A DNA stretch of 64,000 bases, from contig JAFEDL010000017.1 in the NCBI GenBank assembly GCA_018241645.1, forward strand, positions 33,057 through 97,056. The letters are read 5' to 3'. A program made the position numbers and the translations under genes. Shown here one piece after another: positions 1-64,000 of this stretch. Source of the DNA: Pseudomonadota bacterium (GTDB lineage Bacteria > Pseudomonadota > Gammaproteobacteria > Burkholderiales > SG8-39). Each line of letters opens with the position of its first letter. The first letter of the stretch is position 1. Below the pieces are notes generated by a model. The model was not told where the DNA came from, made no database searches, and saw only the letters and a program-made list of their open reading frames with translations.

Positions 1-271
1 CTGCAGGCTGGATCAGGATCGCGCGGCACGCATGCTTTTCGGCAAGCCAGGTGGCGTAGAACCCGCCCAGGGAACTGCCCACGATAGTGAGGTTGCGCTT
101 TCCGTGCGCGGCAACCAGGCCTTCGACCAGGGCGACCGCTTCCGCAGGCCTGTGCGGGAGGGCAGGGCAGGCAAACTCACCGCCCAGGCCACGCTCCCCG
201 AGGTATGCGGCCATCGTGCGCGCCTTGTGGGAGGCGGGCGCGCTGTTGAAGCCGTGCAGGTAAAGGATCAC
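1..271 (-). CDS. YqiA-like esterase (alpha/beta hydrolase, UPF0227-type), N-terminal part only; continues beyond window start
   Basis: Not in the ORF track because it leaves the window. My minus-strand translation from GTG at 271 reads VILYLHGFNSAPASHKARTMAAYL...NLTIVGSSLGGFYATWLAEKH. It has an LHGFNS motif and a GSSLGG nucleophile elbow (GxSxG). The GTG overlaps the mpl stop (GTGA, 268-271). Confidence 0.6.
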   Translation of the reverse strand, partial: MILYLHGFNSAPASHKARTMAAYLGERGLGGEFACPALPHRPAEAVALVEGLVAAHGKRNLTIVGSSLGGFYATWLAEKHACRAILIQPA

Positions 272-1623
272 GCGGCAAGCCTGGCAAGCAGCTTTTCATG
301 GATGCCGCCGAATCCGCCGTTGGACATGACCAGCACCTGGTCGCCCGCGCGGGCTTCGCGCGCGATGGCCTCCACCAGGGCGCCAAGATCAGTCGAGCAC
401 ACCGCTTTGCTGCCGAGCGAGGCGAAAACCTCCGCAGGATCCCACCCGAGGTTCGCCCCGTAAACGAACACCTTGTCCGCCGCCGCCACGCTTGCCGGCA
501 GCGCAGCCTTCATTACCCCGAGCTTCATCGTGTTCGAACGCGGCTCCAGCACGGCCAGGATGCGCGCCGGGCCGGCCTTGCGGCGCAGGCCCTCGAGCGT
601 GGTCCGGATTGCAGTGGGGTGATGGGCGAAGTCGTCATACACCGCCACGCCGCGCACCGTGCCGCGCAACTCCATGCGCCGCTTCACGCTCTCGAAACCG
701 GCCAGGCCTGCGACCGCGGCACCCGCATCGACTCCGGCATGGACTGAGGCCGCAATTGCGGCCAATGCATTGTGGCGGTTGTGCTCGCCCTGCAGCGCCC
801 AGCGCACCCGGCCCATCGAACGGCCTCGATTCGACACTTCAAAGCTGCCGTCGGCGTCGGCGGGTCCGGACTCCCAGCCTTCCGGGGTTCCGAAAAATTC
901 GACCGGTGTCCAGGCGCCCTTCTGGATGACGCGTCCCAGGGCCGCTTCCATCCCGTTCACGACGAGCCGGCCGTTTCCCGGCACGATGCGCACCAAATGA
1001 TGAAATTGTCGCTCGATGTCTGCAATATCGCCGAAAATGTCCGCATGATCGAACTCCAGATTGTTCAGGATCGCCGTCTTGGGGCGATAGTGGACAAACT
1101 TGGACCGCTTGTCGAAAAATGCGGTGTCATACTCGTCGGCCTCGATCACGAAGTGGGTCGAGGCGGTCAGGCGGGCCGAAACCGGGAAGTTGCGCGGTAC
1201 CCCGCCGATCAGGAACCCTGGGTTGAGGCCGGCCTTCTCGAGTATCCAGGCCAGCATCGCCGAAGTGGTGGTCTTCCCGTGCGTGCCCGCCACTGCAAGC
1301 ACCCACTTACTGCAAAGAATATGCTCGCAAAGCCACTGCGGCCCGGATGTATAGGCGTCGCCCCGGTCGAGGATCGCCTCCATGAGCGGATTGCCACGGG
1401 TGACCACGTTGCCGACAACCCAGACATCCGGCTGAAGGGAAAGCTGGTCGGCGGAATATCCCTCGATCAGCTCGATGCCCAGGGCACGCAGCTGGTCGCT
1501 CATCGGGGGGTAGACGTTGGCATCGCACCCGGTTACCCGAAATCCAGCCGCCTTGGCGAGCGCAGCCACGCCGCCCATGAAAGTGCCGCAAATGCCGAGA
1601 ATATGCAGGTGTTGTGCAGCCAT
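268..1623 (-). CDS. mpl: UDP-N-acetylmuramate:L-alanyl-gamma-D-glutamyl-meso-diaminopimelate ligase (murein peptide ligase)
   Basis: 451-aa ORF. It has a Mur-ligase N-terminus (HILGICGTFMGGVAALAKAAGFRVTGCDANVYPPMSDQL) and the P-loop GTHGKTTT. Length is typical of Mpl. Confidence 0.9.
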   Translation of the reverse strand: MAAQHLHILGICGTFMGGVAALAKAAGFRVTGCDANVYPPMSDQLRALGIELIEGYSADQLSLQPDVWVVGNVVTRGNPLMEAILDRGDAYTSGPQWLCEHILCSKWVLAVAGTHGKTTTSAMLAWILEKAGLNPGFLIGGVPRNFPVSARLTASTHFVIEADEYDTAFFDKRSKFVHYRPKTAILNNLEFDHADIFGDIADIERQFHHLVRIVPGNGRLVVNGMEAALGRVIQKGAWTPVEFFGTPEGWESGPADADGSFEVSNRGRSMGRVRWALQGEHNRHNALAAIAASVHAGVDAGAAVAGLAGFESVKRRMELRGTVRGVAVYDDFAHHPTAIRTTLEGLRRKAGPARILAVLEPRSNTMKLGVMKAALPASVAAADKVFVYGANLGWDPAEVFASLGSKAVCSTDLGALVEAIAREARAGDQVLVMSNGGFGGIHEKLLARLAA

Positions 1624-1724
1624 CCGCAGAAAACATGCAGCGAAAGAGCATCAATTGTAGTCGATTTCACCGCATCTCCGGACTCGGAGTATTATTTGAA
1701 GGTTCGTTTGGATCGCCTCATACC

Positions 1725-2336
1725 ATGACTCGCAACCGCCCCAGGCAGAACGGGATGCGCGCTGCCATCGCAGCCGCCGCGGCGCGCATCATGGCGGAAG
1801 GCGGCACGGACAACTTTGCCCTGGCCAAGCGCAAGGCGGCGCGCCAGCTCGGTGCGACAGACAAGCAGGCCCTGCCGGGCAACGAGGAGATCGAGGCGGA
1901 ACTGCGCGCCTACCTGGAGCTCTACCAGGCCGATGAACACCCGGACCGGATCCGCGAATTGCGCCGGATCGCGCTATCGATGATGCGCGAGCTGGCCGAA
2001 TTCACGCCTTACCTCACCGGCCCGGTGCTGAAGGGGATAGCGGGGCCCTATTCCGACATAGAACTGCAGCTGTTTCCCGACAGCGGCAAGGACGTGGAGA
2101 TCTTCCTGCTCAACCGCAACATCCAGTTCAGCTCGACCGAGGCGCGCCGGTACTCGGGGGACCGGGCCCGGTCGGTCACGGTCCTCGAACTCGACTGGGA
2201 GGGCGTGCCGGTAAAGCTGTCACTCTTCGACTCGCGCGACGAACGCATCACCCTGAAGACCACCCAGATAGGCAAGGTGATGGACCGCGCGGGAATTCCA
2301 GAAGTCAGCGCGATGGTGCAGGGCGCAGGTGGCTAA
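1725..2336 (+). CDS. Hypothetical protein (possible minimal nucleotidyltransferase-like fold, weak)
   Basis: Track ORF 1614-2336 trimmed to ATG 1725 (MTRNRPRQNGMRAAIAAAAARIMAEGG...). No family recognised with confidence. The stretch TGPVLKGIAGPYSDIELQLF loosely fits the G-x(9-13)-D-h-E pattern of nucleotidyltransferases. Its last 8 nt overlap the next gene. Confidence 0.55.
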   Translation: MTRNRPRQNGMRAAIAAAAARIMAEGGTDNFALAKRKAARQLGATDKQALPGNEEIEAELRAYLELYQADEHPDRIRELRRIALSMMRELAEFTPYLTGPVLKGIAGPYSDIELQLFPDSGKDVEIFLLNRNIQFSSTEARRYSGDRARSVTVLELDWEGVPVKLSLFDSRDERITLKTTQIGKVMDRAGIPEVSAMVQGAGG

Positions 2337-2853
2337 ACGGCGCGAGGTGCTGCTGATGCTCGGCGTCGGGGTTGCCGCTGCGGTGGCTGGCGTGGTCGCC
2401 GGACCATGGCTGGTCAATGCCCCGGGGGACTCCGAGGCGCTGCGATCGGCGCGGTTGGCCGACCTCGATGGCAAGCCGCGCTCGCTGGAAGAGTGGCGCG
2501 GGCGCATCCTGGTGATTAACTTCTGGGCAACCTGGTGCCCTCCCTGCCGCGAGGAAATCCCCGGGCTGGTGCGCGCCCGCGACAAACTGCTTCCCTCAGG
2601 AGTCGAATTTGTAGGTATCGCCATCGATCAGGTAGCTAAAGTTAGGGAATTTGCTCGTAACGTGCAGATAAGTTACCCTTTGTTGATGGCAGATGCAGCG
2701 GGACTCGAGCTGATTCGCAAACTGGGCAACCCGAGCGGGGGACTGCCCTTTACAGTAGTGCTTGATCGCAAGGGTTCCATAGCGCATCGCAACCTGGGTG
2801 CCGTCACGCAACAGAAGATCGAGGACCAACTCGGCCCGATGCTCGCCGCCTGA
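2329..2853 (+). CDS. TlpA/ResA-like periplasmic thiol:disulfide oxidoreductase (thioredoxin fold)
   Basis: 174 aa with GTG start. N-terminal hydrophobic anchor LLMLGVGVAAAVAGVVAG and CxxC active site in WATWCPPCREEIP. Confidence 0.8.
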   Translation: MAKRREVLLMLGVGVAAAVAGVVAGPWLVNAPGDSEALRSARLADLDGKPRSLEEWRGRILVINFWATWCPPCREEIPGLVRARDKLLPSGVEFVGIAIDQVAKVREFARNVQISYPLLMADAAGLELIRKLGNPSGGLPFTVVLDRKGSIAHRNLGAVTQQKIEDQLGPMLAA

Positions 2854-2928
2854 CGCTCGGTCGGCGGAGCGCTCGGAACAGTTTTGCAGCCTACGTGCGT
2901 TAAAATGCGCCCATTTTCGGGGAAATGA

Positions 2929-3393
2929 TTGAAAAAACCGGTTGCCAATAAGGTCGAATCCATCCTTGTTTTGCATGGACCGAACCTGAACCTGCTGGGT
3001 GTTCGCGAGCCCGAGATCTACGGCCGCGAATCGCTGGAGGACATCAACCGGCGGCTGGTCGACGCCGCGCAGAGTGCCGGCGCCAGCGTCGAATGCTTCC
3101 AGAGCAATCACGAGGGCGAGCTCGTCGATCGCATCCAGCAGGCCGGGCGGGAAGGGGTCGGATTCATCGTCATCAACCCCGCCGCCTACACGCATACCAG
3201 CGTCGCAATCCGCGACGCTCTCGCCGGGGTGAAGATCCCGTTCATCGAAGTGCACCTATCCAACGTGCATGCCCGGGAATCTTTCCGGCATCGTTCGTTT
3301 GTCTCCGACATCGCCGTCGGAATCATCTGCGGGCTGGGCAGCCGGGGTTACGACCTTGCGCTCGCCTACGCGCTGCTGCGCGGCCAGGAGTAA
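2929..3393 (+). CDS. aroQ: 3-dehydroquinate dehydratase, type II
   Basis: 154 aa with type II dehydroquinase motifs [21 protein letters not shown] and [16 protein letters not shown]. The start codon at 2929 is TTG, so the exact start is uncertain. Confidence 0.9.
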
Positions 3394-3399
3394 GAAGCC

Positions 3400-3876
3400 A
3401 TGGACCTGAGAAAGCTGAAGAAACTGATCGACCTGGTCGAGGAGTCCGGAATTTCGGAGCTCGAGATCACCGAGGGAGAGGAGAAGGTCAAGATCGTAAA
3501 AGGAGGCGGCGGGGCGCACATGGCGGCCTCGGCGCCTGCACCGCAGCCCGTGCCGGCGGCACCGGCCGCCGCTTCGGCCGCGCCGGCGGCGCCGGCGGCG
3601 CCCAGCGCGCCGCCAAGCGGCCAGGGCGATGCCGGCGCCGAAGGGCATGCGGTCAAGTCGCCGATGGTCGGCACGTTCTATCGCACCCCCTCCCCGGACG
3701 CCAAGCCCTTTGTCGAGGTCGGCCAGGCCGTCAAGGAGGGCCAGATCATCTGCATCATCGAGGCGATGAAGCTCATGAACGAGATCGAGTGCGACAAGAC
3801 CGGCATAGTCAAGGCGATCCTGGTCGAGAACGGCCAGCCGGTGGAGTACGGGCAGCCCCTGTTCGTCATCGCCTGA
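3400..3876 (+). CDS. accB: Acetyl-CoA carboxylase biotin carboxyl carrier protein
   Basis: 158 aa. An Ala/Pro-rich linker is followed by the biotinylation motif [12 protein letters not shown]. Confidence 0.9.
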
Positions 3877-5243
3877 TGTCCATGTTCGGGAAGATCCTGA
3901 TCGCCAACCGCGGCGAGATCGCGCTGCGGATCCAGCGCGCCTGCCGCGAGCTTGGCATCCGCACGGTGGTCGTGCACTCCGAGGCGGACACCGAGGCGAA
4001 ATACGTCAAGCTGGCCGACGAGTCGGTGTGCATCGGGCCGGCACCCGCCAGCCAGAGTTACCTCAACATCCCGGCGATCATCAGCGCGGCCGAAGTCACC
4101 GACGCCGAGGCCATCCACCCGGGCTACGGCTTCCTGTCGGAAAACGCGGACTTTGCGGACAAGGTGGAGAAGTCGGGCTTCGTATTCATCGGGCCGTACC
4201 CGGAGAACATCCGCCTGATGGGCGACAAGGTCAGTGCGAAGGCGGCGATGATCAAGGCCGGCGTGCCGTGCGTCCCGGGCTCGGAAGGCGCGCTCCCGGA
4301 CACACCGGCCGAGATCGTCAAGATCGCACGCAAGGTGGGATACCCGGTGATCATCAAGGCTTCCGGCGGCGGGGGAGGCCGCGGCATGCGCGTGGTGCAC
4401 ACCGAGGCGGCGCTGCTGAACGCAGTGAGCCTTACCCGCCAGGAGGCCCAGGCGGCGTTCTCGAACCCCATGGTCTACATGGAGAAGTTCCTCGAGAACC
4501 CGCGCCACATCGAGATCCAGATCCTGGCCGACGAGCACAAGAACGCCGTGTTCCTGGGCGAGCGGGACTGCTCCATGCAGCGCCGCCACCAGAAGGTCAT
4601 AGAAGAGGCGCCCGCGCCCGAGCTTTCCACCCGGGTGCGCGACCGGGTCGGCGAACGATGCGTCGAAGCGTGCAAGAAGATCGGGTACCGCGGGGCGGGA
4701 ACGTTCGAGTTCCTGTATGAAAACGGGGAGTTCTTCTTCATCGAAATGAACACCCGCGTGCAGGTGGAGCACCCGGTGACCGAGATGATCACGGGAATCG
4801 ACATCGTGCAGGCGCAGATCCGCATTGCCGCCGGCGAAAAGCTGCCGTTCCGCCAGCGCGACATCCAGTTCCGCGGCCACGCGCTGGAGTGCCGGATCAA
4901 CGCGGAGGACCCGTACAAGTTCACCCCCTCGCCGGGAAAGATCACCTCGTACCACCCCCCCGGCGGCCCGGGGATCCGGGTCGACTCGCACGTCTACCAG
5001 GGCTATACGGTGCCGCCCAACTACGACTCGATGGTCGGCAAGGTCATCTCCTACGGCGCCACCCGGGAGCAGGCCATACGCCGCATGCGGATCGCGCTCT
5101 CCGAGATGGTGGTGGAAGGCATCCAGACCAACATCCCGCTGCACCAGGACCTGCTCAACGACAAGGGCTTCATCAAGGGCGGAGCGTCCATCCATTACCT
5201 CGAGCAGAAGCTCGCGCAGGAAAAGAAGAAGGTCGCGAAGTAG
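3876..5243 (+). CDS. accC: Acetyl-CoA carboxylase biotin carboxylase subunit
   Basis: Track ORF 3093-5243 trimmed to ATG 3876 ([28 protein letters not shown]...). ATP-grasp biotin carboxylase sequence runs throughout. The ATG shares one nt with the accB stop (TGATG). ATG 3882 is an alternative start. Confidence 0.95.
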
Positions 5244-5255
5244 GGGCGCGGCGGC

Positions 5256-6137
5256 ATGGCATGGCTCGCTATCAGGCTGCTTGCCGGGGCCGATCACGCG
5301 GAGGCACTGTCGGACGCACTGATCGAGGCCGGCGCGCTTTCGGTCACATGCGATGACGCGGACGCCGGAACTGCGGCGGAGGCGCCCCAGTTCGGGGAAC
5401 CCGGCGTTGACGCACCCCGCGTCTGGCCGCGAAACATCCTGACGGCGCTGGTGCCGGCCGACGCCGATGCCGGGTCGATCGTAGCCGCCGCAGCCGGCGC
5501 CTGCGGCCTCCCGCCTCCCGCATATGCCACGGCCCCGGTCGAGGACGCCGACTGGGTCCGCACCACCCAGGCGCAGTTCCAGCCGATCCGGGTCGTCGAA
5601 AACCTGTGGATCGTGCCGAGCTGGTGCGAGCCGCCGGACCCCGCGGCCGTGAACATCTCCATCGACCCGGGCCTCGCGTTCGGTACCGGCAGCCATCCGA
5701 CCACGCTGCTGATGCTGCGCTGGCTGGCGCGCACGCTGAAGGGTGGGGAAACCCTGCTGGATTACGGGTGCGGTTCCGGTATATTGGCCATCGTCGCCGC
5801 CCGCCTGGGCGCGCGGGACGTCATCGGCGTCGATATCGACCCGCAGGCGATCATTGCGGCGAACGACAATGCAGCCAAGAACAGGGTCGCGGCCCGGTTC
5901 TTTACCCCGGACGCGAACCCCGACCGGACAGCCGAGATCGTCGTGGCCAACATCCTTGCCAACCCGCTGGTTGTGCTCGCCCCGCTCATCACGGCACGTT
6001 GCGCCCGACGGGTGGCCTTGTCCGGCGTCCTCGAGTCCCAGGCCGAACAGGTCATGGGCGCCTACTCTGCGCACTTCCAGCTCGAGGTGTCCGACCGGGA
6101 AGACGGCTGGGTACTGATCACGGGCGTGCGCCGATGA
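5256..6137 (+). CDS. prmA: Ribosomal protein L11 methyltransferase
   Basis: 293 aa with SAM-binding motif LLDYGCGSGILAI. It occupies the conserved position directly after accBC. Confidence 0.85.
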   Translation: MAWLAIRLLAGADHAEALSDALIEAGALSVTCDDADAGTAAEAPQFGEPGVDAPRVWPRNILTALVPADADAGSIVAAAAGACGLPPPAYATAPVEDADWVRTTQAQFQPIRVVENLWIVPSWCEPPDPAAVNISIDPGLAFGTGSHPTTLLMLRWLARTLKGGETLLDYGCGSGILAIVAARLGARDVIGVDIDPQAIIAANDNAAKNRVAARFFTPDANPDRTAEIVVANILANPLVVLAPLITARCARRVALSGVLESQAEQVMGAYSAHFQLEVSDREDGWVLITGVRR

Positions 6138-7087
6138 GCCTCGTCACACGGTGCCCGGCCTGCGGCACGACGTTCCGGGTTTTGCCGGCGCAGTTGTCGG
6201 CGCGGGCCGGGCGTGTCCGGTGCGGAAAGTGCGCCGGGGTGTTCGACGGCGTGACCAACCTACTCACCGACGAGGCCATCGCGGCGCTCCCGGTGGAGGC
6301 GTCGCCGCAGATGGGCCTGTTCGAGATTCGCGAAACCGCCGAAGCGGCCTTGCCCGGGGAGACGATCCCGCAGGCTGACGCATCTTCAAGGCGCGAGGTT
6401 CCACAGCAGGAGAAGCAGGGCCATATCGAAGAGCCTCCCGAGGTGGAAGCAGCACCGGAGCCCGAGCCTCGTACGGCGACCAGGGCGCCGCAGCCGGCCG
6501 ACCCGTCGTTCCTTGCTCCCGATCGCGCGCGGGCCTCCCACTCGGTTGTCTGGGCGCTGCTCGCGCTGTTCGCCGCCGGAGCTCTGGCAATGCAGGCCGC
6601 GCTTGCCTTCCGCACCGAAATTGCCGTGCTGTGGCCGCCGGCCCGCCCGCACCTGGAAGCCGCATGCGTCCTGCTCGGCTGCGAAGTCAGGCTGCCGCGG
6701 CGCGCCGACCTCATGAGCATCGAGTCGTCCGACCTGCAGGCCGACACCCAGCGCCAGGGCGTCATCGTCCTGAACGCGCTGCTGCGCAACCGCGCGCCCT
6801 TCACGCAGGAGTATCCGGACCTGGAACTCACCCTGACCGACCAGGGCGACCAGCCGCTGCTCCGCCGCGTGCTCAGGCCGGGAGACTACCTGCTGGAGAA
6901 ACGCGCCGCGATCGCCACCGGCCTCGGCGGCGGCGCCGAGGAAGCCGTGCGCATACGTCTCGAAACGGGCGGGCTCCTGGCCACCGGATACCAGCTGTTC
7001 CTGTTCTACCCGTGTCCCGCCCCGCAGCCTTCGGCGTACTGGCAATTGAGCTATCCTGTGCGCTGCCAGGTTCCCCGCAACAAATAA
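6134..7087 (+). CDS. Zinc-ribbon / DUF3426-type membrane protein
   Basis: Track ORF 5606-7087 trimmed to ATG 6134, which overlaps the prmA stop (ATGA). It has an MJ0042-type zinc ribbon (CPACGTTFRV...RCGKCAGVFDG), an acidic/Pro-rich linker and one TM segment (VVWALLALFAAGALAMQAAL). The C-terminal domain is DUF3426-like. Confidence 0.7.
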   Translation: MSLVTRCPACGTTFRVLPAQLSARAGRVRCGKCAGVFDGVTNLLTDEAIAALPVEASPQMGLFEIRETAEAALPGETIPQADASSRREVPQQEKQGHIEEPPEVEAAPEPEPRTATRAPQPADPSFLAPDRARASHSVVWALLALFAAGALAMQAALAFRTEIAVLWPPARPHLEAACVLLGCEVRLPRRADLMSIESSDLQADTQRQGVIVLNALLRNRAPFTQEYPDLELTLTDQGDQPLLRRVLRPGDYLLEKRAAIATGLGGGAEEAVRIRLETGGLLATGYQLFLFYPCPAPQPSAYWQLSYPVRCQVPRNK

Positions 7088-7102
7088 TCCGAAAGCACCC
7101 AA

Positions 7103-8038
7103 TTGCGCACACTCATCACCGGATCGATCGCGTACGACACCATCATGGTGTTTCCCGATCAGTTCAAGAACCACGTCCTGCCCGACCAGCTGCACATCCT
7201 CAATGTCTGCTTCCTCACGCCGGAGATGCGCCGCGAATACGGCGGCTGCGCCGCGAATATCGGCTACAACCTGAAGCTCCTCGGCGGCGACCCGGTGGTC
7301 ATGGCGACCGTGGGCGACGACATCGACCCGTACCTGAAGCGGCTCGACACGCTCGGCATCCCCGCCTCGCACCTTAAGCGGATCGGGGGCCAGTTCACCG
7401 CGCAGGCGTTCATCACGACCGACCTCGACAACAACCAGATCATCGCCTTCCACCCCGGCGCGATGAACTACTCCCACGAGAACCGCATAGACGGGAGCCT
7501 TGGCGCGAAGCTTGCGATCATCGCCCCGGACGGCAAGGAGGGGATGTTGCAGCACGCCCGCGAATGCGCTTCCGCCGGTATACCGTTCGTGTTCGACCCG
7601 GGGCAGGGGCTGCCGATGTTCTCAGCCGAGGAGTTGTCAGAGTTCGTCGACCTGGCGGACTACGTGGCGGTCAACGACTACGAGGGAAAGCTGCTCGAAG
7701 ACCGGACGGGCCGCACCATGGAGGAAATCTCCGCAGGCGTGAAGGCGCTGGTCCTCACGCTGGGTTCGAAAGGCTCGCTCATCTACTCTGGCGGCCAGCG
7801 CCATGAGATCCCTATCGTAAAGCCGGCGGAGATCCTCGATCCTACCGGGTGCGGCGATGCGTACCGCGCGGGCCTGCTGTACGGCATCGCGAACGGCTGG
7901 GACTGGCCGAGCACCGGCCGCCTCGGCGCATTGATGGGCTCGATCAAGATCGAGCGCCGCGGCGCGCAGAACCATGCGTTCGAAGCACAGGAAATCCGCG
8001 ACCGGTTCAGGCGCGAGTTCGGTTACTCGCCCTGGTGA
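7103..8038 (+). CDS. PfkB-family carbohydrate/nucleoside kinase (adenosine-kinase-like)
   Basis: 311 aa with PfkB signature DPTGCGDAYRAGLLYG near the C-terminus and an N-terminal LITGSIAYDTIM block. The start codon at 7103 is TTG. Confidence 0.8.
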   Translation: MRTLITGSIAYDTIMVFPDQFKNHVLPDQLHILNVCFLTPEMRREYGGCAANIGYNLKLLGGDPVVMATVGDDIDPYLKRLDTLGIPASHLKRIGGQFTAQAFITTDLDNNQIIAFHPGAMNYSHENRIDGSLGAKLAIIAPDGKEGMLQHARECASAGIPFVFDPGQGLPMFSAEELSEFVDLADYVAVNDYEGKLLEDRTGRTMEEISAGVKALVLTLGSKGSLIYSGGQRHEIPIVKPAEILDPTGCGDAYRAGLLYGIANGWDWPSTGRLGALMGSIKIERRGAQNHAFEAQEIRDRFRREFGYSPW

Positions 8039-8042
8039 CCGT

Positions 8043-8456
8043 TCAACCGAGGGCCTTGCGCACCTTCTCGGCGTAGCCCTCCAGGATTTCCCGCGGCGGG
8101 CTCTTGACGGGCCACGAGAGGCTCATCCCGTCTTCCTCCCAGCGCGGCAGCACGTGCACGTGGAAGTGAAACACGGTCTGGCCTCCCGCCGTGCCGTTCG
8201 CCTGGAAGAGGTTCATCCCGGGCGCGCCGAACGCGGCGCGCGACGCGCGCGCAACGCGGGCCGTGGTGCGGAAGATGGCCGCGGCAAGTTCGTCATCCAG
8301 CCCGAAGACGTTTTCAACGTGCGCCCGGGCGGCCACCAGCACGTGGCCGGGATTGACCTGGCCGAGGTCCATGAAAGCCAGCGTGTGCTCGTCCTCGTAA
8401 ACCATGCTGGCCGGGATCTCGCCCGCCGCTATCCTGCAAAACACGCAATTCGTCAT
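8043..8456 (-). CDS. HIT-family (histidine triad) nucleotide hydrolase/transferase
   Basis: 137 aa with N-terminus CVFCRIAAGEIPASMVYEDE and the histidine triad HFHVHVLPR. Confidence 0.85.
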   Translation of the reverse strand: MTNCVFCRIAAGEIPASMVYEDEHTLAFMDLGQVNPGHVLVAARAHVENVFGLDDELAAAIFRTTARVARASRAAFGAPGMNLFQANGTAGGQTVFHFHVHVLPRWEEDGMSLSWPVKSPPREILEGYAEKVRKALG

Positions 8457-8478
8457 CCTCGCCTCCCTTGCGGATCAC

Positions 8479-9303
8479 TTATTCACCGCCCGGGCTTTGA
8501 TAGCCCGGGCATTTCACCTGGAAAATGCGCCGGTCGTCGAGCCGGACCGCGCTCAGCGAACCTCCCCATACGCAGCCAGTGTCGAGCGCCATGAGTCGCG
8601 GGGCGATGCGCAGGCCCAGCGCCGACCAGTGCCCGCAGACTACCGTGCTTGCCGCGCTCCTGCGGCCGGGAATCTCGAACCACGCGCGATAGCCGGCCGG
8701 CGCAGCATCGATCCCGCCCTTGGCGCGAAAATCCATGGCCCCGGAGTCGGTGCAGAAACGCATGCGCGTCATCGCGTTCACGATGACGCGCATCCGGTCC
8801 GGACCGCGCAGCCCGTCGTCCCAGGCATCGGGCTGGCTGCCGTACAACGTGGAAAGAAACTCGGGGTACGCCGGCCCGCGCAAGGCGCCTTCCACCTCCC
8901 GGCCGAGTCCGATCGCCGTGGGCAGGTCCCACTGCGGCAGCAGGCCTGCGTGGACGAGAACGTGCTCGCCCTCGGCATGGATCAGGGGCCGCGCGCGCAG
9001 CCACGCGAGCAGTCCTGCGCGGTCCGGAGCGGAGAGCACCGCGTCCAGGGTGTCGTCGGCACGGCGCCGCGCGAAGCCTTCCGCCAGGCACAGCAGGTGC
9101 AGGTCGTGGTTGCCCAGAACCGCGATCGCGCGGTCGCCAAGATCCCGCACGAAGCGCAGGACCTCGAGGGATGCCGGCCCGCGGTTCACCAGGTCGCCGA
9201 CGAACCAGAGGCGGTCACGCCCCGCGTCGAAGGGAAGCGCGGCGAGCAGCGCCTCAAGTTCGCGCATGCAGCCCTGCACGTCGCCGATCGCATAGGTAGC
9301 CAT
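8479..9303 (-). CDS. apaH: Bis(5'-nucleosyl)-tetraphosphatase, symmetrical (Ap4A hydrolase)
   Basis: Track ORF 8479-9789 trimmed to ATG 9303 (MATYAIGDVQGCMRELEALL...). It carries metallophosphatase motifs GDLVNRGP and GNHDLHLL. Confidence 0.9.
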   Translation of the reverse strand: MATYAIGDVQGCMRELEALLAALPFDAGRDRLWFVGDLVNRGPASLEVLRFVRDLGDRAIAVLGNHDLHLLCLAEGFARRRADDTLDAVLSAPDRAGLLAWLRARPLIHAEGEHVLVHAGLLPQWDLPTAIGLGREVEGALRGPAYPEFLSTLYGSQPDAWDDGLRGPDRMRVIVNAMTRMRFCTDSGAMDFRAKGGIDAAPAGYRAWFEIPGRRSAASTVVCGHWSALGLRIAPRLMALDTGCVWGGSLSAVRLDDRRIFQVKCPGYQSPGGE

Positions 9304-9332
9304 GGAATGCGACGGACTATAGCAAGAAGGCG

Positions 9333-10823
9333 TCAGAACGCCGTGTCGAGGCGGCGATACTGGATGGCCTCCGCGAGGTGGGGCACGGCGATCCTTTCGC
9401 TTGTGGCGAGATCGGCAATGGTGCGGGCCACGCGCAGGATGCGGTGATAGGCGCGCGCCGAGAGCGACAGCCGGGCGATCGCCTGGCGCAGCAGGGTTTC
9501 CCCCTGGGGGCACGGCGAGCAATGCAGCGCGGTGTCGCTGACGCCAAGCAGGGCGTTTGCGCACCCTTGGCGCGACCTCTGCCCGTTGCGCGCGCGCTCG
9601 ATCCGGCCCCGCAGCACCGCACTCGATTCGCCCTGCGCCGATAGGGCGAACTCGTCGACGGGCAGCGCCGGGACCTCGATTTTCAGGTCGATCCGGTCCG
9701 CCAGCGGCCCGGAGAGGCGGCCGCGATAGCGCGCAACGGCGTCCGGCGTGCAACGGCATTTTCCGGACGGGTGGCCCAGGTATCCGCACGGGCAGGGATT
9801 CATTGCCGCCACGAGCTGGAAGCGCGCGGGAAACCGCGCGTGCCGCGCGGCGCGCGCGATCGACACGGTCCCGGTTTCCAGCGGCTCTCGCAACGTCTCC
9901 AGCACGCTGCGCGGATACTCGGGCAACTCGTCGAGGAACAGCACGCCGTGATGCGCCAGCGAGATTTCCCCTGGACGCGGATTTCCGCCGCCGCCGACAA
10001 GCGCCACCGCCGAAGCCGTGTGATGGGGGGAGCGATACGGCCGCCGGCCCCAGTGCGAGGGATCGAACCCTCCGGCCGCGGAGTGAATGGCCGCAACTTC
10101 CAGCGCCTCGCCGTCCTCGAGGCCGGGCAACAGGCCGGGAAACCGCGCGGCAAGCATTGACTTGCCCGCGCCCGGGGGACCGATCATCAGGAAACTGTGC
10201 CCGCCGGCAGCGGCCACTTCCAGCGCGCGCTTCGCGTGCGCCTGGCCTTTCACTTCCGCGAGGTCGGGGTAGTCATCGGCGCGCCTGTGCGCCTCGCCGC
10301 AATAGCGCTCGATCAGGCCTTCGCCGCGCAAATGCGCGCATACCTCGAGCAGCGACCGTGCCGGCAGGATCGCGGACGCTCCCGACAGCGCGGCCTCCGG
10401 GGCGTTTTGCGCGGGCAGCACGAAAGCGCGGCCGCGCGAGGCGAGCGCCATCGCGAGCGCGCCGCGCACCGGGCGCAGCTCGCCGGTGAGAGACAGTTCC
10501 CCGGCGAACTCGTGACCGGCCAGGGCGCCCGCCGGGATCTGGCCGCTTGCGGCCAGGATCCCGAGGGCAATGGGCAGGTCAAGCCGGCTCGAGTCCTTCG
10601 GCAGGTCCGCGGGCGCGAGGTTGACCGTGATGCGGCGCGCCGGAAATTCGAACTTCGCGTGGTTGAGCGCCGCCCTCACGCGATCCTTGGCCTCGCGCAC
10701 CTCCGCGTCCGGGAGGCCGACGATGGCGAATGTCGGCAGGCCGGGACCGAGATGGACCTCGACGGTAACTTCCGGCGCGCGTATCCCCACCAGCGCCCGG
10801 CTCCGCACCACTGCCAGCGACAT
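9333..10823 (-). CDS. comM: YifB/ComM-family Mg-chelatase-like AAA+ ATPase
   Basis: 496 aa with N-terminus MSLAVVRSRALVGIRAPEVTVEVHL, Walker A GPPGAGKS and a C-terminal ChlI-like region. Confidence 0.9.
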   Translation of the reverse strand: MSLAVVRSRALVGIRAPEVTVEVHLGPGLPTFAIVGLPDAEVREAKDRVRAALNHAKFEFPARRITVNLAPADLPKDSSRLDLPIALGILAASGQIPAGALAGHEFAGELSLTGELRPVRGALAMALASRGRAFVLPAQNAPEAALSGASAILPARSLLEVCAHLRGEGLIERYCGEAHRRADDYPDLAEVKGQAHAKRALEVAAAGGHSFLMIGPPGAGKSMLAARFPGLLPGLEDGEALEVAAIHSAAGGFDPSHWGRRPYRSPHHTASAVALVGGGGNPRPGEISLAHHGVLFLDELPEYPRSVLETLREPLETGTVSIARAARHARFPARFQLVAAMNPCPCGYLGHPSGKCRCTPDAVARYRGRLSGPLADRIDLKIEVPALPVDEFALSAQGESSAVLRGRIERARNGQRSRQGCANALLGVSDTALHCSPCPQGETLLRQAIARLSLSARAYHRILRVARTIADLATSERIAVPHLAEAIQYRRLDTAF

Positions 10824-10907
10824 GTGCCCTCCCGGCGCGGACCGCGCCCCGGCTACGATGAACGGTGAGGCCGGCCGCGGGGTTTACACGCGCGCGGAAA
10901 GTCGTCG

Positions 10908-11153
10908 CTAGACGCGGGGAGGCGTGTCCGTACCCTGCGCCGAGAGGCGCTTTTCGAGTTCCGCGATGCGGCCCAGGGCGCGTTCGAGGACCCGTTTCTG
11001 GACTTCGAAATCGTCGCGCGTCACAAGGTCGAAGCGCTCGAAGAATGCCGCAAGGAGGGCGCGCACGTTCTTCTCGACGTCCCGGGCCGGGGAGTTGGCC
11101 AGGACTTCGGAGAGTTTTGCGCCGATCTCGTCGAGGAGGCGGGGGTCGGTCAT
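10908..11153 (-). CDS. ubiK: UbiK/YqiC-family accessory factor (BMFP coiled-coil protein)
   Basis: Track ORF 10908-11213 trimmed to ATG 11153 (MTDPRLLDEIGAKLSEVLANSPARDVEKNVRALLAAFFERFDLVTRDDFEVQKRVLERA...). The small coiled-coil pattern is typical of YqiC/UbiK. Confidence 0.6.
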   Translation of the reverse strand: MTDPRLLDEIGAKLSEVLANSPARDVEKNVRALLAAFFERFDLVTRDDFEVQKRVLERALGRIAELEKRLSAQGTDTPPRV

Positions 11154-11291
11154 AGGCAGGGATGTAATGCTCGGATTTGGGCCGGAAACGCGGCTGCGAA
11201 TCGAGTCTAGCACGCAGCAATCCCGACGCCTTTTGCCCGGACCGCGGATGCGGCGCGTCTCGCACCAATGGTGAACAACCCTCGATCGAAA

Positions 11292-11308
11292 TGCGCCATT
11301 TTGGTGCG
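11292..11308 (+). promoter_or_regulatory. NtrC-type enhancer (UAS) site
   Basis: TGCGCCATTTTGGTGCG matches the 17-bp NtrC consensus TGCACCA-N3-TGGTGCA at all but 2 of the 14 specified positions. It lies about 70 nt upstream of the sigma-54 promoter. Confidence 0.6.
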
Positions 11309-11369
11309 CGTAGAACGCAAGCCCTTCTCAGGATGATTCTAACTTTATGAATTAATGAGAATTAAATTC

Positions 11370-11385
11370 TGGCACGGGAGGTGCT
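11370..11385 (+). promoter_or_regulatory. Sigma-54 (-24/-12) promoter
   Basis: TGGCACGGGAGGTGCT matches TGGCACG-N4-TTGCW with correct GG/GC spacing and one mismatch. An AT-rich tract (11341-11369) lies just upstream. RBS GGGAGA sits at 11411-11416, before ATG 11425. Confidence 0.65.
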
Positions 11386-11424
11386 AAATAAGGCACGCAT
11401 CCTTACAACCGGGAGATCATCGTC

Positions 11425-12676
<1,252 letters not shown>

Positions 12677-12686
12677 GGAGATGGAC

Positions 12687-14204
12687 ATGAAAAGACTGTT
12701 TAGCTACATCGCGCTGACGGCAGCGCTTGCGTTCGGCGGCAACGCCATTGCGCAGGACAAGGCCGCGGCGCCCGCAGCCGAGGCAAAACCCGCGGCCGCC
12801 GCTCCCGCGGAAGCCGCAAAGCCTGCCGCGGCACCGGCCGCGCCGTCCGCAGCTCCAGCTGCGGACGCGAAGCCGGCGGAGGCGCCCAAACCCAAGGTCG
12901 ACAAGGGTGATACCGCGTGGATGCTGGTCGCCACGTGCCTCGTCATCCTGATGACGATCCCGGGCCTCGCGCTCTTCTATGCGGGCATGGTGCGTTCGAA
13001 AAACGTGCTCTCCGTGCTGATGCAGGTATTCGTGTGCTTCTGCATGATCGCGGTGCTGTGGGTCATCTACGGGTACTCGGTCGCCTTCAGCGGGGGCAAC
13101 GCCTACTTCGGGGGCTTTTCGAAGATGTTCCTGTCCGGCGTGAATGCGGACGCGGTCGCGGCAACCTTCTCCAAGGGCGTCGTGATCCCGGAGCTCGCGT
13201 TCGTCGCGTTCCAGCTGACCTTCGCGGCCATCACGCCGGCCTTGATCGTCGGCGCGTTCGCCGAGCGGGTGAAGTTCTCCGCCGTGCTGGTGTTCCTGGT
13301 CCTCTGGTTCACGTTCGCCTACCTGCCGATCGCGCACATGGTCTGGTACTGGGACGGCCCCGACGCAATCACGGACGCCAAGACGCTTGAAACCGTCACA
13401 GCGGCCGCGGGCTGGCTGTGGGCGAAAGGCGCGCTGGACTTCGCCGGCGGCACCGTCGTGCACCTGAACGCCGGCATTGCCGGCCTGGTCGGCGCGTACG
13501 TGATCGGCAAGCGGGTCGGCTACGGCAAGGAGTCGATGGCCCCGCACAACCTGCCGCTCACGATGGTCGGCGCGTGCCTGCTGTGGGTGGGCTGGTTCGG
13601 TTTCAACGCCGGCTCCAACCTCGAAGCGAACGGCACGACGGCGGCGGCCTTCCTCAACACGCTGGTCGCGACCGCGGCCGCCACGCTCTCCTGGTCGCTG
13701 ATCGAATCGATCGGCAAGGGCAAGGCTTCCATGCTCGGCGCGGTGTCCGGCGCCGTGGCCGGCCTGGTGGCGATCACCCCGGCGTGCGGGTTCGTCGGCA
13801 CGATGGGTGCCCTGGTCCTCGGCGCGATCGCCGGCCTGGTCTGCTACTGGGGCGTGAACGGGCTGAAGCGCCTGCTGGGCGCGGATGACTCGCTCGACGT
13901 CTTCGGCGTGCACGGCGTCGGCGGCGCGACCGGTGCGATCCTGACCGGCGTGTTCGCCGCGCCCTCCCTGGGCGGCACCGGCATCTACGACTACGTGGCC
14001 AACAAGGCCGGGGATGCGTACTCGATCTGGGACCAGGTGGTCATCCAGGCGACGGGCTGCCTCACCACGCTGGTCTGGTCCGGGGTCGTCGCCTTCATCG
14101 CCTTCAAGCTGGTCGACCTGACCATCGGGCTGCGCGTGACGGAAGAAGAAGAGCGCGAAGGCCTGGACGTGTCCACCCACGGCGAGGGCGCTTACCGCAT
14201 GTGA
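12687..14204 (+). CDS. amtB: Ammonium transporter AmtB with N-terminal Ala/Pro-rich extension
   Basis: Track ORF 12660-14204 trimmed to ATG 12687, which has RBS GGGAGA 8 nt upstream. Signal peptide MKRLFSYIALTAALAFGGNAIA is followed by a low-complexity spacer and then an Amt/MEP core (DFAGGTVVHLNAGIAGL, FGVHGVGGATGAILTG). Confidence 0.9.
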   Translation: MKRLFSYIALTAALAFGGNAIAQDKAAAPAAEAKPAAAAPAEAAKPAAAPAAPSAAPAADAKPAEAPKPKVDKGDTAWMLVATCLVILMTIPGLALFYAGMVRSKNVLSVLMQVFVCFCMIAVLWVIYGYSVAFSGGNAYFGGFSKMFLSGVNADAVAATFSKGVVIPELAFVAFQLTFAAITPALIVGAFAERVKFSAVLVFLVLWFTFAYLPIAHMVWYWDGPDAITDAKTLETVTAAAGWLWAKGALDFAGGTVVHLNAGIAGLVGAYVIGKRVGYGKESMAPHNLPLTMVGACLLWVGWFGFNAGSNLEANGTTAAAFLNTLVATAAATLSWSLIESIGKGKASMLGAVSGAVAGLVAITPACGFVGTMGALVLGAIAGLVCYWGVNGLKRLLGADDSLDVFGVHGVGGATGAILTGVFAAPSLGGTGIYDYVANKAGDAYSIWDQVVIQATGCLTTLVWSGVVAFIAFKLVDLTIGLRVTEEEEREGLDVSTHGEGAYRM

Positions 14205-14269
14205 GAAACGGGCGCGCCGCGGGAAGCGGCACGCCCACTGCGAATTACCTAGGTCCTCCTCCTAGTCTT

Positions 14270-14297
14270 AGGGCGCCTGCGGGCGCCCTTTTCTTTT
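14270..14297 (+). terminator. Rho-independent terminator after amtB
   Basis: AGGGCGCC-TGCG-GGCGCCCT forms an 8-bp stem followed by TTTCTTTT. Confidence 0.7.
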
Positions 14298-14326
14298 GGG
14301 CGCGGCCCCCTCGAAAGCCGACGCGA

Positions 14327-15028
14327 TCAGCCCGCGATAACGAGGCTGCCGAGCCGCTCCGGGTCCGCGAGCAGTTCTGCGCTGGACCCGCTGTAGACGA
14401 TGCGCCCGCGATTGAGCACCAGCGCCTGGTCGGTCACCTCGAGGGCGAGCTTGGCGGATTGCTCGACCAGGACCACGGTCAGGGACTCCTCCCGCGCCAG
14501 CCGCTGGATCGCGGCCAGCAGGGTGTCCACGATGATCGGCGCCAGCCCCTCGAGCGGCTCGTCGAGGAGCAGCAACGAGGGGTCGCCCATCAGCGCGCGG
14601 CCCATTGCGAGCATCTGCTGCTCACCGCCCGAGATCTGGTTGCCCATGTGCGCGCGCCGTTCGGCGAGGCGGGGGAAAAGGTCATAGACGCGCTCCTGCG
14701 ACCAGCGGCCCGGGCGCCCGGCGACGGCGAGGTTCTCCTCGACCGAGAGCGACGGGAAGATGTCGCGCGTTTGCGGCACATACCCGATCCCGAGCCGGGA
14801 ACGTTCGTGCACCGCCAGTCGATCGACCGAGCGCCCCCGGAACTCGATGCGCCCGGCGTGAAACGTGGTCAGTCCCATGATCGTGGCAAGCATGGTGGTC
14901 TTGCCCACCCCGTTCCTGCCGAGCACGGCCAGCGCGTCCCGCTCCGCCAGCGAGAACCCGACGTCCTCGAGGACGACCGTGGCGCCATAGCCGGCGCGCA
15001 CCCCTTCGAGCCTGAGGGCCTCAGGCAT
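14327..15028 (-). CDS. ABC transporter ATP-binding protein, LivF type
   Basis: Track ORF 14327-15136 trimmed to ATG 15028 (MPEALRLEGVRAGYGATVVLEDV...). Walker A GRNGVGKTT, signature ISGGEQQML and Walker B LLLLDEP. It overlaps the upstream gene by 8 nt. Confidence 0.85.
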   Translation of the reverse strand: MPEALRLEGVRAGYGATVVLEDVGFSLAERDALAVLGRNGVGKTTMLATIMGLTTFHAGRIEFRGRSVDRLAVHERSRLGIGYVPQTRDIFPSLSVEENLAVAGRPGRWSQERVYDLFPRLAERRAHMGNQISGGEQQMLAMGRALMGDPSLLLLDEPLEGLAPIIVDTLLAAIQRLAREESLTVVLVEQSAKLALEVTDQALVLNRGRIVYSGSSAELLADPERLGSLVIAG

Positions 15029-15770
15029 GGCGCTCCCCGAGGTAGACCTGGTGCACGCGGACGTCGTCGGCGATTTCCTGCGGGGTACCTTCGCACAGCA
15101 CCTCGCCCTGGACCAGCACCGTGATCCGCCGCGCAAACCGGAAGACGAGGTCCATGTCGTGTTCGATGATCAGGATCGCAATGTCCTCCGGCAGGCTGTC
15201 GAGGGCCTGCAGGATGCGCTCGGATTCGAGGGACGGCACCCCGGCTGCCGGCTCGTCGAGCAGGAGCACCCTGGGTTTGAGCCCGAGCGCGATCGCGATC
15301 TCGACGAGGCGCTGCTTGCCGTAGGGCAGGTCGAGGACGCGGCGACCGGCCTCGTCCGCGATGCCAAGCCTGGCAAGCAGCTCGAGCGACTCCTCGCGCA
15401 CCGCCCTCTGCCCGCTCGCGGGGCGCCAGAATCCGCCCGCGACGCCGTGCCGCTCGGCAACGCCGAGCGCTACGTTGTCGAGGACGCTCATGTCGCGAAA
15501 CAGCGTGTTGATCTGGAAGGTCCGCCCCAGGCCGCGCTTGACCCGGCCCGACTGGGCAAGCGCCGTCACGTCCTCGCCGCCGAGCAGGACCGTTCCGGAC
15601 GACGGCCGCAGCAATCCCGTGAGCAGGTTGACGAAGGTCGTCTTCCCCGCACCGTTGGGCCCGATCAGCGCATGCCGCGCGCCGGATTCGAGCCGGAAAT
15701 CGATCCGGTCGGCGACCGTGAGGGCGCCGAAGCTCTTGCAGAGTCCGCGGGTCTCGAGGGCGGCGCTCAC
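15021..15770 (-). CDS. ABC transporter ATP-binding protein, LivG type
   Basis: C-terminal part of track ORF 15021-16691. GTG start at 15770 (VSAALETRGLCKSFGALTVADRI...) overlaps the permease stop (GTGA). Walker A GPNGAGKTT and Walker B LLLLDEP. Confidence 0.85.
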   Translation of the reverse strand: MSAALETRGLCKSFGALTVADRIDFRLESGARHALIGPNGAGKTTFVNLLTGLLRPSSGTVLLGGEDVTALAQSGRVKRGLGRTFQINTLFRDMSVLDNVALGVAERHGVAGGFWRPASGQRAVREESLELLARLGIADEAGRRVLDLPYGKQRLVEIAIALGLKPRVLLLDEPAAGVPSLESERILQALDSLPEDIAILIIEHDMDLVFRFARRITVLVQGEVLCEGTPQEIADDVRVHQVYLGERHA

Positions 15771-16741
15771 GCCTTCCTCCGCATCCGGGCAATCACCGCA
15801 TCCGAAATGCCGAGGATGCCGCCACGCGCAAACAGCACGACGACCACCAGCATCAGGCCGATGCCGAAGTACCAGTACTCGGGGAACTGCCGCGCGAGGA
15901 AATCCTGCGCGATCAGGAACACCAGCGGGCCGACGAACGCGCCGTAGAGGCGTCCCACCCCGCCGAGGATCAGCATGACCAGCAATTCCCCGGAAGGCTC
16001 GAACCCCAGCACGTTCAGCCCGACGAACTGGTTGGTCTGGGTAAGCAGCGCGCCGGCGATCCCGGCGATGGCGGCCGACAGGGTATAGACCGTGAGAAGC
16101 CGCTTGTATACCGGCGCGCCCACGGCGTGCATGCGCACGCTGTTCTCGCGGATGCCGGTCAATGCCGCACCGAACGGCGAGTAGATCAGCCTGCGGATCA
16201 GCCACCAGCCGCCGAATACCAGCACCAGGCACCACAGGTACGCGGTCCTTCCATACATGTCGAACCTGAAAAGCCCGAGGATCGGGGCAACCGTGACCCC
16301 GGAGAGACCGTCCGCCCCTCCGGTGACCGGCGTGGCCTTGTTGGCGACCTCGAGGCAGACGGCCGCCACCGCCAGGGTGAGCATGAGCTGCGTGAGGCCG
16401 TGCGTGCGCAGCACGAGCGCGCCCGTCGCCAGGCCCAGCAGCCCGGCCGCACACGCGCTGCACAGCATCTGCAGCAGCGGGTCGTTGACCCCCAGCTTGG
16501 CGGAGAGGATTCCGGTGACATAGGCGCCGAGGCCGAAGAACGCCGCGTGCCCCAGGGTGATGATGCCCGCGTAGCCCAGGATCAGGTCGAGGGACAGGGC
16601 GAACAGGATGTAGGTGAGGACCCGCGCGCCCAGCGACAGGTAGTCCGGCAGCAGGAAGAACACCGCCAGCGCCACCACCCAGGGCAGCCATTCGGTCCAG
16701 CGCAGGCGATGATCCGCGTTGTATCCGACCGGGTGGTTCAT
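15767..16741 (-). CDS. Branched-chain-amino-acid-type ABC permease, LivM type
   Basis: Track ORF 15767-17110 trimmed to ATG 16741 (MNHPVGYNADHRLRWTEWLPWVVALAVFF...). Polytopic membrane protein. ATGA overlap with the upstream permease stop. Confidence 0.85.
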   Translation of the reverse strand: MNHPVGYNADHRLRWTEWLPWVVALAVFFLLPDYLSLGARVLTYILFALSLDLILGYAGIITLGHAAFFGLGAYVTGILSAKLGVNDPLLQMLCSACAAGLLGLATGALVLRTHGLTQLMLTLAVAAVCLEVANKATPVTGGADGLSGVTVAPILGLFRFDMYGRTAYLWCLVLVFGGWWLIRRLIYSPFGAALTGIRENSVRMHAVGAPVYKRLLTVYTLSAAIAGIAGALLTQTNQFVGLNVLGFEPSGELLVMLILGGVGRLYGAFVGPLVFLIAQDFLARQFPEYWYFGIGLMLVVVVLFARGGILGISDAVIARMRRKA

Positions 16742-17613
16742 GTCCGCTTCCCGAAGAGACCCATCGGGCGCCACAGCAGCAGGCCGATCGTCGCCGCGTA
16801 AATGAAGAACGCGCCGAACTGCGGCAGCCAGTATTTGCAGGCCGTGTCGGTAATGCCGATCAGCAGCGCGGCCACGAACGGCCCGCGCAGGCTGCCGAGG
16901 CCGCCCACCGAGACGACGATCAGGAAGTACACCAGCTGCTCGAAGGGATAAGTCGGCTGGATGGCCACGATGTCCGCGCCGAGCGCGCCTCCCAGGCCCG
17001 CCAGCCCGCTGCCGACCGCGAAGGTGATCGTGAACAGGCGCCTGGTGTTGATGCCTATGGCCTGCGCCATCGCACGGTTGTCGACTGCAGCGCGCACCAT
17101 GGCGCCCCACAGCGTGCGTTCCAGCCCGAACCAGAGGGCGCCGATCATTGCGGCACTGAACACGATCAGGAATACGCGATACGCGGGGAAATCACGCCCG
17201 AGCAATGCGAATTGGCCCTTGAGGTAGTCGGGCAGGACCACCGGCTGCTGCAGCGTGCCGTAGAGCAGCCGCGCGACCGCAACCGACATGAAGATCAGGC
17301 CGATCGTGAACAGGACCTGCTCGAGCTCGGAGGCGCCGTACAGGCGCGAGTAGAGGAACCGCTCGAGGACGACGCTCGCCGCAGCCACCAGCACGAATGC
17401 AAGGACGAGGGCGAGCGCAAAAGGCAGGTGGAACCGGCTCAGGGACGTGACGAGCACGTAGCCCCCCGCCATTGCAAAGACGCCGTGGGCCAGGTTGGTG
17501 AATCCCATCAGGCCCATCGTCACCGACAGCCCGACCGAGATCACGTACAGGATCATCCCGTACGCAACGCCGTGGAAGGCGACACTGACCAGGGATGAGA
17601 TGAAGGCTTGCAT
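16738..17613 (-). CDS. Branched-chain-amino-acid-type ABC permease, LivH type
   Basis: 291-aa polytopic membrane protein beginning MQAFISSLVSVAFHGVAYGMILYVISVGLSVTMGLMGFTNLAHG. Confidence 0.85.
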   Translation of the reverse strand: MQAFISSLVSVAFHGVAYGMILYVISVGLSVTMGLMGFTNLAHGVFAMAGGYVLVTSLSRFHLPFALALVLAFVLVAAASVVLERFLYSRLYGASELEQVLFTIGLIFMSVAVARLLYGTLQQPVVLPDYLKGQFALLGRDFPAYRVFLIVFSAAMIGALWFGLERTLWGAMVRAAVDNRAMAQAIGINTRRLFTITFAVGSGLAGLGGALGADIVAIQPTYPFEQLVYFLIVVSVGGLGSLRGPFVAALLIGITDTACKYWLPQFGAFFIYAATIGLLLWRPMGLFGKRT

Positions 17614-17648
17614 GGATGCGGGACTGGGGAGAGGCGCTGTGTCCGGGC

Positions 17649-17685
17649 AAAAAAAAGCCCCCGCGCCTTGCGTGTGCGCGGGGGC
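17649..17685 (-). terminator. Strong rho-independent terminator between binding-protein gene and permease genes
   Basis: The minus strand reads GCCCCCGCGC-ACACGCAAG-GCGCGGGGGC, a 10-bp GC stem, followed by TTTTTTTT. Confidence 0.75.
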
Positions 17686-17694
17686 CGTCGTGTA

Positions 17695-18888
17695 TTACTT
17701 CTTCTTCTCGAATTCCTTCAGCGGATCCTTGATCGCGGTCGTGATGGTCTCGAGTTCCACGTTGGCGAGCTTGCCGCCGACCTTGCGCACTTCGCGCAGG
17801 TACTCCGGATTGATCACGTCACGGGTCTCCGGGTCGATCGACATCGGGCCGCGCGGGCTGGTCGTGCTCTTGTATTGCTTCAGGATCTCCATCGTCTTGT
17901 CGGGATCGATCTTGCCACCCTGCGCGCGGATGGCGCCGTAGATTGCATCCATCGCGTCCCAGGCGCCCACCACCATGAAGCCCGGATTCAGGTCGGCGCC
18001 GTACTCCTTCTTGTAGGCGGCGACGAAGGCCTTGTTGGCCGGCCGGTCGGCGGCCGCCGAATAGTGGTGCATCGTTATTACGCCCAGTGCCGCATCGCCC
18101 ATGCCCTGCAGTTCCTCGTCGGTGGTGATGTCGCCGGTCCCGAGGTACTTGATGTTGGCCTTGTCCATGCCGAGGTCACCGTAGGCCTTCATCATCGCCG
18201 TGGCCTGCTTGCCGGCCGGGTTGAAGGCAAACAGCACGTCCGGCTTCGCGTCCTTGATGCGCTGCATGAACGGCACGAAGTCGGGGTTGGCGAGCGGGAT
18301 GCGCACGGTGCCGACCACCTCTCCGCCGCCTTCCTTGAACCCCCTGACGAAGCAGCCCTCGGCCTCGTGGCCGGGCGCGAAATCGCTGACCGCCGAATAG
18401 GCCTTCTTGTACTTCTTCGCCGCCCATTGACCGAGCGGATAGGCCGACTGGCACAGGGTGAACGACACGCGCGCCATGTACGGCGACATGCCGACGACCT
18501 TGGCGCCCGACGCGTTCGCGCTGACGAAGGGGATCTTGGCCTCGGCGGTAAGCGGCGCAATCGCCGCCATGTTGGGCGTCCACACGACCCCGGTCAGGAT
18601 CTGGACCTTGTCGCGCACGATCAGTTCCTGCGCGATGCGTTTGGCGACATCGCCGTTCGCGCCGGTGTCGTCGCGCGTGATGAGTTCGACCTTGACGCCG
18701 GGCGGCAGCTTGTCGGCGTGGAGCTTCATGTAAAGCTTTGCGCCCTTGTCGATCTGGTCGCCCTGGGCGGCACCGGGGCCGCTATAGGTGCTGATGAGGC
18801 CGATCTTGACCGTCTGGGCCGCGGCCGGGAATGCACAGGCCATGGCGGCTGCCGCCAAGCCCACGCACAGGGACATTCTGGTTTTCAT
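17695..18888 (-). CDS. ABC transporter periplasmic substrate-binding protein (LivJ/K-like, type I PBP)
   Basis: 397 aa with signal peptide MKTRMSLCVGLAAAAMACAFPAAAQ followed by TVKIGLISTYSGPGAAQG, as in Leu/Ile/Val-type binding proteins. Confidence 0.85.
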   Translation of the reverse strand: MKTRMSLCVGLAAAAMACAFPAAAQTVKIGLISTYSGPGAAQGDQIDKGAKLYMKLHADKLPPGVKVELITRDDTGANGDVAKRIAQELIVRDKVQILTGVVWTPNMAAIAPLTAEAKIPFVSANASGAKVVGMSPYMARVSFTLCQSAYPLGQWAAKKYKKAYSAVSDFAPGHEAEGCFVRGFKEGGGEVVGTVRIPLANPDFVPFMQRIKDAKPDVLFAFNPAGKQATAMMKAYGDLGMDKANIKYLGTGDITTDEELQGMGDAALGVITMHHYSAAADRPANKAFVAAYKKEYGADLNPGFMVVGAWDAMDAIYGAIRAQGGKIDPDKTMEILKQYKSTTSPRGPMSIDPETRDVINPEYLREVRKVGGKLANVELETITTAIKDPLKEFEKKK

Positions 18889-18993
18889 TTGTTCTCCTCC
18901 TCTCCGATGGCAAAAGCCGGTAGTCAGCGGCCTGCAAGCGACCCCGGGCGGTTCATTCTTTAGTCTATCAAAGATCGTTTAGCATACCTGACT

Positions 18994-20493
18994 ATGAACG
19001 CCGCCGAACACCTGCTGGGCGCGGCCGCGCTTGAACGCCACGGCACGCGCACGGCTTTGCTCTGCGCCGGCGAAGCCGTCGGGTACGCGGCGCTCGCCGC
19101 CGAAGTGCGGCGCGCGGCGGGGGCCTGGCTCCGTCTGGGTGCGCACCGGGGCGACCGGGTCCTGATCCTCCTTCGCGACACGCCTGAATTCGCCGCGGCA
19201 TGGCTGGGCGCGCTCTACTGCGGGGCCGTGGCGATCGCCGTAAACGGCAAGACGGCGAACGAGGACCTGCGCCACATGTTCGAGGACAGCGCGGGAAGGT
19301 TGTTCCTGGCGGAAGCCGAAAGCTTCCCGGGCGTGTCAGGGTTCGCGGGCGACCGGGCCGTGGAACTTGGGCGATGGCGCGATGCGCTGCGTTCGGCAGA
19401 TCCAAAGCCCCAGCCTGCCGACATGGCGCCGCACGATCCGGCCTTCTGGCTGTTTTCCTCGGGCACGACCGGCCGGCCCAAGGGCATTGTGCATTCGCAC
19501 AAGGACGTGCTTCCCGCAGGGAGCGGAATGCGCCAGGTGCTTGGCCTGTCCGCGGGCGACACCGTCTTCGGCACCTCCAAGCTGTTCTTCGCCTACGGCC
19601 TCGAGCATGCGCTGCTCGGCCCGCTTGCGCTGGGTGCCGCATCGATCCTGCATCCGGATTCCGTCGAGGCAGCCCAGGCCGCGGGGATCGTCGCGCGCCA
19701 CCGGCCTGCAGCGTTCTTCTCCGTGCCGTCGTTCTATCGCCGCTTGCTCGCGCTGCCGGCCGAGGCGCTTGCGCCCTTTCGCGCGGTCCGCCACTTCGTG
19801 GCGGCAGGCGAGCGGCTGCCGGCACAGGTGCTGGACAAGTGGGCGGAAGCCACGGGCTGCGAAATCCTCTCCCTGTACGGGATGTCGGAAACGTTCTGCG
19901 CCGCAATGATGACGCCCCCGGGCACTTCGAACGCTGCGCGCACCGGCTTGCCGCTCGCCGGGGTGGATACCAGGCTGCTCGACGCGGCCGGCGCGGAAGT
20001 CGCCGCGGGCGAACCGGGCACCCTCTGGGTCCGGCACCCGTCGCTTGCGACCGGATACGCGAACCGGCCGGACGCGACACGGGAGCAGTTCGTGGACGGG
20101 TGGTTCTGCACCAAGGACATTTTCGTCCGCGACTCGGACGGATACTTTTCGCACCAGGGGCGCGGAGATGATTTCATCAAGGTAGCGGGGCAATGGGTCC
20201 AGCCGGGAGAACTCGAGGAGGCCGCGCTTTCGGATCCCATGATCGCCGAAGCCGCCTGCGTCCGGGTGAACGACGCCGACGGTTTCGAGCGCCTCGCGCT
20301 GTTCGTGACCTCGGGGGCCGCGCCCGAGACCGCGATCCCGGCCGCGACGCGGGCTTGCGAACTCGGCCTGCCCCGCCACAAACGGCCGAAATGGGTCCGG
20401 ATGGTGGCGGAACTGCCGCGCACCGCCACCGGCAAGCTGCAACGGTACCGGCTGCGCGAACTGCTCGAGCGCGAACTGGCCGGAAAAGACTAG
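18994..20493 (+). CDS. AMP-dependent acyl-CoA ligase (benzoate/hydroxybenzoate-CoA ligase-like)
   Basis: 499 aa with AMP-binding motif FSSGTTGRPKGIVHSH and a C-terminal PRTATGKLQRYRLRE motif. The N-terminus resembles aromatic-acid CoA ligases. Confidence 0.8.
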   Translation: MNAAEHLLGAAALERHGTRTALLCAGEAVGYAALAAEVRRAAGAWLRLGAHRGDRVLILLRDTPEFAAAWLGALYCGAVAIAVNGKTANEDLRHMFEDSAGRLFLAEAESFPGVSGFAGDRAVELGRWRDALRSADPKPQPADMAPHDPAFWLFSSGTTGRPKGIVHSHKDVLPAGSGMRQVLGLSAGDTVFGTSKLFFAYGLEHALLGPLALGAASILHPDSVEAAQAAGIVARHRPAAFFSVPSFYRRLLALPAEALAPFRAVRHFVAAGERLPAQVLDKWAEATGCEILSLYGMSETFCAAMMTPPGTSNAARTGLPLAGVDTRLLDAAGAEVAAGEPGTLWVRHPSLATGYANRPDATREQFVDGWFCTKDIFVRDSDGYFSHQGRGDDFIKVAGQWVQPGELEEAALSDPMIAEAACVRVNDADGFERLALFVTSGAAPETAIPAATRACELGLPRHKRPKWVRMVAELPRTATGKLQRYRLRELLERELAGKD

Positions 20494-20532
20494 AATTTCC
20501 CCCCTTTCGACTTCACCCACGACGAGACCATC

Positions 20533-21225
20533 ATGGCCTACGTAATCCCCCTCTGGACGCCCCCCGCCCTCCCGATCGCCGGTTCGGGGGACACCTTCCC
20601 CGTGCGGCGCATCTTCTGCGTCGGGCGCAACTACGTGGAGCACCAGAAGGAGATGGGCGGCGACGGGCGCGAGCAGCCGTTCTTCTTCATCAAGTCCGAG
20701 TTCTCGCTGGTCCCCAATGGCGGCGACGTGCATTACCCCGCCAAGACCACCAACTACCACTACGAGACCGAAATGGTCGTCGCAATCGGCAAGGGCGGCC
20801 GCAGGATCCAGGCCAAGGACGCGACGAGCCACATCTTCGGCTATGGCGTGGGCCTCGACATGACGCGCCGCGACCTGCAGCAGCTGGGCAAGGACAAGGG
20901 CCGGCCCTGGGATTTCGGCAAGAATTTCGATGAAGCCGCGCCGTGCGCGGCGCTGACGCCCGCCGCCAAGGTCGGCCACCCGTCAAAGGGAACCCTGTCG
21001 CTGGCGGTGAACGGCAAGGAGCGCCAGAAGGCCGACCTGTCGGACATGATCTGGTCGGTGCCCGAGCAGATCGAATACCTGTCGCAGTACTACACGCTCG
21101 AGCCGGGCGACATCATCATGTCGGGCACGCCCGCCGGCGTCGGTCCGGTGCAGCCGGGCGACGAGCTTGTTGCGCACATCGACGGCCTCACCGACCTGCG
21201 CGTGAAGATAGTCCCGGCCCTCTGA
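20533..21225 (+). CDS. Fumarylacetoacetate hydrolase (FAH) family protein (fumarylpyruvate-hydrolase-sized)
   Basis: 230 aa with the FAH-family core FCVGRNYVEHQKEMG...PFFFIKS...YETEMVVAIGKGG...IMSGTPAGVG. Confidence 0.8.
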   Translation: MAYVIPLWTPPALPIAGSGDTFPVRRIFCVGRNYVEHQKEMGGDGREQPFFFIKSEFSLVPNGGDVHYPAKTTNYHYETEMVVAIGKGGRRIQAKDATSHIFGYGVGLDMTRRDLQQLGKDKGRPWDFGKNFDEAAPCAALTPAAKVGHPSKGTLSLAVNGKERQKADLSDMIWSVPEQIEYLSQYYTLEPGDIIMSGTPAGVGPVQPGDELVAHIDGLTDLRVKIVPAL

Positions 21226-21236
21226 GCCCGCCGGCG

Positions 21237-21875
21237 ATGCGGCTCTACACGTACTTCCGCAGCTCGGCTGCATTCCGGGTCAGGATCGCCCTCAACCTCA
21301 AGGGCCAGCCCTACGAGTCGAGCGCGATATCGCTCCCCAAGGGCGCGCACCGCAAGGACGACTTCGGCGCGATCAATGCGCAAAGGCTGGTGCCGGCCCT
21401 GGCCGATGACGGGCACCTGCTCACGCAGTCCCTTGCGATCATGGAATACCTTGAAGAGAAGCAGCCCGTTCCGCCGCTGCTTCCCAAGGACCTGCTCGGA
21501 CGGGCGCGGGTGCGGTCGCTGGCGCAGCTGATTGCCTGCGAGATCCACCCGCTCAACAACCTGCGCGTGCTGCAGCACCTCAAGCGCGGCCTGGGTCAGG
21601 ACGAGGCGGGGATCAACGCCTGGTACCGCCACTGGGTGGCGGACGGCCTGGCCAAATTCGAGGCGGACCTGACCCAAACCGCAGGCACCGGGACCTTCTG
21701 CCACGGGGAAACGCCGGGCATGGCGGACTGCTGCCTGGTGCCGCAGATCTTCAACGCCAAGCGCTACGAATGCGACCTTGCGCCCTATCCGGTGACCATG
21801 CGGGTATTCGAGGCATGCATGAAGCTCGACGCGTTCGACCGCGCGCAGCCGATGAAGCAGCCGGATGCCGAGTAG
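21237..21875 (+). CDS. maiA: Maleylacetoacetate/maleylpyruvate isomerase (GST zeta class)
   Basis: Track ORF 20943-21875 trimmed to ATG 21237. MRLYTYFRSSAAFRVRIALNLKG...QRLVPAL...LTQSLAIMEYLEE matches the zeta-class GST pattern. Confidence 0.8.
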   Translation: MRLYTYFRSSAAFRVRIALNLKGQPYESSAISLPKGAHRKDDFGAINAQRLVPALADDGHLLTQSLAIMEYLEEKQPVPPLLPKDLLGRARVRSLAQLIACEIHPLNNLRVLQHLKRGLGQDEAGINAWYRHWVADGLAKFEADLTQTAGTGTFCHGETPGMADCCLVPQIFNAKRYECDLAPYPVTMRVFEACMKLDAFDRAQPMKQPDAE

Positions 21876-21883
21876 CGCCCGGA

Positions 21884-23203
21884 TCAGAGCGCGGCAAGTT
21901 CCTCTTCGAGGACCGGCGCAAGCTCGCTGACCACCGCCTCGGCGGAAAATACCGCGTCGAGCGGCAGTTCGGGGCGGGCCGCGGAGACGACCTCCATCAA
22001 GGTGCGGCTTTCGGCCGCCGCCTGGGTGCACCAGTCATCCACCTGGGACATCGCAGCCGCGCGATCCGTATCCTTCATCAGCAGGCGCGACAGGCGCTCG
22101 GAATAAACCAGCCCCTGCAGCGCATCGAGGTTCTGCCGCATCCGGGCCGGGTTGACCACCAGTCCGCCGGCAATGCGCTCGATCGCGTCCAGCGACGCGC
22201 CGGCCGTTTCCATCAGCTCGGGCAGCGTAGCCAGTTCGGCCTGCCAGCCACCGATGGCCCGCTCGTGTTCCTGGGCCGAGCCGTGGAGCAGCGTCGCCAT
22301 GAGGCCGGGTGCGCGGGTGGCGGCCGCAATGGCCTGCATGCACGCGACCGGGTTTCTCTTGTGCGGCATCGCGCTCGATCCGCCCACGCCCTTCTTCGGC
22401 GCCGATTCGAGCATTTCCCCGACTTCCGGCTGCGACATCAGGGCCACGTCCCGCGCAATCTTGCCGACTGTCGCGACCAGGATCGCAAGCGCTGAGGCAA
22501 AGGACAACATTTCATCGCGATGGCTGTGCCAGGAGCGCGCATCCGCGATCCCGAGGCGCCGGGCCACGCCGCCGCGCACCGCCGCTCGGGCGGTGCCGAG
22601 AGCATCCAGCGTCCCGACCGGGCCGCCCAGCTGAACGCAGAGCGCGCGGTTTGCGGCGTCGGCAATCCGCGCGCGGCATCGGCTCAGGGATGCCGCCCAG
22701 CGGGCGATCTTGATCCCGGCGGTGATCGGCGTCGCGGGCTGCATCATCGTGCGGCCGAGCATCACTGCGGACGCGTTGCGACGCGCGTGATCGGCCAGCT
22801 GCGCGACCGCTTCGCCCAGCACGCGGTCGATTTCGGCGACACACGGCTGCATGCACAAGACCAGCGCCGTATCCAGCACGTCCTGGCTAGTCGAACCATA
22901 GTGGACGAACGACGCGGCTTTCGCGTCCCCGCCGCGCACGTGTTCGGTCAATCCCTTCACCACCGGGATCGCCAGGGCCCCGGCCGATTTTCCGTCCGCG
23001 GCGAGTTTCGCGAAGGAGAACTTCACGCTGCCGCATGCCGCCTCGATGGCCTTCGCCGCCCGGGCGGGTATGACTCCCGCCTCCGCCTGGCTCAGCGCGA
23101 GCGCGCTTTCGAACGCCAGCATTGCGCGCACGAGCGCTTCCTCGCCGAGGGCCTCGGTGAACGAGGCCCTGGAAAGGGTGCGCGCGAGCAGGTTGCCGGA
23201 CAC
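21884..23203 (-). CDS. pcaB: 3-carboxy-cis,cis-muconate cycloisomerase
   Basis: Track ORF 21884-23356 trimmed to GTG 23203, 7 nt after the pcaG stop. It is a fumarate-lyase-superfamily protein with the GSSAMPHKRNP signature, directly downstream of pcaHG. Confidence 0.8.
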   Translation of the reverse strand: MSGNLLARTLSRASFTEALGEEALVRAMLAFESALALSQAEAGVIPARAAKAIEAACGSVKFSFAKLAADGKSAGALAIPVVKGLTEHVRGGDAKAASFVHYGSTSQDVLDTALVLCMQPCVAEIDRVLGEAVAQLADHARRNASAVMLGRTMMQPATPITAGIKIARWAASLSRCRARIADAANRALCVQLGGPVGTLDALGTARAAVRGGVARRLGIADARSWHSHRDEMLSFASALAILVATVGKIARDVALMSQPEVGEMLESAPKKGVGGSSAMPHKRNPVACMQAIAAATRAPGLMATLLHGSAQEHERAIGGWQAELATLPELMETAGASLDAIERIAGGLVVNPARMRQNLDALQGLVYSERLSRLLMKDTDRAAAMSQVDDWCTQAAAESRTLMEVVSAARPELPLDAVFSAEAVVSELAPVLEEELAAL

Positions 23204-23210
23204 GCCGGCG

Positions 23211-23753
23211 CTAGAAGTCGATGAAGGCGGTTTCGTCCTTGCCCTGCAACCGGACGTCCCAGCGCCAGACGCTCCGGTCCTTGGCATCCTGCGACGCGAT
23301 GAGCGTCCCGGCCCGCGCACCGGCAGCGCGGGCGAGGGGGTCATCCCGCGTCGCATCTGCCGCAGCGAGGAATACCCGCGTGCGCACCGCCTTGAGCAGG
23401 CCGCGCGCGAAGATCGTCACATTGATCTGCGGCGCATACTTCTCACCGCCGGCGCCCGTGCAGGCCCCGGGCATCAGCGTCTCGATCGTGTAGCGCCCGT
23501 CGCTTCCAGTCATCGCGCGGCTGTAGCCATAGGCACGCACTGCCGCTCCGGCGCCCGGGACCTTGCCGGAAGGATCGGCCTGCCAGGTTTCGACCAGCGC
23601 GTCGGCGATCGCCGTGCCCCCACCGTCGTAAACGCAGCCCGTGAGCACGACCCGCTCGCCGGTGCCGGCAAATTGAACCTTCTCGCCGTCTTCCCACTTG
23701 AGTCCCACGTGGAAGAACGGCCCGATGGTCTGTGATGGCGTCCTGTTGCCCAT
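23211..23753 (-). CDS. pcaG: Protocatechuate 3,4-dioxygenase alpha subunit
   Basis: Track ORF 23211-24167 trimmed to ATG 23753 (MGNRTPSQTIGPFFHVGLKW...). Intradiol dioxygenase alpha-chain pattern. It starts 2 nt after the pcaH stop. Confidence 0.85.
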   Translation of the reverse strand: MGNRTPSQTIGPFFHVGLKWEDGEKVQFAGTGERVVLTGCVYDGGGTAIADALVETWQADPSGKVPGAGAAVRAYGYSRAMTGSDGRYTIETLMPGACTGAGGEKYAPQINVTIFARGLLKAVRTRVFLAAADATRDDPLARAAGARAGTLIASQDAKDRSVWRWDVRLQGKDETAFIDF

Positions 23754-23755
23754 GG

Positions 23756-24445
23756 TCAGACTCCCGTCGGGGTCGACTTCGCCCCGCGCAGCACGATGTC
23801 GAAGCGGTACCCGAGCGCCTCCTCCTCGATGCCCTGCTCGAGGTCGAGCTTGCAGACCATGCGCTGGCGCGCTTCCGGGTCGGGTACGCTGTTGAAGATC
23901 GGGTCGATGGGCAGCAGCGGGTCGGCCGGGAAGAACATCTGCGTGATGATCCGCTGCGCATACGCATTGCCGAACAGCGACAAATGGATATGTGCCGGAC
24001 GCCAGGCCCAGGGATGGTTGCGCCAGGGGTAGGCGCCGGGCTTGATCGTGACGAAACGGTATTCGCCGTTGTCGCCCGTGAGCACCTTTCCCTGGCCGAG
24101 GAAATTCGGGTCCAGTGGCGCATTGTGCTGGTCCACCGGGTGCGCGTAGCGGCCGGAGGCATTGCACTGCCAGAGTTCGAGCAGCGAGTTGCGCACCGGC
24201 TTGCCGTCCTCGTCGAGCACACGGCCGACCAGGATCATCTTCTCGCCCAGCGGCGCGCTCTTGCCCCAGGTCGTGAGGTCGGCCTCGGACTCTTTCGCAA
24301 AGCTGCGGCTGAACGCGGGGCCGGCGATTTCGAGCGGATGGGGCGCAACGCGAATCAGCGGCTGCTTGGGCGCGCGCAGCGCGGTGCTCTTGTACCCGGG
24401 AAAATCGTATGGCGGATCGATTTCTATGGCGTCCCTTGCGGACAT
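23756..24445 (-). CDS. pcaH: Protocatechuate 3,4-dioxygenase beta subunit
   Basis: 229 aa containing the intradiol dioxygenase core LELWQCNASGRYAHPVD...YRFVTIKPGAYPWRNHPWAWRPAHIHLSLFG. Confidence 0.9.
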   Translation of the reverse strand: MSARDAIEIDPPYDFPGYKSTALRAPKQPLIRVAPHPLEIAGPAFSRSFAKESEADLTTWGKSAPLGEKMILVGRVLDEDGKPVRNSLLELWQCNASGRYAHPVDQHNAPLDPNFLGQGKVLTGDNGEYRFVTIKPGAYPWRNHPWAWRPAHIHLSLFGNAYAQRIITQMFFPADPLLPIDPIFNSVPDPEARQRMVCKLDLEQGIEEEALGYRFDIVLRGAKSTPTGV

Positions 24446-24472
24446 CGTGTTTCTCCTATCTGCAAATGCGAA

Positions 24473-24916
24473 TTAATTCGTTCTGAACAGGGCCTTCAGC
24501 TCGTCACCGATTATCTCGCCTTTCATGGGCGAGCCGGGGCCTTCGACATGGCGGCTCCAGACGCGCGTTTCCGCGCCCTTGGCCAACAGCATGCCGTCCG
24601 ACCTCACCACCTCATGGGCGACGACAAACGACTTGCCCCCGAACCGGGTGATCCTGGAGCGCACCTCGCACCGGTCCGCCTGCTCGGCGGGATGCATGAA
24701 CTGGCTCTCTGCGCCGACCAGCGGCATCGCCCGCCCCTCTGCGCGCAGGCGCTTGGCCGTGTAACCGACGGAGGCGAAGAGCGCCCAGCTTGCGGAGTCG
24801 AACCAGCGGAAGTAGGTGGGATAGAAGATGATCCCGGCGGGGTCGCAATCGCCCCACTGCACCTCGCACGCAAAGCGGCCGGTGATCGACGGGAATTCGT
24901 TTTCTGCGGTTGGCAT
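24473..24916 (-). CDS. Hotdog-fold acyl-CoA thioesterase (4-hydroxybenzoyl-CoA thioesterase / YbgC-FadM type)
   Basis: Track ORF 24473-25798 trimmed to ATG 24916. MPTAENEFPSITGRFACEVQWGDCDPAGIIFYPTYFRWFDSASWALF shows the 4HBT-type catalytic Asp context. Confidence 0.8.
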   Translation of the reverse strand: MPTAENEFPSITGRFACEVQWGDCDPAGIIFYPTYFRWFDSASWALFASVGYTAKRLRAEGRAMPLVGAESQFMHPAEQADRCEVRSRITRFGGKSFVVAHEVVRSDGMLLAKGAETRVWSRHVEGPGSPMKGEIIGDELKALFRTN

Positions 24917-24948
24917 GAATGGATGATGATGCGCCGGTTCCAAGCGCG

Positions 24949-26241
24949 TCAAGCCGACTGTTTCGCATGCGTTTCGCGCGCAAAGCCGAACGCGGCGAGA
25001 CCGGCAACGAGCCACACGAGCATCAGGGTGAACCCGCCTGCATAGGCGGAAAAGCCGTACGCGCGCACGTCCCCGGCCATGGTCCCGTCCCAGCCGAGGT
25101 CGAGCAGCCAGCCGATCAGCGGCTGCATCGCCATGCCGCCCAGCATGTTGCCCATGTTCGCGACGCCTGACGCGGTCCCGGCGAGCGCGGCGGGGGCCGA
25201 CTCCTTGCAGAACGCGAATCCGATGACCACCACGCCCGATGCAAGGCCGAGCCCGATCATCAGTGCCACCAGCAGCCAGTACGGCAGCCCCGGCAGGTAG
25301 ATGAGCACCGCCCACAGCAGCACCGCAATGCTTCCACCGGCCAGGATCGGGAGCTTCCTGCGGTGCAGCCGGTCGGACAGCGCGCCTGCGATCGGGCTGC
25401 CGACGGCCCAGGCAACCAGCATCACCGATGTCACGAACGCCGCCTGCCCGGTGGACATGCCGTATTGGGAAACCAGGAACGGCACGCCCCACAGGCCGCC
25501 AAACGCCAGCATCGGGCCGGTGATTGCGCCGCAGCCGATGAAATTCAGCCACACGTTGCGATAGCGGAATACTTCGCGAATGCCGCCGAGCATCGAATGC
25601 CGAGGCCGGGCTCCCGGGTCGGCCGTCGAGAAGCTGAGATAGCCCCGCTCGCGGGGATCGTCGCGCACGAAGAGCCAGGTCACCACGGCCAGAACTGCCG
25701 TCACGACCGCAGCCGCCAGCATCACCCAGCGCCAGCCGAACGCGTCCACCGCCATGCGCAGCGGCACGCCGGCGGAGACCCCCCCGATGCTCCCGCACGC
25801 CAGCGCGAGTCCCGACACCAGCGCGAACCGGGAAGGCTGGATCCAGTGGGTTGCCAGTTTTAGCATGGCCACGAACGCGACCCCCACGCCCGCGCCGACG
25901 AACAGGCGCCCGGCCCCGACCAGCGCGTAACCGCCGGCCTGGGAAAAGACCAGCGTGCCCGCAGCGGCCAGCAGCCCGCCGGCTGCCAGCACCCGCCGCG
26001 GCCCCCAGTGGTCGACCAGCACGCCCGTCGGGATCTGGATGGCGACGTAGGTGTAGAAATACAGGGCCGACAGGTTGCCGAGCGCCATGGCCGAGAGCGC
26101 GAATTCAGCCATCAATTCGTGCGTGATGACGGCCGGGGCCACCCGCTGGAAGAACCCGATCAGGTACAGGCCGGCCCCGAGCCCCCAGACGGCCAGGGCA
26201 ACGCGTATCGGCGGGAAGTGCGCGGGATCGGATCGGGGCAT
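24949..26241 (-). CDS. MFS transporter
   Basis: Track ORF 24949-26418 trimmed to ATG 26241 (MPRSDPAHFPPIRVALAVWGLGAGLYLIGFFQRVAP...). About 12 predicted TM segments and an MFS-like loop motif LVDHWGPRRVL. Confidence 0.8.
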   Translation of the reverse strand: MPRSDPAHFPPIRVALAVWGLGAGLYLIGFFQRVAPAVITHELMAEFALSAMALGNLSALYFYTYVAIQIPTGVLVDHWGPRRVLAAGGLLAAAGTLVFSQAGGYALVGAGRLFVGAGVGVAFVAMLKLATHWIQPSRFALVSGLALACGSIGGVSAGVPLRMAVDAFGWRWVMLAAAVVTAVLAVVTWLFVRDDPRERGYLSFSTADPGARPRHSMLGGIREVFRYRNVWLNFIGCGAITGPMLAFGGLWGVPFLVSQYGMSTGQAAFVTSVMLVAWAVGSPIAGALSDRLHRRKLPILAGGSIAVLLWAVLIYLPGLPYWLLVALMIGLGLASGVVVIGFAFCKESAPAALAGTASGVANMGNMLGGMAMQPLIGWLLDLGWDGTMAGDVRAYGFSAYAGGFTLMLVWLVAGLAAFGFARETHAKQSA

Positions 26242-26295
26242 CGGGAATGTCCGCGAAGGTGGGCCGCGGCAGACATGCCCATTATACGTGCGCGG

Positions 26296-26325
26296 TTGAC
26301 ACGTCCCCGCGCCGGCGGGGACAAT
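26296..26325 (+). promoter_or_regulatory. Candidate sigma-70 promoter for the metH leader
   Basis: TTGACA (26296-26301), an 18-nt spacer, then GACAAT (26320-25). The -35 is perfect and the -10 matches 4 of 6. It lies in the divergent MFS/metH intergenic region. Confidence 0.35.
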
Positions 26326-26372
26326 GCCGCCTTGAGGAACGCGCTCCATCAACGCGTTGGCGCCGATTTGAG

Positions 26373-26468
26373 GTTCAGCTTGCGGGCGCCCGGCAAGACG
26401 CATTTGCCGGAAAAACAAATCCAGCTAAAGAGACGAGGGCCGCAACCCGTTTCTGGCGCAAGCTGAAC
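26373..26468 (+). promoter_or_regulatory. Long-range 12-bp helix (putative antiterminator) enclosing two small hairpins in the metH leader
   Basis: GTTCAGCTTGCG (26373-26384) is the perfect complement of CGCAAGCTGAAC (26457-26468). The enclosed hairpin CCGGCAA (26390-96)/TTGCCGG (26404-10) lies inside. The helix overlaps the terminator 3' arm. Confidence 0.45.
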
Positions 26469-26482
26469 GGGTTTTTTGTTTT
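26444..26482 (+). terminator. Terminator-like hairpin immediately upstream of the metH RBS
   Basis: AACCCGTT (26444-51) pairs with AACGGGTT (26466-73) across a 14-nt loop, followed by TTTTGTTTT. No plus-strand gene lies upstream for it to terminate. Confidence 0.5.
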
Positions 26483-26496
26483 CTGGAGTCCCTGTC

Positions 26497-30225
<3,729 letters not shown>

Positions 30226-30232
30226 CGGCGCC

Positions 30233-30616
30233 ATGCCCGGCAGCGCAAAACTGTTCCTCTCGGCCGGCTGCCTGCTTGCGCTCGCGGCCGTGGCGATCGG
30301 CGCGTTCGGGGCTCACGGCCTCAAATCCCGGCTGTCGCCCGAGATGCTCGCCGTGTACCAGACGGGGGTGCAGTACCATTTCTACCATTCCCTTGCGCTG
30401 GTGCTGGTGGGCCTCGCGTGCTTCCACATGCCGGACAGCGCGGCCCTGCGCGCCGCCGGGTGGCTGATGGCCGCGGGGGTGCTGCTCTTCTCGGGCAGCC
30501 TCTACGCGCTGGCCTTGAGCGGGGAAAAGTGGCTTGGCGCCGTGGCCCCGATCGGCGGCACGGCTTTCATCCTGGGCTGGGGCGCATTCGCCTGGGCGGT
30601 GCTGCGCGCACCCTGA
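30233..30616 (+). CDS. DUF423-family small membrane protein (YgdD-like)
   Basis: Track ORF 30092-30616 trimmed to ATG 30233. 127 aa with four TM segments and motif AIGAFGAHGLK...YQTGVQYHFYH. Confidence 0.75.
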   Translation: MPGSAKLFLSAGCLLALAAVAIGAFGAHGLKSRLSPEMLAVYQTGVQYHFYHSLALVLVGLACFHMPDSAALRAAGWLMAAGVLLFSGSLYALALSGEKWLGAVAPIGGTAFILGWGAFAWAVLRAP

Positions 30617-30634
30617 ATGTACTGATACCAGTAC

Positions 30635-30671
30635 AAAACTCCCTCCTTTGGCGCTCCTGGAGCGGAGTTTT
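30635..30671. terminator. Putative bidirectional terminator between convergent DUF423 and symporter genes
   Basis: AAAACTCC (30635-42) pairs with GGAGTTTT (30664-71), and an inner CTCC/GGAG extension is possible. A-tract and T-tract flanks fit termination in both directions. A separate small hairpin GTACTG-ATAC-CAGTAC lies at 30619-30634. Confidence 0.45.
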
Positions 30672-30682
30672 AAAATTAAAGT

Positions 30683-32152
30683 CTAGGATTTCGCGTGCTG
30701 GTGGGTGGCGTGGCGTGCGCCCGCGCCGTGGCCGCCGGGATGGCGCGCAACCCCGTACCACTGGGGCAGCAGGGACCCGGCCAGCATGCCGCAGACCGCC
30801 GCAATCAACCCCGCGAACTGCGGCGGGAAGAATCCCTCGGGCGCGGCCAGCTCGAGGCCGACCCAGGTGGCGAGGCCCAGCGCCATCGCCGCAGCGGCGC
30901 CTTGGGTCGTGGCACGCTTCCAGTACAGGCCGAACGCGAGCGGCGTGAAGGCCGCCACCAGCGTGATCTTGTAAGCGTTCTCCACCATGCCGTAGATCGT
31001 GGAATTTGAAGTCATGGCGAACGCCAGCACGCCCAGCGCAAAAAGCAGCACGACGATCCTCAACATGCGCAGGAACTGGTCGTCGGTGATGCCGGGAAAG
31101 AAGTTGCGCAGCACGTTCTCGGCAAACGTCACCGAGGGCGCCAGCAGCGTGGCCGAGGAACAGGACAGGATGGCGGCCAGCAGGGCGCCAAAGAACATCA
31201 CCTGCACGGCAAAGGGCGCATGGTCGAGGATCAGGCGCGGCAGGATGTACTGGGAATCCCTGGCGAGCAGGTCGGCCACCAGCTTCGGGTCGATGAGGCT
31301 GGCCGAGTAGGCGAGGAACATCGGCACGAACGCGAAGAAGAAGTAGATGCTCCCGCCGAGCACCGAGCCGAGCGCCGCCGTCTTCTCGTTCTTCGCAGCG
31401 CTCACGCGCTGGAAGACGTCCTGCTGCGGTATGGAGCCGAGCGCCATGGTCATCCAGGCTGCGGCGAAGGCGATCACGTCGCGCGGCTCGAGGCCGGGCC
31501 AGAAATCCAGCTTGCCCGCCGCACGCGCGTGCTCCACGACCGCGCCGGCGCCGCCCGCCATGCCGGAAACGACCACGGCGATGTAGACCATCCCCACGCC
31601 GATGATCAGCATCTGGAAGAGGTCGGTGAACGCCACCGAGAACATGCCGCCCGCCAGGGTGTAGACCAGCACGATCGCGACGCCGATCATCATCCCCTGC
31701 CACGGCGCCAGCGCCCCATCGGTCAGCACGTTGAACACCAGGCCCAGCGCCGTCACCTGCGCCGACACCCAGCCCAGGTAGGAGATCACGATGCAGATCG
31801 CCGCGGTGAGTTCCACCGCGCGGTTGTAGCGCGCGCGATAGAAGTCGCCGATCGTGAGCAGGCCCATGCGATACAGCGGGCGGGCGAAGAACAGGCCGAC
31901 GAAGATCAGGCACATCGACGAGCCGAACGGATCGGCAACCACCCCCTTCAGGCCTTCGTTCAGGAACTTGGAAGGAATTCCGAGCACCGTTTCGGACCCG
32001 AACCAGGTGGCGAACACCGTGGCCACGATGAACGGCAGCGGCAGGTGATGGCCGGCCACGACGAAGTCGGCGGAGTTTTTCACCTTCGTCGCGGCATACA
32101 GGCCGATGCCCACGGACACCACGAGGTAAAGAATGACGAACTGGAGCAGCAT
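30683..32152 (-). CDS. Sodium:solute symporter family transporter
   Basis: 489-aa polytopic protein with the SSS-family N-terminus DFVVAGHHLPLPFIVATVFATWFGSETVLG. Confidence 0.85.
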   Translation of the reverse strand: MLLQFVILYLVVSVGIGLYAATKVKNSADFVVAGHHLPLPFIVATVFATWFGSETVLGIPSKFLNEGLKGVVADPFGSSMCLIFVGLFFARPLYRMGLLTIGDFYRARYNRAVELTAAICIVISYLGWVSAQVTALGLVFNVLTDGALAPWQGMMIGVAIVLVYTLAGGMFSVAFTDLFQMLIIGVGMVYIAVVVSGMAGGAGAVVEHARAAGKLDFWPGLEPRDVIAFAAAWMTMALGSIPQQDVFQRVSAAKNEKTAALGSVLGGSIYFFFAFVPMFLAYSASLIDPKLVADLLARDSQYILPRLILDHAPFAVQVMFFGALLAAILSCSSATLLAPSVTFAENVLRNFFPGITDDQFLRMLRIVVLLFALGVLAFAMTSNSTIYGMVENAYKITLVAAFTPLAFGLYWKRATTQGAAAAMALGLATWVGLELAAPEGFFPPQFAGLIAAVCGMLAGSLLPQWYGVARHPGGHGAGARHATHQHAKS

Positions 32153-32219
32153 AGGGTTTCTGTCGTGCAGACGCCGCCATCATATCGAGCGCTGCCGCGC
32201 CTGCCAACGCCGCCGGCCG

Positions 32220-32594
32220 TCAGGCGTCGAGTTCGTCCGCCCTGAGCCCTGACTCCGCGGGCATCGCGATCCGCCGCGCGCCGATCACCGCCAGGCTGAG
32301 CGGAAGTTCGGCAAGCAGTTTTTCGAGGTTGGACGCATGCCCGGGGTCGGCGAGTTCGACGAAGGCGCGCCGCGCCCCGGTTTCCCGCAGGCCGCGGGCG
32401 AGCGACACCTGCAGCACCACCTTTCCCGTGCAGCACGGACACCCGGCTGACAGCTGCTTCAGGCCGCGGCCTGCTTGCGGCGGCGTGTTGACCAGACCGA
32501 GCCAGTCGCCCCGCTCCGCGCACAACCTCGCGATCAGCGCGCTCTTGCCCGAACCCGGGGCGCCCGTGACGATGTGCACCGGGATGCGCTCCAT
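32220..32594 (-). CDS. Small P-loop protein resembling the N-terminal half of COG0523/CobW GTPases
   Basis: 124 aa with Walker A VTGAPGSGKSAL, a GCPCCTGK motif (compare the GCxCC metal-binding motif of COG0523) and VELADPGHA (compare ETTGLADP). There is no NKxD motif and no C-terminal CobW domain. It starts 8 nt after the ntrX stop. Confidence 0.55.
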   Translation of the reverse strand: MERIPVHIVTGAPGSGKSALIARLCAERGDWLGLVNTPPQAGRGLKQLSAGCPCCTGKVVLQVSLARGLRETGARRAFVELADPGHASNLEKLLAELPLSLAVIGARRIAMPAESGLRADELDA

Positions 32595-32602
32595 CTCCAG
32601 CC

Positions 32603-33850
32603 TCAGCCTTCCTCGCGGCGCCCTACCGGAAGCCCCAGGGCCTTCAGTTTCCTGTACAGGTGGGTGCGTTCAAGGCCGGTGCGGTCCGCCACCTTCGACA
32701 TGCTGCCGTTCTCGCGCGAGAGCTGGTACTCGAAGTACAGCTTTTCGAACGCATCGCGCGCCTCGCGGTACGGCTGGTCCAGCGGCAGCTCGCCGGCCGC
32801 CATCGGCGCCGAATGCGCGGACAGGACGCGCTCGACGTCGCTGAGCTGGACCTCCTCGTCCAGCGCGGTGAGCGCCAGGTTTTTTACTACCGCGGCCAGC
32901 TGCGCGAGGTTGCCCGGCCACGAATGGTGCCGCAACGCGTTCAGCGCGGCAGTCGAGAACCTCCGCGGAGGGCAAACGCGGCCCTCCACCAGCTGGGCGA
33001 GCTCGAGCGCGGCGATGTCGGGAACTTCTTCGGCGAATTCCCGCACCGCCGGCAGCGCGATGACGAGCTCGGACAACCGCGTAGCGAGGTCGGCGTCGAA
33101 GTCGTGCTCGGAGACGAGGCGCTGCGGCTCCACCAGCGAAAAGGACACCACGCGCGCCTTGTGCTTCTCGGCCCGTACGAGGAGGAACTCGAGGTTCTTC
33201 TGCTCGTTGCGCGACAGGCCCGCGAGGTCGGACACGAAAAGGATGCCTCCCGCCGCCCGGGAGAGCACCTCCGAAGGCGGGTCGTTCAGCGCTTCGATGC
33301 CGGTGACGAAAGGCGCGCCCGCGGACAGCAGGTGCCGGACGAATATCTCCGACTGCATGCCCCGCTCGCCGCGCAACATCAGCGGCGCGCCGACCTGGGC
33401 CAGCTGCGCGAGGCGCTTCTTGAGCTCGGCCAGCGCGGCCGAACGGCCGAGGGCCGCCAGCGAGAGGCGCCGCGCCACCGGCGCGTCCTGGTTGCGCAGG
33501 GCGCGCTTCACGGTGGCGAGCAGGCGCTGCAGGGCGATCGGCTTCTCGAGGTAATCCAGCGCGCCGATGCGCGTCGCCTCGACCGCGGTTTCGATCGTGC
33601 CGTGCCCGGACATCATGACGACGGGCATCGTCAGCTGGCCGTTCCCGGCCCATTCCTTCAGCAGCGTGATGCCGTCGGTGTCGGGCATCCAGATGTCGAG
33701 CAGCACGAGGTCGGGACGCTGGGCGCCCCGCACGCGCCGGGCCGCGCCGGCATTCTCCGCGAGCAGCACCTGGTGGCCCTCGTCGGCCAGGATTTCCGAG
33801 AGCAGTTCGCGGATGCCGATTTCGTCGTCGACGACAAGGATCTGGGCCAT
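32603..33850 (-). CDS. ntrX: NtrX-type response regulator with degenerate AAA+ domain
   Basis: 415 aa with a receiver domain (ILVVDDE...LDIWMPDTDG) and a central sigma-54-activator-like region. That region retains WPGNLAQL but lacks the Walker A lysine (RGERGMQSE) and GAFTGA. The C-terminus has an HTH (SKVADRTGLERTHLYRKLKALG). Confidence 0.8.
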   Translation of the reverse strand: MAQILVVDDEIGIRELLSEILADEGHQVLLAENAGAARRVRGAQRPDLVLLDIWMPDTDGITLLKEWAGNGQLTMPVVMMSGHGTIETAVEATRIGALDYLEKPIALQRLLATVKRALRNQDAPVARRLSLAALGRSAALAELKKRLAQLAQVGAPLMLRGERGMQSEIFVRHLLSAGAPFVTGIEALNDPPSEVLSRAAGGILFVSDLAGLSRNEQKNLEFLLVRAEKHKARVVSFSLVEPQRLVSEHDFDADLATRLSELVIALPAVREFAEEVPDIAALELAQLVEGRVCPPRRFSTAALNALRHHSWPGNLAQLAAVVKNLALTALDEEVQLSDVERVLSAHSAPMAAGELPLDQPYREARDAFEKLYFEYQLSRENGSMSKVADRTGLERTHLYRKLKALGLPVGRREEG

Positions 33851-33857
33851 GGGGTCC

Positions 33858-35978
33858 TCAGGCCGCCCGGGCCGATGCGCTGCCGCCGTCGGGCACCGGC
33901 AGCAGGATGGTTACGGACGCGCCGCTGCGCGGGTGGTTCTCGATCGCGATCTCGCCGTGGTGCTCGTCGACGATCTTCTTGACGATGGCAAGCCCCAGGC
34001 CAGTGCCGCGCGGCTTGGTGGTGACGTAGGGCTCGAAGATGCGCGCCATGAGTTCCTCCGGAAATCCCCCTCCGTTGTCGCTCACCACAAGGCGCACCCC
34101 GTCGCCGGCGAGCTCGGTGCGCACCTCGATTGCCGCGTCGGGGGCCTTCATCGCGCCAAGCGCATCCTGTGCGTTCTGGACCAGGTTGTGCAGGACCTGG
34201 CGGATCTGGGCGGAATCGGCAAATACCCGGGGTACTGCGGGGGCGAGCTTGCGGTGAATCGGGATGCTCGAGGTTTCGTACATGGACAGCACTTCCGCGA
34301 CGAGCGCGTTCAGGTCCAGCGGCGCCAGCACCGGCGCGGGCAGCCGGGCGTAGTCACGGAAATCGTCGACCATCGATTTCAGCGCCGCTACCTGGTTCAC
34401 GATCGTCTGCGTGCCGCGCTTAAGCGTTTCCGCGTCCGCCGGCCCAAGCTTGTCGGCCAGCTTCATCTCCATCCTTTCGGCGGACAGCTGGATCGGGGTC
34501 AGCGGATTCTTGATCTCGTGCGCGAGGCGCCGGGCAACCTCGGCCCAGGCCGTGGCCCGCTGCGCCTGGATGAGTTGCGTCACGTCGTCGAACACGAGCA
34601 CGTAACCGGAGGGCAGGGGCGTGCCGCGGGCGAGCAGCGTCTTGCCGGTGCCGGGCAGCACCAGCTCGAGCTGCCAGCTTTTCTCCCCGTGGCCGGCGAA
34701 CGCCTCGCCCACGGGCCCGGCAAAGGATTCGAAGCCGGCCCACTCGCCAAGCGCGCGGCCGTTCAGCGCCCCGAGTTCCCCGCCGAGGATCGCCGCGGCG
34801 CCGTGGTTGAAGATCGACAGCCTGAGCTCCCGGTCGAACACCAGCACCCCCGCGGACAGGTTGGCGAGGATGTTCTCCAGGCGGGCCTTGGCGGTTTCCA
34901 GCTGGATGCGGTTGGATTCCACCACTTGGCGCGCCTCGTCGAGCTGGCGCGTCATGCTGTTGAACGATTCGAGCAGCACGCCCAGTTCGTCCCGGCTGGT
35001 GACCGGCATGCGGCGCGAAAAATCGCCGCGGGCCACGGCCTGCGTCGCCTGCGCGAGTTCCGACAGGGGCGCCGACATGCGGTCCGACAGGATGAACGCC
35101 AGCGCAACCGCGGAAAACAGCGCCATCAGCAGGGCCAGCGTGAGCGTGACGATGTAGCTTCGCTTCAGGCCTTGGCGCGACAAAGACAGCTTCCTGTAGT
35201 CGCTGTACACCGCCTCGACGGATTCGGCACTCTTTGCGAGCGCTTCCGGCACGGGATGGCGCAGCTGCAGGTAGCGGGTCTCGTCCGAGATTGTTGATCC
35301 TGCAATCGGGACGATCGCGCGCAGGCCGAGCGGCTTTCCGGGCAGGGAGTCGATCGACGTCAGGCCGCGGTTGGTGCGCGCCTGCCTCAACTGGGTGGAG
35401 CTCGGCAGTTCGGGCACGAGTTGCGACAGGTTGTCGCTGGCGCTGGCGACCAGGCGCCCGTTGGCCGCGACGACCACCGCGTCTTCCACGCCGGCCTGCT
35501 GGCGCAGGCGGTTGAGCGCAACCACCTGCTGGCTGTCGGAGCGATCGGAAAGCTCGAGCGCCATGGCGCGCGCCTTCACGTTCAGTTCGGCGAGCATCTG
35601 GTCGACTGCGGCCTGGCCCAGCTTGATGCCGCCCTCCAGCGCGCTGTCCACGCTCACGTCGAACCAGGACTCGATGCTCTTGGACAGGAACTGCACGGAC
35701 ACCGTGTACACGAGCACACCCGGAATCACGGCGATCGCCGCGAACAGGACGAGGAAGCGCAGCGTGAGGCGGGACCCGAACACGCGCTGCCTGAGCCTGC
35801 GCCGCAGCGAAATGAGCTGGTATCCCACCAGGGCAAGCAGGGCCGCGGCAAGTATGGCGTTCAGCCCCAGCAGGAGCGAATAGTGCTCGGCGAACAGCGA
35901 CGTGTTGGCACTTGCCGTCGCCAGCAGGAAGAGCAGGACGCCGGCGAGGGACATGCCCAGGATCAGCAGCGTCTTCAC
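33858..35978 (-). CDS. ntrY: NtrY-type sensor histidine kinase
   Basis: Track ORF 33858-36782 trimmed to GTG 35978 (VKTLLILGMSLAGVLLF...), which overlaps the DUF4390 stop (GTGA). N-terminal TM segments are followed by HAMP and PAS regions, the H-box LAHEIKNPLTPI and a HATPase C-terminus (DNGGGF...GTGLGLAIV). Confidence 0.8.
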   Translation of the reverse strand: MKTLLILGMSLAGVLLFLLATASANTSLFAEHYSLLLGLNAILAAALLALVGYQLISLRRRLRQRVFGSRLTLRFLVLFAAIAVIPGVLVYTVSVQFLSKSIESWFDVSVDSALEGGIKLGQAAVDQMLAELNVKARAMALELSDRSDSQQVVALNRLRQQAGVEDAVVVAANGRLVASASDNLSQLVPELPSSTQLRQARTNRGLTSIDSLPGKPLGLRAIVPIAGSTISDETRYLQLRHPVPEALAKSAESVEAVYSDYRKLSLSRQGLKRSYIVTLTLALLMALFSAVALAFILSDRMSAPLSELAQATQAVARGDFSRRMPVTSRDELGVLLESFNSMTRQLDEARQVVESNRIQLETAKARLENILANLSAGVLVFDRELRLSIFNHGAAAILGGELGALNGRALGEWAGFESFAGPVGEAFAGHGEKSWQLELVLPGTGKTLLARGTPLPSGYVLVFDDVTQLIQAQRATAWAEVARRLAHEIKNPLTPIQLSAERMEMKLADKLGPADAETLKRGTQTIVNQVAALKSMVDDFRDYARLPAPVLAPLDLNALVAEVLSMYETSSIPIHRKLAPAVPRVFADSAQIRQVLHNLVQNAQDALGAMKAPDAAIEVRTELAGDGVRLVVSDNGGGFPEELMARIFEPYVTTKPRGTGLGLAIVKKIVDEHHGEIAIENHPRSGASVTILLPVPDGGSASARAA

Positions 35979-36589
35979 CGGGCCGGTCCTTCGTCGCGCT
36001 TTTCCGCGGGTGCCGCCGGGGCCGGAGACGCGGGGGACGCGGGGCGCCAGGTGAACCGCCGCCAGTCGGAATCGAGGTGCCACTCGCGGCTCGTCAGGGC
36101 GTTGACCTGGAACGGCTTGGGCAGCAGCGCGAGGTCGAGGCGCATGCGCACCGCCGCCTGGTAAGTGGTGTCGGCCAGGGGCACGCTCTTGTCCATGACA
36201 TGCCAGCCGCGCACGCGCCGCAGCACCGCGAGCGCCTCGGAAAGCGACGCGTAGTTCTGCTGCAGCAGACCGGTCGAAAGCCGGAAGTGGCGCGACAGCG
36301 CATGGTAGGAGAGGCGGGTCTGCAAACGCTTGGTGGCCGTCTTCTCGTCGAACCAGTACCAGCGCGGCTGGGTCAGTTCGAATTCGACCACGAAGTACAG
36401 CGGCACGCCGTTGGTCACGGCCTGCTCGAGCCGGGCATTGAAGTCGAAGCCGAAATCGGCGTTTAGGGCCAGGCCTTCCTCGGTCTGTTCCAGGCGCGCG
36501 TCGCGGATCTCGATGTCGTCGGCCGACGCAGCCTGCGCGCCGAGCAGGAGCGCAAGCACGACTGCCAGCTTCGAGAGGGTGCCGCGCAT
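35975..36589 (-). CDS. DUF4390-family periplasmic protein
   Basis: Track ORF 35975-36760 trimmed to ATG 36589 (MRGTLSKLAVVLALLLGAQAASA signal peptide). It occupies the conserved position between rsmB and ntrY. Confidence 0.65.
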   Translation of the reverse strand: MRGTLSKLAVVLALLLGAQAASADDIEIRDARLEQTEEGLALNADFGFDFNARLEQAVTNGVPLYFVVEFELTQPRWYWFDEKTATKRLQTRLSYHALSRHFRLSTGLLQQNYASLSEALAVLRRVRGWHVMDKSVPLADTTYQAAVRMRLDLALLPKPFQVNALTSREWHLDSDWRRFTWRPASPASPAPAAPAEKRDEGPAR

Positions 36590-36603
36590 TGCGCTGGTCG
36601 GGG

Positions 36604-37869
36604 CTATTTTTGTAGGAGCGCGAAAAAGAATCCGTCGTGGTCCGCATCCGGCACGAGTTGCGCCGGCGCGTTCCCGGGGAGTCCGAGCCTGCGGGCCTCG
36701 GGGTGCCGCGCGCAAAACGCATCCACGACCGCCGCGTTCTCCTCGGGAAACACGGAACACGTAACGTAGAGCAATTTACCATCCGGCGCGAGCACCCGCC
36801 ACAGGGCTTCTAGTATGCGCGCCTGGCCCCCGGCGAAGCGCGCCGGGTCTCCCGGACGGCGCAGCCACTTGATATCGGGGTGGCGGCGCACGATTCCGGA
36901 GGCCGTGCAGGGCACGTCGGCCAGGATCCGGTCGAAGGGCCGCCCGTCCCACCAGTCATCCGGCCGGGCGCTGTCGGCGGCCTGGACGCGCGCGGAAAGC
37001 CCGAGCCGCTCGAGATTCTGCTGCACGCGTTCGCAGCGGGACGCGTCGGAATCGAGGGCGAGGAGGTCGACCTCGGCCAGCTCCAGGACGTGGCACGCCT
37101 TGCCTCCGGGCGCGGCGCAAGCGTCCAGCACGTGCTGGCCATTGGACAGATCGAGATAGCGCGCCGCGAGCTGCGCGCCGGGATCCTGGACGGAGACCTC
37201 GCCCGCGGCAAACCCCGGCAGGCTCTCGACGCGCACCGGCCGCTCCAGCACCAGAGCGCTCTCGCCCACCCGGCGGGCATGCATCCCGGCAGCTTCGATT
37301 CGCGCGAGATACTCGTCCGGCGAAGCGCGGCGGCGATTGACCCGCAGGCCCATCGGGGGACGGCAATTGCCTTGCGCGAGGACGGCTTGCCAACTTTCCG
37401 GATAGGCGTTGCGCAGCGCATCGATCCACCATTGCGGATGCATGTTTTGCGCAACGGGGTCGGCCGCGGTTCGCGCATCGAGCGCCCCGCGCTCGCGCAG
37501 GAACCGGCGCAGCAGGGCATTTACGAAGCCCTTGGCCGCCGGCTTGTTCATGACACCGCACGCCTTCACTCCCTGGTCTACCGCGACGTGGTCGGCATAG
37601 CTTGCGGATTCGATTGCGTACAGGGCGCACAGGAGCAGGGCCCGGATCTGCGGATCGGGCGTGCCGCGATTGGCAAGCGCGTCCACGAGGGCGTCTCCGC
37701 GGCCATAGCGGCGCAAAGTGCCGAAGACCATGTCCATCGTGGCGCCGCGCATCGGCCCATCCGTTCCGAACGCGGCCGGGTTTGCGGCGAGGCTCTCCCC
37801 GGCGGCAACGCGCGCCACGATCCGGCTCGCGGCCGCAAACACCGCGGACAGTTCGGGGGCGGCGCTCAA
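36604..37869 (-). CDS. rsmB: 16S rRNA (cytosine967-C5)-methyltransferase
   Basis: 421 aa with a NusB-like N-terminal domain. The RsmB/Sun methyltransferase core includes DACAAPGGKA and PCTASGIVRRHPDIKW. The track start at 37869 is TTG. Confidence 0.9.
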   Translation of the reverse strand: MSAAPELSAVFAAASRIVARVAAGESLAANPAAFGTDGPMRGATMDMVFGTLRRYGRGDALVDALANRGTPDPQIRALLLCALYAIESASYADHVAVDQGVKACGVMNKPAAKGFVNALLRRFLRERGALDARTAADPVAQNMHPQWWIDALRNAYPESWQAVLAQGNCRPPMGLRVNRRRASPDEYLARIEAAGMHARRVGESALVLERPVRVESLPGFAAGEVSVQDPGAQLAARYLDLSNGQHVLDACAAPGGKACHVLELAEVDLLALDSDASRCERVQQNLERLGLSARVQAADSARPDDWWDGRPFDRILADVPCTASGIVRRHPDIKWLRRPGDPARFAGGQARILEALWRVLAPDGKLLYVTCSVFPEENAAVVDAFCARHPEARRLGLPGNAPAQLVPDADHDGFFFALLQK

Positions 37870-38802
<933 letters not shown>

Positions 38803-38885
38803 CTAAGCAATCCCGGGAAGGCTCGTGGCGGGCGCGTACTGCGCTTGGTCAATGCAAGCGCCGGGAGCCACGTGCCCCCGGTTCT

Positions 38886-39389
38886 TCAGGCGCTCTTTCT
38901 GAGCTGCTTGGCGAGCCTGGCGCGGACGCGTGTCTGTTTCAGCTGCGACAGGTACTCTACGAATACCTTGCCCTTGAGGTGATCCATTTCGTGCTGGATG
39001 CATACCGCGAGCAATCCCTGGGCCTCGAGAAGGAACGACTTTCCGTTGGCGTCCCAGGCCCGCACCTTGACCCGTTCGGCGCGGGGGACCGTGTCGTAAA
39101 TCCCCGGCACGGACAGGCACCCTTCCTCGATATCCGACTCCCCGTGGCGCTCGATGATTTCTGGATTTACAAGCGTAATCAAAGAGTCACGACGTTCGGA
39201 CACGTCGACAACGATCACCTGCTTGTGCACATCGACCTGGGAGGCGGCAAGCCCGACCCCCGGCGCGGCGTACATGGTCTCCGCCAGGTCATCCGCCAGT
39301 TTCCTGAGCGAGGCATCGAAAACGGTCACCGGCGCAGCCACCTTGTGGAGCCGGGCGTCGGGATATCGGAGGATGTTCAGAATGGACAT
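38886..39389 (-). CDS. def: Peptide deformylase
   Basis: 167 aa with all three PDF motifs: [17 protein letters not shown] and QHEMDHL. Confidence 0.95.
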
Positions 39390-39418
39390 TGGAAGTGGAA
39401 ATAAGCTTGCTGACAGAG

Positions 39419-39455
39419 CAATTTACATACACAATCTCATGCGGTATGTAAATTG
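39419..39455. repeat. Perfect 12-bp AT-rich inverted repeat in the def / LysM-gene divergent intergenic region
   Basis: CAATTTACATAC (39419-30), a 13-nt spacer, then GTATGTAAATTG (39444-55). The arms are exact reverse complements. Confidence 0.8.
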
Positions 39456-39534
39456 TCTGGGCTTTATGCTACATTTGGGCGGCAAAAGGGTTTATCAAGC
39501 GGGTCTTACAAGCCGACCGGACATCGGGGGCTCC

Positions 39535-40593
39535 ATGCACTATCAGTTGCGTAAGTCTATCACAACGCTCGTTTTTGTCCTTTGTTCCGGACTCGGAACC
39601 GGCGCCTTGGCGCAGGTCGCGCCCAGCGAACTCAAGGCGGACGCGCCGGATCGCTATGTCGTGGTTCCCGGGGACACGCTCTGGTCGATCGCCGAGCGCT
39701 TCCTGAGCGCTCCTCAGCGCTGGCCGCAGCTGTGGAACATGAACAAGGAAACCCTCAAGAACCCTCACCGCATCTACCCGGGCGACGTCCTGGTGCTGGA
39801 CCGGGCCAAGGGGCAGCTTGCCGTTTCCGATACCGTGAAGCTCTCACCCAAGGTGCGCGCCGAGGGGGTCGAAGCCAAGGCGATCCCGAGCATCCCGCCC
39901 AACCTGATCGAGCCCTTCCTGACGCGGCCCCTGGTGATCGAACCCGACGGACTGGACAACGCGCCGACGATCGTGGCCACCGAAGAGAACCGCGTGATCC
40001 TCGGCGCCGGCAACGTTGCTTACGTGCAGGGCATCGGAAACTCCAAGGAAGAGACCTGGCACGTCTACCGGCGCGGCAAGGCGCTGATCGATCCGGACAA
40101 CAACGTCAACATCGGTTACGAGGCCACGTTCCTCGGCACGGCGCGCGTGCGCAACCCGGGCGAGCCGGCCACGGTGGAGATTGTTGCCGCCGGGCAGGAG
40201 ATCACCAAGGGCGACAAGCTCGTCGCGGCGGGACGGCCGCCGGTGCCGAACTATGCGCCGCACGCTCCGGCCGGACAGGTGCGCGGCCGTGTAATGTCCA
40301 TTTATGGCGGCGTAGGCGAGGGCGGCCGCAACTCCGTCATTACGCTGAACCGCGGAAAAGCCGACGGCCTCGAGGTCGGGCACGTGCTCGCGCTCCTGCG
40401 CCTCGGCGCGACGGTCGGAGAGAAACGCGGCATGCTTGGCTATGGCGAAGCGGCGCCGGCCGGCGCCTTGAAGGTTCCCGACGAACGCTACGGCCTCGTG
40501 TTCGTATTCCGGGTATTCGATCGTGTATCGTATGCGCTTGTGATGAACGTATCGAGAACGGTCAAGCCATTGGATGTCGTCCAGAACCCCTAA
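39535..40593 (+). CDS. LysM-domain peptidoglycan-binding protein
   Basis: Track ORF 39154-40593 trimmed to ATG 39535. Signal peptide MHYQLRKSITTLVFVLCSGLGTGALA and LysM motif YVVVPGDTLWSIAERFL...YPGDVLVL. Confidence 0.75.
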   Translation: MHYQLRKSITTLVFVLCSGLGTGALAQVAPSELKADAPDRYVVVPGDTLWSIAERFLSAPQRWPQLWNMNKETLKNPHRIYPGDVLVLDRAKGQLAVSDTVKLSPKVRAEGVEAKAIPSIPPNLIEPFLTRPLVIEPDGLDNAPTIVATEENRVILGAGNVAYVQGIGNSKEETWHVYRRGKALIDPDNNVNIGYEATFLGTARVRNPGEPATVEIVAAGQEITKGDKLVAAGRPPVPNYAPHAPAGQVRGRVMSIYGGVGEGGRNSVITLNRGKADGLEVGHVLALLRLGATVGEKRGMLGYGEAAPAGALKVPDERYGLVFVFRVFDRVSYALVMNVSRTVKPLDVVQNP

Positions 40594-40653
40594 CGACCCG
40601 CCCCCACCCCGCCGGCCGCCACGCGGACCGGCGTCTCCGCACTGCCGGCCCAC

Positions 40654-41724
40654 ATGACCGGCGACCCGGGGCTCGCAGCGTGGTTGTCACTCTGCCTCAC
40701 GCCGGGCCTCGGCGCTTCAACAATCCGTCGGTTGCTCCAGGAGTTCGGCCTTCCCGAGAACATCCTGTCGGCCGACACGGCGGCGGTTGCGCGCATCGCC
40801 GGTGACGCAGCAGCCACGCTGAAATCGGGCGCCGCACAGGCCGCAGTACAACGAGCGCTGCAATGGTCTGCACAGGGGCACCATCACATCGTGACCCTGG
40901 CGGATACCAGCTATCCACGCCTGCTTCTGGAGATTCCCGATCCGCCGCCGCTGCTTTACGCGCGCGGAAATGTCGACCTCCTCGGGCGGCCCGCGCTTGC
41001 CGTAGTCGGCAGCCGCAACGGCACGGCGCAAGGCCTGCGCAATGCCGAGGCCTTCGCCCGGACGTTCAGCGAGGGCGGATTGACGATCGTGAGCGGACTG
41101 GCCCTGGGCATAGACGCGGCGGCCCATCGCGGCGGACTGGCGGGCGCGGGTTCGACGATCGCGGTGCTCGGGACAGGGATCGACGTGGTCTACCCGAAAA
41201 GCAATGCCGCGCTGTTCGCGGAAATTGCCGCGCGCGGATTGCTCCTCAGCGAATACCCGCTCGGCACCCCGTCTGTCGCGCACAACTTTCCGCGCCGCAA
41301 CCGCCTGATCAGCGGGATGTCGCGCGGCTGCCTCGTGGTCGAAGCCGCCATCGGCAGCGGCTCGCTGATCACGGCCCGCCTGGCCGCGGAGCAGGGGCGC
41401 GAAGTGTTCGCGATTCCCGGCTCGATTCACTCGCCCCTTTCGCGCGGATGCCACTCGCTCATAAAGCAGGGCGCAAAGCTGGTCGACGCCGCCGAGGACG
41501 TGCTGGCGGAGTTCGGCAGCTGGCAGCACGCATCGACCGCCGCCCCCGCGTCCCGGCCCGACACTGGGCTTCTCGCGCACATGGGGTTCGATCCGGTCGA
41601 CATCGACGCGCTGTGCGCCCGCGCCGGGCTGCCCGCCGAGACGGTCGCCGCTGAATTGCTTCGCCTGGAGCTCGACGGGTTGGTAGCCACGCTGCCCGGC
41701 GGGCGTTTTCAACGGTTGTCCTGA
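40654..41724 (+). CDS. dprA: DNA-processing protein DprA (Smf)
   Basis: 356 aa with the DprA Rossmann-like core VVGSRNGT...IVSGLALGIDAAAHRG...GTGIDVVYP...NFPRRNRLISG. Confidence 0.9.
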   Translation: MTGDPGLAAWLSLCLTPGLGASTIRRLLQEFGLPENILSADTAAVARIAGDAAATLKSGAAQAAVQRALQWSAQGHHHIVTLADTSYPRLLLEIPDPPPLLYARGNVDLLGRPALAVVGSRNGTAQGLRNAEAFARTFSEGGLTIVSGLALGIDAAAHRGGLAGAGSTIAVLGTGIDVVYPKSNAALFAEIAARGLLLSEYPLGTPSVAHNFPRRNRLISGMSRGCLVVEAAIGSGSLITARLAAEQGREVFAIPGSIHSPLSRGCHSLIKQGAKLVDAAEDVLAEFGSWQHASTAAPASRPDTGLLAHMGFDPVDIDALCARAGLPAETVAAELLRLELDGLVATLPGGRFQRLS

Positions 41725-41739
41725 GAAGAAAAACACGCC

Positions 41740-42198
41740 ATGTACGACATATTTGTATACCTGTTTGAAAACTGCCACCGAACCGACCTTGCGCAGGACA
41801 ACGAGCTGATCGCGAAGAAGCTTTCAGCCGCGGGCTTCGAGGAATCGGACATCAGCGAGGCGCTTACCTGGCTCGCCGGGATGCTCCACGCCCCGCACCG
41901 CAGCCTCGAGCCGCTGCCCGGCCCGGCGCGCGCGATGCGCACGTACGCCCCGAAGGAATGCGCCAAGCTCGATGCGGGCTGCCGCGGGCTGGTCATGCAC
42001 CTCGAGAACATCGGCGTGCTGGATCCGGTCCTGCGCGAACTCGTCGTCGACCGGGCGATGGCCGCCGCCGGGCGCACGCTGTCCCTCGACCAGCTCAAGC
42101 TGATCGTCCTGATGGTGCTGTGGAACCTCGAGACCCCCGCCAGCCGCTTGATTGCGGAGGAATTGCTCTCGTCGGACGAGGGTCGCCTGCCGAACTGA
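41740..42198 (+). CDS. smg: Smg protein (DUF494)
   Basis: 152 aa beginning MYDIFVYLFENCH...ELIAKKLSAAGFEESDISEALTWL, at the conserved position after dprA. Confidence 0.85.
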   Translation: MYDIFVYLFENCHRTDLAQDNELIAKKLSAAGFEESDISEALTWLAGMLHAPHRSLEPLPGPARAMRTYAPKECAKLDAGCRGLVMHLENIGVLDPVLRELVVDRAMAAAGRTLSLDQLKLIVLMVLWNLETPASRLIAEELLSSDEGRLPN

Positions 42199-42209
42199 TT
42201 CCGGTGTTC

Positions 42210-42250
42210 CGGCGGCCGGTGTGACGCGGTTGGTTGTCATCCGGCCGCCG
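42210..42250 (+). repeat. 10-bp GC inverted repeat (stem-loop) between smg and the topoisomerase gene
   Basis: CGGCGGCCGG (42210-19), a 21-nt spacer, then CCGGCCGCCG (42241-50). The arms are exact reverse complements and no U-tract follows. Confidence 0.6.
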
Positions 42251-42299
42251 TTGCGCTTATCATCTGCCCCCTTTCCAAGGCAGGCACCTGACGACCATC

Positions 42300-48437
<6,138 letters not shown>

Positions 48438-48651
48438 CTTATATATCCTTGGTAATAGTTAATAGAGGGCATAACTCGTGTGGATAAGTTTGAAAACCCT
48501 CTCGCTACAGCAACTTGCGGTTCGAAAAGGCGCACGGCCGTCCTGTGCACTGCCTGTGCATAGTTTTGGGTAACTGTCCGCACGGCGGCGGTAGGCGGAG
48601 TTACCCACAATCCGTACGCAGATGCTGCACAGGTTGTCACGGTGGCGACGG
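48438..48651. promoter_or_regulatory. dnaA-dnaN intergenic region with AT-rich patch and DnaA-box cluster (candidate oriC element or dnaN regulatory region)
   Basis: There is a perfect DnaA box TGTGGATAA (48479-87, complement of TTATCCACA) and a one-mismatch box TTACCCACA (48601-09). Two two-mismatch boxes lie at 48555-63 and 48565-73. The 48438-48480 patch has only 15 G/C in 43 nt, in an otherwise GC-rich window. Confidence 0.5.
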
Positions 48652-49995
48652 TCACCCCTTGAGCACCTGTTCCAGGACCAGGTAATCCCGGTTCATCACC
48701 GAATCCTGTTTGCGCAGGCTTGCGATCGTGCGGCATGCGTGCAGGACGGTGGTGTGGTCCCGGTTGCCGAAGGCCTCGCCGATTTCGGGCAGGCTCATCT
48801 GGGTGAGGTCCTTGGCCAGAGCCATTGCGACCTGGCGGGGACGGGCCACGTTGCGGTTCCTCTTCTTGGAATGCATGTCGGAGATCTTCAGCTTGAAGAA
48901 CTCGGCGACCGTCTTCTGGATGTTCTCCACGGTGATCTGCCGGTTGGCGACATTGAGGATGTCGCGCAGGGCATCCTTGGCCAGGTCGAGTGAGAGTTCG
49001 CGGGCATTGAACCGGGAATAGGCAAGCACTTTCTTCAATGCCCCCTCGAGTTCACGCACATTCGAGCGGATGTGCTTGGCGATGAAGAAAGCGATGTCCT
49101 CAGAAAGGACCACCGCTTCGGCTTCCGCCTTCTTCAGGACGATGGCCACGCGCATCTCGAGTTCCGGCGGCTCGATGGCCACCGTGAGGCCCCAGCCGAA
49201 ACGCGAGATCAGCCGCTCTTCCATGCCCGAGATTTCCTTCGGGTAGGTGTCGCAGGTGATGACGATCTGCTTGTGGGCCTCGACCAGGGCGTTGAACGCG
49301 TAGAAGAACTCCTCCTGCGTGCGGCCCTTGTTGGAGAAGAACTGGATATCGTCGATCAGCAGCAGGTCCAGCGAGTGGTAGTAGCGCTTGAATTCGTCGA
49401 AGGATTTCTGCTGATAGGCGCGCACCACGTCGGTCACGTACTGTTCGGCATGGATATAACGGATCTTCGCGTCCGGCCGTTGCGCAGCAACAAAATTGCC
49501 GATGGCCTGCACCAGGTGGGTCTTGCCGAGGCCCACCCCCCCATATACGAACAGCGGGTTGTAGGATATTCCCGGGTTTTCGGAAACCTGGATCGCGGCG
49601 GCCCGGGCGAGCTGGTTCGCCTTGCCGGTGACGAGGCTGTCGAACGTGAATCCCGGATTCAGGCGCGCCCGTTCGAGCGAGTGGGGGACTTTGGCGGCGG
49701 CCGGTGCAACGTTGCTCGCGGTCGGGGTCGCCCGGACCAGCCCGTCGGCGCCGCGCGCGAGCACCAGCTTGAGGGCCACGGGGCTGGCGCTCTCTTCCGA
49801 AAACAGCTTTTCGATCCGCCCCGAGAAGCGCTCGCGCACCAGCTCCAGTACGAAGCGGTTGGGCGCGGCCAAGGTCAGGCTGCCCGGTTCGGAGGTGTTC
49901 CCGTCAACCGCCAGCGGCCGGATCCAGGTGTTGAATTGTTGGGCCGGGAGCTCGCGTTCGAGGCGGCGCAAACAGGCGTCCCAGAGGTTCTGCAT
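48652..49995 (-). CDS. dnaA: Chromosomal replication initiator protein DnaA
   Basis: Track ORF 48652-50364 trimmed to ATG 49995 ([28 protein letters not shown]...). AAA+ Walker [11 protein letters not shown] and the C-terminal DNA-binding signature are present. Confidence 0.95.
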
Positions 49996-50096
49996 TGACG
50001 TGATATTCGGTGCTTCGCTGCGCGGTTTGGAGGACACTGGCGCCGCCAGGGATCGGCCGCTTTTCGTGTCCGTAATTCTACCCTTTCCGAACCGAC

Positions 50097-50105
50097 TTAT
50101 CCACA
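50097..50105 (+). promoter_or_regulatory. Perfect DnaA box in the dnaA / rpmH divergent region
   Basis: TTATCCACA is an exact match to the consensus, about 100 nt upstream of the dnaA start. Confidence 0.7.
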
Positions 50106-50130
50106 GGCTTGGCGCAAAAATCCCGGAAAG

Positions 50131-50159
50131 TTGACAATGGGTTAGGTACAGCGTGTAAT
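50131..50159 (+). promoter_or_regulatory. Sigma-70 promoter for rpmH-rnpA
   Basis: TTGACA (50131-36), a 17-nt spacer, then TGTAAT (50154-59). It lies about 30 nt upstream of the rpmH ATG. Confidence 0.65.
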
Positions 50160-50187
50160 ACGCGCCTTTTTGCGGCCCGAGGCAGTC

Positions 50188-50322
50188 ATGAAGCGAACTT
50201 ATCAACCCTCCAAAACGCGCCGTACCCGGACCCACGGGTTCCGTGCGCGCATGAAAACTCCAGGCGGCCGGGCAGTGATCAACGCCCGCCGCGCACGCGG
50301 TCGCGCGCGCCTGGCCGTCTGA
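50188..50322 (+). CDS. rpmH: 50S ribosomal protein L34
   Basis: Too short for the ORF track. My translation is [44 protein letters not shown] (44 aa), the canonical L34 sequence. Confidence 0.92.
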
Positions 50323-50343
50323 GGACGGCGAGGCCAGTTTTTT
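50311..50343 (+). terminator. Attenuator/terminator hairpin spanning the rpmH stop codon
   Basis: CTGGCC (50311-16) pairs with GGCCAG (50332-37), with an inner GTC/GAC extension, followed by TTTTTT (50338-43). It lies just before the rnpA GTG at 50348. Confidence 0.6.
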
Positions 50344-50347
50344 CCGC

Positions 50348-50704
50348 GTGCCCGGCACCGGCACTACTCAGGCAGCCGGGTTCGGCAAGGACAAGCGCAT
50401 CCGCACGAGCGTCGAGTTCGAGACGTTGATGCGGAGCGGCACGCGGCGCAACCTGAACGGTTTCACCTTCTTCTTTTCCGCGCGCCCTTCGGGCCCGGCC
50501 CGTCTCGGAATCCTGATCTCGCGCAAGCACGCTGCCCTGGCGACGGACCGCAACCGCATCAAGCGCTGCATCCGCGAGGCTTTCCGGCAGGCGCAGGGAA
50601 AGCTTGGCGCACTGGATGTCCTGGTAAGGCCGCCGTACGGCCTGAAGGCCTCGTCCGGGACGGTGGAAAGGTTGTGTTCCTGCCTGGAGAGGCTCGTGAA
50701 GTGA
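50348..50704 (+). CDS. rnpA: Ribonuclease P protein component
   Basis: 118 aa with GTG start. It carries an RNase P protein RNR-like motif ([16 protein letters not shown]) and follows rpmH. Confidence 0.85.
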
Positions 50705-50714
50705 GGATCCGGCC

Positions 50715-50939
50715 ATGAAGACCTGCCTGCGCGCGCTGATTCGCTTCTACCGATATTTCCTGAGCCCGATGCTGGGGCCCAGCTGCCGGTTCTACCCCAG
50801 TTGCTCAGAATATGCGGACGAAGCCCTGCGCTGCCACGGCGCTGCGCGGGGCTCGTGGCTGGCCGCAAAACGCATCGCCTGCTGCCATCCTTGGCATTCA
50901 GGCGGCTATGACCCCGTGCCAGGACGCAACGAAACGTGA
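50715..50939 (+). CDS. yidD: Membrane protein insertion efficiency factor YidD
   Basis: 74 aa with [31 protein letters not shown]...[12 protein letters not shown]. Confidence 0.9.
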
Positions 50940-52615
50940 AATCCATGGATACCCAGAGACTGATCCTGTTCTTCGTTTTCAGCTTTTCCCTGTTGATGCT
51001 TTGGACGGAATGGGAAAAGGGGCAGCGTCCGAAGCCCCCTGCCGTGACCGCGGCGGCCCAGCAGCCCAGGGAGGCCAAGGCGGTCCCCGGCGAGGTTCCT
51101 ACCCCCGCCCCTGCGGCCAGTCCAATCCAGACAACAGTCCCCGCGGCGTCCCCGGCGCCCGCGGCATTGAAAGGCGAGACCATCCAGATCAGGACCGACT
51201 TGCTGGTCGCGGACATCGACACGCTGGGCGGCAGCGTGACCAGGGTCGAGCTCCTGAAGCACAAGGAGACCAACGACCTGACCAAGAACCTTGTGCTGCT
51301 CGGTCCCGAGCACCAGTACTTCGCCCAGAGCGGGCTGACCGGAGACGGGCCCAACCACCGGACGCTGTGGCGGGTGCTGCCCGGCGAGCGCGCGCTCGCC
51401 GACGGCAAGAACACCCTCGAGCTGCGCCTTGCCGCCGAAGGAAAGGATGGCCTGGCCGTCGAAAAGGTCTACACGTTCAAGCGTGACAGTTACGTCATCG
51501 ACGTGGCGCTCGATATCCGCAACACCGGAACTGCACCGGTTGCCCCGCATGCCTACTTCCAGTTGACCCATGACGGCAAGGAAGCCGCCGCGGGACACTC
51601 GATCGCCCAGTCGTTTGGCGCAAAGAGCTTTCATGGCTTTGCCGAGTACACGACCGAGAAGAAGTTCGAAAAGATCCAGTACTCGGACATAGACAAGGGC
51701 AAGTTCGACCACGCCAAGCAGGCGAGCGACGGCTGGATCGCCTTCGTGGAGCACTATTTCGTCGCGGCCTGGGTCCCTTCCGGCGGCGCAACACGGGACT
51801 ACGTTGTCGAGAAGCGCCCGGACGGCGTCTACGCCGCCCGCGTCGTGCTGCCGGTTCCGGCCATCGCCCCGGGCGCCACGGCAAGGGTGGACGCGCCGCT
51901 GTATGCCGGCCCGCAGGAGCAAGGCCGGCTGAAGGAGGTCGCGCCGGGCTTCGACCTGGTGGTCGATTACGGCTGGCTGACGATCATTGCCTGGCCGTTG
52001 TTCTGGCTGCTGTCGAAGTACCACAGCATCGCCGGCAACTGGGGTGTGGCGATCATCCTGCTGACGGTGACGCTGAAGCTGGTGTTCTTCCCCTTGTCCG
52101 CGGCAAGTTACAAGTCGATGGCCAAGATGAAGCTCGTCACGCCCAGGCTGACCAAGATACGCGAGATGTATGCCAACGACCGCGCGCGCCAGAACCAGGC
52201 CATGATGGAGCTGTACAAGACCGAGAAGATCAACCCGCTCGGCGGGTGCTTCCCGATCCTGGTGCAGATCCCGGTGTTCATCGCGCTTTACTGGGTGCTC
52301 CTCGCCGCCATCGAATTGCGGCACGCGCCGTTCATGCTCTGGATCCACGACCTTTCCGCGCTCGACCCGTTCTACGTGCTCCCCGTCCTGATGACGGTCA
52401 CCATGGTGATCCAGACCAGGCTGAACCCGGTCCCTCCGGACCCGGTCCAGGCCAAGGTGATGATGTTCATGCCGTTCGTGTTCAGCATCTTCTTCTTCTT
52501 CTTCCCGGCGGGACTCGTGCTGTACTGGCTCGTCAACAACATCCTTTCGATAGCACAGCAATGGCAGATCCAGCGCATGTTCGAGCGCGACAAACCTGCC
52601 CATGCCAAGCGCTGA
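50936..52615 (+). CDS. yidC: Membrane protein insertase YidC
   Basis: 559 aa from GTG 50936 (GTGA overlap with yidD). ATG 50945 ([12 protein letters not shown]...) is an equally plausible start. The periplasmic P1 domain is followed by the conserved C-terminal core ([20 protein letters not shown]...[16 protein letters not shown]). Confidence 0.95.
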
Positions 52616-53951
52616 CCCCTCAAAAGACACGATTGCCGCAATTGCCACGCCCGCCGGGCGCGGCGGAATAGGGGTCGTCCGGGTCTCGGGCCCCGAGGTG
52701 CCCGGGATTGCGGCGAAAGTGGTCGGCAAGCTGCCGCAGTCCCGTCACGCAACCCTGGTGGAGATGCGCAATCCACGTGGCGCGCCGATCGACCAGGGCA
52801 TCGCGTTGTATTTTCCCGGCCCGGCCTCCTACACGGGCGAGCCCGTTCTGGAGCTGCAGGGCCATGGCGGACCCGTGGTGCTCGGCTCTGTGCTGGCGGC
52901 CTGCATTGATGCCGGCGCGCGAATGGCCGAACCCGGCGAATTCACCCGGCGGGCATTCCTCAACGGCAGGCTCGATCTCGCTCAGGCGGAAGGCGTGGCC
53001 GACCTGATCGAAGCGGCCACGGAGGAGGCGGCGCGCGGCGCGTTGCGCTCGTTGTCCGGGGAATTCTCGGCGGCGGTCGATTCGCTGGTAGCGCAGCTGA
53101 CCGAATTGCGGGCGCTGACCGAGGCGAGCCTGGATTTTCCCGAAGAGGAGATCGATCCTGTCCATCGGGAGGACCTCCAGCGTCGGCTGGCGGCTGTCAG
53201 GGATGCGCTGGCCGAGGTCTTTTCCAGGAGCCGCAAAGGCAGTCTCCTGCGGTCAGGGATAAATATCGTGCTCGCCGGTCGCCCGAACGTGGGCAAATCG
53301 AGCCTGCTGAACCGCCTTGCGGGCGACGATCGCGCGATCGTCACGCCCGTTCCAGGAACCACCCGCGATACGCTCCGCGAAGCGATAGCGATCGAGGGGG
53401 TACCGCTCAACATCATCGACACCGCAGGCCTGAGGGAAGCGGGAGACGAGGTCGAGCGCCTCGGCATCGAGCGCACGTGGCGCGAAGTAGAGCGCGCGGA
53501 CATCGTGGTCGTGATGACAGACGCCTCGGCCGGGATCACCGCCGAGGATCGTGCAGTCATTGCGCGCCTTCCTACGGGCGTTCGACGGATCCACGTGTTC
53601 AACAAAATAGACCTGGCAGGAGTGCCGCCCGAGTTGCGCGCTGGCAATCCGCCGGAAATCTACCTCTCGGCCAAGGCGGATTCGGGCGTCGACCTGCTGC
53701 GTTCGGCCTTGCTCCAGGCGGCGGGCTGGGACCGGTCGGGCGAATCCTCGTTCGTTGCGCGCGAGCGGCACCTGCGCGCGCTGGCGCTGGCCGGCGCACG
53801 GCTCGAAGCGGCGGCGGGGCAGCAGCACCAGCTGGAATTGTTTGCGGAAGAGTTGCGCCTGGCCCAGGAGGCGCTGGCCGGAATCACGGGGGAATTCGGC
53901 GCCGATGACCTGCTCGGGGAAATCTTCTCGCGGTTCTGCATCGGCAAGTGA
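52602..53951 (+). CDS. mnmE: tRNA modification GTPase MnmE
   Basis: 449 aa with DTIAAIATPAGRGGIGVVRVSG, G-domain motifs GRPNVGKSSL and DTAGLR, and the C-terminal FCIGK. Confidence 0.95.
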   Translation: MPSADPSKDTIAAIATPAGRGGIGVVRVSGPEVPGIAAKVVGKLPQSRHATLVEMRNPRGAPIDQGIALYFPGPASYTGEPVLELQGHGGPVVLGSVLAACIDAGARMAEPGEFTRRAFLNGRLDLAQAEGVADLIEAATEEAARGALRSLSGEFSAAVDSLVAQLTELRALTEASLDFPEEEIDPVHREDLQRRLAAVRDALAEVFSRSRKGSLLRSGINIVLAGRPNVGKSSLLNRLAGDDRAIVTPVPGTTRDTLREAIAIEGVPLNIIDTAGLREAGDEVERLGIERTWREVERADIVVVMTDASAGITAEDRAVIARLPTGVRRIHVFNKIDLAGVPPELRAGNPPEIYLSAKADSGVDLLRSALLQAAGWDRSGESSFVARERHLRALALAGARLEAAAGQQHQLELFAEELRLAQEALAGITGEFGADDLLGEIFSRFCIGK

Positions 53952-55009
53952 AGGCGGCGCGGGACACGTTCCTGAATCCTGCGGTGAGCCTGTCGCTGTG
54001 CGTCGTCGGCGGGGCGCTGTTCTCCTGGCTGAAGACCCCGTTGCCCTGGATGATCGGCCCCCTGCTTCTGATGGCCGCGTTCAACTTCAGCGGGGCCCGG
54101 CTGCGGGCGCCCACCGGGGGGCGGCAAGTCGGGCAGGTGATCATCGGTACTGCGCTCGGCCTGTACTTCACGCCCGTTGTGGCGAAGCAGGTCGCGTCGT
54201 ACTGGCATTTCCTGTTGCTCGCCGCCGTACTGGCGATCGTGATCGCGTGCCTGTGCGCATGGTTCATCAGCGCCGTGACGAGCACCGACCGGACGACGGC
54301 ATTTTTTGCCAGCGTTCCGGGCGGTGCGGCGGAAATGGCAGTACTGGCCGAGCGGTTCGGCGCACGGGTGGACAGGGTCACGATCGCGCAATCGATGCGC
54401 ATCCTCGCGGTGGTCATCGTCATCCCGTTCGTGCTGACCTACTCGGGCGTGCATGGCGCCGACGTTTACGCACCTGCCACCGCTTCGCTCGACTGGGGTC
54501 GCCTGGCGGTGCTGCTCGCCATTGCGGCGGCAGGCGGCGGGGCGCTGACCGCGGCAGGCGTATCGAACGCATTCATGCTCGGCGCACTGTTCAGCGTGAT
54601 TGCGCTCACGGTGAACGAAGTGCACATGTCGGCCATGCCTGGAGTTGTCTCGAACTTGGGCCAATTGCTGATCGGCTGCGCTCTCGGAAGCCGTTTCGAG
54701 CGCAGCTTCCTCGACCGCGTTCCCGGATTCGTCGCGGCAACCCTGGCGAGCATCCTGCTCGCCATCGGCCTCGCCGCGTCATTCGGGGCGGGGCTGGCCT
54801 GGATGTACGGATTGCCGATTCCCAGCGTCATCCTTGCAACCGCCCCCGGCGGGATCGCCGAAATGTGCATCACTGCCAAAGTCCTGCAGCTCGGGGTGCC
54901 CTTGGTAACGGCCGCGCAGGTGACCCGCGTGCTGGTGCTGGTGACAGGCACCGGGACGCTGTTCAGGTGGGCGCGCCTGATCGCGGGGCGGATTGGAAAG
55001 TCCCGGTGA
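53948..55009 (+). CDS. AbrB-family (duplicated AbrB-like, PF05145-type) integral membrane protein
   Basis: 353 aa with GTG start overlapping the mnmE stop (GTGA). Polytopic, with an internal duplication pattern (PLPWMIGPLL... / GGIAEM motifs in both halves). Confidence 0.7.
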   Translation: MKAARDTFLNPAVSLSLCVVGGALFSWLKTPLPWMIGPLLLMAAFNFSGARLRAPTGGRQVGQVIIGTALGLYFTPVVAKQVASYWHFLLLAAVLAIVIACLCAWFISAVTSTDRTTAFFASVPGGAAEMAVLAERFGARVDRVTIAQSMRILAVVIVIPFVLTYSGVHGADVYAPATASLDWGRLAVLLAIAAAGGGALTAAGVSNAFMLGALFSVIALTVNEVHMSAMPGVVSNLGQLLIGCALGSRFERSFLDRVPGFVAATLASILLAIGLAASFGAGLAWMYGLPIPSVILATAPGGIAEMCITAKVLQLGVPLVTAAQVTRVLVLVTGTGTLFRWARLIAGRIGKSR

Positions 55010-55135
55010 TACAAAAGGTTGAGTCCTACAATTCAGGCGCTGCTGCGCAGCATTCCGGCGTCCCTGCGGCGTGTCTTGGCTAGCCCTGGATTGGGCCGCG
55101 CTGCTACAATTCCGCCGATCAGAATTCAATAATTT

Positions 55136-55167
55136 CGGCCCGGCCAGCCCAGGGCCGTTTTCATTTT
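55136..55167 (+). terminator. Terminator-like GC hairpin plus U-tract abutting the pckG RBS
   Basis: CGGCCC (55136-41) pairs with GGGCCG (55152-57), extendable by GG/CC with one bulge, followed by TTTTCATTTT. GGAG at 55168-71 and ATG at 55180 follow. Confidence 0.45.
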
Positions 55168-55179
55168 GGAGCCCGCCGC

Positions 55180-57009
55180 ATGAACGATCCCCGCATCGAC
55201 ATTTCCAACGCCCCGGACTATGTGCGCCACCGCAGCCTGCGGGAGTGGGTCTCCAGGATCGCAAGGCTCACCAAGCCGGAGCGGATCGTGTGGTGCGACG
55301 GCACGCAGGAGGAGAACGACAGGCTCTGCGCGGAGCTCGTTGCCGCCGGAACCTTCCTGCGACTGAACGAGAAGCTGCGCCCCGGGAGCTATCTTGCCCG
55401 CTCGCACCCGACCGACGTGGCTCGCATGGAAGACCGCACCTTCATCTGCAGCGCGCGCAAGGACGACGCCGGCCCGACCAACAACTGGGTTGATCCGGCG
55501 GAGATGCGCGGCACGATCGACCGCCTGTACGACGGCTGCATGCGCGGGCGCACCATGTACGTGGTGCCGTTCTCGATGGGGCCGATCGGCTCGCATATCG
55601 CCCAGGTGGGCGTCGAGATCTCCGACTCGGCCTATGTCGTGGTCAACATGCGCATGATGACCCGCATGGGCCGCGCGGTGGTCGATCACCTCGGCGAGGA
55701 CGGCGCATTCGTTCCGTGCGTGCATTCCGTGGGCGCGCCGCTGGCCGCGGGCCAGAAAGACGTGCCCTGGCCCTGCAACGACAAGGAGAAGTGGATCGTC
55801 CAGTTCCCGGAAACGCGCGAGATCTGGTCTTTCGGATCGGGCTACGGCGGCAATGCCCTGCTCGGCAAGAAATGCCTGGCGCTGCGCATCGCGTCGGTCA
55901 TGGCCCGGGACGAAGGCTGGCTGGCCGAGCACATGCTGATCCTCGGTGTGGAGTCGCCCAGCGGCGAGAAGCACTACGTGTCGGCGGCCTTCCCCTCGGC
56001 CTGCGGCAAGACCAACTTCGCGATGCTGATCCCGCCCAAGACCTTTGCCGGGTGGAAGGTCACGACCATCGGCGAGGACATCGCCTGGATCAAGCCGGGC
56101 AAGGACGGCCGCTTCTACGCGATCAACCCGGAGTACGGGTTCTTCGGGGTTGCGCCGGGCACGTCGGACGCCACCAACCCGAACGCGATGAAGACGCTGC
56201 GTTCGAACGTGATCTTCACGAACGTGGCGCTCACCCCGGAAGGCGACGTGTGGTGGGAAGGCATGACCGATACGCCTCCGGCCAGGCTGATCGACTGGCA
56301 GGGCCAGGAATGGACCCCGGGTTGCGGCAGGCTCGCAGCGCACGCGAATTCCCGCTTCACCGTCCCGGCCTCGCAATGTCCCTCCATGGACGCGAATTGG
56401 GAGGATCCGGCCGGCGTTCCGATCTCCGCGTTCCTGTTCGGCGGCCGGCGCTCGTCGACGGTGCCCCTGGTTGTCGAGGCTCCAAGCTGGGAGGACGGCG
56501 TCTACATGGCGGCCACTCTGGGCTCCGAAACCACTGCCGCAATCACCGGCAAGGTGGGCGTGGTGCGGCGCGACCCGATGGCGATGCTCGCGTTCTGCGG
56601 CTACAACATGGGCGACTACTTCGCGCACTGGCTGAAAGTCGGCAAGGCGGCCGCCCAGCCGCCGAAGATCTTCCGCGTGAACTGGTTCCGGCGGGATGCC
56701 GCCGGCAAGTTCATGTGGCCCGGTTTCGGCGAAAACATGCGCGTGCTGCAGTGGATCGTGGAACGCTGCGAAGGCAGCGCCAAGGGCAGGACGACGCCGC
56801 TGGGGATCATGCCCGCCTACGAGGACCTGTCGTGGAAGGGCCTGGAGAAATTCACGCGCGACCAGTACGCGGAGCTCAGTGAAGTCGAGCACGATGCCTG
56901 GGTCGAAGAGCTGCATTCGCACGACGAACTGCTGGGCAAGCTCGGCGCCCACCTGCCGGGCGAACTCGAGGCGCGACGCACGCTGCTGCACCAGAAGCTC
57001 GCCGCGTGA
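55180..57009 (+). CDS. pckG: Phosphoenolpyruvate carboxykinase (GTP)
   Basis: 609 aa. GTP-PEPCK blocks are present throughout, including FPSACGKTN (kinase-1a P-loop), [11 protein letters not shown] and [22 protein letters not shown]. Confidence 0.95.
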
Positions 57010-57023
57010 CCGCGGGGGGTCGC

Positions 57024-58367
57024 ATGAGCCACGTATTTCATCGCAACCCGAAGAACGACTATCCCGTCGCCGTGCGCGGCGACGGCGCCTACCTCATCGA
57101 CCGCGACGGCAAGCGCTACCTGGACGCATCCGGCGGCGCAGCGGTGTCGTGCCTCGGCCACTCCGACCGCGCTGTCGTGGATGCGATCAAGGCGCAGCTG
57201 GACCGCCTGCCGTTTGCGCACACCTCATTCTTTTCCAACGAGCCGATGGAGGCGTTGGCCGACGAGCTGATTCGCCGGTCGCCGAAGGAATTCGACCGGG
57301 TCTACTTCGTCTCCGGGGGATCCGAGGCGGTGGAGGCCGCGCTGAAGCTCGCGCGGCAGTATTGCGTCGAAAAGGGCGAACCGCAGCGCGAGCACATCAT
57401 CGCCCGGCGCGGCAGTTATCACGGCAACACGCTCGGCGCCCTGGCCGTGGGAGGCAACGCCTGGCGCCGCAAGCAGTTCGAGCCGCTGCTCATCGACGTG
57501 GCGCATGTGTCGCCCTGCTATGCCTATCGCGAACAAGCGGCGGCCGAGGACGATGACACGTATGCCGCGCGCCTCGCGTCCGAGCTCGAGGCCGAGATCC
57601 TGCGCCTCGGTGGCGACAGGGTGATCGCGTTTGTCGCCGAAACCGTCGTGGGCGCAACGCTCGGCGCGGTCACGCCGGTGCCGGGCTACTTCAAGCGCAT
57701 CCGGGAAGTCTGCGACAAGTACGGCGTGCTGCTGATCCTCGACGAGGTGATGTGCGGCATGGGGCGCTGCGGTGCGCTGTTCACGTTCGAGCAGGAAGGC
57801 GTGGTGCCGGACCTGGTGTGCATTGCCAAGGGCCTGGGCGCGGGATACCAGCCGATCGGCGCCGTGATCGCCTCCCGCAGGATTTATGAAACCATCGTGT
57901 CCGGGACCGGGTTCTTCCAGCACGGCCACACCTACCTGGGCCACGCGGCCGCCTGCGCGGGCGCCCTCGCCGTTCAAAAACGCCTCAACCAGGATGGGCT
58001 GCTGCAGCGCGTGGGTCCGTTGGGCGATTTGCTGGACGGAAAGCTGCGGGCCGCTTTCGGCCGGCACCCGCACGTGGGCGACATCCGCGGGCGGGGCCTG
58101 TTCAGGGCGATCGAACTGGTGGAAGACCGGGCGACCAGGAAACCCTTCGACCCCGCGAAGAAGGTGAACGCCCGTCTGAAGAAGGAGGCCCTGAACGCCG
58201 GCCTGATGTGCTACCCGATGGGCGGCACGCTCGACGGGGTGCAGGGCGACCACGTGCTGTTCGCGCCTCCCTTCATCGTCGAGGAGGCGCAGCTCGACGA
58301 GCTGGTGAGCAAGTTTTCTGCGGCCCTTTCCGCGACGCTCGGGGTGCCGGAGGCGCTTGCCGCATAG
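57024..58367 (+). CDS. Class III (omega-type) pyridoxal-phosphate aminotransferase
   Basis: The track ORF starts at GTG 57006, and ATG 57024 ([38 protein letters not shown]) is the more likely start. The PLP-lysine context is [14 protein letters not shown]...[13 protein letters not shown]. Confidence 0.85.
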
Positions 58368-58414
58368 GGCGCCCTTGGTTAAGCTTGTCTGACGCACCCC
58401 TGACGGAGTCATCC

Positions 58415-59389
58415 ATGAAGAAGTTCACCGCATTTGCCGCAGCGATCGCGACTGCCGGCGCCCTGGGCCTTGCGCCATCCGCCGCGCATGCGCAGCAGAA
58501 GTACGTGACGATCGGCACCGGCGGCGTGACCGGGGTGTACTACGCGGCCGGCGGCGCAATCTGCCGGCTGGTGAACAAGGATCGTAAGACGCACGGGATC
58601 CGCTGCTCGGTGGAGTCGACCGGCGGCTCGGTCTTCAACGTGAATACGATCAAGGCCGGCGAGCTGGACATGGGCATGTCCCAGTCCGACGTGGCATACA
58701 ACGCCTACAAGGGCCTCGGCCAGTTCAAGGACGCGGCATACGGGGACCTGCGCTCGGTGTTCGGCCTGCATCCCGAGCCGTTCACGGTCCTCGCGCGCAA
58801 GGAAGCCAACATCCGCTCGTTCGCCGATTTCAAGGGAAAGAAGTTCAACGTCGGCAACCCGGGTTCCGGCACGCGGGCCTCGATGGAGGAACTCCTGGCC
58901 GCGATGGGCTGGAAGATGAGCGACTTCGCCCTTGCCTCCGAACTCAAGGCCGACGAGCACGGCCCCGCCCTGTGCGACGGCAAGATCGACGGTTTCTTCT
59001 ACGGCGTGGGCCACCCCTCGGCAAACATCCAGGACCCGACCACCACCTGCGGCGCGAAGCTGGTTTCCATCACCGGACCGGCCGTCGACAAGCTGGTCAA
59101 GGAAAAACCGTACTACGCCTATGCCACCATTCCGGGCGGCCTCTATCCGAACAACCCGGCCGACACCAAGACCTACGGGGTTCTCGCGTCCGTCGTGTCC
59201 TCGTCGAAGGTGCCCGCGGACACCGTCTATGCGGTGGTCAAGGCCGTCTTCGACAATTTCGACGAATTCAAGAAACTGCATCCGGCGCTGGCCGTGCTCA
59301 AGCCGGAGACGATGATCAAGGACGGGTTGTCCGCGCCGCTGCATGACGGTGCCGTGAAGTATTACAAGGAAAAAGGCTGGCTGAAGTAA
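58415..59389 (+). CDS. TAXI-family TRAP transporter solute-binding protein
   Basis: Track ORF 58208-59389 trimmed to ATG 58415. Signal peptide [26 protein letters not shown] is followed by the TAXI pattern [21 protein letters not shown]. Confidence 0.85.
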
Positions 59390-59417
59390 GATCGTTCACC
59401 AGACTGCACTGCGGGCG

Positions 59418-59448
59418 GGGCGGAATGAAAATTCCGCCCTTTTTGTTT
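59418..59448 (+). terminator. Rho-independent terminator (GAAA tetraloop) between TAXI binding-protein gene and permease gene
   Basis: GGGCGGAAT-GAAA-ATTCCGCCC forms a 9-bp stem followed by TTTTTGTTT. Confidence 0.75.
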
Positions 59449-59463
59449 CAGGGAGAGGGACGC

Positions 59464-62040
59464 GTGGCTGAACACGGCAAGGGACCGGATCCGGACCTTC
59501 TGCAACTCGTAGCCGAGTCGGACACCGGCGGACGCAGGCTCGGCGGCAACCCGGGCAGGCTCGTGTTCGCGGTAGCGGTGGCATGGTCGGTCTTCCAGCT
59601 GTGGTATGCGTCGCCCCTGCCGTTCACGTTCGGGATCGGGATCCTCAACGACACCGAGGCCCGCTCGCTGCACCTGGGGATCGCCCTGTTCCTGGGCTTC
59701 CTTGCCTACCCTGCATTCAAGCGCTCGGCGCGAGACCGGGCCCCGGCCCTGGACTGGGCGTTCGCCGTGCTTGCGGCTTTCGCAGGCGCTTATTTCATCC
59801 TGTTCTACAACCAGCTGGCCGGCCGACCGGGCCAGCCGACGATGCTGGACATCGCAACCGGGTCCGTAGGCATAGTGCTGCTGCTTGAAGCCACCCGCCG
59901 TGCGGTGGGTTTGCCCATGGCGGTGCTGGCGATCATTTTTCTCGGCTACATCCTGTTCGGCAATCACCTGCCCGATGTCCTGGCGCACAAGGGGGCCTCG
60001 TTCGAGCGCATGCTGTCCCACCAGTGGCTGACCACCGAAGGCGTGTTCGGCGTGGCGCTCGGCGTTTCGTCGAGCTTCATCTTCATCTACGTTCTGTTCG
60101 GCGCGATGCTCGATCGCGCGGGCGCCGGCAATTACATGATGCAGGTGTCGTTCGCGCTGCTCGGCCATCTGCGCGGCGGGCCGGCCAAGGTGTCCGTGGT
60201 TTCCTCCGGGCTGAACGGCTTGATCTCCGGCTCGTCCGTGTCCAACGTCGTCTCGGGGGGCATCTTTACGATCCCGCTGATGAAGAAGGCCGGCTACGGA
60301 GGGGTCAAGGCGGGGGCCATCGAAACCATGTCGTCCGTCGATGGCCAGCTCATGCCGCCGGTAATGGGCGCGGCCGCCTTCCTGATGGTCGAGTATGTCG
60401 GCATGCCATATCCTGAAATCTGCAAGCATGCCTTCCTGCCCGCCGTCCTGTCGTACATCGCGCTTTTCTACATCGTCCATCTCGAGGCCCTCAAGCTTGG
60501 CATGCAGCCGATGGTGGCCGGACGGGAGCGGGGTCTGCGCGAAAAGGCCATCGGCTGGGCCTTGGGAATTTCGGGCACGATCGCAGCGGGATGTGCGATC
60601 TATCTTGCGGCGGAGGCGGCCAAGGCCTTGTTCGGCGCGGCTGCCCCCTGGATCCTTGCCGTGCTGTTGGCGGGGCTGTACGTCTGGACCGTATATCTTG
60701 CCGCCAGGTGCCCCGACTTGCCGGTGGACATCGACGTCGACCACCCTGCGCAGCCCGAGACCTGGCCTACCGTGAAGGCCGGGCTGCACTTCATGATCCC
60801 GATCGGCACGCTGATCTGGTGCCTGATGGTCGAGGAACTGTCGCCTGCGCTGGCGGCGTTCTGGGCCACCGCCGTGTTGATCGGGCTGATGCTGACCCAC
60901 CGCCCGCTGACCGTGATGTTCCGCGGCCAGGCAGGCTTCGCGCGGGAACTGCGGCGGGGGCTTTCGGACGTGATCGAAGGCTTGAACGACGGCGGCCGCA
61001 GCATGATCGGCATTGCGATCGCGACGGGAACGGCCGGCATCATCGTCGGCGGCATCACGCTGACGGGCCTGGGCCTGCGCATGACGGAGTTCGTCGAGTT
61101 CGTCTCGTTCGGCAACGTGATGGTGATGCTGCTGTTCACCGCATTCGTGTGCCTCGTCCTCGGGCTGGGCGTGCCCACGACCGCGAACTACATCCTTGTC
61201 GCCACCCTGATGGCGCCGGTGATTGTCGAACTCGGGGCGCAGTCCGGGCTGGTCATCCCGCTCATCGCCGTCCACCTGTTCGTTTTCTATTACGGGATCA
61301 TGGGCGACGTGACGCCGCCCGTGGGGCTGGCGACGTTTGCGGCCGCGGCCATTTCCGGCGAGGACCCGATCGCCACCGGTATCCAGGGCTCGCTGTACAT
61401 CATGCGGACCGCCGTGCTGCCGTTCGTGTGGATCTTCAACCCCCAGTTGCTGCTGATCGACATACACGGCACCTTCGAACTCGTCGTCGTCGTGCTGGCC
61501 TGCCTCGTCGCATCGCTGATCTTCGCTGCGGCCACGATGGGCTGGTTCCAGACGCGCTGCCGCTGGTGGGAAATCGGTGCGCTGCTGGTAGCGACGTTTG
61601 TTCTGTTCCGGCCAAATTTCTTCATGGACCGCGTCTACGATCCATATGAATTGCGCCCTGGAAAGGACGTGCTCGCGCTTGCGCGCGAGACGCCCCCCAA
61701 TTACCCGCTGGTGATGATCATTGAGGGCACCAGCGTCGAAGGCGACGACCTCCGGAAGACCGTCGCCGTGCAGCTCGGCAAGGAGGGCGAAGGCCAGCAA
61801 CGCCTGAATGAGGCTGGCCTGATGCTGAGCGCGCTGGGCGACGAGGTGCGCATCGTGAACGTGAAGTTCGGCAGCCGCGCCCGGAAATCCGGGTTCGAGC
61901 AGGGATGGAAGGTGGTCGGCGTGAAGGTTCCCGCCAACCGTCCTTCGCCGCATTGGATGTACATTCCGGCGCTGGCGTTGGTTATCGTGGTGTTTCTAGT
62001 CCAGAGGCGCCGATTGCGCTCGGCACTCTCGTCGGCATGA
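59464..62040 (+). CDS. TRAP transporter fused permease (TAXI-associated, DctQ/DctM fusion with C-terminal DUF3394-like domain)
   Basis: The track start ATG 59425 lies inside the terminator hairpin. GTG 59464, preceded by GGGAGAGGGA, is the more likely start. The protein is large and polytopic with a C-terminal soluble segment and a final TM. Confidence 0.85.
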   Translation: MAEHGKGPDPDLLQLVAESDTGGRRLGGNPGRLVFAVAVAWSVFQLWYASPLPFTFGIGILNDTEARSLHLGIALFLGFLAYPAFKRSARDRAPALDWAFAVLAAFAGAYFILFYNQLAGRPGQPTMLDIATGSVGIVLLLEATRRAVGLPMAVLAIIFLGYILFGNHLPDVLAHKGASFERMLSHQWLTTEGVFGVALGVSSSFIFIYVLFGAMLDRAGAGNYMMQVSFALLGHLRGGPAKVSVVSSGLNGLISGSSVSNVVSGGIFTIPLMKKAGYGGVKAGAIETMSSVDGQLMPPVMGAAAFLMVEYVGMPYPEICKHAFLPAVLSYIALFYIVHLEALKLGMQPMVAGRERGLREKAIGWALGISGTIAAGCAIYLAAEAAKALFGAAAPWILAVLLAGLYVWTVYLAARCPDLPVDIDVDHPAQPETWPTVKAGLHFMIPIGTLIWCLMVEELSPALAAFWATAVLIGLMLTHRPLTVMFRGQAGFARELRRGLSDVIEGLNDGGRSMIGIAIATGTAGIIVGGITLTGLGLRMTEFVEFVSFGNVMVMLLFTAFVCLVLGLGVPTTANYILVATLMAPVIVELGAQSGLVIPLIAVHLFVFYYGIMGDVTPPVGLATFAAAAISGEDPIATGIQGSLYIMRTAVLPFVWIFNPQLLLIDIHGTFELVVVVLACLVASLIFAAATMGWFQTRCRWWEIGALLVATFVLFRPNFFMDRVYDPYELRPGKDVLALARETPPNYPLVMIIEGTSVEGDDLRKTVAVQLGKEGEGQQRLNEAGLMLSALGDEVRIVNVKFGSRARKSGFEQGWKVVGVKVPANRPSPHWMYIPALALVIVVFLVQRRRLRSALSSA

Positions 62041-62107
62041 ACCGCGCGCGCTTGAAGCGAGCCCGGGCTTGGCGGAAATCGGGCCGATAGGGGGAGGCGC
62101 AAGGACG

Positions 62108-63364
62108 ATGGCAGGTGCACCCAAAAAGCGCGAGTACACACCGCACGCCAGGGGACCGCTGGGCGGTGTGCGCGTCCTCGATCTTTCGCGCCTTGTGGCG
62201 GGCAATACCCTGACCCAGTTGCTGGGGGACTTCGGCGCCGAGGTCATCAAGGTCGAGCCCCCGGCCGGCGACACCTTGCGCGCGTGGAACACCCGGGGTG
62301 TCGCGACCAACTGGAAGATCTATGCGCGGAACAAGAAGAGCCTCGGCCTCGAACTGAGGAAGCCCGAGGCCCGGGAGGTGTTGCTCGACCTGGTTTCCGG
62401 CGCGGCAATTCTGGTGGAGAGCTTCCGGCCCGGCACGCTTGAAAAAATGGGTCTCGGGCCCGACCGGCTGCTCGCGCGGAATCCGAAACTGGTAATCGTG
62501 CGGATTTCCGGGTGGGGCCAGGACGGACCGTACAAGAGCCGCCCCGGGTTCGGCACCTTGGTCGAGGGAATGTCCGGGTTTGCGTCGATGAACGGCTTTC
62601 CCGACCGCGAACCGGTGCTGCCGCCCATGTATCTCGCCGACAGCGTGGCCGGGCTGTATGGCGCCGCAGCCGTGATGATCGCGTTGCGGGAGGCGGAATC
62701 CGGCAAAGGCGCCGGGCAGGTGATCGACCTGCCCCTGCTCGACCCGCTGTTTGCGGTGCTGGGTCCGCAGGCCGCGAACTACCGGCTGACCGGGAAGGTG
62801 AAGCCGCGCGTCGGCAGCGGCTCGACGAACTCGGGACCGCGCAATGCGTACCGCACCCGCGACGGCCTGTGGGTCTGCCTGTCCGCTTCGACGCAGAAGA
62901 TGGCCGAGCGGTTGTTTCGCTCGATCGATCGCGCGGACCTGGTCGAGGATCCCCGCTATCGGACCAACGCCGAGCGTGTGAGGCACCGGGACGAACTCGA
63001 TGCGATCATCGGTGCTTTCATCGCGCAGCGCACCCAGGCTGAGAACGTGGCGTTCTTCGAGCAGGCCGAAGTCACGATCGGGCCGATCTACGACATCTCG
63101 CAGATCGTGGAGGATCCGCATGTGCTCGAACGGGAGCTGATCGCGGACTATCCCGACCCGGACATGGGGGCGGTGCCGATGCACCATGTGGTGCCGCGCC
63201 TGTCCGGCACGCCGGGGGCATTGCGCACGCCGGCGCCGGCGCTCGGCGAGCACAACCGCAGCCTTCTGGCAGAACTCGGCATCGACGCTGCCGGCTACGC
63301 GAAGCTGCTGGCCGCGGGGGTGGTGTGCGAGGGAGCGGTCGAACCAAAGGGAGACGACGAGTGA
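62108..63364 (+). CDS. Family III CoA-transferase (CaiB/BaiF type)
   Basis: Track ORF 62069-63364 trimmed to ATG 62108, which has RBS GGGGGAGG upstream. GPLGGVRVLDLSRLVAGNTLTQLLGDFGAEVIKVEPP is the typical N-terminus of family III CoA-transferases. Confidence 0.85.
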   Translation: MAGAPKKREYTPHARGPLGGVRVLDLSRLVAGNTLTQLLGDFGAEVIKVEPPAGDTLRAWNTRGVATNWKIYARNKKSLGLELRKPEAREVLLDLVSGAAILVESFRPGTLEKMGLGPDRLLARNPKLVIVRISGWGQDGPYKSRPGFGTLVEGMSGFASMNGFPDREPVLPPMYLADSVAGLYGAAAVMIALREAESGKGAGQVIDLPLLDPLFAVLGPQAANYRLTGKVKPRVGSGSTNSGPRNAYRTRDGLWVCLSASTQKMAERLFRSIDRADLVEDPRYRTNAERVRHRDELDAIIGAFIAQRTQAENVAFFEQAEVTIGPIYDISQIVEDPHVLERELIADYPDPDMGAVPMHHVVPRLSGTPGALRTPAPALGEHNRSLLAELGIDAAGYAKLLAAGVVCEGAVEPKGDDE

Positions 63365-64000
63365 AATCCGGTTTGCCTGTCTGGCGGTCGCTGCTCTATG
63401 TCCCGGTGAACGTGGAAAAGTACGTGGAGAAGGCCCATACCCGCGGGGCCGACTGCATCCAGGTGGATTTGGAGGACAGCGTCCCCCCGGCGGAAAAGGA
63501 TCGCGCCCGCACCCTGGTGCCCGGGGTGGCGGCCAAGGTGCGGCGCGGCGGCGCCGATGTTGTGGTGCGGATCAACCGGCCCCTCTCCCTCGCGGTGCGG
63601 GACCTGGAGTGTTCGGTGGGCCCGGACGTGAATGGCGTTGCGGTGACCAAGACCCAGGGCGCAGACCACCTGAAGCTGCTCGATGAGTTGGTGGGAGAAC
63701 TCGAGGTGAAGCGCGGGCTGCCCGTCGGCCACACGCGCTTCATCGCGATGATCGAGACGCCCGCGGCCTTCTTCCGGATGGCGCAGATCGCGGGCGCGGT
63801 CGAGCGCCTGGCGGCGATGAACATCGGCGGCGAGGATTTCGCCCTCGAAAACGGCATGGCACCGGCCGAAGAGACGCTGCAGATGCCGAAGCAGCAGATG
63901 ATCTTCGCGGCGCGTTCCGGGGGACTCATGCCGCTCGGTTTCATCGCGAGCGTGGCAGGCTTCGGCGACTGGGACGCGTTCCGGGCCATGGTGCGGCGGT
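63361..64000 (+). CDS. HpcH/HpaI aldolase / citrate-lyase-beta (CitE)-like acyl-CoA lyase, N-terminal part; runs off window
   Basis: Not in the track because it leaves the window. My translation from GTG 63361 (GTGA overlap with the CoA-transferase stop) reads VKSGLPVWRSLLYVPVNVEKYVEKAHTRGADCIQVDLEDSVPPAEKDRAR...VVRINRP...FIAMIETPAAFF...GGEDFALE. This is the CitE/malyl-CoA-lyase pattern. Confidence 0.75.
   Translation, partial: MKSGLPVWRSLLYVPVNVEKYVEKAHTRGADCIQVDLEDSVPPAEKDRARTLVPGVAAKVRRGGADVVVRINRPLSLAVRDLECSVGPDVNGVAVTKTQGADHLKLLDELVGELEVKRGLPVGHTRFIAMIETPAAFFRMAQIAGAVERLAAMNIGGEDFALENGMAPAEETLQMPKQQMIFAARSGGLMPLGFIASVAGFGDWDAFRAMVRR

Follow-up and report, generated by a model that had tools for sequence, protein, structure and literature searches.

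The leader of metH in the window, as the whole 64-kb stretch of DNA analysed here is called, most probably is a SAM-II riboswitch (RF00521, metA motif) equipped with a terminator/antiterminator switch, a reading that sequence comparison supports with a probability of about 0.9. The aptamer is placed at 26359–26435 on the plus strand by the matches of a covariance model (R1), by a partial match to RF00521 and by the scores of orthologous leaders. The element belongs to SAM-II by sequence and structure, it is conserved in orthologs, and the leader contains mutually exclusive helices of similar energy. The original prediction had described an attenuator of unclassified type in front of metH; its picture of a metabolite-responsive terminator/antiterminator with its own promoter holds, and the lack of a class does not, the aptamer being SAM-II.

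The metH gene (26497–30225, plus strand) encodes a cobalamin-dependent methionine synthase of 1242 amino acids, in which Pfam recognises the five MetH domains S-methyl_trans, Pterin_bind, B12-binding_2, B12-binding and Met_synt_B12. Its best matches are proteins of uncultured Betaproteobacteria and Burkholderiales MAGs with 73–76% identity. The GTG start had been located correctly at 26497, and the ribosome-binding site GGAG, read from the sequence, lies at 26485–26488 on the plus strand, one base away from the earlier assignment (26484–87). The upstream neighbour is indeed divergent: it is an MFS transporter gene on the minus strand (24949–26241; Pfam MFS_1, E 3e-44) and lies outside the switch. 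A sigma-70-type promoter is predicted at 26296–26325 (plus strand), exactly where a TTGACA-N18-GACAAT candidate had been proposed, with the −35 box TTGACA at 26296–301, an 18-nt spacer and the −10 box GACAAT at 26320–25. It is the sole promoter-like site in 25900–26800, with 0.0 expected by chance, and a TTGAC(A/G)-N17-CA(G/C)A(A/C)T promoter occupies the matching position 5' of P1 in the orthologs L001, L003, L005, L006, L016, L127 and L158. A leader peptide, already considered unlikely, was ruled out, as the sole ATG (26323) opens an ORF of only 3 codons (Met-Pro-Pro-stop) that overlaps the −10 box. The 5' leader hairpin AACGCG/CGCGTT (26338–26358, plus strand; read from the sequence) directly abuts P1. 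L001, the closest ortholog, carries a different hairpin, GTGCGCAATGCGCAC, at this position, and most other orthologs have no hairpin there.

The SAM-II/metA motif, listed in Rfam as SAM_alpha (RF00521), was reportedly described by Corbino et al. in 2005, and its crystal structure (2QWY) is said to have been determined by Gilbert et al. in 2008. The window shares with this class P1 and the H-type pseudoknot, the GAUUU triplex strand, the UUGC/GC-U-AA helix and the A-rich L3. P1 consists of six base pairs (26359–64 with 26385–90, plus strand) and closes the loop that starts with the L1 triplex strand GAUUU (26365–69, within GAUUUG at 26365–70). The pseudoknot strand CUUGC, which contains the P2b 5' strand UUGC (26380–83), pairs with GC-U-AA (26424–28) on the same strand. 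The P2b pairs are C26383–G26424, G26382–C26425, U26381–A26427 and U26380–A26428, so that G26424, C26425, A26427 and A26428 form the 3' strand and a single U, U26426, stays unpaired opposite the ligand. P2a (plus strand; 5' strand 26375–76, 3' strand 26432–33) has the two pairs C26376–G26432 and U26375–A26433. In this it resembles the metX crystal construct, while the alpha-proteobacterial consensus has a GC-rich P2a of 5 bp; such a longer P2a was considered for the window and rejected, since by eye only two pairs hold. The A-rich L3 (26411–19, plus strand; AAAAACAAAU = 26411–20) follows the insert described below and lies between P1 and the P2 3' strand; in SAM-II, this loop makes minor-groove contacts with P1. 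In the crystal structure, the SAM-contacting or triplex residues are U10–12, U20, U21, G22, U44 and A45–47, and following this work U26426 would correspond to U44, with which the adenine of SAM pairs (PMC3303485). All ligand-pocket and triplex residues are present in the window, namely U26367–69, U26380, U26381, G26382, U26426 and A26427–29. These equivalences combine the residue roles of the structural study with an alignment to the Rfam consensus; the underlying numbering is what we take to be that of the 2QWY sequence, and it agrees with the residue names used in the study.

As in other SAM-II elements, the aptamer lies in the leader of a methionine-pathway gene and is followed by an intrinsic terminator. 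The latter extends from 26444 to 26482 on the plus strand and is composed of a stem (26444–52 with 26465–73), an inner GGC/GCU stem and a U-tract (26474–82). Its outline had been recognised before, as a pairing of AACCCGTT (26444–51) with AACGGGTT (26466–73), followed by TTTTGTTTT (26474–82). With the inner stem, the hairpin reaches −14.4 to −15.0 kcal/mol, a value that none of 300 shuffles attained, and the U-tract is found on the plus strand only. Among orthologs, covariation is seen at the outer stem pairs, which are A-U in the window versus G-C or C-G in L003–L006. A consensus terminator scanner accepts loops of up to 8 nt and hence made no call at 26444–82.

The competing helix is formed by GTTCAGCTTGCG (26373–26384), which covers the aptamer linker and the 5' strands of P2a and P2b, and its perfect 12-nt complement CGCAAGCTGAAC (26457–26468), made up of the terminator loop and the first 3–4 nt of the terminator 3' arm, both on the plus strand. 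No complement as long as 12 nt was obtained in 200 shuffles of the aptamer loop, and the 12-bp antiterminator helix belongs to the minimum-free-energy fold. Terminator and competing helix exclude each other, as had been suggested, and the two folds are nearly isoenergetic (−41.5 kcal/mol with the terminator versus −42.9 kcal/mol with the antiterminator). Blocking the aptamer loop and tail during folding yielded the terminator fold. Across the wider set, 27 of 86 elements contain, in the downstream region, 7 nt or more that are complementary to the aptamer loop; such complements are most conspicuous in the terminator loop and 3' arm, and in 25 of these 27 elements the match is significant against shuffles (p <= 0.05). 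This longest-exact-complement test was used in place of a comparison of duplex energies between aptamer loop and downstream region, in which real (−15.5 kcal/mol) and shuffled (−14.2 kcal/mol) sequences are barely separated in this GC-rich sequence. A formal test of whether the variable linker covaries with the terminator 3' arm gave a marginal result (P = 0.054), and we suggest antiterminator covariation for individual examples only. The antiterminator may be assisted by a putative helper helix, in which GAGACG (26430–26435, plus strand), immediately 3' of the aptamer tail, can pair with CGUUUC (26448–53) in the terminator 5' arm; it appears in the fold in which the antiterminator is forced. 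GAGACG and CCCGTTTC are kept in the metH-leader subgroup (L002–L006, L016, L127 and L158, and L001 with CCTGTTTC). Neither strand varies among orthologs, and the helper helix therefore has no covariation support. Taken whole, the leader shows no more folding stability than shuffled sequence (z = −0.05); the evidence for it lies in specific helices and their conservation rather than in global stability.

The SAM-II core was found in 13 of 80 metH loci, directly 5' of metH and on the metH strand, in the form (G/C)GCGCC-GAUUUGA-n-AGCUUGCGGGCGC ... ACAAAUnCnGCUAAAG, and the alignment of orthologous metH leaders, recommended in the original prediction, shows conservation of the core, in addition to the covarying outer stem pairs of the terminator. 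Relatives precede metX, metZ/metY, metA, metH and metK-like genes, identified by visual inspection of their N-terminal sequences, and the element is always located 5' of genes of the methionine pathway, with the same orientation as these. With the window left out, 73 other elements were used to build model R1, which matches the window at 26359–26390 (39 bits, E 1.6e-8) and at 26413–26437 (17.5 bits, E 0.006); these matches are collinear and the best two in the 64 kb. Neither pattern nor model search showed a further copy of the element within the window, and the best weak match elsewhere (1615–1653, 11.5 bits, E 0.23) lacks the motif. P1 is 96.6% paired in the relatives, with changes on both sides at five of its six pairs and with CG 23, AU 19, UA 8 and UG 6 times at the outer pair. 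Its covariation score was reached by none of 500 shuffles, and all slid registers are only 34–57% paired. The P2b pairs are 99.7% paired but invariant in the 73 relatives and thus show no covariation, which is partly due to the metagenome search pattern that fixed the P2b 5' strand. P2b is therefore predicted from complementarity and homology. The second P2a pair covaries (UA 35, AU 7, UG 6, CG 3), and the xAAAU segment of L3 keeps each of its three adenines and its U either without exception or in at least 90% of the 73 rows.

The window differs from SAM-II in an additional 19-nt hairpin between P1 and L3, as well as in its beta-proteobacterium-like host and in metH as the regulated gene. The inserted stem-loop, CGGCAA-GACGCAT-TTGCCG (26391–26409, plus strand), separates the P1 3' strand from the A-rich L3 and folds with −11.2 kcal/mol (z = −4.2 against shuffles); both this hairpin, previously delimited as CCGGCAA/TTGCCGG at 26390–26410, and the AACGCG/CGCGTT hairpin at 26338–58 had been noticed before. 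Twelve other elements carry hairpins at the same junction, and all 13 inserts fold as hairpins with a mean z of −2.9, even though their sequences are unrelated. An insertion at the P1/L3 junction is also present in Burkholderia and Ralstonia metX/metZ leaders in the alignment of Leyn et al. (2014), and P3 of SAM-V sits at exactly this position (PMC6061858). The hairpin at 26391–26409 may thus be a tolerated peripheral stem, the positional equivalent of SAM-V P3.

Two other views of the insert deserve attention. The hairpin-bearing beta-proteobacterial elements could constitute a functionally distinct subclass of SAM-II, characterised by the P3-like stem, a P2a of 2 bp and two antiterminator helices that together tie up both arms of the terminator. 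In such a subclass, the ligand response might be retuned by the extra stem or, in this lineage, by the 5' hairpin that abuts P1; alternatively, these might introduce a further signal suited to the control of metH, for instance a protein or the SAM/SAH balance. This proposal has little probability, and a milder version is more likely, in which metH is a previously unlisted member of the SAM-II regulon and RF02424 and the "metXZ element" merge into RF00521. Highly improbable is the idea of a degenerate, inactive SAM-II relic, in which the 19-nt insertion broke the aptamer and left the terminator constitutive or otherwise controlled. The insertion does lower the database score, but it folds as a clean hairpin, and its junction holds a natural helix in SAM-V and inserts in the 12 other elements and in the Burkholderia and Ralstonia leaders; moreover, decay would not preserve all core residues together with a perfect 12-bp antiterminator.

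A gathering-mode Rfam scan of the whole window returned no match to any family, and the best local match to a riboswitch family is the partial one to RF00521 (14.7 bits, model positions 10–42), below the gathering cut-off of 36 bits. For RF01057 and RF00174 there was likewise no match at E <= 10 in 26200–26560, in keeping with the earlier remark that neither the SAH core nor the B12 box fits; in the same run, the SAH model does match other metH leaders. SAM-V (RF01826) and "SAM-II long loops" gave no match in the leader at E <= 10. Such scores could suggest that metH is controlled by a riboswitch or attenuator of a new, unclassified type, as originally proposed. This is very unlikely: sequences with an identical core pass RF00521, both halves of the window element are recovered by an independent model, none of the SAM-II ligand-pocket residues is missing and the motif has been published before. 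Scores of 38.6–42.9 bits with the full RF00521 model were obtained for six insert-free orthologous metH leaders, and the cut-off is failed by all four insert-bearing orthologs and by three canonical ones (L006, L016 and L059). The shortfall of the window is explained by the insertion and by the marginal position of the clade in a model whose consensus is of alpha-proteobacterial type, and for the same reasons a standard scan misses the element. The Rfam comparison once suggested as a check on the class thus provides a clear match in the orthologs and not, literally, in the window sequence. Together with the partial match of the window itself and with R1, it disposes of the "unknown class".

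SAM-V (RF01826), reportedly described by Poiata et al. (2009) and Huang & Lilley (2018), resembles the window in its pseudoknot fold, its SAM pocket and the stem-loop P3, which immediately follows the P1 3' strand and precedes the A-minor adenines. Unlike the window, it acts translationally, has a shorter P1 and occurs in marine alpha-proteobacteria and Bacteroidetes, whereas the window has a SAM-II-type primary sequence and a terminator platform. The GGAG of the metH leader lies about 50 nt 3' of the aptamer and not, as a Shine-Dalgarno sequence, in P2a.

Also close to the window is the beta-proteobacterial "metXZ RNA element" (Leyn et al. 2014, PLoS One, PMC4239095), whose six conserved regions are essentially identical to those of the window. 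They include GCGCCGAUUUG, GCUUGCGGGCGC, UACAAAU and GCUAAAG; the core regions of the window agree with the alignment of Figure S2, and the window, too, has a terminator behind them in a met-gene leader. The published model combines a pseudoknot with a terminator/antiterminator, as in the window, and its Burkholderia and Ralstonia members carry an insertion at the window's junction (PMC4239095). The element was described as novel, was not equated with SAM-II and was reported only before metXW or metZ, with one copy in each genome (PMC4239095), whereas it precedes metH in the window and in 12 other genomes of our set.

The Rfam family RF02424 (Bp2_287; Khoo et al. 2012) likewise contains the window's conserved aptamer and terminator, insertion included, in Burkholderiales met leaders, but on the opposite strand and annotated as an sRNA gene. 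The window matches it weakly on the minus strand (26337–26477, 174 of 174 model positions, 17.2 bits, E 0.09, cut-off 70 bits), and so does the canonical ortholog L005 (25 bits, E 4e-4); the available text of Khoo et al. reports detection of the transcript by RT-PCR in B. pseudomallei, does not state strand specificity there, and itself suggests a cis-acting methionine element (PMC3521395). That the locus encodes a minus-strand small RNA homologous to this Burkholderia sRNA (Bp2_Cand287_SIPHT) is barely credible and was rejected on strand-specific features: the reverse-complemented RF02424 consensus can be read as a SAM-II aptamer followed by a terminator, the minus strand has a hairpin followed by GCGGCCCTCG instead of a U-tract, the U-G pairs of P1 become A-C mismatches, and the element keeps to the 5' side and the orientation of methionine-pathway genes. 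SAM-II, the "metXZ element" and, on the wrong strand, Bp2_287 appear to be one RNA.

For SAM-II, many representatives are associated with intrinsic terminators, the motif has been suggested to act as an OFF switch and its aptamer binds SAM and rejects SAH (PMC1273637); the association with terminators is prevalent in alpha- and beta-proteobacteria (PMC2258182). For the metH leader, we infer the transcription start site, SAM binding and the direction of regulation as follows. Transcription would start a few bases 3' of the −10 box (26320–25), and the nascent aptamer (26359–26435) would adopt the H-type pseudoknot, with P1 closing a loop; the 3' portion of that loop, CUUGC, would pair with the downstream GC-U-AA tail. 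The GAUUU strand would then lie as a triplex in the pseudoknot helix's major groove, and SAM would be bound within this triplex, its adenine paired with U26426 and its sulfonium placed between the carbonyls of U26368 and U26381. At high SAM levels, the loop (26373–84) and the tail (26430–35) would be locked in the pseudoknot, enabling the terminator (26444–73 plus U-tract) to form and to stop transcription before metH. At low SAM levels, the loop would pair with 26457–68 over 12 bp and the tail with 26448–53; both terminator arms would be sequestered and metH transcribed. As the competing helix uses the pseudoknot strand of the aptamer, SAM binding should free the terminator and turn metH off.

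In beta-proteobacteria, metH is usually placed under the control of an SAH riboswitch or of MetR. Among RNA regulators of metH, the SAH riboswitch (RF01057) is the one commonly found in this group. It occupies the same genomic niche as the window element, but it has another fold and ligand and follows the opposite logic, being an ON switch with SAH. It was detected in the metH leaders of L044, L046 and L056 (55.6–64.8 bits), and the L078 leader contains its core sequence, too. The present data place metH under SAM-II in at least 13 of 80 sampled metH loci and in several metagenome contigs. Physiologically, this would be routine end-product feedback, in which SAM would shut off the last step of methionine synthesis via a well-characterised riboswitch class. 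The practical value of the finding is mostly one of curation: SAM-II is under-called in gene-regulation maps of this clade, some members escaping RF00521 because a hairpin is tolerated at the P1/L3 junction and the beta-proteobacterial clade lies at the score threshold.

The leader upstream of metH carries a SAM-II riboswitch whose aptamer is interrupted by an extra hairpin. A gathering-mode Rfam scan of the 64-kb window returned no match of any family, be it tRNA, rRNA or another known RNA. In a permissive scan, the leader weakly matched SAM_alpha (SAM-II, RF00521) on the plus strand at 26359-26390, reaching 14.7 bits against a gathering cut-off of 36 bits and covering only helix P1 and its loop. 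Among 80 loci encoding MetH relatives (best matches 73-76% identical, from uncultured Betaproteobacteria and Burkholderiales MAGs), 13 share a common core directly upstream of metH (nGCGCC-GAUUUGA-linker-AGCUUGC-GGGCGCn ... ACAAAUnCn-GCUAAAG), and six of these 13 leaders score 38.6-42.9 bits with RF00521, covering the whole model. In the four closest relatives (L001-L004), as in the window, an additional hairpin separates the 3' strand of P1 from ACAAAU, and none of these relatives reaches the RF00521 gathering score in the Rfam scan. This beta-proteobacterial clade lies at the limit of what RF00521 can detect. Three canonical SAM-II elements without insert (L006, L016 and L059, each at about 1350-1440) still fall below the 36-bit cut-off; they score 60-75 bits on the clade model, all three belonging to its building set. 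Other metH leaders of the set carry a SAH riboswitch instead (L044, L046 and L056 by Rfam scan, L078 by its sequence).

A metagenome scan by loop pattern added 120 loci, and regex parsing of the pooled genome loci, metagenome loci and window yielded 86 distinct elements. An alignment of 73 canonical elements, with the window left out, shows P1 to be 96.6% paired, with both-side changes at five of six pairs and an outer pair that is CG (23), AU (19), UA (8) or UG (6). The P1 covariation score was reached by none of 500 shuffles, and slid registers all fall to 34-57% paired. The P2b pseudoknot pairs (U-A, U-A, G-C and C-G, with a single unpaired U among them) keep their complementarity in every row; because they are invariant and their 5' strand was fixed by the search pattern, P2b is supported by complementarity and homology, not by covariation. 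The short P2a consists of one near-invariant C-G pair and a variable second pair (UA 35, AU 7, UG 6, CG 3). The two best window matches of a covariance model made from this alignment lie at 26359-26390 (39 bits, E 1.6e-8, model positions 1-32) and 26413-26437 (17.5 bits, E 0.006, model positions 34-57); they are collinear, with precisely the inserted hairpin lying between them. Each residue assigned to the SAM pocket or the triplex (U10-12, U20/U21, G22, U44 and A45-47; PMC3303485) has a counterpart in the window: U26367-69, U26380/81, G26382, U26426 and A26427-29.

The junction between P1 and the A-rich strand L3 measures 20-43 nt in 13 of the 86 elements, versus about 4 nt otherwise. All 13 inserts fold as hairpins of unrelated sequence (mean z -2.9; -4.2 for the window). 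In the SAM-V crystal structure, the P3 stem-loop leaves the P1 3' end at this same junction, before the A-minor adenines (PMC6061858), so this fold can structurally accommodate a helix there. It is unlikely that the element is an inactivated SAM-II relic, since its core is intact, its antiterminator is perfect and inserts recur at the P1/L3 junction. The original prediction of an attenuator of unknown class holds for the type of mechanism; a new riboswitch class is contradicted by orthologs that pass RF00521 and by the alignment-derived model, which recovers the window element.

The individual structures listed in that prediction are all real, as seen by reading the sequence from 26000 to 26700 and by scripted pairing; one position is corrected, GGAG lying at 26485-88 and not 26484-87. 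The terminator pairs AACCCGTT (26444-51) with AACGGGTT (26466-73), followed by TTTTGTTTT; its hairpin (-14.4 kcal/mol) is better than 300 of 300 shuffles. The competing helix is perfectly complementary over 12 nt (26373-84 with 26457-68), and such a downstream complement is absent from every loop shuffle. Hairpins are present at 26390-26410 and 26338-58, and the sole ATG yields three codons. Pfam identifies the full set of five MetH domains in the downstream gene, and MFS_1 in the divergent gene on the other side. The stability of the whole leader equals that of shuffled sequence (z = -0.05), so global folding energy is not evidence for leader structure. The hairpin at 26338-26358 adjoins the 5' side of P1, as does one of different sequence in the closest relative, L001 (about 825-845); most other orthologs are without it.

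The TTGACA-N18-GACAAT promoter (26296-26325) is the sole promoter-like site in 900 bases, with 0.0 expected, and its position is conserved in L001, L003, L005, L006, L016, L127 and L158. About 10 nt upstream of its -35 box lies ATTATA (26281-26286; TATAAT on the minus strand), conserved in L001, L003, L005, L006, L016 and L158 and probably the -10 element of a divergent promoter lying back to back with that of metH. Several orthologs have their divergent ORF beginning just 7-11 nt past TATAAT, which would make its mRNA nearly leaderless.

The 5' strand of the competing helix comprises the aptamer linker and the P2a and P2b 5' strands, which SAM binding would lock into the pseudoknot. Its antiterminator partner takes in the terminator loop together with the first part of the 3' arm. 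GAGACG (26430-35, directly 3' of the aptamer tail) could also pair with CGUUUC (26448-53); both segments are conserved in the metH subgroup, and this additional helix could hold the terminator 5' arm. Constrained folding yields -42.9 kcal/mol with the antiterminator forced and -41.5 kcal/mol with the terminator forced; when loop and tail of the aptamer are blocked to mimic SAM binding, the terminator fold results. SAM binding would thus permit terminator formation and switch metH off. A terminator is detectable in 64 of 86 elements, and 27 of 86 have a perfect downstream complement to the aptamer loop of at least 7 nt (25 of these 27 at p <= 0.05). By duplex analysis, the loop's best partner overlaps the terminator 3' half in 47 elements. 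Several single cases match linker variants (GUUC/GAAC, GCAUC/GAUGC, AUUC/GAAU, CC/GG, CGUC/GACG); this covariation is only marginal in a formal permutation test (P = 0.054). Terminator stem pairs covary among metH orthologs, with A-U in the window versus G-C or C-G in others.

Corbino et al. 2005 (PMC1273637) described SAM-II as helix P1 combined with a pseudoknot, in many cases closely preceded by a promoter and followed by an intrinsic terminator, and as binding SAM but not SAH; in alpha- and beta-proteobacteria it is mostly terminator-linked (Barrick and Breaker 2007, PMC2258182). A "novel metXZ RNA element" containing a pseudoknot and terminator/antiterminator was reported from beta-proteobacteria by Leyn et al. 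2014 (PMC4239095), who did not equate it with SAM-II; the element was apparently never merged with RF00521. In their Figure S2 alignment, its core is identical to the window and SAM-II core, and Burkholderia and Ralstonia rows contain insertions at the window's insert junction; it was reported before metXW or metZ only, whereas the window element precedes metH. Khoo et al. 2012 (PMC3521395) placed Bp2_Cand287, now Bp2_287 (RF02424), upstream of metZ and metX and suggested a cis element. The permissive scan weakly matched RF02424 to the window leader (26337-26477, minus strand) over all 174 model positions. Its consensus in reverse looks like a SAM-II aptamer plus terminator, and in L005 (1367-1470) its match overlaps an above-threshold RF00521 match on the opposite strand; RF02424 probably has the wrong orientation and duplicates SAM-II. 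A minus-strand sRNA is contradicted by the plus-strand U-tract, by the G-U pairs and by an orientation that stays the same with respect to the methionine-pathway genes. SAM-II, the metXZ RNA element and RF02424 thus appear to be one element known under three names; the window element is distinguished by having metH as its target and by its P3-like insert.

Other arrangements occur among the collected loci. Behind the first aptamer, and after its terminator where present, lies another SAM-II-like aptamer of more divergent sequence (GAUUUAA..CAACUUGCGG..GCUAAAG) in L154 (on the minus strand, downstream of 1112-1167), L159, L099, L087/L106 and L193; this looks like two SAM-II elements in tandem. 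The second aptamer of L154 stands ahead of a metK-like ORF. In L164 (3674-3740) and L181 (2672-2735), the aptamer tail GCUAAAGAGAC runs straight into a metX-like ATG with no terminator; here the aptamer apparently serves to switch translation, the Shine-Dalgarno sequence lying within P2. Genes beyond the classic methionine set are likewise preceded by SAM-II elements of this clade (L123, L149, L157, L172, L173, L176, L198, L101/L192); judged by eye from N-termini, these genes appear to encode periplasmic substrate-binding (KEIRVDYATYNPVS...), sulfate-binding-like, sulfite-reductase-like and peroxiredoxin-like proteins. The value of the finding lies mainly in database curation and in adding metH to the SAM-II regulon of some beta-proteobacteria.
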